From: Methylophaga frappieri
GTDB taxonomy: Bacteria > Pseudomonadota > Gammaproteobacteria > Nitrosococcales > Methylophagaceae
Assembly (NCBI RefSeq): GCF_000260965.1
Contig: NC_017856.1
Span: 930,001-962,000, forward strand
Reading direction: 5' to 3'
Length of the DNA stretch: 32,000 nt
Part shown: piece after piece, positions 1 to 32,000 of the stretch
How positions within the stretch are numbered: position 1 is the stretch's first letter
Layout: every line of letters begins with the position of its first letter
The notes under the pieces: generated by a model
Database searches by the model: none
Seen by the model: only the letters and a program-made list of their open reading frames with translations
What the model was told of the DNA's origin: nothing
Program-made: the position numbers and the translations under genes

Positions 1-496
1 TGCGGCGACGGGGGCTGCCGTTGCGGTTGATCGCCGTACGACAGGCGCCATGATTGATGATCAGGGCATTGAGTTTAAGGCGAGTTCTGAAATTTATAAG
101 AATAAAGATATCCATGATCAGAGCCATATTAACGTCACCAGTTTTAATGGTGTTGTCCTAGTTACCGGGGAAACCCCATCAGCAGCGCTGAAAAAATCCG
201 TTACCAATATCATTCAAGATATCCCCCGTGTTCGAAAGGTTTACAATGAATTGGCTATTCTGGCACCCAGTGCGGTTGCCTCACGCACCAGTGATACTTG
301 GATAACCTCAAAGGTAAAATCCAAATTATTGGCTGATAAAACCACTAAAGGCCTGAATACCAAAGTCGTCACTGAACGCGGTATTGTTTACCTGATGGGT
401 AAAATCAAACGCAATGAATCCGATAATGTCGTGCGGGTTGTTCGCAGTACCGGAGGGGTACAAAAAGTGGTTAAAGTTTTTGAATATATCGACTAA
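1..496 (+). CDS. BON-domain periplasmic/outer-membrane lipoprotein (DolP/YraP-like), 5' partial
   Basis: The reading frame is open from position 2 (AATGAAVAVDRRTTGAMIDDQGIEFK...). The 'DRRT.G..IDDQ.IE.K' signature and a second BON-like repeat (SDTWITSKVKSKLL...VVTERGIVYLMG) are typical of YraP/OsmY-type BON proteins. The gene start lies upstream of the window. Confidence 0.7.
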   Translation, partial: AATGAAVAVDRRTTGAMIDDQGIEFKASSEIYKNKDIHDQSHINVTSFNGVVLVTGETPSAALKKSVTNIIQDIPRVRKVYNELAILAPSAVASRTSDTWITSKVKSKLLADKTTKGLNTKVVTERGIVYLMGKIKRNESDNVVRVVRSTGGVQKVVKVFEYID

Positions 497-510
497 AACC
501 AACTCACATT

Positions 511-536
511 AAAAGCCCCGCCCAAGCGGGGCTTTT
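511..536. terminator. Bidirectional rho-independent terminator between convergent genes
   Basis: aaaagccccgc-ccaa-gcggggctttt is a perfect GC-rich stem flanked by an A-run and a T-run. It sits between the stop of the BON gene (496) and the stop of hemJ (539). Confidence 0.8.
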
Positions 537-538
537 AT

Positions 539-964
539 TTAAAATGGTTTGACCACAGCAAGAATAACGATAGCAATCAAAATAAATACCGGCAATTCAT
601 TGAACCAGCGAAAAAACACATGGCTACGACGATTACAACCACGGGCAAATTGGCGTAAATAGTATCCACAGACGGCGTGATAAACAATCAGTAAGCCCAC
701 AAGTGTCAACTTGGCATGCAACCATCCCATCTGCACCAGTTGCGCGGTAGGATAAAAGCTGGCGAGCCAGACACCGAACAGGATTGTCAATATCGCACTC
801 GGGGTCATAATACCGCGATATAGCTTCCGCTCCATCACCTTAAAACGATCCTTGCCTGCCTGATCAGCGGTTTGTGCGTGGTAGACAAACAAACGTGGTA
901 AGTAAAACAAGGCTGCAAACCAAGTTACAACGAAAATAAGGTGAAATGCTTTAACCCAGAGCAT
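539..964 (-). CDS. hemJ: Protoporphyrinogen IX oxidase HemJ (UPF0093 membrane protein)
   Basis: 141 aa, 4 TM. The N-terminus MLWVKAFHLIFVVTWFAALFYLPRLFVYHA is the conserved HemJ signature, and length and topology fit. Confidence 0.8.
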   Translation of the reverse strand: MLWVKAFHLIFVVTWFAALFYLPRLFVYHAQTADQAGKDRFKVMERKLYRGIMTPSAILTILFGVWLASFYPTAQLVQMGWLHAKLTLVGLLIVYHAVCGYYLRQFARGCNRRSHVFFRWFNELPVFILIAIVILAVVKPF

Positions 965-1019
965 GATAACCCTCTATTGAATGATGCTAAACTCGATCGT
1001 ATCAGCTACGGAGCGCACT

Positions 1020-1415
1020 ATGTCAGACACCTTGACCGAACAACGCCGCTTTACACGTATCCCCTTCTCGGCAATCGCACACCTCCACTCTGGCCAAACC
1101 GAGTCGTACCGTGATTGCCAGGTGCTTGATCTGTCTCTAAACGGCTTACTGATGCAAATTCCACAAAATTGGCAAGGCAAGCTGGGGCAGTCTTTTTCAA
1201 TATTACTGCAAGTTAGCGACGATCAGATTGAAATCACGATGCAAGCCAAAGTCGCGCATATTTCTTCCACCGCGGTTGGTTTTCAATGTCAACAAATTGA
1301 TTTGGACAGTATCAGTCACCTGAAGAAATTAATTGCTTTAAACTTGGGGGATGAACGTCTTCTGGATCGCCAGCTCCTCGCCTTAACGCAGAGTTTAAAG
1401 CCAACTACTTCGTAA
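1020..1415 (+). CDS. PilZ domain-containing protein (c-di-GMP binding)
   Basis: Carries the PilZ motifs RxxxR (QRRFTRIPF) and D/NxSxxG (DLSLNG). The ATG at 1020 is preceded by GGAG at 1010-1013. The upstream ATG at 981 has no RBS and lies 16 nt from the divergent hemJ start. Confidence 0.7.
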   Translation: MSDTLTEQRRFTRIPFSAIAHLHSGQTESYRDCQVLDLSLNGLLMQIPQNWQGKLGQSFSILLQVSDDQIEITMQAKVAHISSTAVGFQCQQIDLDSISHLKKLIALNLGDERLLDRQLLALTQSLKPTTS

Positions 1416-2783
1416 CATTTCAATCGCCGCGGATAAGTGCTGAACTGGCTTTACTTGCATTTCTTTAATCGGTTTTTTAGGGGCATTTGCAGTTGGCACA
1501 ATCGCCATCTTAAAACCGTGTTTTGCCGCATCGCGAATCCGCTCTTCCCCACCCTGAACGGGACGAATTTCCCCTGTTAGCCCAACCTCGCCAAATAAAA
1601 CCAAATCATGAGGAAGCGCCTTATTCCTCAAGCTGGAGATGACGGCGGCTAATACAGCAAGGTCTGCACCAGTTTCGCTCAGCTTGACACCACCCACGAC
1701 ATTGATAAACACATCCTGATCATGGCAGGTAATGCCGCCGTGTCGATGCAAAATGGCCAACAACATCGCCAGCCTGTTTTGTTCCAGACCAACTGTGACC
1801 CGACGTGGATTACCCAGCTGGCTTTCATCCACCAATGCCTGGACTTCAACCAGCATTGGTCTACTCCCTTCCCGAATCACCGTGATGACACTGCCTGGCA
1901 CTGCCTGCTCGCCGCGCGACAAGAAGATTGCGGAAGGATTGCTGACTTCGCGTAAACCCAGCTCAGTCATCGCAAATACGCCCAGCTCATTGACGGCGCC
2001 GAAACGATTTTTGACTGCTCGAAGAATCCGATACCGTGTCGAGCTATCTCCCTCAAAGTATAAAACCGTATCCACCATATGTTCGAGAACACGTGGCCCA
2101 GCCAACGCACCCTGTTTGGTAACATGCCCAACCAGAATCATCGTGGTACCGCTGGATTTAGCGAATCGTACCAGCTGAGCCGCGCTCTCACGCACTTGGG
2201 CAACCGTGCCAGGAGCAGACTGCAGTAATTCTGTGAAAACAGTCTGGATAGAGTCAATCACCATGACTTGCGGTTGTCGTTGCGTTGCCGTTTGGATCAT
2301 TTGTTCGGCATGAGTTTCTGCTAAAAGATCGACTGGCGTCTCTTGTAATTGAAGTCGTTCAGCACGAAGTTTAATCTGCTGTAATGATTCTTCACCACTG
2401 ACATAAAGTGGGTTGAGACCATTTGTGGCAGCCATCATCGCCATGGCCTGCAATAATAGTGTTGATTTGCCAATTCCTGGATCGCCGCCAATTAAGACAA
2501 CGGATCCTGTCACTAATCCTCCACCCAGCACCCGATCCAGTTCCGGCAATCCCGTCGACCAACGAACCGCTTGTTCTGATGTGACTTCTTGTAATCGCTG
2601 TACTTGCGGCTGTTGTTGTCCGGCATAGCCACTGTGTCGACTAATCATTGCTTGTGCAGACGAACCCGCCTGAACTTCTTCTGTCAGGCTGTTCCAGGCA
2701 CCGCAATCATTGCAACGCCCGGCCCATTGCGGTGTTTGTGCCCCACACTCGCGGCAAATATAAATCCGTTTCGACTTAGCCAT
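1395..2783 (-). CDS. radA: DNA repair protein RadA/Sms
   Basis: Has the N-terminal Zn finger (YICRECGAQTPQWAGRCNDCGAWNS), Walker A (GGDPGIGKST), the KNRFG motif and a Lon-like C-terminal domain. The MAKSK start at 2783 has an AGGAAA RBS and overlaps the alr stop by 8 nt. Confidence 0.95.
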   Translation of the reverse strand: MAKSKRIYICRECGAQTPQWAGRCNDCGAWNSLTEEVQAGSSAQAMISRHSGYAGQQQPQVQRLQEVTSEQAVRWSTGLPELDRVLGGGLVTGSVVLIGGDPGIGKSTLLLQAMAMMAATNGLNPLYVSGEESLQQIKLRAERLQLQETPVDLLAETHAEQMIQTATQRQPQVMVIDSIQTVFTELLQSAPGTVAQVRESAAQLVRFAKSSGTTMILVGHVTKQGALAGPRVLEHMVDTVLYFEGDSSTRYRILRAVKNRFGAVNELGVFAMTELGLREVSNPSAIFLSRGEQAVPGSVITVIREGSRPMLVEVQALVDESQLGNPRRVTVGLEQNRLAMLLAILHRHGGITCHDQDVFINVVGGVKLSETGADLAVLAAVISSLRNKALPHDLVLFGEVGLTGEIRPVQGGEERIRDAAKHGFKMAIVPTANAPKKPIKEMQVKPVQHLSAAIEMLRSSWL

Positions 2784-3855
2784 TGACGACTTTCCTGGTA
2801 ACACGACCCGCTAACACCGTTGTTAACTCATAAGGAATTGTCTGTGCGGCCTTTGCTTGTGCCTCAACGGGTAATAACGGCGTTCCCCAGAGTGTCACCT
2901 GATCGCCAGTGGTCGCTTCAGGACAGTCATCCAACAAAATACAAATTGTGTCCATGGAAACGCGGCCAATAACTGGCAGTAATGTCTCACGAATCACCAC
3001 TTGACCTCGGTTTGTCAGATGTCGGCTAAAACCATCGCCATAGCCGATACTCACTACGCCCATGCGACAAGAGTGGACTGCCACCCACTCGCCGCCATAG
3101 CCAACCTGATCACCCTTTTGTAATTGTTGTGTTGCAATTAACACGGATTGGAGTTGCATCGCTGGCTGTAGCCCCAAGTCAAGACCAGATTGATCTGCAA
3201 ATGGCGAAATACCATATAGCATTAGCCCAGGCCTCACCCAATCATGATGGCTGTCCGGCAAATTTAGCACAGCCGCGGAATTCGCCACACAAATTGGCAG
3301 CTCTGTCTCCTCAGCCAAGTCTTTTATGACATCAAGTTGACTTGCATTACGCGGGTCATCTCGCAAATCAGAGTTTGCAAAGTGACTCATCAAGCCGACT
3401 TTGTCCGGGAAAACTTGAATCAACGCCGCAATCAACTCACGGATAACCGATGCAGACAAGCCCAGGCGATGCATACCGGTTTCCAGCATCAGCCAGACAA
3501 AGGGGATGCGATTCGCTGACGGATGACGCAACCAATTAACATGCGCTTGCTGATGAATCACCGGACATAAAGCAAATTCGGCTGCAAGTTGCATCTGTTG
3601 CAGGCTGTGCACGCCCTCAAGGATCACAATACGTTGTTCAAAACCAAGTTTGCGCAGTTGAATCGCTTCGTCAAGCCGTGCCACCGCAAAGGCATCGCTG
3701 TCTGATAATGCTGCCGCCACCTGAGCAACACCATGACCGTAAGCATCCGCCTTGATAACCGACATCACCTGGCTTTGTGGTGCCAGTTGACGCACTTTTT
3801 TCAGATTATGACGCAGCGCGCTCAGATCGATACGGGCAAAGGGGAAGTTGTTCAC
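2776..3855 (-). CDS. alr: Alanine racemase
   Basis: 359 aa with the PLP-lysine motif VIKADAYGHG. It sits in the canonical dnaB-alr position, and its start overlaps the dnaB stop by 4 nt. Confidence 0.9.
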   Translation of the reverse strand: MNNFPFARIDLSALRHNLKKVRQLAPQSQVMSVIKADAYGHGVAQVAAALSDSDAFAVARLDEAIQLRKLGFEQRIVILEGVHSLQQMQLAAEFALCPVIHQQAHVNWLRHPSANRIPFVWLMLETGMHRLGLSASVIRELIAALIQVFPDKVGLMSHFANSDLRDDPRNASQLDVIKDLAEETELPICVANSAAVLNLPDSHHDWVRPGLMLYGISPFADQSGLDLGLQPAMQLQSVLIATQQLQKGDQVGYGGEWVAVHSCRMGVVSIGYGDGFSRHLTNRGQVVIRETLLPVIGRVSMDTICILLDDCPEATTGDQVTLWGTPLLPVEAQAKAAQTIPYELTTVLAGRVTRKVVNG

Positions 3856-5264
3856 AAATCGCCATCACCATAATCTTGATAATAGGCAGGGGCAAAGTTT
3901 TCAAACCGGGTGTATTTACCCTGAAAAGTCAGCGCGACGGTCCCAATCGGGCCATTCCGCTGTTTACCAATAATGATCTCCGCTTTACCTTTATCTGCCG
4001 AGTCCGCGTTATACACTTCATCGCGATAAATAAAGACAATCACATCGGCATCCTGCTCTATCGCGCCAGATTCACGCAAGTCCGACATTACCGGCCGTTT
4101 ATTTGGTCTTTGCTCCAGAGAACGGTTCAACTGTGACAACGCAATCACCGGGACATTCAGCTCTTTGGCGAGTCCTTTTAATGACCGGGAAATTTCAGAA
4201 ATTTCTGTTGCTCTGTTTTCGGCCTGACGTCCCTGACTTCCCGACTGCATCAGCTGTAAATAATCAACGATAATGAGGCTCAAACCATGTTCGCGTTTAA
4301 GCCTTCTTGCCCGGGCACGCAATTCTGTGGGGGATAAACCACCGGTATCATCGATAAATAACGGCGCATCATTGAGCAGTTGGATGGCCGAAGTCAGCCG
4401 TGGCCAGTCTTCATCGTTGAGTTTACCGGTCCGCAGACGATGCTGATCAATTCGCCCCAAGGAAGAGAGCATCCGCATGGCCAGAGAATCTGCCGGCATC
4501 TCCATGCTGAATACCGCAACGGGCTGCTTGGCTTGGATGGCCGCATTTTCTGCCAGATTCATGGCAAAAGTGGTCTTGCCCATAGATGGCCGGCCAGCAA
4601 CAATAATCAGGTCAGCCGGTTGCAACCCTGAGGTTTGCTCATCAAAATCGACAAAGCCAGAAGGCAGGCCGGTAACGCCACTGTCTTGTTCAAAAAGCTC
4701 ATCAATCCGATTCACAACAGAGCTGAGCACTTCTTTGACCTGAACAAAGCCATTACCACGACGAGCGCCTTTTTCGGCAATTTCAAAGACCTGCTTCTCT
4801 GCGTCATCAAGCAGATTCTCGCTGGTTCGACCTTCGGTACGAAACGCCATATTGGCGATGCGATTTCCAGTCTGAATTAATTGCCGCAGAATTGACCGCT
4901 CACGGACAATGTTGGCATAAGCAGCAATGTTGGCCGCGCTTGGCGTATTACGGGTTAAGGCACCGAGATAGGCAAGATCACCGACCTTGTCAAGTTCATC
5001 TCGCTGGTCATGATATTCCGCCAGCGTAACGACATCAACGGGCTGGGCCCGCTCCATCAAATATTCAATAGCACGGAAAATAAGTTGGTGATCACGCCGA
5101 TAAAAATCTTGCTCAACAACTACATCGGCAACTTGTTCCCAAGTGCTGTTATCAAGCATCAACCCACCCAGCACAGACTGTTCTGCTTCGACTGAATGAG
5201 GCGGGACCTTTAAATCCTGCGTGGCATTATCCTGAAAATCATCGGAATAATTTATTTGTTCCAC
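3852..5264 (-). CDS. dnaB: Replicative DNA helicase DnaB
   Basis: 470 aa. Has PPHSVEAEQSVLGGLMLD at the N-terminus, Walker A GRPSMGKTTF, and RecA-like C-terminal motifs (IIVDYLQLM, SQLNRSLEQR). Confidence 0.97.
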   Translation of the reverse strand: MEQINYSDDFQDNATQDLKVPPHSVEAEQSVLGGLMLDNSTWEQVADVVVEQDFYRRDHQLIFRAIEYLMERAQPVDVVTLAEYHDQRDELDKVGDLAYLGALTRNTPSAANIAAYANIVRERSILRQLIQTGNRIANMAFRTEGRTSENLLDDAEKQVFEIAEKGARRGNGFVQVKEVLSSVVNRIDELFEQDSGVTGLPSGFVDFDEQTSGLQPADLIIVAGRPSMGKTTFAMNLAENAAIQAKQPVAVFSMEMPADSLAMRMLSSLGRIDQHRLRTGKLNDEDWPRLTSAIQLLNDAPLFIDDTGGLSPTELRARARRLKREHGLSLIIVDYLQLMQSGSQGRQAENRATEISEISRSLKGLAKELNVPVIALSQLNRSLEQRPNKRPVMSDLRESGAIEQDADVIVFIYRDEVYNADSADKGKAEIIIGKQRNGPIGTVALTFQGKYTRFENFAPAYYQDYGDGDL

Positions 5265-5313
5265 AGGCAGACATCCCAGGATAGTTGGCGTTTATTAATC
5301 GATAGCACACCAT

Positions 5314-5341
5314 AACACACAGGCAAGGCTGCCTGTGTGTT
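5314..5341 (-). terminator. Perfect 12-bp stem-loop downstream of rplI (possible terminator or processing site, no U-tract)
   Basis: aacacacaggca-aggc-tgcctgtgtgtt lies 16 nt after the rplI stop on the minus strand. It is not followed by a T-run on either strand. Confidence 0.35.
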
Positions 5342-5356
5342 AGATGTCAGGCAAAT

Positions 5357-5905
5357 TTAAGCCTCTTCTTGCGCTTTTGCGATGGCTTCCTGCTCTTCAC
5401 GAGCAGCATCGCGGGCTTTTTTCGCTTCTTCAGCCGCCGCCTTCGCTGCGATTTCTGCTTCAGAAGTGATGTTCACATCAATGGTGACCAGAACATCAGC
5501 GTGCAGCTGAACGTCGATCTGGTATTCACCTGTGTGACGTAATGGTCCAGTCGGCAAGCGAACTTCGTTGCGATCCACGTCCGCCCCTTTAGCATTAACG
5601 GCATCAGCAATGTCAGCAGCTGTTACCGAGCCGAACAATTTACCTTCCACACCGGCATTAGCCATGATGCGCACATTACCCGCTGCTTTTAATTTAGCTT
5701 GACGTGCTTCCGCTTCAGCCAGCAGTTTTGCTGCTGCTGCTTCTAACTCCGCACGGCGCGCTTCAAATTTTTCGCGATTACTCTTGGTAGCCGGCAGGGC
5801 TTTGCCTTTTGGCACCAAGAAGTTACGACCAAAACCCGATTTGACGGCAACTTCATCACCCAAATTGCCTAGTCTTTGAACTTTTTCCAGCAAAATTACT
5901 TGCAT
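5357..5905 (-). CDS. rplI: 50S ribosomal protein L9 with an Ala/Glu/Lys-rich C-terminal extension
   Basis: [36 protein letters not shown] is the L9 N-terminal domain. At 182 aa it is longer than the roughly 149 aa typical of L9. Confidence 0.95.
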
Positions 5906-5928
5906 CGTTCTACCCTCATTCGCAGTGA

Positions 5929-6861
5929 TTACTGCTTTTCAATTGACTTCGCATTATCCAAAGGAAGTTTGCGAAAATTAAACCATTGTTCTGTTATACC
6001 AAACGTTGCCAATAAACTGGCCATTTGTGGCGTTACCAATACCAATAACACATACATGGCTATCAACCAGCCCATCGCTTTCTGTTTTTGTTTGACAAGC
6101 GCATGCACGATAGCAATACCTTGTAACGTAAACAGCAACAACATCACCGGTAGCATATCGGCAAGCACAGGCAGCGCATCTAACATGCCACTGATTGACA
6201 AGACCATCAAAATGGCGGTTGCCACTGCTGGAACTTTGCCAAGTTTCAGGGAGCGAAACTCTTCCCCAAATGCCCCTGGCTCATAAAGCGAGGCCTGCCA
6301 AGCACGGCCAATCAATACCGCAACAATCGCATTAAACACGATAGCTGCGGCAAACAAGCCCGTCATTACCGTCGACAAGTTGGCAAACACGGCCTCTGTT
6401 TCGGAAACGCTTAATTGCCATCCCGGCTGATCCAATAACAACGCCACGAAAGGTTGCAACGTGGTTTGCCACCAGGCTGCCGGACTCGCCACCAGCACAT
6501 GCACGGCCGCAACACCAATCAGACCTATCAGGCCCGCCGTGATTAAAGCTTTTGCCAATGAGCGACTGAAACCCAGTACCAGGGTAATCAGATACACAGG
6601 CAACCAGGACGACACAAACAGTATCACCGCCAGTAGCGGTTGACTGAATATCCAGGTTGCGGCCAAGGTAAAGACCAGCAACGCCACCAGTAACACTTTC
6701 GCGCCTTCTCGTGGCCCCGTGCGCAGTGTTGCCAGCACCAGCAACCCGCTAGCAAGATAATTCAATGGTGGCAAAAATAATGCTGTCACCGCCAAAAAAC
6801 TCGCCGTTATTGCCGCTTGCCAGCGACCCTGCATGGCAAAATCTGCCAAGTTACGCAACAT
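5929..6861 (-). CDS. Polytopic inner-membrane protein (DUF2232/YybS-like) embedded in the rpsF-rpsR-rplI operon
   Basis: 310 aa with about 8 hydrophobic helices. It lies between rpsR and rplI, where DUF2232 proteins are found in several lineages. The family call rests on context and topology only. Confidence 0.55.
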
Positions 6862-6894
6862 TTGTATAACCGTTTGGTTACCGAAATACGCTAA

Positions 6895-7122
6895 TTATTT
6901 GTGCATATCGCAATATGGCAATAAAGCCAGAAAGCGCGCACGTTTCACACAAGTCGACAGCTGACGCTGGTAACGTGCTTTGGTACCTGTAATCCGGCTA
7001 GGCACAATCTTGCCGGTTTCGGTGATGTAGTTCTTCAACAGATTTACATCTTTATAATCAATTTGCTTTACGCCTTCAGCGGTAAAACGGCAAAACTTTC
7101 TACGTCTAAAAAAACGTGCCAT
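6895..7122 (-). CDS. rpsR: 30S ribosomal protein S18
   Basis: 75 aa: [47 protein letters not shown]. Confidence 0.97.
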
Positions 7123-7148
7123 GAGTTATTCTCCTATCAACTTAAGAC

Positions 7149-7496
7149 TTAAGATGCTTGACGTTCTGTTTTTTCGTCATCTTTGCGCATCATGGGTGAA
7201 GGTTCGGTAACCGCTTCATCCATAGTCACAACCAAATGACGAATAACGGCGTCATTGAAACGAAATGCAGTCGTCACTTCATTCAGTTGTGCGACATCAC
7301 ATTCGACGTTCATCAAGACATAATGTGCTTTATGTACTTTGTTGATGGAGTAGGCCAATTGACGACGGCCCCAGTCTTCCAGACGATGGATTTGACCACC
7401 ATTACTCGTCAGCGTTTGACTGTAACGTTCGATCATACCCGGTACTTGCTCACTCTGATCAGGGTGGACCAGAAACACGATTTCGTAATGTCTCAT
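7149..7496 (-). CDS. rpsF: 30S ribosomal protein S6
   Basis: [25 protein letters not shown]... is the classic S6 N-terminus. The protein has an acidic C-terminal tail. Confidence 0.97.
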
Positions 7497-7609
7497 TTGA
7501 GCTCCTCACGGTTTAAACAGCTTTTGACCTATTGACCAAAAGCAAGGAGTTTTACCATTAACGTAAATTGTTAAGGTAATCAGACATTTTACTGCATTTT
7601 ATTGTGCTG

Positions 7610-8416
7610 TCACAAGCCACGTTGACGCGTCGCTTCAAACAAGCAGACGCCAGCGGCGACGGAAACATTGAGGCTCTCGGCCTGGCCTTGCATTGGTATC
7701 AGTACAACATCATCACAATGCTCTCGGGTTAACCGACGAATTCCCTTGCCCTCAGCGCCTAACACGATACCAAGCGGCCCCGTCAAATCTGCCTGATAAA
7801 GGTTTTTATCTGCCTCACCCGAGGTGCCAACCAGCCATATCCCATGCTGCTGCAAATCTTTTAAAACACGTGCCAGATTGGTGACTTGCACAAATGGCAC
7901 GCGCTCAGCCGCACCACTGGAGATTTTTATCGCCGTTGGCGTTAATGTCGCAGCCCGATCTTTAGGGGCAATGACAGCATGCACCCCCGCCGCTTCAGCA
8001 GTCCGTAAACAAGCGCCTAAATTATGGGGATCCTGTACCCCATCCAAAATCAGCAAAAACGGTGCCTCAGTGAGATCAGCCAGTAATGCCATTAACTGGG
8101 TTTCTGAAAGAGTTTCCAGTGGTTTGACACGTGCTACGCAGCCCTGATGCTGCAAGTCTGGAACCAGTTGTTCGAGCGCTTTACGACTAACGCGTTGCAC
8201 TGGCACTGAATGCGATGCCGCAATCGTTAGAATCGCCTCCACTCGGGGGTCATGCCGTTCGTCAGCCAGCCAGATCTCACTAACCCGGGTGACTGGTGCT
8301 TCCAATGCTGCCTGAACGGCATGGAAGCCATACAACCAAGATGACTCGCGTTCGGAATTGCTCTCAATGTTGGCCTTACGGCGTTTGGTAGGCTTCAGTT
8401 TCTTGTCCTTCAACAA
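7610..8416 (-). CDS. rlmB: 23S rRNA (guanosine-2'-O)-methyltransferase RlmB (SpoU/TrmH family)
   Basis: Has the YGFHAVQAAL N-terminal L30e-like domain and SpoU motifs (LDGVQDPHNLGACLRTAEAAG, LGAEGKGIR, SLNVSVAAG). The Lys-rich N-terminal extension makes the exact start uncertain. As drawn, it overlaps the 3' end of the upstream gene by 41 nt. Confidence 0.85.
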   Translation of the reverse strand: MLKDKKLKPTKRRKANIESNSERESSWLYGFHAVQAALEAPVTRVSEIWLADERHDPRVEAILTIAASHSVPVQRVSRKALEQLVPDLQHQGCVARVKPLETLSETQLMALLADLTEAPFLLILDGVQDPHNLGACLRTAEAAGVHAVIAPKDRAATLTPTAIKISSGAAERVPFVQVTNLARVLKDLQQHGIWLVGTSGEADKNLYQADLTGPLGIVLGAEGKGIRRLTREHCDDVVLIPMQGQAESLNVSVAAGVCLFEATRQRGL

Positions 8417-9050
8417 TCGGTTTCACAATAATCTCAACCCGACGATTCAATTGCCGTCCTGCGGCGGTTTCATTGGTCGCACGCGGCGCCAATTCACCAC
8501 GCCCCATCGGCTTGAGTCGTTCAGTAACCACACCACGCGCAGCGAAATAATCACTGACCGATCTGGCTCTGCGCTCAGAAAGTTGTTGATTATAACTTTC
8601 TGAACCGGTGCTGTCGGTATGACCGACGACATGGACGACGGTTTTTGGATATCGTTGCAACACATCGGCAACTTTATTCAATGTAGGCTCAAATGCCGGC
8701 TTTATTGCTGCACTATCAATATCAAATGATACTTCATTGGCAATATCAATTTTTAAAGACTCATCTTGAAGTTGCTGAATTTGTAACTCATTACGAGCCC
8801 GTTCATCGGCTAAGGCGGCTTCCATTTCCCGTTGCTGATTGTCCATGTAGCGGCCAACACCCGCACCAGCCAATGTGCCAACGGCCGCCCCAGCGAGAAC
8901 ACCACCTGCACCATCATCCACAGCATAGCCAATTAAAGCACCCGCAGCAGCGCCAATCGCTGCACCTGATTTAGTTTGTTTATTGGGATCATTCGTTGCA
9001 CAAGCCGCCATCGCCAAACTTATCATTGAGACCAGCATGATTCTCTGCAT
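8376..9050 (-). CDS. OmpA-family lipoprotein with a glycine-zipper segment
   Basis: The ATG at 9050 is preceded by AAGGAG. Has a lipobox (LAMAAC), a Gly-zipper (GAAIGAAAGALIGYAVDDGAGGVLAGAAVGTLAGAGVG) and an OmpA C-terminal peptidoglycan-binding domain (VVGHTDSTGSESYNQQLSERRARSV...NRRVEI). The longer ORF reaching 9176 is rejected. Confidence 0.85.
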   Translation of the reverse strand: MQRIMLVSMISLAMAACATNDPNKQTKSGAAIGAAAGALIGYAVDDGAGGVLAGAAVGTLAGAGVGRYMDNQQREMEAALADERARNELQIQQLQDESLKIDIANEVSFDIDSAAIKPAFEPTLNKVADVLQRYPKTVVHVVGHTDSTGSESYNQQLSERRARSVSDYFAARGVVTERLKPMGRGELAPRATNETAAGRQLNRRVEIIVKPIVEGQETEAYQTP

Positions 9051-9143
9051 ATCGCTTTCTCCTTTTAAAACTAAATTGCGGATTTCTGGATCCACAAGGT
9101 TTGGCTGATTATACTGATTTTCAAGTTTTCTCATTGAGACATA

Positions 9144-9665
9144 ATGCACATGGCAGACGCCTTCATTCCCATTCAAATCGCCGTACTAACGGTATCTGAC
9201 AGCCGCACAGAGGTAACTGATACCTCCGGCAAATTACTGGTCGATAGACTTCAGTCAGCCGGCCATGAATTGGCTGACAAGCGCATTGTCGCCGACGATA
9301 TTTACCAAATCAGAGCCATTGTTTCTGTTTGGATAGCCGATCCGGATATCGACGTTATTTTGACAACAGGCGGCACCGGGCTAACTGGCCGAGATGGTAC
9401 CCCTGAAGCGGTTAGTGCTTTATTCGATAAAACCATTGAGGGCTTTGGCGAGTTATTTCGGCATGTGTCTTTTGCATCGATTAAAACCTCGACCATTCAG
9501 TCCCGTGCCATTGCCGGTGTCGCAAATGGTACTTTTATTTTTGCGTTGCCCGGCTCATCCGGTGCCTGCCAGACAGCGTGGGATGACATTCTGCAATCGC
9601 AGCTGGATGCCCGTCATCGACCCTGCAATTTTATTGATTTGATTCCCCGACTTCTTGAAACATGA
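9144..9665 (+). CDS. moaB: Molybdenum cofactor biosynthesis protein B
   Basis: Collinear with the E. coli MoaB pattern: [10 protein letters not shown]...DTSG...[11 protein letters not shown]...EGFGELFR...[24 protein letters not shown]...[11 protein letters not shown]. Confidence 0.85.
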
Positions 9666-9910
9666 TTTACACCCTCTTTACGACACAAGGTTGCCATCTT
9701 TGCGAACAGGCACAAGACTTATTTGCGTTGGTTAATCAATCGAATAGTTTTACGCTCAAACTTTGTGAGATTGGCGACGCTCCCAAGCTAATCGAGCAAT
9801 ACGGTATTCGTATTCCGGTCATTCAAGCGCCAGCAGGTCAGGAGTTGGATTGGCCCTTTTCACCAATGCGATTAGAACAATTTTTGAAAGACACCTGTTC
9901 GGAACTTTAA
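9662..9910 (+). CDS. Glutaredoxin-like (DUF836) thioredoxin-fold protein
   Basis: 82 aa with a CHLC redox motif near the N-terminus (TTQGCHLCEQA). Its start overlaps the moaB stop by 4 nt. Confidence 0.65.
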   Translation: MIYTLFTTQGCHLCEQAQDLFALVNQSNSFTLKLCEIGDAPKLIEQYGIRIPVIQAPAGQELDWPFSPMRLEQFLKDTCSEL

Positions 9911-9962
9911 CCTTCATCTGCGATTCTTAATCACTAATTTTAAGCTGTGATGGAGGATCACC

Positions 9963-10847
9963 ATGCGTTTCTTGGCGATTCTTTCTTTTTTCTGTTTACA
10001 AGCAGTGAATGCCGACAATTTACCTAGCCCGCTGGGTAAACGCTACGATATTGGCGGTTATAAAATGCATCTCCACTGTCAGGGTAAAAACGGGCCTACC
10101 GTCGTGGTTGATGCTGGACTAGGTGAGGATTCATCAGATTGGCAGAAAATCGTTGATCAGGTTAGAAATACCACCCGGATTTGCGTCCTTGACCGTCCTG
10201 GCTATGGTTGGAGCGATTTTGGCCCGACGCCTCGAACAAGTGAGCGGATTGCAGGTGAAATTGAGCGACTACTCAGTTCTGCATCAATTGGCCCACCATA
10301 TTTACTGGTTGGTCATTCTTTTGGCGGCTTTAACGTGCGCATGTTCGCTGCAAGACATCCAAATCAGGTGAAAGGCATGATTCTGATTGACGCCTCGCAT
10401 GAAGAACAATTTAATCGTCTGAAAATCAGACTACCACGCCCTGAAGCGCAGCACCGTAGTGTAATCATCCTGCCAAAAGGGACCGTCGACACTTTCTCAT
10501 CGGACAAACCACAAGCGCTTAAAGAACGAAGTTTTTTTGCAGCCCGCGCTGAAATTACATCTATGTCATTAAGTGCTAAACAGGTAGGTCAATTAGCCGA
10601 TTTTCCTGAAATACCTTTGGTCATCATTAGTCGAGGTCAACCTGAATGGACGGGCGATCCTGCCTTACAATTACGTGAAAAAATTTGGATCGATTTACAG
10701 CGTGAATTGACGCACCTAACCAGCAACAGTCGTCATTTATTTGCCCACAAAAGCGGCCATGCAATCCCACAACAACAACCTCAAATCATTGTCGATACTA
10801 TTCTTGAGATGCTGGACGAAGTTCGTTTCAGTCACCCATCCGGTTAA
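9963..10847 (+). CDS. Secreted alpha/beta-fold hydrolase
   Basis: Has a signal peptide (MRFLAILSFFCLQAVNA), the nucleophile elbow GHSFGG, a downstream Asp (LIDAS) and a His near the C-terminus (SGHAIP). Confidence 0.8.
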   Translation: MRFLAILSFFCLQAVNADNLPSPLGKRYDIGGYKMHLHCQGKNGPTVVVDAGLGEDSSDWQKIVDQVRNTTRICVLDRPGYGWSDFGPTPRTSERIAGEIERLLSSASIGPPYLLVGHSFGGFNVRMFAARHPNQVKGMILIDASHEEQFNRLKIRLPRPEAQHRSVIILPKGTVDTFSSDKPQALKERSFFAARAEITSMSLSAKQVGQLADFPEIPLVIISRGQPEWTGDPALQLREKIWIDLQRELTHLTSNSRHLFAHKSGHAIPQQQPQIIVDTILEMLDEVRFSHPSG

Positions 10848-10880
10848 AACCCGTATACTGTCTAATTTTTGCGTTGAATT

Positions 10881-12032
10881 ATGACGGTTTTATACCTAGA
10901 TACACCGGTAGGACTCCTTGATTTTTGCCAGCAAATACAAAATAGCTCGTGGCTCGCTGTTGATACCGAGTTTCTGCGAGAAAAAACCTATTACCCTCAG
11001 TTATGTTTGATTCAGATTGCCAATGACGACGTTATTGCCTGTATTGATCCCTTGGCAATTGATGATCTGACACCCCTGTTTGATGTGCTTTACCAGCCGA
11101 AGATGACGCTGGTTTTTCATGCGGCCAGACAGGATCTGGAACTACTGCTGATGCATCGTCAGCAGCTACCTGACACGATATTTGATACTCAACTGGCCGC
11201 CAGTGTTCTGGGATTAGGAGAACAGGTTGGCTATGGTAATTTGGTAAAAACTGTCTTGAATGTGGATCTGGATAAAGCCCACTCCCGCACTGACTGGACA
11301 GCTCGACCTTTATCCACGGCACAGTTAGATTATGCAGCAGACGATGTTCGCTATTTGAGAAGTCTTTATCATCAAATGCAGCAAAGTCTGACAGAGCTTA
11401 ATAGAACACATTGGCTAGCAGACGATTTTGCGGCATTGTCAGACCCACAAACCTATCAAGCCGATCCGGAGACGATCTGGCGAAAAATTCGCGGTGCCGG
11501 CAAACTTAAACCTCGGCAACTGGCTAATCTACAGCAACTCGCCGCATGGCGTGAACGCAATGCGATACAACGAAATCGTCCACGTCGCTGGATATTAAAA
11601 GATGATGTGATGCTGGATTTGGCCCGTTTTGCGCCCGATAGCTTAACGAAACTCAGTCAAATCCGAGGACTGGAGCCGCGCGATATTGACCGCCATGGTC
11701 AAGCCATCCTCGACGTACTGGAAAAAGCCAGTCAAATTCCCAAAGCAGACTGGCCGGTTATGCTAAAACCTGAGCCACTCACTAACCAGCAAGAAGCTTT
11801 GCTGGATGCGTTAATGGCATTATTACGACAGTTTTGTGATGAACAAGCCATTTCACCCGCGGCGGTGGCAACACGAAAAGATATCGAAAAACTGGTCCGC
11901 GGCGAAACAACAATACCCTTACTGAAAGGGTGGCGAAAACAAATTGTTGGCCGCAAGTTACAGGCATTTTTACAGGGTAAACTGGTTATCCATGCCGATG
12001 CCAAGCAACTAATAATTAATGAGGTTGAATAA
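10881..12032 (+). CDS. rnd: Ribonuclease D
   Basis: Has DEDDy 3'-5' exonuclease motifs (AVDTEF, HAARQDLE, YAADDVRYL) followed by an HRDC-like region. At 383 aa it is typical of Rnd. Confidence 0.9.
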   Translation: MTVLYLDTPVGLLDFCQQIQNSSWLAVDTEFLREKTYYPQLCLIQIANDDVIACIDPLAIDDLTPLFDVLYQPKMTLVFHAARQDLELLLMHRQQLPDTIFDTQLAASVLGLGEQVGYGNLVKTVLNVDLDKAHSRTDWTARPLSTAQLDYAADDVRYLRSLYHQMQQSLTELNRTHWLADDFAALSDPQTYQADPETIWRKIRGAGKLKPRQLANLQQLAAWRERNAIQRNRPRRWILKDDVMLDLARFAPDSLTKLSQIRGLEPRDIDRHGQAILDVLEKASQIPKADWPVMLKPEPLTNQQEALLDALMALLRQFCDEQAISPAAVATRKDIEKLVRGETTIPLLKGWRKQIVGRKLQAFLQGKLVIHADAKQLIINEVE

Positions 12033-12916
12033 TGTCCGTTCTGATATGCGGTTCTTTTGCTTATGACAATATTATGGTGTTTCCGGACCAGTTTAAAAAC
12101 CATATTTTGCCAGACAAAGTGCATATGCTTAATGTCGCCTTTCTGGTACCTGAATTACGTCGTGAATTTGGCGGCTGTGCCGGTAATATTGCCTATAACT
12201 TGAAATTACTCGGCGATGAGCCAATCCCGATGGGATCAGTTGGGACAGATTTTAGTCCTTATGCCGACTGGTTGGACAAACATGACATCAATCGCCAGCA
12301 TGTTCATGTCAAGCAAGGGCACTATACCGCGCAAGCCTACATTACTACCGATATTGACGATAATCAGATAACGGCATTTCATCCAGGCGCCATGAATCTG
12401 GCTCACGAAACCTCAATTCATGAAGCCAAGAACATCAAATTGGCAATTGTTGCCCCGGATGGTCGCGACGGCATGGTTCAACACGCAAAAGATCTGGCAG
12501 CGGCCGGTATTCCATTCATCTTTGACCCGGGTCAGGGTCTGCCGATGTTTAATGGAGAAGAGTTACTTCAATTTACCGAACAAGCCAGCTACTTGGCTCT
12601 GAACGATTATGAAGCGCAGTTATACATGAACCGGACGGGCTTATCTGAACAAGAAATCGCTGAACGGGTTCAAGCCTTAATCATTACCCGCGGCGCACAA
12701 GGTTCGACAATTTATGCGGATCGCGAAAAAATTGATATTGCCTGCCAAACCGCAACACGGGTTGTTGATCCGACGGGTTGTGGTGATGCCTACCGGGCTG
12801 GTCTTTTACACGGCATTCTGCATGGCAAGGACTGGCATGAAACCGGGCGTATTGCCGCCATGATGGGCGCCTTGAAAATCGCACAGCACGGTACTCAAAA
12901 TCACACGCTTGATTAA
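12032..12916 (+). CDS. PfkB-family carbohydrate/nucleoside kinase
   Basis: Has the GG motif (FGGCAGNIAYNL) and the C-terminal PfkB signature DPTGCGDAYRAG. The substrate cannot be assigned from sequence. Confidence 0.8.
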   Translation: MSVLICGSFAYDNIMVFPDQFKNHILPDKVHMLNVAFLVPELRREFGGCAGNIAYNLKLLGDEPIPMGSVGTDFSPYADWLDKHDINRQHVHVKQGHYTAQAYITTDIDDNQITAFHPGAMNLAHETSIHEAKNIKLAIVAPDGRDGMVQHAKDLAAAGIPFIFDPGQGLPMFNGEELLQFTEQASYLALNDYEAQLYMNRTGLSEQEIAERVQALIITRGAQGSTIYADREKIDIACQTATRVVDPTGCGDAYRAGLLHGILHGKDWHETGRIAAMMGALKIAQHGTQNHTLD

Positions 12917-12922
12917 TGATTC

Positions 12923-12950
12923 GGCTGAGCGAGTTTTGTCTCGCTCAGCC
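12923..12950. terminator. 11-bp perfect hairpin between convergent genes
   Basis: ggctgagcgag-ttttgt-ctcgctcagcc lies between the PfkB kinase stop (12916) and the pgpA stop (12959). There is no clear U-tract. Confidence 0.5.
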
Positions 12951-12958
12951 CTCTGCAG

Positions 12959-13450
12959 TTAAGTAAAGCTTATGGCCAATAGCTGCAAAATGATCGCCGC
13001 ATAAATACCCGCAATCACGTCATCGAGCATAATCCCCCAGCCACCAGTTAAACACCGGTCTGCCCAACGCACCGGCCAAGGTTTCCAAATATCAAACAAC
13101 CGAAACAACAAAAAGCCGACCACAATCCACAACCAACCTGATGGCGCCATAAACATGGTCACCAAAAAGCCGATAATTTCATCCCAGACAACTTCAGGCG
13201 GATCTTTTTTCTGAAAAAAATGAATCGCTGATTGGCTCCACCATACGCCCACAAACAGACCAATAACTAGCAGTATTAGATACAACCATGCCGGGCAATT
13301 TGCGATCAGCAAGTAAATTGGAATTGCCGCTAAAGTCCCTGCCGTACCTGGCGCTTTGGGGGCCAAGCCAGATCCAAACCCACACGCCAACCATACTGTC
13401 GGGCGCTTCAATAACGCAAGAAATGTCACCTTAGACTTGGAAATGGTCAT
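12959..13450 (-). CDS. pgpA: Phosphatidylglycerophosphatase A
   Basis: 163 aa membrane protein with GFGSGLAPKAPGTAGTLAAIP and DIWKPWP motifs. It sits in the canonical thiL-pgpA position. Confidence 0.9.
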   Translation of the reverse strand: MTISKSKVTFLALLKRPTVWLACGFGSGLAPKAPGTAGTLAAIPIYLLIANCPAWLYLILLVIGLFVGVWWSQSAIHFFQKKDPPEVVWDEIIGFLVTMFMAPSGWLWIVVGFLLFRLFDIWKPWPVRWADRCLTGGWGIMLDDVIAGIYAAIILQLLAISFT

Positions 13451-14399
13451 ATCCTTCCCGATTCAGATTAACCGGCAGTTGCTTGCCCAAAAAGTGAATG
13501 CCGGGTGTCTGACAAATACGGCCTATCGGCGTCAATTGCTGTGCAATATCGGCGGGTAGATCAGAAAATGCCGTCTCTGACATGGTCAAACACAGTTCAT
13601 AGTCATCACCCGCCGTTAAGGCCAATGACAGCGTCATGTCATCAGAAAGCTGCTTTAGCGCTGAGGATAGGGGTAACGCTGCTAAATCAAGCTCTGCCCC
13701 CAGATGACTTGCCGTCAAAATATGGCGTAAATCCGCCAGCAAACCGTCTGAAATATCAATGGCGGCATGCACGCTTCCCCTCAGTGCCAGCGCCAAAGCA
13801 TTTCTTGGCTGGGGTCGTTCGAGACGGTCAAGCAAATAGGCTTGATCTGCCTCAGATATCAATGAGGTATCCAGTGTTTGCTGACGGATAGCAAGACCCG
13901 CTCCCGCATCACCGAGCGTACCGCTGACCAATATCAGATCACCAACTTGGGCGGCAGCGCGACGAAACGCAGACGCTTCACTGACATAACCACTCGCCTG
14001 AATAGTGATGGAAAGCGGTCCTCTGGTTGTGTCGCCACCAACCAATTGCACTTTTTGCTCAAGCGCCAAATCAGCCAGTCCAGCAGCAAACTCGGCTAAC
14101 CAGGCTTCATCAATTTTTGGCAAACTGAGCGCCAGCGTAAAAAAAGCCGGCTGCGCGCCCATCGCAGCGAGATCACTCAAATTCACGGCCAGTGCTTTTC
14201 GACCCAAACGGAAAGGCGACACATCAGGGAAAAAATGCACACCACTCACCAGCGTATCAACCGAGGTTGCCAAACAGGTGGCAGGTTGTGGTTTTATCAG
14301 GGCGCAGTCATCGCCAATGCCAAGCGCAATATCTGCGCGCTGCTGCGTCAATTCAGCAAAGTATTTATCAATAAGCGAAAACTCGGCCTGCTCTGCCAT
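13431..14399 (-). CDS. thiL: Thiamine-monophosphate kinase
   Basis: Has AIR-synthase-like motifs (GIGDDCA, DTLVSGVHF, LSDLAAMGA, VGGDTT). It sits in the canonical nusB-thiL position. Confidence 0.9.
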   Translation of the reverse strand: MAEQAEFSLIDKYFAELTQQRADIALGIGDDCALIKPQPATCLATSVDTLVSGVHFFPDVSPFRLGRKALAVNLSDLAAMGAQPAFFTLALSLPKIDEAWLAEFAAGLADLALEQKVQLVGGDTTRGPLSITIQASGYVSEASAFRRAAAQVGDLILVSGTLGDAGAGLAIRQQTLDTSLISEADQAYLLDRLERPQPRNALALALRGSVHAAIDISDGLLADLRHILTASHLGAELDLAALPLSSALKQLSDDMTLSLALTAGDDYELCLTMSETAFSDLPADIAQQLTPIGRICQTPGIHFLGKQLPVNLNREGYDHFQV

Positions 14400-14411
14400 T
14401 GACGCGCCGCG

Positions 14412-14870
14412 CTAGTGGCGAGATGAATTTTTTCTGGCTTTGGCGGCTTGATACTCGGCCTCCCGAACGCGCGCGCCAACCTTATCCAAAACCCCATTAA
14501 CGTAACGATGGCCTTGCTCTCCACCAAAGGATTTCGCTAGCTCCACCGCTTCATTCAAGATAACTCGATAGGGAATGTCGAGCCGATACATAAACTCGTA
14601 AATAGCCAGTCTTAAAATAGAAAGCTCAACCGGATCTATCGCTGTTAATGACCGATCCACCGCCTGAGCAAGCGCTTCATCAATGATTGTTTGTTCGGCG
14701 ATGACACCGGCAACTAATTGCTGAAAATAGGCCTTATCAATTTTATCGGCATATTCTGCGGTCACAAATTCCAATGCATCTTTTTCTGGCGCCTGATCGT
14801 TAACCTGAGCCTGATACAGGGCCTGCACTGCCGCCCGACGCGCCTGCGTTCTCGGTAAACCGGCTGCCAC
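14412..14870 (-). CDS. nusB: Transcription antitermination factor NusB
   Basis: Has ARRAAVQALYQ at the N-terminus and VELAKSFGGEQGHRYVNGVLDK at the C-terminus. Confidence 0.93.
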   Translation of the reverse strand: MAAGLPRTQARRAAVQALYQAQVNDQAPEKDALEFVTAEYADKIDKAYFQQLVAGVIAEQTIIDEALAQAVDRSLTAIDPVELSILRLAIYEFMYRLDIPYRVILNEAVELAKSFGGEQGHRYVNGVLDKVGARVREAEYQAAKARKNSSRH

Positions 14871-15358
14871 TATTTTGCAGCTCCGATTTGGCGTAACACA
14901 TTGACCATTTCAATCGTACCCATGGCCGCTTCTGCCCCCTTATTGCCTGCTTTGGTCCCTGATCGTTCGATGGCTTGTTCAATACTGTCCACCGTCAACA
15001 CACCAAAAGAGACTGGCATGTCCAGTTCCAGATTTAATTGCCCAAGTCCCTTGGAACACTCGCCGGCAACATAATCAAAATGCGGCGTCCCACCACGAAT
15101 AACCGCGCCTAAGGCAATAATGGCGTCATATTTTTTAGTTTGACCCATTCGTTTGACGGCTAAGGGAATTTCTACCGCGCCGGGAACACGCGCAATCTCA
15201 ATATCTTTTTCACTGGCACCATGTCGTAACAAAGTATCAACTGCGCCATCAATAAGGCTGCTAACGACAAACTCATTAAAGCGCCCGGCGACGATGCCAA
15301 CCCGCATGCCTTTTGCCGAAAAGTCACCCGAAAAGGTGTTGATATTGCTCATTGTCAC
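14870..15358 (-). CDS. ribH: 6,7-dimethyl-8-ribityllumazine synthase
   Basis: Has [41 protein letters not shown] and NKGAEAA motifs. Confidence 0.95.
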
Positions 15359-15424
15359 TGTTCCCGAAAAAAATAACGAAATATTGTACTGTTTTTGAAC
15401 AAGCTTTGCCTAAACAAAGCAGGG

Positions 15425-16291
15425 TTAATCCATTACCTTTGCTCGTGATAACGGTGTCTGAATCACACGACCTGAGGGATGCGCTATGACTTCCGTCCAT
15501 TGCCAAGGCAATGCATCAAGGCGGAGCGCGGTCAGCTTTTCCCCCCATACTGCGCCACTATCCAATGAAAAAGCATTGCCATATTGACCTGTGCCTAACT
15601 GCGACCAATGTCCAAACACAATCCGATCATTGGCACTCGCCCGATTTGGCATGGCAAACCAGGGTTGTTGACCATCAGGTCTTGCCTCTGGCGAACCTTT
15701 GAATTTCAAGGCCAGCGCACCATCGTGATGACAATAACGAAGCCGAGTAAAACAATTGGTGATGTAGCGAAGCCGATCCCAGCCCGTCAACGTCGCCGAC
15801 CAATATTTAGGTTTATTCCCGTACATATGATGAAAAAAATCTTGCCAGTCATCACTGCGTAAAACGGCAGAGACCTCAGCGGCACGTTCCATCGCTTCCG
15901 CAATCGTCCATTGTGGCGGCAGCCCTGCATGCACCATGGAAAAACCAAGCGCGGCATCATGATGGAAAAGTGGCTGTTTTCTCAGCCAGCAGATTAATTC
16001 ATCGGCGTCATCGGCTGTTAATACATTATCTATGGTATCGAGTCGGTGCTGGTGTTCTTTAATACCGGCCGCCTGCGCAACCAGATGCAAATCGTGATTA
16101 CCCAATACCACCTTGGCATTGCGCCCCAAGCTTCGAATAAACCGCAAAGTGTCGGCAGATTGTGGCCCGCGGTTAACCAAGTCACCCGCAAACCAAACCT
16201 CATCGCGCTCCAAGTCAAAGTTCAGTTGTTCAAGCAACTGCACTAATTCATACAAACAACCCTGCACATCTCCAATCGCATAAACAGCCAT
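15425..16291 (-). CDS. apaH: Bis(5'-nucleosyl)-tetraphosphatase, symmetrical
   Basis: MAVYAIGDVQGC...GDLVNRGPQS...GNHDLHL are the metallophosphoesterase motifs, collinear with E. coli ApaH. Confidence 0.92.
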   Translation of the reverse strand: MAVYAIGDVQGCLYELVQLLEQLNFDLERDEVWFAGDLVNRGPQSADTLRFIRSLGRNAKVVLGNHDLHLVAQAAGIKEHQHRLDTIDNVLTADDADELICWLRKQPLFHHDAALGFSMVHAGLPPQWTIAEAMERAAEVSAVLRSDDWQDFFHHMYGNKPKYWSATLTGWDRLRYITNCFTRLRYCHHDGALALKFKGSPEARPDGQQPWFAMPNRASANDRIVFGHWSQLGTGQYGNAFSLDSGAVWGEKLTALRLDALPWQWTEVIAHPSGRVIQTPLSRAKVMD

Positions 16292-16485
16292 TATTCACCA
16301 GCAAAGTTGAAGTAAGGTTTTGTGGGTCGTAATAATCTTTGAAGCATTGGCGTTGTTCGGTTAATGAATGAGGAAAAAGTTATCGACTTATTATAACGAT
16401 GCTACTTAATAACGAAAGCGAATAACCACAGGTCATGTGCCGCCGTTTTTATGGCATATTAATGCCTCTATATAGCGGAGACATC

Positions 16486-16938
16486 ATGAGTAAATCATCA
16501 CGATCCCTAAACCGAATCTGGTTGATTGCCGGTTTTATTCTGGTCATCGTTTTTGGCAACATTTACGAAACCGATACCACGCCTCAGGCACCTTCCGCCA
16601 GCAATGCCGGGTTGAGCGCTGATACGTTGTTTGCCCAGCGCCGGTCTGACGTCCAACTGGAAGTCTCCGGCACCGTCAGCAAAATCCTGGCGGATGACAA
16701 TAAAGGTAGTCGACATCAGCGTTTTATTATTTCCCTGCCCAGCGGGCTGACCTTGCTGGTTGCCCATAATATCGATCTGGCACCCCGTGTTGACCAATTA
16801 CAGGTAGGTGATGAAGTGAGTCTGTATGGTGAATACGTTTGGAATGATCGTGGCGGGATCATGCATTGGACCCATCATGATCCTGCCAATCGACACCCGC
16901 ATGGCTGGATTCGACATCAGGGCCAGCTATACCAGTAA
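16486..16938 (+). CDS. DUF3465-family protein (N-terminal membrane anchor or signal)
   Basis: The ATG at 16486 follows GGAG. Conserved block: GSRHQRFIISLPSGLTLLVAHNIDLAPRV...GDEVSLYGEYVWNDRGGIMHWTHHDP...HPHGW. Confidence 0.6.
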   Translation: MSKSSRSLNRIWLIAGFILVIVFGNIYETDTTPQAPSASNAGLSADTLFAQRRSDVQLEVSGTVSKILADDNKGSRHQRFIISLPSGLTLLVAHNIDLAPRVDQLQVGDEVSLYGEYVWNDRGGIMHWTHHDPANRHPHGWIRHQGQLYQ

Positions 16939-17448
16939 ATGTCTGATACCCCTCTCAGCTATAGTTTTCCACCCATCGTTGGAACTGATACCAGAATACT
17001 GGTTCTGGGTTCCATGCCCGGGCTGGAATCGTTACGACAACAACAATATTACGCGCATCCACGCAATGCGTTTTGGCCTATCATGGCGCAGCTATTTGGT
17101 TTTAATTCAGAACTGAATTATGTCGAACGCTGCCAACAGTTAATCGCTCATCAAATTGCCGTGTGGGATGTACTAAAATCCTGTTATCGACCTGGCAGCC
17201 TGGATCAGCATATCGATAGCCGTACCATGGAGATCAATGATTTCGGCGGATTTCTGAGACAAAACCCAGATATTCAGGCCATCTGCTTTAATGGCGCGAA
17301 AGCCGAACAGCTGTTTTGTCGTGCAGTGCTGAAAGACCTGTCATCCGTACCGATACTGAAAAAACTACCATCCACCAGCCCCGCTCATGCCGCAATGCGT
17401 TTCCAGCAAAAACTTGAGGCGTGGCAGTGTATTCAAGCTTATTTTTGA
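16939..17448 (+). CDS. DNA-deoxyinosine glycosylase (UDG superfamily, hypoxanthine-DNA glycosylase type)
   Basis: TRILVLGSMPGLESLRQQQYYAHPRNAFW is the family signature, and PSTSPAH occurs near the C-terminus. 169 aa. Confidence 0.7.
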   Translation: MSDTPLSYSFPPIVGTDTRILVLGSMPGLESLRQQQYYAHPRNAFWPIMAQLFGFNSELNYVERCQQLIAHQIAVWDVLKSCYRPGSLDQHIDSRTMEINDFGGFLRQNPDIQAICFNGAKAEQLFCRAVLKDLSSVPILKKLPSTSPAHAAMRFQQKLEAWQCIQAYF

Positions 17449-17571
17449 GGTTTGCCGGTCAACATCACTTGGAGTAGTGCAACTTTATATCTGTTTTGCC
17501 CAGAAAAATATGATCACTAACTAAAAGAGAATCGGGGCACGCCAGTCAAAGCGGCCCCTATCTCATGTCGG

Positions 17572-19764
<2,193 letters not shown>

Positions 19765-19858
19765 TTAAGACCTAAATGGTTAATTTATTTCCATCTTGGT
19801 TACTTAACTTCAACTTAACACTGCGAAAATAATCTGTATAACAAATAATTAATTATCA

Positions 19859-19881
19859 ATTAATCGTTTTTAACGATTAAT
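19859..19881. promoter_or_regulatory. Perfect 10-bp-arm palindrome in the AT-rich katG upstream region (candidate operator)
   Basis: attaatcgtt-ttt-aacgattaat lies about 115 bp upstream of the katG start. It is embedded in an AT-rich tract (ataattaattatcaattaatcg). Confidence 0.35.
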
Positions 19882-19983
19882 TTGTTGGCAATTTTTATTC
19901 TCATCACAGGCTGGCATAGCCAGAGCACGTGAAAATAAATCTTAACGCAGAAAAGAAAACCTGGATCAATCAGGAGAAAAGGC

Positions 19984-20021
19984 ACAAAAAAAGCCAGCCC
20001 CGGCTCAGCCCGGGACTGGCT
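19984..20021 (-). terminator. Rho-independent terminator downstream of cysN
   Basis: On the minus strand, the stem gccagtcccgg / ccggggctggc (one mismatch) is followed by a T7 run. It begins about 19 nt after the cysN stop. Confidence 0.75.
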
Positions 20022-20039
20022 TGTTTGCATGGACAATAT

Positions 20040-21473
20040 CTAAAGTTGACTTAAATCTTTGGCATCCCAGTGTGGGAAATGCTTGCGTATCAAGGCGTTG
20101 AGTTCCAGCTCAAAGGCCGAAAAATCACCGTGGCTGACGGTATCACCTTCAGCCGTCACTGATTCTGTAATCATACCCGCGCCGATAGTGACATTGGTCA
20201 GTCGATCAATCACGATAAAGGCACCAGTGTGGCGGTTACGCTGATAAGCATCGAAAACCACTGGCTTGTTCAAGGCAAACTCGCACAAGCCAATTTCATT
20301 CAGCTTTAATGCATCCGTTTGTTTGTGCTGCAACGTGTTGACATCAATCTGATAATCAATGCCATTCATCACGCCAGTGCTGTCAGCGACGCCCACTTTA
20401 ATACTATATTGTTTGCCAGCAACCAATGGCTGCTCAGTCATCCAGACCATCATCGCTTTGAAATGGCTCGAAACATGGGGTTGATGATCACGATGGACAA
20501 TCATATCGCCACGACTAACATCGATTTCATCGCGAAGCGTTATTGTTACGGCCTCACCCGGCACGGCAAAATCAAGCTCACCATCATAGGTTACGATTGA
20601 TTTAACGGTACTTTCCTTACCCGATGGCAACACCGTGACCGCATCTCCCGGTCTTAACACACCTGCAGAGAGTGTGCCGCAGTAGCCACGGAAATTGAGA
20701 TTAGGCCGGTTAACGAATTGAACCGGAAAACGAAGATCATCGGTATTCGCATCTTGATCGACTTCAATATTTTCCAGCAAAGACATCATGGTTTCGCCAT
20801 CATACCAAGGCATGTTTTCACTGCGATTCACGACATTATCACCAACCAATGCCGACATGGGTACAAAGTGAATATCCGAAATTTCCAGTTCGCGTGCAAA
20901 TTCGCTATAGGTCTTACGAATATCGTTATAAACCTGCTCACTGTAGTCCATTAAATCCATCTTGTTGACAGCGACAATCACATGCTTGATACCCAGTAAT
21001 GACGCAATAAAACTATGGCGACGTGTCTGAGTTTGCACACCATGACGCGCATCGATCAAAATCACCGCCAGCTGGCAAGTCGAAGCGCCTGTTGCCATAT
21101 TGCGCGTGTACTGTTCATGGCCTGGCGTATCCGCAATAATGAATTTACGTTTAGTTGTTGAGAAATAACGATAGGCAACATCGATAGTAATACCCTGCTC
21201 ACGCTCGGCTTGCAGTCCATCCACCAGCAAGGCCAGATCAACTTGATCACCGGTGGTACCTGATTTAGCGCTATCGCGGGTAACCGCTTCCAGTTGATCC
21301 TCATAAATCATTTTGGAATCATGCAATAAGCGACCAATCAGCGTACTTTTACCATCATCAACATTGCCACAGGTCAGAAAACGGAGTAACTCCTTGTTTT
21401 CATGTTGCTTTAAGTAGGCTTCGATATCCGTGGCGATTAAGCTGTCGGTTTGATAGGAACTGTCCTTAATCAT
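20040..21473 (-). CDS. cysN: Sulfate adenylyltransferase subunit 1 (GTPase), no APS-kinase domain
   Basis: Has [22 protein letters not shown] (G1), DTPGHEQY (G3) and NKMD (G4). The ATG at 21473 lies 1 nt after the cysD stop (TAAGATG). The in-frame extension to 21530 would overlap cysD and is not favoured. Confidence 0.93.
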
Positions 21474-21474
21474 C

Positions 21475-22380
21475 TTAGAAATAGCCCTCTTGTTTTTTCT
21501 TTTCCATCGATCCGCCTTGATCATGGTCAATTGCCCGACCCTGGCGCTCAGAAGTTGTGGTCAACAACATTTCCTGAATAATATCGGTCAAGGTATCCGC
21601 TTCTGATTTCACGGCGCCGGTCAGGGGATAACAGCCAAGTGTTCTAAAGCGCACCTTTTCCATGCGTACCTGCTCGCCCTCAGGAATCCGCATCCGGTCG
21701 TCATCCACCATAATGGTCAAACCGTTGTAATTGACGACGGGCCGCTCTGCCGCGTAATACAACGGTACAATCGGAATTTGTTCCAGATAGATGTATTGCC
21801 AGATATCCAGCTCGGTCCAGTTGGATAACGGGAAAACACGAATACTTTCCCCTTTATTCACTTTACTGTTGTAGATGTTCCATAGTTCAGGTCGTTGTGC
21901 TTTCGGATCCCAGCGATGATTTTTATCCCGAAAAGAATACACCCGCTCTTTGGCGCGGGATTTTTCTTCATCACGCCGCGCACCACCAAAAGCCGCATCA
22001 AAGCCGTGCTGTGTTAATGCCTGCTTCAGTGCATCCGTTTTCATAATATCGGTGTAACGGGGATGATCGAAGGGGTTAATGCCCGCCGCTTTGCCTTCCT
22101 GATTGGTATGCACAATCAAGTCAAGACCAAGCTCTTTTGCCCGATTGTCCCGGAATTTAATCATTTCTTTAAATTTCCAGGTGGTATCAATATGCATCAA
22201 CGGAAACGGCGGCTTACCTGGAGAAAATGCCTTCATGGCAAGGTGCAGCATGACTGCCGAGTCTTTGCCAATTGAATAAAGCATTACCGGGTTTTCAAAT
22301 TCGGCCGCCACCTCTCGCATAATATGGATGCTTTCGGCTTCCAGCTGTTTTAAATGCGTCAGTTTTTTTTCGGTCATCAT
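21475..22380 (-). CDS. cysD: Sulfate adenylyltransferase subunit 2
   Basis: 301 aa. [18 protein letters not shown]...[13 protein letters not shown] is a PAPS-reductase-like ATP pyrophosphatase fold, collinear with CysD. Confidence 0.95.
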
Positions 22381-22392
22381 TAATCTCTAGAT

Positions 22393-23091
22393 TTAATTGG
22401 CCTTAACATGCAGGCCACACTCTTTGCTTTCTGGATTTTCCCACCACCAGCGGCCCGCACGAATATCCTCACCCGGCGTAATCGCCCGTGTGCAAGGCGC
22501 ACAGCTGATACTGGCATAGCCCTCATCATGCAGCTTGTTATAGGGTACTTCAAAAGCCCGAAGATATTTCCAGACTTCCCCGTTCGACCAATCGGTCAAA
22601 GGGCTAAATTTCTGTAATTCATGATCGGCATCCCACTCTGACACCGGCAACTCGGCACGGGTCACGGACTGAGAACGACGCATGCCTGTCAACCAAGCTT
22701 TTTTCCCAGAAAGGGCGCGTTGCAATGGCACCACTTTACGAATGCCACAACAGGTTTTACGCAACTCTACGCTGTCATAAAACGCATTTGGTCCATTTTG
22801 AGTAACAAATGCTTCAATGCTTGCCGTTTCAGGATAATAAACTTGCACATCATTTTGATAGTGCGTTTTCACAATTTGCATTAACTCACCGGTTGCATCA
22901 GGCAAGCGTCCGGTATCCAGCGTAAAAATTTCGATAGCCGGCGCGTGTTTATTGATCAAATCGGTTAAAACCATATCTTCTGCGCCATAGCTGGTCGCTA
23001 ACACTGCAGGCGAATAATTTGCCTCAATATCTTTCAGCAAAGCGATTGCCGCATCAATCTTAATTTGTAATTTTTCCGTGATCTCAGCCAT
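22393..23091 (-). CDS. cysH: Assimilatory adenylylsulfate (APS)/PAPS reductase, Fe-S-type CysH
   Basis: Has the C-terminal catalytic ECGLH motif plus the Cys pairs KTCCGIRK and SCAPCT, which in bacterial APS reductases ligate a [4Fe-4S] cluster. Confidence 0.88.
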   Translation of the reverse strand: MAEITEKLQIKIDAAIALLKDIEANYSPAVLATSYGAEDMVLTDLINKHAPAIEIFTLDTGRLPDATGELMQIVKTHYQNDVQVYYPETASIEAFVTQNGPNAFYDSVELRKTCCGIRKVVPLQRALSGKKAWLTGMRRSQSVTRAELPVSEWDADHELQKFSPLTDWSNGEVWKYLRAFEVPYNKLHDEGYASISCAPCTRAITPGEDIRAGRWWWENPESKECGLHVKAN

Positions 23092-23314
23092 CGGCGGTCA
23101 CTTTGATATCCGTTGTTAATACCCCAGATTCACCTGGTTCACAAAGAAACCCTTCTGTCGTTAAGTGCATCATGATAGTACTGACCGCATCTTGATTGAC
23201 CCGCAGAACAACAGATTCACCAGCAGACAACTGTTGCGCTGCGGCCAGTGCCTTTTGCTTGTGAACGGGACAACCGAACATGGATAAATCAACGCTGTTC
23301 GTCAAAGTAGACAT
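23084..23314 (-). CDS. TusA/SirA-like sulfur-carrier family protein
   Basis: 76 aa. VDLSMFGCPVHKQKA...SAGESVVLRV matches the TusA pattern D..G..CP.....L..L..GE.L.V. It overlaps the upstream gene by 13 nt and the downstream gene by 8 nt. Confidence 0.55.
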   Translation of the reverse strand: MSTLTNSVDLSMFGCPVHKQKALAAAQQLSAGESVVLRVNQDAVSTIMMHLTTEGFLCEPGESGVLTTDIKVTADG

Positions 23315-24102
23315 TTTACCCCCACCGCAATCAGAATGATGGCCAAAACAGTACGCATCAATTTATCCGGAATACGCACCCCCAAGTGACTGCCGATATA
23401 AATACCTGGCAACGATCCCATCAATAGCCATCCCAGCAATTCCCAGTTTACTGTACCGACGGCTGAATGCCCTAAACCAGCGACCGCAGTCAAAGGGACG
23501 GCGTGGGCAATATCCGTCGCCACAATTTCGACACCTTTCATACGTGGATACAAAAACAAGAGCGCCACCGCGCCTAACGCTCCGGCACCAACCGACGACA
23601 GCGTTACCATCACGCCAATAACGGCACCGGTGATAATGGTGGCCAGTGTTTTATGTTGCTCGTCTTCACGCAACTTATATAAGGCATTCACAATCGGGTG
23701 GCCCGCACGGGCTTGCAATATGCCGCCCAGCCAGTTTTTTAGTAACAGTGCGCTGGAGGTCAGAATCAACGCAACCCCTAGTGCGTTGGTAATCAGTTCA
23801 TTGTGACTACCATCTTCAATACCGGCCTGGCTCAAATACCAGAGCGTCAAAAGCGTCGCCGGTATACTGCCCGCTGCCAGTTTCACAACCACCGGCCAAA
23901 CCACAACACTGTGCCGCCAATACGCCCATATGCCACCCGCTTTAGTAATCGCCGCAAACAACAAATCAGTACCAACAGCAATCACGGGCTGAATGCCAAA
24001 TCCGAAGATTAAAATGGGCGTCATTAATGAACCACCGCCAACACCGGTCATACCGACCATGATGCCGACAAAAAGTCCTGCCGCTAAAAACCCCCATTCC
24101 AT
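23302..24102 (-). CDS. TauE/SafE-family sulfite/anion exporter
   Basis: About 8 TM with the GMTGVGGGSLMTPIL motif and its internal repeat (SSVGAGALGAVALLF). The ATG at 24102 is preceded by GAGG. The track's TTG start at 24120 is less likely. Confidence 0.8.
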   Translation of the reverse strand: MEWGFLAAGLFVGIMVGMTGVGGGSLMTPILIFGFGIQPVIAVGTDLLFAAITKAGGIWAYWRHSVVVWPVVVKLAAGSIPATLLTLWYLSQAGIEDGSHNELITNALGVALILTSSALLLKNWLGGILQARAGHPIVNALYKLREDEQHKTLATIITGAVIGVMVTLSSVGAGALGAVALLFLYPRMKGVEIVATDIAHAVPLTAVAGLGHSAVGTVNWELLGWLLMGSLPGIYIGSHLGVRIPDKLMRTVLAIILIAVGVKCLL

Positions 24103-24343
24103 AAAATCTGCCTCAACCAACAGAAAAGCGGGAATTCTATCAGCTCATATTATTAATTCAACGAATATTAGCTTCTATCATTATAGATAATTTTTATATA
24201 GAGACTGTATCTGAAATGGGGTATCTCGTTTAAAAAAACCAGCCCCTGATATTGCTTTTTCACAAAAATCTCATTCACATCGCTTTCACAAGTATTTCGC
24301 CACAGTGTCACTCAGTTAGTTTTTACACTGCAATGAGGCTGTT

Positions 24344-24586
24344 ATGACGCGTTACCAGTTACTGCTGATTTCAACAATGCTGTTCTCCGGTTTAATTACA
24401 GCGACCCTGCTTACTGCAATAAATAGCGCTTCGGTGGGCAGCCAACCGCAGGTCGAACGTCTAAACATTGCTATCCAAAAACCAAACACATCCGGATTCA
24501 TCGACCCTGTCTGGCATCCATGTGATGTCGCTTGTCAAAGTCGACAAAACGTCAAACAGCCAGCGGTTCAGCAATACGCCATCTAG
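24344..24586 (+). CDS. Small hypothetical protein with an N-terminal TM/signal segment
   Basis: An 80-aa ORF with the hydrophobic segment LLLISTMLFSGLITATLLTAI. No recognisable family. Coding status is uncertain. Confidence 0.3.
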   Translation: MTRYQLLLISTMLFSGLITATLLTAINSASVGSQPQVERLNIAIQKPNTSGFIDPVWHPCDVACQSRQNVKQPAVQQYAI

Positions 24587-24648
24587 CTTGTTAAATATTA
24601 GCTGAGTTAATAATATGGGCTTATCTTGATAACTATCCCGAATAAGCC

Positions 24649-25569
24649 ATGAAATTACAGCAACTCAAATATGTGCGTGAAGTCGCCAGACAACAATTGA
24701 GTATTTCAGCGGCGGCGCAATCCCTTTTTGCTTCACAACCGGGTGTCAGTAATCAGATCCAGGCACTGGAAACCGAATTGGGACTACAGATATTTGAACG
24801 CCATGGTAAACGTCTGACCGCGATTACCCCACTCGGTCAAGCTGTTATCGATACGGCGGAGCAGGTGCTGCAAGCGGTTGATAACTTAAAATCTCTTGCT
24901 GCTGATAACCGTAATGAATTTCAAGGTACGCTATCAATTGGGACAACGCACACACAGGCACGTTATGCATTACCGCCTGCCATCCATCAATTCGCGCGTG
25001 ATTTTCCCAATGTCCATTTAAATATGGTGCAAGGAACGCCACCCGAAGTGGCTGAAATGGCAGCAACTGGCAAAGTCGATATGGCCATTGCCACCGAAGG
25101 CTTGTCCCAATTCGATAATCTGGCCATCTTGCCCTGCTATCAATGGAATCGAACCATCGTGATGCCACCGTCGCACCCACTGGCTAAAATTAAAAAACCC
25201 AAATTGGCTGATATTGCTGAGTATCCGATTTTGACCTATGTCATGGGTTTTACCGGACGTGCCCAGCAGGATCAGGCCTTTATTGAAAAAGGCTTAAAGC
25301 CGAATGTTATTTTCACGGCAACCGACGCCGACGTGATTAAAACTTATGTCGAGTTGGGCCTTGGCATCGGCATCATCGCCAGCATGGCTTTTGATGCCAA
25401 AAAAGATAAGCCTTTAGTTGCGATTGACGCCAGTAACTTGTTTCAGCCTAGCACGACGCATTTGGGTATTCGCAAAGGCAGTCACCTTCGCCAATTCAGC
25501 TACGCCTTCATCCGCTATTTTGCCCCCCACCTCGAACAAAACATTATCGAACAAGCCATTCATTCATGA
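24649..25569 (+). CDS. cysB: LysR-family transcriptional regulator, CysB/Cbl-like
   Basis: The N-terminus MKLQQLKYVREVARQQLSISAAAQSLFASQPGVSNQIQALETELGLQIFERHGKRL is collinear with E. coli CysB (MKLQQLRYIVEV...[22 protein letters not shown]). It lies close to, and divergent from, the cys operon. Confidence 0.75.
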   Translation: MKLQQLKYVREVARQQLSISAAAQSLFASQPGVSNQIQALETELGLQIFERHGKRLTAITPLGQAVIDTAEQVLQAVDNLKSLAADNRNEFQGTLSIGTTHTQARYALPPAIHQFARDFPNVHLNMVQGTPPEVAEMAATGKVDMAIATEGLSQFDNLAILPCYQWNRTIVMPPSHPLAKIKKPKLADIAEYPILTYVMGFTGRAQQDQAFIEKGLKPNVIFTATDADVIKTYVELGLGIGIIASMAFDAKKDKPLVAIDASNLFQPSTTHLGIRKGSHLRQFSYAFIRYFAPHLEQNIIEQAIHS

Positions 25570-25660
25570 GAAACTCCCATAGAAATATGGGAGTTTAAGT
25601 GTTAGTTTAACGGTTGCTGATTCCCAGCAACCATCAATATTAAGACGATAAGGAAAATGC

Positions 25661-26227
25661 ATGAACGCTTTGTTTAAAAGCTTGTTAACAGGGTTACTTC
25701 TGCTTCCCGCAGTTGTGTTTGCTCATGGTGCTAGCCGGTTACAAGTAGAAGAAACGATTCTCATAAATGCCTCCCCCGAAACGGTTTGGGCTGCCATTAA
25801 AGACTTCGACAGCTTGCATAAATGGCACCCAGCTATTGAAGCAACTGAAGCAACCGGTGGGAATGAAAAAGGGGCAACCCGTGTCCTGACACTGAAAGGT
25901 GGCGCCACTATTAACGAAACACTCAAGAAATTTGATGACGCATCTATGACCTACATGTATCAAATTGATGAGATTAGTGTTGTTGATCAAATTGAATATG
26001 AAGGGCATTCATTCGATGTCCCGGCTGTGCCTGTAAGCAAATATAAGTCTTGGGTAACGGTTGAAGCCGAGGGTGATCGGACCAAAGTCACTTGGTTAGC
26101 AAAGTTTTTCCGGGCATACACTGGAAAACATCACGAACCAGAGTCATTAAATGACGATACCGCCATCACTGCGATTAGTGAGTTTTATAAAAGCGGTTTG
26201 CAGAACCTAAAATCCAGCGTGGAATAG
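25661..26227 (+). CDS. Secreted SRPBCC (START/Bet v1-like, polyketide-cyclase fold) protein
   Basis: Has a signal peptide (LLTGLLLLPAVVFAHG). The blocks PETVWAAIKDFDSLHKWHPAI ... GATRVLTLKGGATINETL ... YMY are typical of SRPBCC proteins. It resembles the MxaD-type periplasmic proteins of methylotrophs, but that is not established here. Confidence 0.65.
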   Translation: MNALFKSLLTGLLLLPAVVFAHGASRLQVEETILINASPETVWAAIKDFDSLHKWHPAIEATEATGGNEKGATRVLTLKGGATINETLKKFDDASMTYMYQIDEISVVDQIEYEGHSFDVPAVPVSKYKSWVTVEAEGDRTKVTWLAKFFRAYTGKHHEPESLNDDTAITAISEFYKSGLQNLKSSVE

Positions 26228-26244
26228 GTTAATCTACTTGGCAA

Positions 26245-26276
26245 TAAAAAAGGCGTCTTAGGGCGCCTTTTTTATT
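26245..26276 (+). terminator. Rho-independent terminator; last recognisable host feature before the island
   Basis: aaaaaaggcg-tcttagg-gcgcctttttt is followed by 'at'. It lies immediately 3' of the SRPBCC gene. Confidence 0.8.
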
Positions 26277-26450
26277 TCACCATGACTCCAGCCCGGTACT
26301 GCGCTGGACTACGCCAAGGCTTGATACAGCAGGTTTATCAATGACTTAGGCGAGTTCATCATATGCCGGTGCTTTCCGAAACTTGACCTGACTTTCCCTC
26401 TACTGGCCCCTAGAAGGCTCCTGGGAACCGGGTCTTTCCAAGGAGTCATC

Positions 26451-27653
26451 ATGGCAAAAATCAAACTCACCAAGTCCGCTGTCGATGCGGCACACCCCCA
26501 GGCGCAGGCCGTCGAACTCCGGGATACGTTGGTTCCCGGCTTCTTGTGCAAGATTACCCCGTCGGGCCGCAAGGTGTTCATGCTCCAGTACCGGACGAAC
26601 GCTGGCGAGCGCCGCAAGCCCGCCTTGGGTCAGTACGGGGAACTGACCGTCGAACAGGCCCGTTCGCTCGCGCAAGAATGGCTGGCCCAGGTACGCCGGG
26701 GTGGTGATCCCGGCGCAGCCAAGACGGAAGCACGCAAAGCGCCCACCGTCGAAGAGTTGTGCAAGAAGTTCATGGAGGACCACTCCAAGAAGCGCAACAA
26801 GCCCAGCACCCGAGTCGGCTATCAAGGTGTCATCGACCGCTGCATCATCCCGTTGTTGGGCCGCAAGAAGGTCCACGACGTGAAGCGGCCTGACATTGCC
26901 GGACTGATGGAAAAGCTTTCCTACAAGCAGACCGAGGCGAACAAGGCGTTCAGCATCCTGCGCAAGATGTTCAATTTGGCTGAGGTGTGGGGCTATCGGC
27001 CTGACGGCACCAATCCCTGCCGCCATGTCCCAATGTTCCCTGCCGGCAAGTCCACCCACCTTATCAGCGACGAGGACATGGGAAAACTTTTCCGGCAGCT
27101 CGACAAGATCGAGGCCGAGGGGCTGGAGAACTACGTCATCCCGTTGGCGATCCGCCTGCAATTCGAGTTTGCCGGCCGCCGTGGCGAAATCGTCTCGCTC
27201 GAATGGGAATGGATCGATCTGGAAAACCGCCGCGTCGTCTGGCCTGACAGCAAGACCGGCGGTATGTCCAAGCCCATCAGCGAGGAAGCCTACCGGCTGC
27301 TTTCGACGGCGCCGAGGCAGGAAGGCAATCCTTACGTCCTGCCGTCGCCGCGCCATCCAGGGCAACACCTGACCACGGGCGAGTATTACGGCGGCTGGAG
27401 CCGTGCGCTCAAAGCGGCGGGGGCAACGCATGTGGGGACGCACGGCATCCGCCACCGCTCGGCGACCGACATTGCCAATTCGGGTATCCCGGTCAAGGTC
27501 GGCATGGCCCTGACGGCGCACAAGACCGTGGTGATGTTCATGCGCTACGTCCACACCGAGGACAAGCCCGTGCGGGAAGCCGCCGAACTGGTGGCGAATC
27601 GACGCAAGTCGGTCGTCAGCATGCATCAAGAACCGAAAGAGGTGACCGCATGA
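26451..27653 (+). CDS. int: Tyrosine-type site-specific integrase (P4-like, N-terminal DUF4102 arm-binding domain)
   Basis: AAGGAG RBS. The N-terminus is LTKSAVDAA...ELRDTLVPGFLCKITPSGRKVFMLQYRTNAGERRKPALGQYGELTVEQAR (DUF4102 pattern). The catalytic region carries R (FAGRRGEI), HGIRHRSAT (HxxR) and the Tyr in MFMRYVH. Confidence 0.92.
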   Translation: MAKIKLTKSAVDAAHPQAQAVELRDTLVPGFLCKITPSGRKVFMLQYRTNAGERRKPALGQYGELTVEQARSLAQEWLAQVRRGGDPGAAKTEARKAPTVEELCKKFMEDHSKKRNKPSTRVGYQGVIDRCIIPLLGRKKVHDVKRPDIAGLMEKLSYKQTEANKAFSILRKMFNLAEVWGYRPDGTNPCRHVPMFPAGKSTHLISDEDMGKLFRQLDKIEAEGLENYVIPLAIRLQFEFAGRRGEIVSLEWEWIDLENRRVVWPDSKTGGMSKPISEEAYRLLSTAPRQEGNPYVLPSPRHPGQHLTTGEYYGGWSRALKAAGATHVGTHGIRHRSATDIANSGIPVKVGMALTAHKTVVMFMRYVHTEDKPVREAAELVANRRKSVVSMHQEPKEVTA

Positions 27654-27681
27654 TCAGAGGCCAGCAATCCACCTTGCCGCC

Positions 27682-27712
27682 CCAATTGTCGTATCACCGC
27701 TACGACAATTGG
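27682..27712. repeat. Perfect 12-bp inverted repeat (7-nt spacer) between int and the TA module
   Basis: ccaattgtcgta-tcaccgc-tacgacaattgg lies 29 nt after the int stop and 80 nt before the toxin ATG. There is no U-tract. Confidence 0.6.
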
Positions 27713-27791
27713 CTCAGTGGCCATCACCGCCTGCGTATCGTACTAAGCACTGGAAAAGTGTGCCCGTTTCGGGTATAGTTTGAAGGTCAAG

Positions 27792-28175
27792 ATGACGCGC
27801 ATCCTCAAACGAAAGGATTTTGCGCGGTGGCAGGCGGGCGAAAAGCTGTCCGATGCCGCCTTGTGCAAAGCGGTTCAGGAGATGGAAAGCGGTCTGATTG
27901 ACGCGGACTTGGGCGGCTTCCTTTACAAGAAACGGGTTGCCCGCCCTGGTGGTGGCAAGAGTGGCGGCTACCGCACGTTATTGTCGGCCCGGATCGGCAG
28001 CCGCTATGTGTTCCTGCATGGGTTCCCCAAGAGCGACAAGGCGAACATTACGCAGGACGAGAAGAAGGCACTGCAATTCGCCGGCAAGGTGTTCCTGGAA
28101 CTGTCCGCCGAAGCATTGTCGAAGGCGTTGCAGTCAGGCGTGTTATTGGAGGTGCATTGTGAGCAAGATCATTGA
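27792..28175 (+). CDS. RelE/HigB-like type II toxin (PF06296-type RelE family)
   Basis: RILKRKDFARW...LIDADLGGFLYKKRVARPGGGKSGGYRTLLSARIGSRYVFLHGFPKSDKANI contains the GKSGGYR motif and the 'yGF.K..k.Ni' block typical of this toxin family. The ATG at 27792 is preferred over the TTG at 27780. Confidence 0.8.
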   Translation: MTRILKRKDFARWQAGEKLSDAALCKAVQEMESGLIDADLGGFLYKKRVARPGGGKSGGYRTLLSARIGSRYVFLHGFPKSDKANITQDEKKALQFAGKVFLELSAEALSKALQSGVLLEVHCEQDH

Positions 28176-28461
28176 ATCCCTGCGTGGCGATCTGGCCGCG
28201 CTCCACGAAGCGGGAGCGATCGGCAAGGTAACGATGCGCGAGTTCGACGCAATCTGCCCGCCGCCGGTGCGGGAGTTCAGTGCTTTCGATATCAAGCGGC
28301 TGCGTGAAGCCTTGAAGTTTAGCCAGCCGGTGTTCGCTCTTCATCTACACACGTCGGCCTCGACCGTGCGCAAGTGGGAACAAGGCGAAACCCATCCCAC
28401 GGGGCCAGCGCTCAAACTGCTCAACGTCATCGCCGACAAGGGCCTGCAGGCCATCATCTGA
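28159..28461 (+). CDS. XRE-family HTH antitoxin (NadS/HigA-like)
   Basis: The GTG at 28159 overlaps the toxin 3' end by 17 nt. IKRLREALKFSQPVFALHLHTSASTVRKWEQGETHPTGPALKLLNVI is the HTH + 'WEqG...PsGpA..LL' signature of antitoxins paired with PF06296 toxins. The N-terminal part of the track ORF (27898-28158) is an out-of-frame overlap with the toxin and is not coding. Confidence 0.8.
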   Translation: MSKIIESLRGDLAALHEAGAIGKVTMREFDAICPPPVREFSAFDIKRLREALKFSQPVFALHLHTSASTVRKWEQGETHPTGPALKLLNVIADKGLQAII

Positions 28462-28483
28462 TGCCTGACGAGGGAGACAGGCA

Positions 28484-29302
28484 TTGGCGACGCGAATTAC
28501 CCCTTTCAACTCACAGCATCTTGAAGCCGCCTGCCGCGTGCTCGCCGATACCGAACGCGGTCTGAGCGGTACACAGATCGAGCGGCTGCTGCAGGAAATC
28601 GAGGTTGCCGACACGTCGCCCGGCATGACAAAGTGGAAGCGGTTGTTCAATGCGCTGGCCGGTGCGCAGAACCACCACCAGATCGGCAACCATCTCATCA
28701 TGTTCATCAACCGCGCGATGAACCCGGTGAACTACGCCCGCGATCCCGCGACGTTCGCTTGGCGGCGCGACGAACTCAATGTCGTCCTTGCCTTCTCCGG
28801 TTTCTACGTGCGCGATGACGGCAAGGTTGCTCACGCCGATAAGGCCACGACGCTTGATGCCGCCCGCGCCCGCGCGGGACGACTCAAGGCCGCACTGGAA
28901 AGCCGCGTCGTCCATGCGGAAGTGCTGAACTACTGCCGCGCCGAGTTGCTGGAGGAAAACTACTTCCATGCCGTGTTCGAGGCAACGAAAGGTGTTGCGG
29001 AGCGGATTCGCCTGCTGTCGGGCCTGAACGGCGACGGCGCGGACTTGGTGAACAAGGCATTCGCAGGCCAGCAACCCGTTCTCGCCTTGGGACCGCTCAC
29101 CACCGAGTCCGAAAAGAGCGAGCAGAAAGGCTTTGCCAACCTGCTGATCGGCTTATTTGGCGCCGTGCGCAATCCGCTGGCCCATGCGCCCAAGACGAAT
29201 TGGCCCATGTCCGAACAGGACGCACTGGACATCCTGACGCTGGTATCGCTGATTCACCGCAAGCTGGATGGCACCACGAAATTAGCGGCCGTATCGCCGT
29301 AA
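28484..29302 (+). CDS. TIGR02391 (Hypoth_Ymh) family protein
   Basis: TTG start with a GAGGGAGA RBS 6-7 nt upstream. The C-terminal domain is YFHAVFEATKGVAERIRLLSGLNGDGADLVNKAFAG...SEKSEQKGFANLLIGLFGAVRNPLAHAPK...EQDALDILTLVSLIHRKL, which carries the Ymh signature including RNP.AH. The N-terminal half is typical of full-length members (about 270 aa). Confidence 0.75.
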   Translation: MATRITPFNSQHLEAACRVLADTERGLSGTQIERLLQEIEVADTSPGMTKWKRLFNALAGAQNHHQIGNHLIMFINRAMNPVNYARDPATFAWRRDELNVVLAFSGFYVRDDGKVAHADKATTLDAARARAGRLKAALESRVVHAEVLNYCRAELLEENYFHAVFEATKGVAERIRLLSGLNGDGADLVNKAFAGQQPVLALGPLTTESEKSEQKGFANLLIGLFGAVRNPLAHAPKTNWPMSEQDALDILTLVSLIHRKLDGTTKLAAVSP

Positions 29303-29315
29303 GTGAGAGACAGGA

Positions 29316-30599
29316 ATGGACGAGGCGATCGTTGTCTTCTCTCGAAAAGGGATTTTCCAGACCACGATTGCCGCGCGCGACGTTCGCAGCCGGGAACATG
29401 CGCGCAAGCTGTGGCCCTTGGTGTCTCCAGGCGCAGAGCGCCAGATGGTGACATGGGTCAGCCCCTCCTTTGAAAGCGGGAAGCTGCGTCGGCGATCCCA
29501 TTTCCGCGTACTTCCTGCCCAGCACACCTTTAACCCCAAAGCGCACTTCGACGATGAAGAAGCCAGCCGATGGCGCGCCGTGCAGGAAAGTCCTGAACAC
29601 CGGCGGGCGAAAGAACTTGTCGCGGCCGAACTCTCACGACGTTTGAATGCCGGGCTTGCGATGCCGTGGGCGTTCAAGGATATGGATGCGTCGGACTATC
29701 CGCTGGAAGGCAACTTGTTGCTCGGCGCCGACCAGGTGGCAACCGAGCATCCCCTGGAGACGCCATTCGGCAGCAAATTCCGGCTCGACGTTGCCGTGCT
29801 CGGCCCCCCGGTCCAGGCTGAACCGATGGTGCTGGGCGGCGTTGAAATCGAACTCGGCCACGCCTTCGACGGGCGCAAGGCTCTTATCGGGAAGTCGCTC
29901 GGATTCCCGCTCATCTCCATCGACATCACCGAGATGACGCTGGACGAACTCACGCCCGAGTGGGCACGGCAGGTATTGACTGCGACCACGCGGAGCCACG
30001 AGCAAGGACGCCGGCAGACCTACATCTATCTCCACGACCTGCTGTACCCCCTCTACGCGCAATTGCCGGCGTTTCTGGACGACGAGCAGCGCCATCAGTT
30101 CCTTGTGTTTGCCGACGATGAGACCCTGAACAAGTTGGTGCGCTGGATGAACCTGCTCGCCGAAAAGCTGGAGTACCCGAAGGGTACGGTCGCCGTTGCC
30201 TTGGTCAATGGCAAGAACGAACAGTCGCGCAAGATGCTGGAACGCGCGGGACAAGTCGTTGGCCCCGACTGGAGCGAGTTCAACGGCCAGCGATGCCTAC
30301 GACTGACCCTGCCGCGTCCCAAAGGCCCGGCGGATCTCCAGGCCCATCGCTTCCACATGACGATGGCGCGCATCCTGCTGTCGCACACTGATTCGCTCGT
30401 TGGCTACAAGTATTGCAACGGCGTAGACAACCACCACCCTGAAGAAGACGTGTGGGTTGCGCATCGCTGGATCGCCGACTTGAAAACCCATACCCAGCAT
30501 CGCGTCTTGCCGAAGCGGCTGGCTGAACCGATCAACAGATTGATCGCGGTGGTTTCGGACCTGCATCGCAATCACGCGGCTGCCAGCCAAGAGGCGTGA
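29316..30599 (+). CDS. Hypothetical protein with a CoiA-like PD-(D/E)xK nuclease core and an unassigned C-terminal half
   Basis: Starts 13 nt after the Ymh gene. Residues about 60-200 contain SHF...ESPEHRRAKELVAAEL...EHPLETPFGSKFRLDVAVLG...GGVEIELGH...GFPLISID. This parallels CoiA-family blocks (HFAH, ESxxHxxxKxxL, E...RPDV, IEIQxS, GxPVxWI). Residues about 215-427 are not recognisable. Confidence 0.6.
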   Translation: MDEAIVVFSRKGIFQTTIAARDVRSREHARKLWPLVSPGAERQMVTWVSPSFESGKLRRRSHFRVLPAQHTFNPKAHFDDEEASRWRAVQESPEHRRAKELVAAELSRRLNAGLAMPWAFKDMDASDYPLEGNLLLGADQVATEHPLETPFGSKFRLDVAVLGPPVQAEPMVLGGVEIELGHAFDGRKALIGKSLGFPLISIDITEMTLDELTPEWARQVLTATTRSHEQGRRQTYIYLHDLLYPLYAQLPAFLDDEQRHQFLVFADDETLNKLVRWMNLLAEKLEYPKGTVAVALVNGKNEQSRKMLERAGQVVGPDWSEFNGQRCLRLTLPRPKGPADLQAHRFHMTMARILLSHTDSLVGYKYCNGVDNHHPEEDVWVAHRWIADLKTHTQHRVLPKRLAEPINRLIAVVSDLHRNHAAASQEA

Positions 30600-30676
30600 C
30601 CATCCCCCGTCGGAAGTCAGCCGATAGGCAAGCATTCCTGCGGAGTTACGCGCCTATTTGCAAAGAGCATTGAATC

Positions 30677-31465
30677 TCAGTCCGTAGTCGGTTTTGAGGC
30701 TCTTTTCCGCGGGGCCGAAGAAGGCAAAGACGGCAAGCACTCAAACAAGCGTTCTGCATAGACGAACCCCATCCGTCTGACCGCGCCCTGATCGAAATAC
30801 AGCAGCCAAGCGGCAAGTAATGCCAGCGAAATGAGCAGTGTCAAGCCTGCGGCAAGCCCCGGATCGGCAAGGTGCTCTAGGTTAAAATGAGGAGGTACTA
30901 CCTGCAGAATCTTTGCAATCAGCAATCCGTAGACGATGCCCAGGAGGCACGACACGATGCCGGCAGGCTTCATTGCCAGCATATTGCGGTGAAATCCGTA
31001 GGCGATGTTCTCTTTCAGCAAGAGCTGCTTGTTGGAACGCGTGAGTTCGCGAAGCCGCTTTGTGGCGCCAACGTAGATGTCGTCTGCCTTGTCAGGGCTT
31101 GCTGATTCTTCTTCTGCCGTTGGCATGGCGATGCCCAGCTTGGCCGTGATCGCCGTGTGGTAGCGCTGCTTGCTGACACCATCGAGAAACTTGTCGCGAT
31201 GGCGTAACGCGATGGTTGTCGGCATACCGCCCCACCTTGCAACCAGGATCTCTTCAAGCTTCTTCCCGCGCCCGCGAGCTACGCTCGCAAGCGCATAAAT
31301 GGCACCGCAGCCACCAAGCAAGCCGATCACGCCTGTAAGTACCGGGTGCTTTGCGCCGTAGACGCACAACAAAGGAACGAGCAGCGGTAACGCTACAAGA
31401 AGTCCTGGGATTACGCGCGCCTTGCGCTCATAGGGGTCTTTGACCAGTTCAAAAATAGTTGTCAT
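30677..31465 (-). CDS. 4-TM membrane protein of unknown family (candidate effector downstream of the WYL regulator)
   Basis: 262 aa. TM pairs lie at about residues 17-62 (VIPGLLVALPLLVPLLCVYG / VLTGVIGLLGGCGAIYALASV) and about 166-225 (AGIVSCLLGIVYGLLIAKIL / AAGLTLLISLALLAAWLLYF), flanking a soluble helical region of about 100 aa. The start lies 6 nt after the WYL gene stop. Confidence 0.65.
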   Translation of the reverse strand: MTTIFELVKDPYERKARVIPGLLVALPLLVPLLCVYGAKHPVLTGVIGLLGGCGAIYALASVARGRGKKLEEILVARWGGMPTTIALRHRDKFLDGVSKQRYHTAITAKLGIAMPTAEEESASPDKADDIYVGATKRLRELTRSNKQLLLKENIAYGFHRNMLAMKPAGIVSCLLGIVYGLLIAKILQVVPPHFNLEHLADPGLAAGLTLLISLALLAAWLLYFDQGAVRRMGFVYAERLFECLPSLPSSAPRKRASKPTTD

Positions 31466-31471
31466 GGGCGT

Positions 31472-32000
31472 TCAGCTTTGGGCCGACAAGGCATCAATAT
31501 AGGGTTGAATTTCATCGCGGTTCTTTAAAGTGATCTGCTGCGCGAGAGGGTCGGGTGCTTCCTTGGTATGCAAGCCCAAACGCCTCAGCGTGTAATACAA
31601 AAACGCTTGGCGGCATGGAAGTTTGACCTGTCCGTCTTCCATTCCATAGTCCAACTCCAGGACTCGTTTCTTGGCAGCGGGCAAATCGGGGTGCGGTGCA
31701 AGCACCAGCGTCAAGAGAGTTTGCCAGTGCGAATCTTGGCTGGCGTCCACTTGGCTCGCTTCGAAGCCGTCGATGCGCAGGATTCGGGCGAGGACGAAAT
31801 CACTGAAGCGCTGGCGTTTGTGGCAAAACGCGCGCATGTGCCAGCGAAAACCGTCATTACCAAGGGCGTGGGGAGACAGCAGACGAACCGATTCGTCCAT
31901 GGACGTCATGGACTGGTAGCTCACCCAAATGGCTTCCTGCTGCCGAATTGCCCGGACCACTGCTTCGACGGTCTGTTCATTGATCGTGCGCCAGGGGGAC
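31472..32000 (-). CDS. WYL-domain transcriptional regulator (BrxR/CapW/PafBC-like), 5' end outside the window
   Basis: The frame is open to the window edge (SPWRTINEQTVEAVVRAIRQQEAIWVSYQSM...). WYL-domain pattern: IWVSYQSMTS...RLLSPHALGNDGFRWHMRAFCHKRQRFSDFVLARI. This is followed by a C-terminal extension (WCX-like). The N-terminal HTH is presumably beyond 32000. Confidence 0.75.
   Translation of the reverse strand, partial: SPWRTINEQTVEAVVRAIRQQEAIWVSYQSMTSMDESVRLLSPHALGNDGFRWHMRAFCHKRQRFSDFVLARILRIDGFEASQVDASQDSHWQTLLTLVLAPHPDLPAAKKRVLELDYGMEDGQVKLPCRQAFLYYTLRRLGLHTKEAPDPLAQQITLKNRDEIQPYIDALSAQS

Follow-up and report, generated by a model that had tools for sequence, protein, structure and literature searches.

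The gene pair at positions 28,484 to 30,599 of the Methylophaga frappieri window (the whole 32,000-nucleotide stretch of DNA that was analysed) is a reshuffled variant of the known PD-lambda-3 locus and not a new obligate two-gene system. We reach this conclusion because gene 1 is closely related to a PD-lambda-3 component, and because the gene-2 family is often found beside Ymh, the family to which gene 1 belongs, yet also occurs alone among defence genes. Gene 1 is a known HEPN defence gene, and the gene-2 family is unnamed and probably of nuclease type. We lean, if not heavily, towards the explanation that the two genes are stacked, separable defence-type modules, a PD-lambda-3 B orthologue and an unnamed nuclease-like gene, that act independently or cooperate loosely.

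Both genes are real open reading frames on the forward strand. Gene 1 lies at 28484-29302 (+) and gene 2 at 29316-30599 (+), and the 13-nt spacer read from the sequence at 29303-29315 (+) agrees with the original prediction, which had described two co-directional genes 13 nt apart. A Shine-Dalgarno-like stretch, GAGACAGGA, overlaps this spacer at 29302-29310. No terminator-like site is predicted on the + strand from 28484 to 30599, and there is no convincing + strand terminator between the two genes or 3' of either. Upstream of gene 1, a RelE-family toxin of 131 aa (27780-28175, +; PF06296 RelE, E 5.5e-45, 152.9 bits) is followed by an HTH antitoxin gene of the Xre/NadS/MqsA-like kind with a GTG start (28159-28461, +; HTH_3 E 4.3e-07, 30.3 bits, with a weak NadS match), which overlaps the end of relE by 17 nt. 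This arrangement, a RelE-family toxin gene adjoining an HTH gene with overlapping ends, is that of a type II toxin-antitoxin (TA) pair. A consensus scan places a sigma-70-like match (9/12 positions) directly 5' of relE at 27751-27779 (+). This is a possible promoter for a four-gene relE-HTH-ymh-gene2 operon, in a sequence where such sites are no more numerous than in shuffled sequence. The four genes are probably co-transcribed.

Gene 1 and gene 2 lie in mobile, defence-type DNA. The GC content steps from ~0.46 to ~0.61 at roughly position 26300 of the window, and both genes are inside the 61% GC island. A tyrosine integrase gene (26451-27653, +; matches to Phage_integrase, Arm-DNA-bind_3 and Phage_int_SAM_3) marks the left end of the GC-rich island, and its exact sequence is present on 474 contigs from many Pseudomonadota. 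The window has no tRNA gene that could serve as an attachment site. The integrase, the GC jump and the RelE/HTH pair together bear out the earlier description of integrase-linked, compositionally foreign DNA beside a TA module. Convergent with gene 2 is a predicted membrane protein of 262 aa (30677-31465, -), for which family searches of Pfam, NCBIfam, PADLOC and PHROG gave no match, followed by a WYL-domain protein of 162 aa (31472-31960, -; PF13280 WYL E 1.7e-11, PADLOC WYL E 1.8e-12). The membrane protein accompanies the gene 1/gene 2 pair in a subset of loci, and the membrane protein and WYL genes occur together in L003, L026, L027, L042, L048 and others. Near-identical DNA was not found in E. 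coli genomes, where a distant search matched the ymh part only.

Gene 1 encodes a protein of 272 aa from a TTG start, and joins an AbiJ_NTD3-like N-terminal domain to a Ymh-type HEPN domain. Residues 142-263 match Hypoth_Ymh (PF09509, E 1.6e-45) and TIGR02391 (E 2.8e-36), as had been proposed at the outset, and the RNP.AH signature proposed with them is the HEPN Rx4H motif R229-N-P-L-A-H234, located by regex search of the translation (29168-29185, +). The motif is intact, and the E. coli orthologue has it too. Ymh is counted among the HEPN families (PMC3710099), and HHpred places AbiJ_NTD3 at the N-terminus of E. coli B (Vassallo et al., supplementary tables). The PADLOC PD-Lambda-3_B model (PDLC03987) matches gene 1 at 592 bits over residues 3-268, phrog_6297 matches it over its full length, and its identity to E. 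coli B (WP_000619352) is 89%. Judged by sequence, gene 1 and PD-lambda-3 B are orthologues; given the 592-bit match and the 89% identity, gene 1 is not an orphan. The view of gene 1 as a member of a rare family of unknown function is therefore outdated, since Ymh is a HEPN family and gene 1 a PD-lambda-3 B orthologue.

The domain content of gene 1 also bears on its role. Because it has its own catalytic HEPN motif and an AbiJ-type sensor domain, Ymh fits an effector and not an adaptor, and a HEPN RNase effector with its own AbiJ-like N-terminal sensor is a better description than the sensor/adaptor for gene 2 that was originally suggested. Gene 1 resembles the AbiJ-type single-protein Abi genes (Anantharaman et al. 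2013) in joining an AbiJ_NTD3-like N-terminus to a C-terminal Rx4H HEPN domain. As with AbiJ-type genes, lone copies are found: full-length homologues stand by themselves in the lysogeny modules of Streptococcus prophages and on plasmids. Gene 1 differs from the AbiJ-type genes in that its HEPN domain belongs to the Ymh family and not the AbiJ family. Our search of the literature on TIGR02391, PF09509 and AbiJ_NTD3 returned nothing mechanistic beyond Anantharaman 2013.

PD-lambda-3 was found experimentally in E. coli ECOR28 on a cloned fragment that encodes three proteins, A, B and C (Vassallo et al. 2022, supplementary tables). It behaves as an abortive-infection system, and the phenotype, protection against lambda-type phage, comes from the E. 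coli clone (PMC13190303). A is a 159-aa protein, and C is an Mrr_cat and beta-propeller nuclease. The M. frappieri locus resembles PD-lambda-3 in that B belongs to a co-directional operon with short gaps and has a putative nuclease gene on its 3' side. The two differ upstream, where the RelE/HTH pair stands in A's place, and downstream, where gene 2 occupies the C slot with no BLASTP similarity to the Mrr/beta-propeller protein. They also differ in host, E. coli in one case and a methylotroph carrying an integrative element in the other. Only the B component is present in the window: the PADLOC A model matches none of the island proteins, and tblastn of A and of C against the whole window gives nothing better than E > 2 and E > 3, respectively. 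PD-lambda-3 A does occur in some relatives of this locus, with the order A-Ymh-gene2 in 6 genome loci and several metagenome loci. That the pairing is not recognisable as a named system holds for the exact pair, since PADLOC v2 does not list Ymh with gene 2 as a system, but not for its parts, since gene 1 is PD-Lambda-3_B and gene 2 stands in the C slot.

Gene 2 encodes a 427-aa protein (UniProt I1YGP7_METFJ; ATG start) of an unannotated family and has three structural parts. It matches no Pfam, NCBIfam, PADLOC or PHROG model, and no nuclease Pfam model matches consistently among 57 members of its family. The family comprises 167 representatives at 50% clustering, nearly all full-length ones being 410-430 aa, and is conserved along its full length; the identical protein is present on 531 contigs across Pseudomonadota. 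Two residues, D158 and E177, are invariant in the 57-sequence alignment, in which identity falls as low as 24%, and E144, E179 and K188 are nearly invariant, with E179 and K188 at least 90% conserved. The choice of D158 and E177 as key nuclease residues proved well founded in that both are invariant in all 57 sequences, which makes them candidates for a catalytic role. The CoiA-type label did not survive. CoiA (PF06054) gives no profile match to gene 2 at E <= 0.1 or to any of the 57 members even at E <= 1, so the likeness that is left is that both are proposed PD-(D/E)xK-fold proteins. The CoiA-like match in Vassallo et al. is PD-lambda-4 B, not a PD-lambda-3 protein (supplementary tables). 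Gene 2 was also considered as a divergent PD-lambda-3 A or C and rejected; BLASTP was negative (E 1.9 against E. coli C), and hhalign of the central domain to the A alignment gave a probability of 0.65%. A PDB sequence-profile search returned noise only (RAG2 at E 2.7), no relatives were found in 50,697 phage records, and no papers were found under the gene 2 accession numbers.

The AF2 model of gene 2 is confident (pLDDT 89.8, pTM 0.89) and contains a central PD-(D/E)xK-like domain at residues 93-205 (29592-29930, +), delimited by AF2 topology, conservation and weak Foldseek matches. In the model this domain consists of a helix (93-112), three strands (140-148, 154-163 and 171-179), a second helix (187-194) and a final strand (199-203). 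This alpha-beta-beta-beta-alpha-beta core, with invariant D158 on strand 2 and E177 on strand 3, is the topology of PD-(D/E)xK nucleases, the nearest being the TT1808/Uma2-type entries 1wdj, 9y1l and 3ijm. The D158...E177-x-E179...K188 pattern of gene 2, in which strand 2 carries the Asp and strand 3 the Glu-x-Glu, resembles the BamHI-type D...ExE variant. The active site of BamHI is E77/D94/E111/E113. Foldseek with the trimmed domain ranks 1wdj, 9y1l, 3ijm, DrdV and the R2 restriction-like endonuclease at the top, and almost all of the top-ranked matches are restriction-endonuclease-like, with probability up to 0.98 and TM 0.39-0.48. The matches are weak (E 0.019-0.3, none at E <= 0.001), and gene 2 differs from known PD-(D/E)xK nucleases in having no sequence-profile match to them and structural matches at E 0.019 or worse. 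This coherent though weak signal comes from the trimmed central domain only. With the full-length model, neither the PDB nor BFVD yields a match at E <= 0.001; the highest-ranking entries are a scatter of ferredoxin-like or eIF4E folds with TM < 0.2, and no counterpart was recognised for the beta-rich N-terminal part or for the alpha/beta part of ~190 aa at the C-terminus. On the basis of this model, gene 2 is plausibly a PD-(D/E)xK-like nuclease whose catalytic residues may include D158 and E177. The restriction-endonuclease-like core that was originally read from the sequence is putative and draws on the predicted topology, the conserved acidic residues and weak Foldseek matches, the best at E 0.019. 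With Shedu (SduA), a defence nuclease encoded by one gene and equipped with variable sensing domains, the likeness is conceptual only, both being lone PD-(D/E)xK-type proteins in defence islands, and the PADLOC Shedu models do not match gene 2.

We compared gene neighbourhoods across genomes, where loci were sampled by similarity, so that counts among the 56 usable species-level gene-2 loci are not unbiased frequencies. An intact Ymh gene adjoins gene 2 in 30/56 loci, of which 22 follow a TA pair, 6 follow PD-lambda-3 A and 2 have another context. Six of the 56 have a Ymh pseudogene or fragment beside a gene 2 that is present, and Ymh is absent from the other 20; in 8 of these the order is TA-gene2, with RelE/HTH directly preceding gene 2. 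The pairing of gene 1 with gene 2 is frequent, not obligate. The synteny test named by the original prediction therefore gave a divided answer, with the 30 intact pairs on one side and, on the other, the loci that lack Ymh or retain it in decayed form and the distant gene-2 homologues examined (34-52% identity), all of which have no Ymh neighbour. Seen from gene 1, 113 Ymh loci continue with gene 2 in 75 cases, with C or a C fragment in 10 and with neither in 25. Identity between Ymh proteins from loci with and without gene 2 reaches 96%, and there is no partner-specific divergence.

The first rival reading makes the two genes an obligate system, with Ymh as sensor or adaptor and the 427-aa nuclease as effector; in a close variant the two form one complex. 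The 13-nt, terminator-free gap and the 30 intact pairs with Ymh immediately upstream are as this reading would have them. So are the Ymh-gene2 block common to TA-type and A-type loci, that is, to different upstream contexts, and the pair kept in Acinetobacter rudis (L047) at 74% identity for gene 2 and 80% for Ymh. The close spacing, the shared block, the joint divergence in L047 and the position of Ymh before other nucleases speak for some functional link, and in that respect against separable modules. Against an obligate system stand the 20 gene-2 loci without Ymh, the 6 with a decayed Ymh, the Ymh-free distant homologues, the 25 Ymh loci with neither gene 2 nor C downstream, the uniformity of Ymh across partners, and the catalytic motif and sensor domain that Ymh itself carries. 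We consider such a system unlikely.

Separable modules fit these distributions better in our judgement. Homology blocks end exactly at gene borders, and each gene persists and spreads without the other, though the two are often inherited as a block, which is why we describe them as independent or loosely cooperating layers. The modules would occupy the cargo region next to the integrase in an M. frappieri integrative element of broad host range. Gene 1 would act most likely as an abortive-infection RNase, with B presumably able to work alone, and its AbiJ_NTD3-like domain may hold the HEPN domain inactive as long as no phage cue is received. Gene 2 stands where E. coli has the Mrr/beta-propeller nuclease and is most likely a metal-dependent nuclease, as weak structural matches and motif logic suggest, while its N-terminal beta-rich and C-terminal alpha/beta parts may supply target recognition or regulation. 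The result would be two layers, for example a DNA-level nuclease and an RNA-level suicide backup, and not an obligate sensor-effector pair.

A second rival reading keeps a true PD-lambda-3-family system with swapped parts, in which a Ymh hub needs both partners and RelE/HTH replaces A as gene 2 replaces C. Its mode of action would be guard-like, similar to PrrC/EcoprrI, the HEPN RNase firing once a phage inhibits the neighbouring nuclease. The gene order matches that of A-B-C in E. coli and the gaps are short, A-Ymh-gene2 loci exist, and functional coupling of HEPN proteins with R-M systems has been proposed by Anantharaman et al. Ymh also lies directly 5' of, or overlaps, other nuclease genes: Mrr/beta-propeller in E. 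coli, Shedu on a Cupriavidus plasmid and a type I restriction enzyme in Agrobacterium. The need for both partners is contradicted by several observations. PADLOC defines PD-lambda-3 by A and B only, and many A-B loci stop at B and are met on the 3' side by convergent genes. In E. coli C8 and four metagenome loci, what is left of C is a pseudogene or fragment. TA-Ymh loci without any downstream partner exist, and the RelE/HTH pair, complete in itself as a TA module, also directly precedes gene 2 where Ymh is missing. We regard the swapped-parts system as distinctly unlikely, and the proposed firing upon inhibition of the neighbour as no less doubtful.

A bolder proposal, and in our estimation a long shot, is that the 427-aa family is an anti-phage nuclease of a new kind that works by itself, with N- and C-terminal parts unmatched among solved or viral predicted structures, and that AbiJ_NTD3-Ymh HEPN proteins are portable guards placed before interchangeable nucleases (Mrr/beta-propeller, the 427-aa family, Shedu and type I), committing the cell to RNA-level suicide once a phage neutralises the neighbour. 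Independently of that proposal, PD-lambda-3 is modular. In nature its B (Ymh-HEPN) gene follows the A gene, a RelE/HTH pair or a 312-aa gene, three upstream contexts at the least, and is itself followed by the C nuclease, by a member of the 427-aa family or by no partner at all; this bears on which of the published genes are required. The 427-aa family is worth considering as a new defence nuclease encoded by a single gene: it is widespread, has a confident fold, lies next to Gabija, CBASS, Dnd, AbiE and R-M genes, and offers D158 and E177 as obvious mutation targets. Unannotated nuclease-like genes are common in defence islands, so gene 2 is unsurprising in kind.

That gene 2 is neither nuclease nor defence gene, but mobile-element cargo with a maintenance, exclusion, DNA-binding or regulatory role whose defence association reflects shared variable regions, would accord with the missing sequence family, the PDB and BFVD searches empty at E <= 0.001, the phage records devoid of relatives and one distant homologue that adjoins gyrB/recF, but is very improbable given the invariant acidic residues exactly on strands 2 and 3 of the core, the restriction-endonuclease-like top fold matches, the slot shared with the known PD-lambda-3 nuclease component and the company that the gene keeps. 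Five Ymh-less loci and the Ymh-linked L047 place gene 2 beside Gabija (three loci), a CBASS effector, DndB/PbeC and AbiEii genes, and in these six loci 10/10 of the neighbours tested match PADLOC models for defence proteins. One further gene-2 locus has an XhoI-type R-M pair.

Two genes on the forward strand of the window are separated by a 13-nt spacer carrying a purine-rich Shine-Dalgarno-like stretch. Gene 1 (ymh; 28484–29302) starts with TTG and encodes the 272-residue protein Ymh, and gene 2 (29316–30599) starts with ATG and encodes a 427-residue protein; both reading frames agree exactly with the original prediction. GC content rises from ~0.46 to ~0.61 near position 26300. Upstream of gene 1, on the same strand, lie genes for a tyrosine integrase (26451–27653), a RelE-family toxin (27780–28175), and an HTH antitoxin (28159–28461) that overlaps relE by 17 nt. 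The pair therefore does sit in the integrase-linked, compositionally foreign and toxin-antitoxin-adjacent setting that had been described for it. No terminator-like sites were found between relE, the HTH gene, ymh and gene 2, and the sole promoter-like match, which is a weak match to the consensus, falls directly before relE.

The surrounding island is flanked by CysB and MxaD in Methylophaga frappieri, and the element's right end is beyond the window. Because an exact-sequence look-up finds identical copies of the island proteins on hundreds of contigs across many Pseudomonadota, the island is a broad-host-range integrative element. The window contains no tRNA attachment site; at the left boundary (26228–26450) the island begins directly behind the host mxaD-like gene and no tRNA gene is near, so the attachment site used by the integrase is not a tRNA. 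A 409-residue reading frame antisense to the integrase (26400–27629, reverse strand) lies in a GC-rich stretch and is almost certainly spurious. Convergent with gene 2, the reverse strand encodes a predicted 262-residue membrane protein without a family match (30677–31465) and a short WYL-domain protein (31472–31960). These two genes accompany the Ymh-gene 2 block in some loci from other genomes (e.g. L003, L027 and L048), and the exact sequence of the membrane protein is present on 605 contigs. Together they may form a further module, of cargo or defence type.

Gene 1 is already known as a defence component. A profile search identifies its Ymh/TIGR02391 domain; as a whole, the protein scores 592 bits against the PADLOC model PD-Lambda-3_B and is 89% identical to E. 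coli WP_000619352. Ymh counts among the recognised HEPN families and is characterised by an Rx4-6H RNase motif (PMC3710099), present here as R229-NPLA-H234. Since the protein combines the PD-Lambda-3_B match with this motif, its earlier description as a rare family of unknown function is outdated. Homology and motif point to an AbiJ-like HEPN RNase, a putative mechanism that draws on Anantharaman et al. and on the abortive-infection behaviour of PD-lambda-3. A sensor-plus-RNase architecture of the AbiJ type is more likely for Ymh than the sensor or adaptor role first proposed.

The reference PD-lambda-3 system comprises three proteins (A, B and C) from ECOR28 within 2759 bp, is labelled 'Nuclease, HEPN', and serves as an abortive-infection control in a later paper (Vassallo et al. 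2022 supplementary tables, PMC9519451; PMC13190303). In E. coli, the B gene sits between a 159-residue gene, whose product is PADLOC PD-Lambda-3_A (331 bits), and a 477-residue 'restriction endonuclease' gene with Mrr_cat and beta-propeller signals; 2759 bp is the exact combined length of A, B and C. In published HHpred searches, A shows weak PD-(D/E)xK similarity, B matches Hypoth_Ymh and AbiJ_NTD3, and C matches a beta-propeller; Table S4 of the same study names A and B only (PMC9519451), as do the PADLOC models. The window encodes neither A nor C at any position, and no similarity of gene 2 to either could be detected. The window locus thus has the B orthologue, lacks A or has it replaced, and carries an unrelated protein in the position of C; it is a PD-lambda-3 variant rather than a canonical PD-lambda-3 locus. 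The pair had been put forward as an unnamed system; this exact pairing is not a system in PADLOC v2, but gene 1 is PD-Lambda-3_B and gene 2 sits in the C slot.

In five loci (E. coli C8, L001:5804–5959; L133, L136, L137 and L141), only a short N-terminal piece of C is left beside intact A and B, and C therefore seems dispensable for retention of A-B. A conserved 312-residue reading frame (MATVTVSPIHFEDYSG.QFERLVFAYHVR...GQSGGDQGRDI) without a Pfam match lies directly upstream of A in many loci (L091:2554–3492; L105:2547–3485; L122:2547–3485; L135:2477–3415; E. coli C8, L001:3465–4403) and directly upstream of Ymh in two (L131:3042–3983; L132:3042–3983). Loci of the PD-lambda-3 type may thus have one more component than those listed.

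Gene 2 is a real, conserved gene. A word search returned 360 close relatives, all annotated 'hypothetical', and clustering at 50% gives 167 representatives, of which nearly all full-length members have 410–430 residues. Across a 57-sequence alignment reaching down to 24% identity, F63, W118, G132, D158, E177 and Y364 are invariant and H95, E144, E179 and K188 nearly so. Gene 2 itself has no match in Pfam, NCBIfam, PADLOC or PHROGs. Searches of the 57 members against Pfam gave no consistent family and CoiA in 0 of 57, leaving the 'CoiA-type' label unsupported.

An AlphaFold2 model built on this alignment is confident (pLDDT 89.8, pTM 0.89) and divides the protein into an N-terminal beta-rich part (~1–70), a central part (~93–205) and a C-terminal alpha/beta part (~235–427). 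The central part is predicted to follow the classic restriction-endonuclease order of helix, three strands, helix and strand, with D158 on core strand 2, E177-x-E179 on strand 3 and K188 on the next helix, an arrangement that mirrors the D...ExE form of the PD-(D/E)xK site seen in BamHI-type enzymes. Searched as a whole, the model matches nothing in the PDB or BFVD at E <= 0.001. Top matches for a separate model of residues 72–240 (pLDDT 84.5) are almost all restriction-endonuclease-like folds, including TT1808, 9y1l, 3ijm, the DrdV nuclease domain, the R2 restriction-like endonuclease, BsmI, BsaWI and AgeI. As these matches reach only E 0.019–1 and TM ~0.4, a PD-(D/E)xK-like nuclease is likely but not proven: the proposed nuclease core is favoured by strand order and the invariant D158 and E177, but the fold matches are weak. 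From its predicted fold and conserved residues we regard gene 2 as a nuclease-type protein of an unnamed family, with putative activity and targets. The family is absent from PADLOC v2.0.0 and the searchable literature (defence catalogues to 2023), and is the truly unexplored item of the locus.

All 10 proteins sampled near gene 2, from six loci (five without Ymh, and L047 with it), strongly match PADLOC defence models: GajA/GajB in three loci (L040, L047 and L061), and elsewhere DndB, PbeC/DndD, AbiEii and a CBASS SAVED-nuclease effector. In another locus an XhoI-family restriction-modification pair lies directly upstream. The copy on Pseudomonas plasmid Rms163 sits among HipA, RES and GIY-YIG genes, and no relatives were found in 50,697 phage records.

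We mapped all island proteins and E. coli A and C onto 61 gene 2 loci (one genome per species) and 80 metagenomic Ymh loci. Among the 56 gene 2 loci with sufficient upstream sequence, the pairing first noted recurs, with intact Ymh immediately upstream of gene 2, in 30 (after RelE/HTH in 22, after PD-lambda-3 A in 6, in other contexts in 2), but Ymh is frameshifted or fragmentary in 6 and missing from 20, where gene 2 follows RelE/HTH directly (8) or an unrelated context (12). Downstream of Ymh, gene 2 is found in 75 of 113 loci, C or a C fragment in 10, neither in 25 and a contig end in 3; where neither is present, Ymh is often the last gene ahead of convergent genes. In DNA comparisons, homology blocks break at gene borders, the integrase-TA-Ymh-gene 2 block ending within 50 nt of the gene 2 stop and the Ymh-gene 2 block also occurring in A-type loci. 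Ymh shows no partner-specific divergence, since proteins from loci lacking gene 2 reach 96% identity to those from loci that have it. Distant gene 2 homologues (34–52% identity; Rms163 and metagenome contigs) have no Ymh neighbour, and full-length Ymh homologues (34–50% identity) occur alone in Streptococcus prophage lysogeny modules and on various plasmids, and in other places adjoin different nucleases (Shedu, a type I restriction enzyme). These patterns fit best with a variable cargo region in which separable defence-type modules are stacked and transcribed together.

Models in which Ymh and gene 2 cooperate, or in which one guards the other in a PrrC-like manner, stay alive because the spacing is tight, the Ymh-gene 2 block is shared and nuclease genes repeatedly follow Ymh. 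Each gene is found many times without the other, which is difficult to square with the obligate sensor-effector pair first envisaged.

On a Cupriavidus pauculus plasmid (L153:3501–5798), a Shedu nuclease gene begins 48 nt after a Ymh homologue (48% identity) and is itself followed by a SIR2 gene, and on Ti plasmids (Agrobacterium, L156:680–3813) a type I restriction endonuclease gene has its end overlapped by the Ymh gene; Ymh-type HEPN genes thus recur beside different nucleases. Ymh is cleanly absent from L033 and L035. In L014, L024 and L028 (~5975–6000), the final ~20 nt of ymh (...GTATCGCCATAA...) remain before the gene 2 start codon, so loss of Ymh is secondary there; the remnant marks a deletion or recombination within the ymh 3' end. 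Two Acinetobacter chromosomes (L053 and L059) carry gene 2 as two overlapping pieces (residues 1–253 and 200–400) with no more of ymh ahead of them than its final 70 codons. This rearranged copy, probably decayed, is also present but unannotated on 12 Acinetobacter plasmids (H22–H33). In the window, nearly identical short stretches precede ymh (GAGACAGGCA, 28469–28483) and gene 2 (GAGACAGGAA, 29300–29315); they may represent a common context for ribosome binding or a joint at which cassettes are exchanged by recombination.

Follow-up and report, generated by a model that had tools for sequence, protein, structure and literature searches.

An unannotated gene family with conserved motifs

The question raised by this locus is what is encoded by a gene that belongs to no named family, in whose translation a sequence-only reading had picked out blocks resembling the catalytic motifs of CoiA, fused to an orphan C-terminal half. 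We analysed the gene within a window of 32,000 nt from Methylophaga frappieri (contig NC_017856.1, positions 930,001 to 962,000), where it and its predicted parts are placed as follows.

29316..30599, + strand: whole gene, 427 aa (P0001), from the ORF list
29316..29525, + strand: predicted N-terminal beta-rich domain, residues 1-70, from the secondary structure of the model and hhalign against CoiA
29574..30047, + strand: predicted PD-(D/E)xK nuclease-fold domain, residues 87-244, from the model, structural matches and conservation
30066..30422, + strand: predicted ferredoxin-like domain (beta-alpha-beta-beta-alpha-beta type), residues 251-369, from structural matches
30423..30596, + strand: predicted C-terminal beta-meander and long terminal helix, residues 370-427, from the model and conservation

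Each motif quoted in the sequence-only reading was recovered by script at its stated place in the translation, namely SHFRVLPAQH (residues 61-70), ESPEH (residues 91-95, nt 29586-29600), RRAKELVAAEL (96-106), EHPLE (144-148), FRLDVAV (155-161, containing D158), VEIELGH (176-182, containing E177 and E179) and GFPLISID (196-203). The start given there, 29586, is the E91 codon, and the ORF itself begins at 29316. We found no Walker A motif, and the maximum 19-residue hydropathy is 1.07, so a transmembrane segment is not expected; on both points the earlier reading was right.

Together with its relatives, the protein makes up a compact, unannotated family (about 170 clusters at 50% identity), in which every member is full length (about 410-430 aa). 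Across 59 homologues with identity down to 24%, D158, E177, F63, W118, G132 and Y364 are invariant, while H95 is kept in 58, E179 in 56, E144 in 54 and E91 in 45; position 188 is lysine in 55 members and arginine in the remaining 4. Because they are conserved over this range, the motifs are, as judged from the alignment, more than chance. None of the models or sequences in Pfam, NCBIfam, PADLOC, PHROGs and the PDB matched the protein, in searches that took in P0001 with three or more neighbours (Pfam, NCBIfam and PADLOC), with two neighbours (PHROGs) or alone (PDB sequences). The family profile likewise found no match among PDB sequences at E <= 10. A GAP1-M match (E = 0.019, below the cut-off, in 3/59 members) was treated as noise.

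A predicted PD-(D/E)xK nuclease core

The AlphaFold model of the protein is confident (pLDDT 90.3) and places residues 87-244 in an alpha-beta-beta-beta-alpha-beta PD-(D/E)xK core. Its predicted elements are a helix at 93-112, strands at 140-148, 154-163 and 171-179, a helix at 186-194 and a strand at 199-203, so arranged that E91, H95 and K99 lie on helix 1, E144 on strand 1, D158 on strand 2, E177-x-E179 on strand 3 and K188 on helix 2. The invariant acidic residues D158 and E177 thus fall on the expected strands of the predicted structure and K188 on the expected helix. The fold proposed from the motifs is therefore borne out by the model, whose core runs helix, three strands, helix, strand around E144, D158, E177/E179 and K188. 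A hairpin inserted at residues 117-133, which includes W118 and G132, is specific to the family.

Structural comparison with VIA-align gave the best agreement of residues 87-244 with 9y1l_B (Z 8.0, rmsd 2.9 A, 107 aligned residues) and 1wdj (Z 7.5, rmsd 3.7 A, 118 aligned residues), followed by 3ijm (Z 6.8) and 3ot2 (Z 6.7), with further matches to I-Bth0305I, Bax1, DrdV, VC1899, Can2, Vsr and VRR_NUC. At least 15 PD-(D/E)xK structures matched at Z 5-8, and almost all matches were PD-(D/E)xK nucleases; at Z values of 7-8 the tool cautions that the arrangement may be a common one. A Foldseek search of the full model against the PDB and BFVD returned nothing at E <= 0.001.

A probable distant kinship with CoiA

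CoiA (Pfam PF25164 CoiA_N and PF06054 CoiA_nuc; S. pneumoniae CoiA and B. subtilis YjbF) is a demonstrated single-stranded DNA endonuclease whose D and E are essential, and its known role is D-loop processing in transformation (bioRxiv 10.1101/2024.02.06.579203). We compared the family profile with a profile of 40 genuine PF06054+PF25164 proteins, drawn from another phylum than that of the window, using hhalign. The comparison gave a probability of 67%, where 90-95% is the usual standard for profile-profile homology, with P = 5.2e-5 and a score of 44 over residues 15-111. A profile of five CoiA proteins gave P = 1.9e-4 and the nuclease part alone P = 2e-4, while the reversed controls gave 0.78 and 0.55. 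The aligned blocks are HF.H, ES.EH...K, E144 and D158, which agrees with the collinearity first noted by eye; strand 3 is not cleanly aligned, and most of the signal comes from the first 100 residues. In the protein atlas, the named clusters closest to the protein are CoiA_N or CoiA_nuc without exception (scores 0.86-0.88), which we take as a lead only. The sequence-only reading of CoiA-like blocks is thus supported by the predicted fold and, suggestively, by the profile-profile comparison.

At the level of single sequences, the CoiA Pfam models listed neither P0001 nor its 59 relatives at E <= 1, and PF06054 had no match at E <= 10 in the six-frame translation of the whole genome. Since profile-to-sequence searches never reach CoiA, the kinship is one of superfamily level rather than of Pfam membership, and the profile comparisons are suggestive of a distant CoiA relative that lacks the zinc finger. 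In the window's own taxonomic class the single CoiA candidate, a 288-aa ORF of a 0.4-Mb genome, proved unrelated and its match spurious.

The likeness extends to individual positions, as E91/H95/K99, D158 and E177 of the family correspond to E67/H71/K75, D108 and E122 of CoiA, with identical spacing in ES.EH...K, an acidic residue on strand 1 and a basic residue on the helix after strand 3. The order of modules is also shared, with a small N-terminal finger, a PD-(D/E)xK core and a long C-terminal region. In contrast, the invariant Q124 and R136 of CoiA (ExQ plus Arg) are replaced by E179 and K188, and the 427-aa protein has a 17-residue hairpin after helix 1 and a longer loop between strands 2 and 3.

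COG4636/DUF820 has been described as the closest relative of CoiA, with a lysine that migrated to where CoiA has its arginine (Feder & Bujnicki 2005, PMC1189080). The structures 1wdj (TT1808) and 3ot2, of the COG4636/Uma2 putative restriction endonucleases, are among the best matches to the nuclease-fold domain, and an H...D...E...K pattern with the lysine on the helix after strand 3 is common to Uma2 and the 427-aa family. At the sequence level the match to Uma2 is weak: PF05685 matched 1/59 members (E = 0.0049), and a profile of 27 Uma2 proteins was not significant (hhalign P = 0.044 and 0.019, probability 1-2%), scoring worse than CoiA. Moreover, Uma2 proteins are single-domain proteins of about 190-210 aa with neither the N-terminal finger nor the ferredoxin-like C-terminal half, whereas the 427-aa protein has three parts.

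The terminal parts of the protein

The N-terminal domain aligns with the CoiA zinc-finger domain, without its two cysteines. CoiA has the invariant finger residues C33, C36, H51 and H54; in the 427-aa protein both cysteines and the second histidine are missing, while the first histidine corresponds to H62, which is kept in 40/59 members and forms with F63 the retained HF motif. The protein contains only two cysteines, at positions 327 and 367, and the missing zinc-ribbon pair reported from the sequence alone is thereby confirmed.

The predicted ferredoxin-like domain carries the conserved residues H260, F265, W319, G363 and Y364 and reached a best Z of 9.1, against de novo designed ferredoxin folds, ribosomal proteins and others; residues 370-427 conserve W380 and an LPKRL.EP block (K400, P405). 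In a Foldseek search of the C-terminal model against the PDB, nothing was found at E <= 0.001 and no match was better than E 0.03. Comparison of this half with the C-terminal extensions of 10 long CoiA proteins gave P = 0.15 (hhalign), that is, the two are unrelated at the sequence level. Judged from the model, the fold is a very common, generic one for which we found no specific relative. The C-terminal half is thus an orphan, as had been proposed, in that nothing specific resembles it; it is not a recent fusion, being present in every full-length relative.

A PD-lambda-3 B homologue as neighbour

The gene lies in a high-GC island near whose left edge, at about 26 kb of the window, G+C climbs from about 0.47 to about 0.60. 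The following features precede it.

26451..27653, + strand: tyrosine integrase (Pfam PF00589, PF13356), at the left edge of the island
27780-28175, + strand: RelE-family toxin (Pfam PF06296, 5.5e-45)
about 28159-28461, + strand: HTH antitoxin (HTH matches), overlapping the RelE-family toxin
28484..29302, + strand: Hypoth_Ymh/TIGR02391 HEPN protein, 13 nt upstream of the 427-aa gene (PADLOC PD-Lambda-3_B 3e-179; Pfam PF09509 1.6e-45)

By these sequence matches, the Ymh neighbour is closely homologous to component B of PD-lambda-3. PD-lambda-3 acts by abortive infection and consists of a small PD-(D/E)xK nuclease (A) and a Ymh/AbiJ_NTD3 HEPN protein (B) (Vassallo et al. 2022). With PADLOC, no ORF in the left arm of the island matched A, and the 427-aa protein matched neither A nor B; A is recognisable in other loci (1.6e-100). 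The adjacent pair, again a putative nuclease with a HEPN protein, could then be a two-gene variant of PD-lambda-3 that acts by abortive infection and in which the CoiA-like protein has replaced the small A nuclease, an explanation that we consider unlikely. It is consistent with the presence of B and absence of A in the window, with the annotation of PD-lambda-3 as 'Nuclease, HEPN' and abortive, and with a Ymh spacing of 13-14 nt that is constant in about 28-32 loci. The Ymh and 427-aa genes are also kept as a block behind two upstream contexts, either RelE-HTH or a 312-aa gene with PD-lambda-3 A, and the pairing persists with a homologue of 74% identity.

However, Ymh stands upstream of the gene in one subclade only (28/70 tree rows), and all deeper clades of the family (49-82% identity) are without an adjacent Ymh. 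In two loci an intact 427-aa gene has outlived its neighbour and lies beside Ymh remnants. Each gene also occurs without the other in a sample of about 400 genomes: one genome carries the 427-aa gene without a Ymh match at E <= 1e-10, and three carry a Ymh homologue without the 427-aa gene. Six related loci have A and B directly upstream of the 427-aa gene, which therefore is no replacement for A there. The E. coli PD-lambda-3 loci and genomes have the Ymh gene and lack the 427-aa gene, and this includes the experimentally tested E. coli system, which defends without it. The 427-aa protein further differs from A in having no match to the A model, in being 2.7 times longer and in lying downstream of B rather than upstream. 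The linkage with Ymh, which the sequence-only reading had treated as a partner, is thus not family-wide and not obligate in either direction, and the Ymh gene is context rather than an obligate partner. This lack of a fixed pairing with the PD-lambda-3 B homologue is relevant to the annotation of 'orphan' PD-lambda-3 components. The gene may nevertheless have partners, because in about a third of loci it begins 13 nt after the HEPN gene, and in 17-19 loci a 236-aa gene of no assigned family follows it by 11 nt; the latter gene is not in this genome.

Mobile, defence-rich surroundings

A promoter scan of 27500-30800 detected a single sigma-70-like site, at 27751-27779, just upstream of the RelE-HTH pair. 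In 8 loci the Ymh gene is absent and the RelE-HTH pair lies immediately next to the 427-aa gene. In the window, 6A-MBL adjoins the neighbourhood of the gene, and the flanks of 20 divergent loci hold GajA/GajB (Gabija), AbiEii/AbiEi, PDC-S06, AriA-like, capP/RmrA, Eco57I methylase, DndB and PD-lambda-3 A+B genes. Toxin-antitoxin modules are also among the neighbours of the family, which occurs on ICE-like islands and plasmids. The homologues thus reside among known defence systems across divergent loci, in a census that covers homologues above 45% identity. This habitat, defence islands, ICE-like islands and plasmids of Pseudomonadota, differs from that of CoiA, which is found in the competence regulons of Bacillota.

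The gene is sporadic and mobile. It was present in 3/401 genomes, on 17/72,556 plasmids and in 0/50,697 phage records; identical proteins occur in different bacterial families, and the copies on Acinetobacter plasmids are broken. An alternative is that the protein does housekeeping for its element and, instead of attacking foreign DNA, processes that of the island or plasmid itself, e.g., by resolving recombination or D-loop intermediates that arise after transfer or in the course of integration. D-loop processing by CoiA, the occurrence of the gene on plasmids and its position near the integrase in many loci, with int on one side and an ICE-like backbone (RadC, a ParB_N protein and DUF736) on the other, are all in keeping with such a role. 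Nevertheless, the gene sits in the variable cargo segment, with flanks that vary by locus, rather than in the conserved backbone; divergent homologues lie next to Gabija, RM or Dnd genes in chromosomal islands, without an integrase within 5 kb on either side; the gene is far rarer than such elements; and broken copies persist on otherwise complete plasmids. We therefore regard housekeeping as improbable.

Among validated defence components with CoiA similarity, our literature search found only component B of PD-lambda-4, which matches PF06054 positions 1-63 with 93.6% in HHsearch (Vassallo et al. 2022). In that protein the similarity is limited to the N-terminal zinc ribbon, the part that is degenerate in the 427-aa protein, and it works with a P-loop ATPase. 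No PADLOC model, including those of PD-lambda-4, matches the 427-aa protein.

Proposed function

We judge the chances about even that the 427-aa protein is an autonomous DNA endonuclease of the CoiA superfamily with a PD-(D/E)xK fold, probably Mg2+-dependent, that acts in defence or in mobile-genetic-element conflict. Residues 1-70 would be a degenerate CoiA-type finger that has lost its zinc ligands. The core at residues 87-244 would cleave DNA with a metal bound by D158 and E177/E179, together with E144, and K188 on the following helix may stand in for the 'migrated' lysine of COG4636/Uma2 and the arginine of CoiA. Residues 251-427 would form a family-specific ferredoxin-like module, which most likely binds nucleic acid or gates the nuclease, as the conservation of aromatic and basic residues in it (F265, Y364, K365, W380 and K400) suggests. 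Because the gene travels as cargo in variable, defence-rich regions of integrative or conjugative islands and plasmids, we infer a role in defence, guilt by association being weak evidence; the target would be phages or other DNA that invades the cell. The analogy with CoiA suggests that the substrate may be single-stranded or branched (D-loop-like) DNA intermediates.

A more specific version, which we offer tentatively and think less probable, is that the family supplies the effector of an immunity system not yet described, which would consist in essence of a single gene. Here the CoiA scaffold would have been re-purposed by loss of the zinc finger and gain of a ferredoxin-like sensor or DNA-binding module. 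It would attack phage, plasmid or ICE DNA that invades the cell by destroying single-stranded or recombination/replication intermediates, and the gain to the mobile islands that carry it would be the exclusion of competitors.

If the endonuclease reading is correct, a family labelled 'hypothetical' in every database would be given a fold, a candidate active site and a function open to test, and a compact nuclease would join the defence catalogue. The CoiA lineage, so far known for transformation in Bacillota, would acquire a second branch, one without zinc, that is spread among Pseudomonadota by mobile islands and is housed in defence hotspots. Such a branch would provide a natural comparison of one nuclease core aimed either at recombination intermediates of the cell itself or at foreign DNA.

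The third motif has Glu in place of its canonical Lys/Gln, and for this reason the protein might instead be a non-catalytic relative that keeps the scaffold for DNA binding, sensing or regulation without cleavage. The ExE in 56/59 members, the lost zinc finger and a core recognised by no family model would fit this explanation, but it is highly improbable: the acidic residues are invariant, and the following helix retains a Lys/Arg at the very position seen in COG4636 and CoiA, residues of a kind usually lost in inactive scaffolds. ExE active sites also occur in working enzymes, such as BamHI (D94/E111/E113). The substitution of ExE for ExK/ExQ, to which the sequence-only reading had drawn attention, is thus a feature of nearly the whole family, and in a working endonuclease it could mean an altered chemistry.

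A conserved family with a predicted nuclease core

The 427-aa protein is encoded by a complete ORF, within which the start given by the sequence-only reading (29586) coincides with the E91 codon. A script run on the translation located every motif quoted in that reading at its residues and detected neither a Walker A motif nor a hydrophobic segment, in agreement with the claim that Walker motifs and transmembrane segments are absent; the only Cys residues are at 327 and 367.

Gene and motifs of the 427-aa protein
29316..30599, + strand: ORF, 427 aa
Residues 61-70: SHFRVLPAQH
Residues 91-95: ESPEH
Residues 96-106: RRAKELVAAEL
Residues 144-148: EHPLE
Residues 155-161: FRLDVAV
Residues 176-182: VEIELGH
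Residues 196-203: GFPLISID

The protein had no match in Pfam, NCBIfam, PADLOC, PHROGs or the PDB sequences, and the family is covered by no PADLOC v2 model. A word-indexed search returned 360 relatives; the 120 matches listed have identities of 70-97%, represent many beta- and gammaproteobacterial genera and, where named, are all "hypothetical". When 1.84 billion cluster representatives were searched exhaustively with HMMER, only 167 matched, the intact ones being ~410-430 aa long and aligned over residues 1-415, and thus the two halves form one old unit rather than a recent fusion. In an alignment of 59 sequences with identity down to 24%, F63, W118, G132, D158, E177 and Y364 are invariant, and H95, E144, E179, K188, P198, R233, H260, F265, W319, G363, W380 and P405 nearly so.

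We then modelled the protein with AlphaFold2 from the 59-sequence alignment (pLDDT 90.3, pTM 0.89). Foldseek gave no significant match of the full model to PDB or BFVD, and a Foldseek-independent search of 48,161 PDB representatives split it into two matched regions. Residues 87-244 matched restriction-endonuclease folds almost exclusively, with I-Bth0305I, Bax1, DrdV, VC1899, Can2, Vsr, VRR_NUC and AbaSI among the further matches, while residues 251-369 matched ferredoxin-like folds of all kinds.

Structural matches to residues 87-244 (single Z values of 7-8 lie in the grey zone of the search tool)
9y1l_B: Z 8.0, rmsd 2.9 A, 107 residues
1wdj (TT1808), second-best: Z 7.5, 3.7 A, 118 residues
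3ijm: Z 6.8
3ot2 (DUF820): Z 6.7

Predicted core elements
Strand 140-148: E144
Strand 154-163: D158
Strand 171-179: E177/E179
Helix 186-194: K188

Because the structural matches are uniform and the invariant residues lie on the expected elements, the assignment of the core to the PD-(D/E)xK nuclease fold, as first read from the motifs, is solid at the level of prediction.

Probable distant kinship with CoiA

The nearest relative of the competence nuclease CoiA is COG4636 (structure 1wdj), in which the catalytic Lys has migrated; CoiA itself has a PD-ExQ site with Arg at the position of that migrated Lys (Feder & Bujnicki 2005, PMC1189080). The 427-aa family has D-ExE together with K188 (Arg in 4/59), which the model puts on the helix that follows strand 3, where the migrated residue is expected. 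Pfam CoiA models matched 0/59 family members at E <= 1, and the model of Uma2 (the COG4636/DUF820 family) matched one of the 59 (E 0.0049). The nearest named clusters in a protein atlas were all CoiA_N or CoiA_nuc (0.86-0.88), which serve as leads only. We therefore fetched genuine CoiA proteins for profile comparison, 6 from another phylum and 486 from a protein collection; the 120 matches listed of the latter all carried PF06054, PF25164 or both (both in 89). C33, C36, H54, E67, H71, K75, D108, Q124 and R136 are invariant in the fetched CoiA proteins.

Profile-profile comparisons of the 427-aa family (hhalign)
With 40 CoiA proteins: 67% probability (below 90%), P 5.2e-5, score 44
With 5 CoiA proteins: P 1.9e-4
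With CoiA, nuclease region only: P 2e-4
With reversed templates (controls): P 0.78 and 0.55
With 27 Uma2 proteins: P 0.044 and 0.019

In these alignments the CoiA HFaH element pairs with H62-F63, and ES.EH...K with E91-S92...H95...K99 at the same spacing; E144 pairs with the strand-1 Glu of CoiA, and D158 with D108. The CoiA Cys pair aligns at P34-G39, a stretch free of Cys in the family, bearing out its reported absence. These results suggest that the first 245 residues form a remote CoiA-superfamily module whose finger is degenerate (profile-profile probability 67%); the description "CoiA-like" would hold in this distant sense, although the family is outside the Pfam CoiA families.

The C-terminal half and a possible mechanism

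Modelled alone, the C-terminal half (pLDDT 81.5) shows a plain ferredoxin-like fold at residues 255-367, best matched by de novo designed ferredoxins (Z 9.1, 9.0) and then by ribosomal proteins and amidase dimerisation domains. The best Foldseek E was 0.034, with PII-like proteins among the matches, and a comparison with C-terminal extensions from long CoiA proteins showed no similarity (P 0.15). This half had been considered unplaceable and possibly a novel domain; it is indeed without sequence relatives, but its fold is a common one, and no function can be read from it. Given its conserved aromatic and basic residues (F265, Y364, K365, W380, K400), nucleic-acid binding is a reasonable guess.

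The protein may act as a metal-dependent endonuclease, with E144, D158, E177 and E179 as putative metal ligands, K188 as a general-base or phosphate-contacting residue, and H95 and K99 of helix 1 contributing as in CoiA; the ferredoxin-like half would recognise the substrate or gate the nuclease. An ExE site can be active, as in BamHI. CoiA is an ssDNA endonuclease in which D95 and E105 are essential (10.1101/2024.02.06.579203), so ssDNA or branched intermediates are the first candidate substrates.

A cargo gene in defence-rich mobile regions

The G+C content of the window steps from ~0.47 to ~0.60 at 26 kb, and the island that carries the gene contains, in order, a tyrosine integrase, a RelE-family toxin with HTH antitoxin, the Ymh/TIGR02391 HEPN gene and the 427-aa gene, followed by a convergent membrane and WYL gene pair. 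Past the window end (L082, C1:960001-978000; 55-69% G+C) lie genes for a DUF6685 protein (352 aa) and a RadC-like JAB protein (170 aa), and further on a 685-aa ParB_N protein and a DUF736 protein, which probably form an ICE-like backbone. Many related loci likewise have the RadC gene downstream of their variable segment, which places the 427-aa gene in a cargo slot between integrase and backbone.

Downstream neighbours across an 80-locus survey include GajA, PDC-S06 and 6A-MBL. A defence scan of 127 flanking ORFs from 20 divergent loci detected GajA/GajB in 3-4 loci, AbiEii/AbiEi, AriA-like and PtuA-like ATPases, capP/RmrA-type peptidase regulators, an Eco57I-type methylase, DndB, integrases and IS66. 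From genomic context only, we lean slightly towards a defence role. In the literature searched, PD-lambda-4B was the only validated defence protein that resembles CoiA, and it does so only via its zinc ribbon; no paper combining "CoiA-like" with "defense system" was found. The protein is classed as a putative nuclease of the CoiA superfamily, zinc-less and extended by a novel C-terminal module, in a context of defence or MGEs.

The gene was present on 17/72,556 plasmids and in 0/50,697 phage records. Pseudomonas plasmid copies stand among HipA, RES and GIY-YIG genes. On about a dozen Acinetobacter plasmids (H19-H30; also L072) it is split in two, covers residues 1-400 and lacks an annotated CDS; its neighbours are the membrane/WYL/6A-MBL genes also present in the window, indicating that these plasmids propagate a broken version of it. 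Comamonas, Achromobacter and a Bacteroidota MAG share identical proteins, and a Planctomycetota MAG has a copy with 96% identity (tree rows L038-L042, L055). Identity across taxa points to recent horizontal spread, and reflects either very recent transfer or contig mis-binning in MAGs.

Two further genes lacked Pfam and PADLOC matches. A 236-aa gene, absent from the M. frappieri genome, lies ~11 nt downstream on the same strand in 17-19 loci (for example L004:6292-6999, +), with or without an upstream Ymh gene, and is a possible optional partner. A 447-aa gene directly follows an 81%-identity family branch in 6-7 loci (L046:6300-7640, +; L050, L051, L052, L054, L062), where the 427-aa homologue is preceded by an AbiEii or HTH gene.

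Local linkage to the Ymh gene

The Ymh protein matches PADLOC PD-lambda-3_B (3e-179), part of an abortive system described as "Nuclease, HEPN" (Vassallo 2022). Component A, a 160-aa PD-(D/E)xK protein recognised in other loci at 1.6e-100, was not found in the window.

27780-29302: PD-lambda-3 B homologue without the A nuclease, RelE-family toxin/HTH antitoxin pair 22 nt upstream

Six other loci have this B gene behind a 312-aa gene and a bona fide PD-lambda-3 A. B may act alone, with the toxin-antitoxin pair or with the 427-aa nuclease as partner. The partner reading draws on the gap of 13 nt between the Ymh gene and the 427-aa gene and on ~32 of 80 loci from species-representative genomes in which Ymh is directly upstream; in 8/80 the RelE-HTH pair directly abuts the gene, and AbiEii, HTH_37 or HTH_3 proteins precede it elsewhere. 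Ymh adjacency is limited to one supported subclade of the protein tree (28/37 of its rows), all deeper branches lacking it, and in L022 and L027 an intact 427-aa gene lies beside a leftover of the Ymh 3' end. Among 400 genomes sampled evenly from the phylum, the 427-aa gene occurred in two besides M. frappieri (G187, G202) and Ymh homologues in four (G187, G423, G334, G207), three of them without the 427-aa gene; G202 had no Ymh match at E <= 1e-10, and the 427-aa gene was not found in E. coli PD-lambda-3 loci. Taken together, the linkage is real but local, and is best explained by co-transfer in one island lineage; the 427-aa protein is probably autonomous from Ymh.

One locus (L125:1498-2748, +; G187 contig 80) contains an in-frame hybrid ORF of 416 aa that joins ~158 N-terminal Ymh residues (the non-HEPN part) to the portion of the 427-aa protein that begins near residue 167, without D158 and with ExE, K188 and the entire C-terminal half kept, which looks like the product of a deletion between the adjacent genes.

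Follow-up and report, generated by a model that had tools for sequence, protein, structure and literature searches.

The right end of the window, a stretch of 32,000 nt from Methylophaga frappieri (contig NC_017856.1, positions 930,001–962,000), carries two adjacent genes on the minus strand. The first encodes a WYL-domain regulator (Pfam WYL, E 1.1e-12) and enters from past base 32000; its 3' part lies in the window (31472..32000; codons ∼125–300 of a 300-aa protein, plus a TGA stop at 31474–31472), and its N-terminal winged-helix domain lies outside. A spacer of 6 nt (31466..31471; ACGCCC from 31471 to 31466, by direct sequence reading) separates this stop from the next gene, which has 262 codons, starts with an ATG at 31465 and ends at 30677 (30677..31465). 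It encodes a four-TM (4TM) protein from a large unannotated family whose partners are MBL-fold hydrolases. An initial sequence-only reading had placed the two genes 6 nt apart and considered them co-transcribed. The sequence confirmed these coordinates, and co-transcription of the regulator gene (capW, see below) and the 4TM gene is plausible because a scan of their junction found neither an intrinsic terminator nor a promoter-like site. Given also the 6-nt gap, the two genes probably form one transcription unit. A scan of 26–32 kb against Rfam returned zero matches, a tRNA scan found none, and a search of E. coli genomes gave zero matches.

The final 5.7 kb of the window (26268–32000) are 100% identical to five other loci (L001–L004 and L007). 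Comparison with L001 places the onset of identity to a mobile element at an TTTTTTAT junction on the plus strand (26268..26275), where GC content climbs from ∼47% to ∼60%. The target and direct repeat of the Tn4371 family is TTTTT(C/T)AT, and the cargo types listed for this family include beta-lactamase-domain, ubiquitin-activating-enzyme and RadC proteins (PMC2789088). A tyrosine integrase with Arm-DNA-bind_3, Phage_int_SAM_3 and Phage_integrase domains is encoded next to the junction (26451..27653, plus strand). Judged by insertion site, integrase and cargo types, the element is a Tn4371-type ICE with its end at the junction, and the gene pair sits in what we read as its integrase-proximal cargo. 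Neighboring cargo on the plus strand comprises a RelE(PF06296)-type toxin paired with an HTH antitoxin, recognized by domain matches (27780..28461), and a separate module that converges on the 4TM gene (28484..30599), composed of a Hypoth_Ymh protein (PADLOC PD-Lambda-3_B, E 3e-179) and a 427-aa protein. The 427-aa protein had no family match in Pfam, PADLOC or NCBIfam. Its gene was considered as a partner of the 4TM gene and rejected, given that the two do not co-occur elsewhere and that the convergent gene is broken on Acinetobacter plasmids. The setting as a mobile island rich in defense genes is supported.

Sequence past base 32000 was inferred from identical copies of the element (L001 and others), which completed the regulator and placed an MBL operon upstream of it on the other strand. 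In L001 the complete WYL gene (9092–9994) encodes WHD_BrxR, WYL and BrxR_CTD domains. Compared with the PDB, the full-length protein matched 7tb5 (E 1.7e-71), 7tb6 (Sm CapW; E 7e-70) and BrxR 7t8k (E 2e-41), all near full length, with the first two alignments covering residues 14–293. The BrxR/CapW-like identity proposed earlier is supported by these structure matches and by the three-domain architecture, and on sequence similarity we assign the protein as a full-length CapW orthologue of 300 aa in the CapW/BrxR family (wHTH-WYL-WCX).

CapW dimers bind a ∼20-bp palindrome that overlaps the −10 site, and single-stranded DNA derepresses them. The starts of capW and of MBL1, the first gene of the operon, are 88 bp apart on opposite strands (read in L001). 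Within these 88 bp, the only such candidate operator is an imperfect palindrome of 17 bp, CGTATAGTTAATGTACG, that overlaps a −10-like TATAGT; a 7-nt inverted repeat with arms 47 nt apart is also present. The regulator stands back-to-back with the MBL1 operon in 28 of 36 MBL1 loci, and the usual layout of CapW is upstream of its target operon on the opposite strand (PMC9122588). CapW, CapK and CapS regulators are markers of immune operons (PMC9122588, PMC13373217). The protein thus shares with CapW/BrxR repressors its near full-length similarity (E 1e-71), its length, its three domains and its divergence from the regulated operon. It differs from them in that its partner is an MBL system, neither CBASS nor BREX, and in that a gene of that system, 4TM, lies inside the regulator's own probable transcription unit.

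The operon encodes MBL1 (397 aa), an E2-E1-JAB protein (751 aa), MBL2 (356 aa) and DUF6685, and ten genomes share the same genes upstream of capW. The 751-aa protein of L001 matches Prok-E2_A (PF14457, E 5e-56), ThiF (PF00899) and JAB (PF14464), and the E2 His/Cys, E1 GxGxxG and JAMM motifs are invariant in E2E1JAB proteins. The MBL1 gene overlaps the E2E1JAB start. MBL1 is matched by MBL-type PADLOC models (E 1e-12), LmuA/RTasMBL models among them, and the PADLOC matches of the MBLs are of effector type (LmuA, E 2e-19; RTasMBL; Avs1a). Both MBL paralogues keep a ComEC-like HPDxDH active-site motif, MBL1 also has PHHCSW, and the NCBI names are "metallohydrolase" for MBL1 and "ComEC/Rec2 family" for MBL2. 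The C termini of the two paralogues are distinct. That of MBL2 is a conserved, acidic, aromatic tail, with a terminal Gly in only two of 48 proteins. A terminal Gly is found in 17 of 30 MBL1 proteins, and 24 of the 30 have [H/A]G within the last eight residues; the ICE copy ends ...PMPHG-AS. These residues are consistent with conjugation of MBL1 through a C-terminal Gly. A CapW-regulated CBASS with the 397-aa gene as CD-NTase was considered and ruled out, as the protein is MBL-fold; the locus contains no nucleotidyltransferase and no DUF4868 neighbor.

This gene content corresponds to operon type 6a, in which an E2-E1-JAB triple-module protein accompanies a specialized MBL-fold protein (Iyer, Burroughs & Aravind 2006; PMC1779556). 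The name 6A-MBL comes from van den Berg 2024 and from the Corbett lab. MBL pathways are related to type II CBASS (PMC11601596, PMC13373217), and 6A-MBL is reported as anti-phage in P. aeruginosa by van den Berg 2024, as cited in two later texts (PMC13276650, PMC11601596).

We turn to the membrane protein. Its hydropathy profile has four hydrophobic segments (∼aa 18–36, 41–63, 166–187 and 202–224), forming two hairpins that flank a helical domain of ∼100 aa; hydropathy and AF2 helices bear out the earlier description of a 262-aa protein with two TM hairpins around a cytoplasmic helical domain. All its parts are read on the minus strand. The first hairpin (∼aa 18–36 and 41–63, 31277..31414; AF2 helices 11–36 and 41–78) is preceded by a conserved cytoplasmic N-terminal motif, DPYxRxAR..P (aa 10–20), whose residues are invariant family-wide. 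The cytoplasmic domain, delimited by alignments (aa 64–165, 30971..31276; AF2 pLDDT about 90), carries the invariant polar residues R64, G67, WGGxPTT..LRH (78–89), E120, D128, Y131, R143 and ENxxYGFxRN (152–161). After the second hairpin (∼aa 166–187 and 202–224, 30794..30970; AF2 model and hydropathy), the AF2 model and alignment indicate a conserved C-terminal cytoplasmic helix (aa 226–242, 30740..30790; Y236, A237 and L240) and then a variable basic tail. Because positive charge is located at the N terminus, the central domain and the C terminus, the predicted topology fits N-in with a cytoplasmic center.

Because the exact 4TM protein is present in 1678 blocks of the assembly collection, the family profile retrieves 2577 cluster representatives (E ≤ 1e-3), and the family N terminus is conserved starting at the annotated ATG, we take the ORF to be a real gene and exclude a chance ORF. 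Pfam, PADLOC and NCBIfam have no family model for it (best Pfam match DUF6232, E 0.039, below threshold), and its members are at present "hypothetical protein" in these resources. PADLOC gave no meaningful match for 50 diverse relatives, one of which matched an unrelated REase model, and Foldseek with the AF2 model (pLDDT 80) gave no significant match in PDB and BFVD. These results agree with the sequence-only reading, which did not recognize the family and had suggested a comparison with SLATT and other 2TM effectors. A search of viral contigs with the family pattern gave no relatives. Conservation of the 4TM protein is alike with and without an E2E1JAB neighbor; a comparison of linked and unlinked members yielded no convincing separating residue, K166 (100% vs. 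74%) being only a lead. Kinship with MotA/TolQ/ExbB was also rejected, the likeness being of topology only (best Foldseek PDB E 0.15–0.5, TM-score 0.19–0.26), and a MotB/TolR-type partner is absent from the 4TM locus.

We surveyed the genomic neighborhoods of the 4TM family and of MBL1, using crude ORF calling on pattern-seeded top-80 samples, so that all fractions are approximate. An MBL-fold gene was found alongside the 4TM gene in 75 of 82 diverse sampled loci, usually in the same operon, with partner families confirmed by Pfam; 43 loci were arranged MBL→4TM, 22 MBL1→E2E1JAB→4TM, and six had both. The usual position of the 4TM gene is the operon end (MBL2→4TM or MBL1→E2E1JAB→4TM). MBLs that adjoin a 4TM gene are MBL2-like (42/48), and those upstream of E2E1JAB are MBL1-like (29/29). 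The genes for the closest relatives of the ICE MBL2 (56%–59% identity) lie directly before their 4TM genes, and the block as a whole co-moves onto Acinetobacter plasmids. From the MBL1 side, 22 of 36 well-flanked loci had a member of the 4TM family and in 11 more a different family of small TM proteins took its place, leaving three MBL1-E2E1JAB loci with no membrane protein. At least three families that look unrelated occupy the membrane slot; of these, 4TM and the alternative family F2 compare with an hhalign E of 0.0097 (probability 4%).

The sequence-only reading had described the 4TM gene as an orphan and the only downstream cargo of the WYL gene, that is, a stand-alone unit of WYL repressor and membrane-disrupting abortive-infection effector. 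The probable shared transcription unit is in keeping with this, as is the attachment of CapW/BrxR regulators to many defense systems. The surveys argue against it, and the description as orphan cargo fails on the operon 88 bp from the WYL start and on the MBL genes beside most relatives. Homologues do recur in a consistent neighborhood, and it is that of MBL-fold hydrolases; a WYL regulator is present in only 10 of the 82 loci and absent in 72, against the cargo reading. Where it occurs it borders the whole MBL system, and neither survey contained a WYL+4TM locus without a nearby MBL gene (in L032 the MBL gene is 140 nt downstream). We consider a stand-alone unit extremely unlikely. Because of the operon past base 32000, the MBL-bound and mostly WYL-free homologues, and the MBL2 relatives that adjoin 4TM genes, we interpret the WYL-4TM pair as a lineage-specific rearrangement of an already-named multi-gene system and not as a new two-gene system; on the same comparisons, the 4TM gene is best described as a relocated core component, without the status of stand-alone regulator cargo. 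That the 4TM protein is a component of the 6A-MBL system appears very likely from these associations, and the more specific assignment of capW and 4TM as regulator and membrane subunit of the 6A-MBL system ("MBL pathway", operon 6a) is favored with some reserve.

The locus resembles published 6A-MBL in its E2-E1-JAB protein beside a specialized MBL-fold protein, in its occurrence on mobile elements and in defense islands, in the CapW- or CapK/S-type regulators that sometimes accompany it, and in the MBL1 C-terminal Gly. It differs in that the accessible descriptions speak of "usually two genes", without a membrane protein, whereas the surveyed MBL1 loci have a small TM gene, of the 4TM family or one of two others, in 33 of 36 well-flanked cases; this ICE further adds a second paralogue, MBL2, and DUF6685, and has its 4TM gene moved over to the side of the regulator. 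A membrane protein linked to 6a/MBL operons was not found in the accessible literature. While the system and its regulator are already known, these texts appear to contain no description of the membrane component.

Type II CBASS (CD-NTase, Cap2 E1-E2, Cap3 JAB and an effector, often TM Cap14/Cap15) shares the E2-E1 conjugation machinery acting through the core enzyme's C terminus and a JAB antagonist, both predicted here. In its CapW-regulated subsets the regulator family and the back-to-back arrangement are also the same. Further common features are a last gene for a small multi-TM protein and a two-gene, "type I-like" form that lacks the E2E1JAB module. The core enzyme here is instead an MBL-fold hydrolase, with no cyclic-nucleotide logic evident, and the 4TM protein and its 50 relatives match no Pfam or PADLOC model of CBASS/Pycsar TM effectors (S_4TM, S_2TMBeta, SLATT, Cap14/15). 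Another relative is the PADLOC candidate PDC-M48, whose PDC-M48B matches the ICE MBL2 almost end to end (E 2.6e-154); PDC-M48A is matched by no protein of the locus, and 0 of 50 members of the 4TM family are in PADLOC v2. Kiwa KwaA and Zorya ZorA are likewise small multi-pass proteins of the inner membrane with a DNA-acting partner in the cytoplasm, and the top Foldseek matches of the 4TM protein, of MotA/TolQ/ExbB type, share their "TM - cytoplasmic helices - TM" outline. The partner here is an MBL and not KwaB or ZorB-D, there is no sequence match, and the Foldseek values (E ≥ 0.15, TM-score ∼0.26) are not significant; the KwaA model was not among PADLOC families matched by the 4TM protein or its relatives (0 matched).

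Could the block serve the ICE and not defense? The MBLs and 4TM protein might act in ComEC-like DNA uptake or processing or in ICE entry exclusion, with CapW as a DNA-damage switch of ICE functions. MBL2 is indeed ComEC/Rec2-like, the block is carried by ICEs and conjugative plasmids, and Tn4371 descriptions treat such ORFs as variable cargo (PMC2789088). Yet most family members are found on chromosomes, in islands of unrelated phyla and frequently next to type I R-M genes, without a Competence-domain or OB-fold partner, and MBL2 belongs to the PADLOC defense-candidate set. The phage protection reported for 6A-MBL (PMC13276650) and the use of CapW/CapK/CapS as immune-operon markers (PMC9122588, PMC13373217) also speak against a non-defense role, which we regard as very unlikely. 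An anti-phage function of the 6A-MBL system is likely.

We propose the following working model. The 4TM gene would have moved behind capW in this lineage; with the operon on the opposite side, both arms of one divergent promoter region would therefore express the system. CapW would repress it until bound to single-stranded DNA from infection or DNA damage. The JAB domain would then trim the two residues after the ...PHG of the MBL1 C terminus, and the E1/E2 domains, like Cap2 acting on the cyclase of type II CBASS, would adenylate MBL1 for conjugation to a target. The 4TM protein may offer its conserved cytoplasmic domain as docking site for the acidic, aromatic tail of MBL2 and would deliver the output at the membrane. 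If MBL1 attaches via its terminal Gly, the 4TM protein itself could be the conjugation target.

For the 4TM protein we lean, by analogy, toward a role as effector, because at least three families can exchange in the membrane slot, much like the TM effectors of CBASS and Pycsar, and because 4TM is the last operon gene; almost as probable is that it anchors an MBL nuclease at the membrane or serves as its sensor there. That the protein is a membrane effector coupled to MBL is accordingly worded here as a guarded preference, one that falls a little short of an expectation. The invariant polar residues of its cytoplasmic domain are unusual for a simple pore former and count against the effector reading, and the ComEC-like site and the likeness to LmuA, Avs1a and DRT-associated MBL effector modules fit the MBL as the nuclease effector instead. 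With the roles so swapped, the 4TM protein would be a membrane anchor or sensor, for example at the phage DNA entry site, comparable to KwaA in Kiwa and ZorAB in Zorya. The intact HPDxDH/HH site and the "ComEC/Rec2 family" name of MBL2 point in this direction, together with the effector-type PADLOC matches; the MBL2 docking-type tail and MBL1 Gly tail would be two possible ways of attaching an MBL to a membrane protein, invariant Arg and polar residues abound in the cytoplasmic domain, and conservation of the 4TM protein is unchanged with or without E2E1JAB. Sharing of the slot by unrelated-looking families is, on the other hand, more typical of exchangeable effectors, the MBL is termed a "signaling enzyme" in Corbett-lab text (PMC11601596), and neither sequence nor fold matches KwaA or MotA/ZorA-type proteins. 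This exchange of roles is conceivable and somewhat unlikely. Returning to the system as a whole, three linked readings can be put forward jointly, and only tentatively: the 4TM family and the two other small TM families may be the missing third component of MBL pathways, as output or sensor; the commonest form, a two-gene MBL2→4TM module (43/82 sampled loci, many bacterial phyla), may be an uncharacterized "type I" MBL defense system; and each MBL paralogue may use its own C-terminal device for coupling to the membrane protein, MBL2 a docking tail and MBL1 covalent E1/E2 attachment via the terminal Gly.

Alongside type II CBASS and type II Pycsar, MBL pathways form the third branch of Cap2-type E1-E2 conjugation systems. 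The accessible literature names neither the effector nor the conjugation target of MBL pathways, and the locus provides two concrete candidates for testing: the 4TM gene itself, and MBL-4TM complexes or conjugates. In the sampled loci the MBL enzyme nearly always comes with a gene for a small membrane protein, and the pair of MBL and membrane protein is far more widespread without the ubiquitin-like module. The 4TM proteins constitute a family for resources (Pfam, PADLOC, NCBIfam) that now leave its members without a name. Finally, many Pseudomonadota of clinical and environmental origin have this ICE with 100% identity, which would make this block a widely shared phage-resistance cargo.

The 262-codon gene of a four-TM protein (4TM; minus strand, start 31465, end 30677) follows, after 6 nt, the stop codon (31474–31472) of a minus-strand WYL gene (Pfam WYL, E = 1.1e-12) that enters from beyond base 32000 and of whose 300-aa product only about codons 125–300 lie in the window. 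These ORF coordinates bear out the arrangement described in the sequence-only reading. No promoter-like or terminator-like site was seen between the two genes, which are plausibly co-transcribed judging from the sequence. UniProt entries for the exact 4TM and WYL proteins are I1YGP8_METFJ and I1YGP9_METFJ. In 4TM, four hydrophobic segments flank a helical domain of ∼100 aa, and the charge distribution fits a cytoplasmic N terminus, central domain, and C terminus. No Pfam, NCBIfam, or PADLOC model covers the protein; a PADLOC search of 50 diverse relatives returned no family match, and an AF2 model (pLDDT 80) had no significant structural neighbor in PDB or BFVD. The family is nonetheless sizable: a profile search retrieved 2577 cluster representatives at E ≤ 1e-3, of which 461 had E ≤ 1e-30; nearly all are 235–285 aa long. 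Family alignments confine the invariant residues to the cytoplasmic parts: DPYxRxAR..P at the N terminus; R64, G67, WGGxPTT..LRH, E120, D128, Y131, R143, and ENxxYGFxRN in the central domain; and Y236..L240 in the C-terminal helix.

The pair lies on a mobile element. Near 26.3 kb GC content rises from ∼47% to ∼60%, and 26268–32000 (5733 nt) aligned with 100% identity and zero mismatches to loci retrieved by look-up of the exact 4TM protein, which is recorded in 1678 blocks of the assembly collection. Ten genomes carrying the element shared the same integrase and had a different chromosomal flank in each (ten sites). Identity begins exactly at TTTTTTAT (26268–26275), which serves ICEs of the Tn4371 family as target and direct repeat; the boundary sequence fits insertion of such an ICE. 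This octamer belongs to the T-run in a terminator-like hairpin of the host (aaaaaaggcg..cgcctttttt; region 26200–26300). The host part (1–26267; ∼47%–50% GC) includes TauE, LysR, and SRPBCC-like genes. Directly after the integrase, a RelE (PF06296)-type toxin gene overlaps an HTH_3 antitoxin-like gene (27780–28461, plus strand), probably an addiction or defense module of the ICE. Next come, on the plus strand (28484–30599), a Hypoth_Ymh/HEPN-like gene (PADLOC PD-Lambda-3_B, E = 3e-179) and, 13 nt later, a gene whose 427-aa product matched no family; PD-Lambda-3_A had no match among the genes scanned. The high-GC island (26.4–32 kb) also contains long shadow ORFs antisense to true genes, one of 409 aa opposite the integrase (26400–27629, minus strand) and a second of 206 aa opposite the 427-aa gene.

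Past base 32000, gene layout was identical in 10 out of 10 ICE copies, which show that the remaining genes of the system lie just outside the window. The complete WYL protein (300 aa; WHD_BrxR, WYL, and BrxR_CTD domains) matches CapW structures along almost its entire sequence (7tb5, E = 1.7e-71; 7tb6, E = 7e-70; BrxR, E = 2e-41). It is thus a CapW ortholog, which upholds the earlier assignment to BrxR/CapW-like regulators. An operon encoding two metallo-beta-lactamase (MBL)-fold paralogs begins 88 bp from the start of the WYL gene, on the other strand. In an ICE copy identical to the window part (L001), these genes are MBL1 (397 aa; 7810–9003, minus strand), a Prok-E2_A + ThiF + Prok-JAB fusion (E2E1JAB; 751 aa), MBL2 (Lactamase_B, 356 aa; 4442–5512; PADLOC PDC-M48B, E = 2.6e-154), and, last, a DUF6685 gene (3233–4249, minus strand; no PADLOC match), after which RadC and DUF932 genes follow in ICE copies. 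Known capW genes sit upstream of their target operon, on the opposite strand, and CapW binds a palindrome that overlaps the −10 site (PMC9122588). The 88-bp region holds a −35/−10-like pair (TAGACG, 17 nt, TATAGT) and an imperfect palindrome overlapping the −10, CGTATAGTTAATGTACG, which is suggestive of a candidate CapW operator. One CapW-controlled divergent promoter region would drive both arms, WYL–4TM and the MBL operon. Tn4371 variable ORFs after int are described as including "proteins with beta-lactamase domains," "putative ubiquitin-activating enzymes," RadC-like proteins, and regulators (PMC2789088). A dozen Acinetobacter plasmids carry the entire DUF6685–4TM block as well, with ∼91% nucleotide identity (e.g., L011 3371–12185; pACI-55cf, NZ_CP026415.1). 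Its neighbors there are different ones, ImmA/IrrE + HTH and a DUF4011 helicase-like gene, and the plasmid copy of the 427-aa gene is broken.

We surveyed the 4TM family with a pattern-seeded, tblastn-confirmed scan (one genome per species, best 80 loci) spanning Proteobacteria, Acidobacteriota, Bacteroidota, Cyanobacteria, Actinomycetota, Planctomycetota, Firmicutes, and one archaeal MAG, followed by mechanical ORF calling, neighbor clustering, and HMMs built from the clusters. A full-length MBL-fold gene was present in 75 of 82 non-redundant loci, the other seven being contig ends or decayed copies, and a WYL regulator, in any arrangement, in 10; these fractions, like those of the MBL1 survey below, are approximate because both surveys were seeded with short peptide patterns and restricted to the best 80 loci. 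The family is therefore linked with MBL-fold hydrolases in different phyla, for the most part without a WYL regulator, and the proposed stand-alone system of a WYL regulator with an orphan effector is not supported. Arrangements were MBL→4TM (same strand, adjacent, E2E1JAB absent within 6 kb; 43 loci), MBL1→E2E1JAB→4TM (22), both MBLs with E2E1JAB (six; e.g., MBL1–E2E1JAB–MBL2–4TM in L074), and a divergent layout like the window's (three). Pfam upheld the Lactamase_B and E2_A/ThiF/JAB identities of distant representatives. MBLs adjoining 4TM mostly resemble the ICE MBL2 (42 of 48), and those upstream of E2E1JAB all resemble MBL1 (29 of 29); the closest MBL2 relatives (56%–59% identity; L036, L053, L057) lie directly upstream of their own 4TM genes.

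Several further features of these loci were noted. Type I R-M methyltransferases are frequent nearby (at least 8–10 of 107 neighbor proteins match type I MTase models), and HsdM-, HsdS-, and HsdR-sized clusters (C4, C6, C7) repeatedly flank MBL–4TM modules 2–5 genes upstream (L016–L020, L022, L023, L029, L069, and others). In the three Bacteroidales/Oscillospiraceae loci, genes of ∼429 and then ∼196 aa follow 4TM on the same strand (∼429-aa gene at L081 3087–4364, L085 1934–3223, L089 3477–4763), with a second MBL1–E2E1JAB pair after them in L089; a Latescibacterota locus has the ∼429-aa gene only (L072 9338–10609). Automatic gene selection was affected by shadow ORFs in several of the high-GC loci: cluster C3 runs antisense to MBL1.

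Scanning metagenomes with an MBL1 alignment yielded, among the best 80 loci, 36 with enough flank on both sides. In this set, where relatives of the ICE copy are overrepresented, a divergent CapW-like gene was found in 28 loci and 4TM in 22. Among the 14 lacking 4TM, eight carry F2, another 2TM–cytoplasmic–2TM family (202–235 aa) in the same slots (L113 6263–6970, L142 1972–2619, L148 6333–6980, L166 11493–12143, L173 10757–11434, and others), and three carry F3, a TM family of 150–177 aa that takes the place of 4TM (L125 6493–7026, L126 1263–1787, L175 11616–12068). Neither has a PADLOC model, F2 has no Pfam match, and the F2 and 4TM cytoplasmic domains align collinearly and non-significantly (hhalign E = 0.0097, probability 4%). 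A small membrane protein is thus encoded in 33 of the 36 loci, whereas operon type 6a, to which E2-E1-JAB + MBL operons belong, was described as "usually with two genes" (Iyer et al. 2006; PMC1779556). According to a review (PMC13276650), van den Berg et al. (2024) demonstrated that "6A-MBL" from P. aeruginosa acts against phage; the accessible texts make no mention of a membrane component of 6a/MBL operons.

The E2E1JAB fusions share invariant E2 His/Cys, E1 GxGxxG, and JAMM motifs. MBL1 ends in a terminal Gly in 17 of 30 sequences and has [H/A]G within its last eight residues in 24 of 30 (typically ...IGRQPLAHG; ...PMPHG-AS in the ICE copy). The tail ...QP(L/H)xHG is conserved in L025–L095, its Gly sometimes followed by 1–5 extra residues. 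It looks like a ubiquitin-like conjugation handle needing JAB trimming; JAB would trim MBL1, and E1–E2 would conjugate it through the terminal Gly. MBL2 has a terminal Gly in only two of 48 sequences and an acidic, aromatic tail (PFxxxVE-D/E) in 33; conserved examples from the MBL2 genes of L016–L095 (e.g., L020 6874–8001) are PLPFSNEVEAWD, PFYxxVEDDD, and YPEEQES. Both paralogs keep the HPDxDH, GDA, and PHH(C/G) motifs, and NCBI names MBL2 "ComEC/Rec2 family." Such ComEC-like MBLs could themselves be nuclease effectors, with 4TM as an anchor or sensor, a reading to which we assign a minor though appreciable probability.

We lean toward 4TM as the effector because its slot is operon-terminal and swappable among families, as are the effector slots of CBASS and Pycsar. 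4TM could well be a membrane-acting effector, an assignment we hold tentatively, with slightly less than even confidence. The MBL2 tail may serve as a docking peptide, through which MBL2 would dock on the cytoplasmic domain of 4TM.
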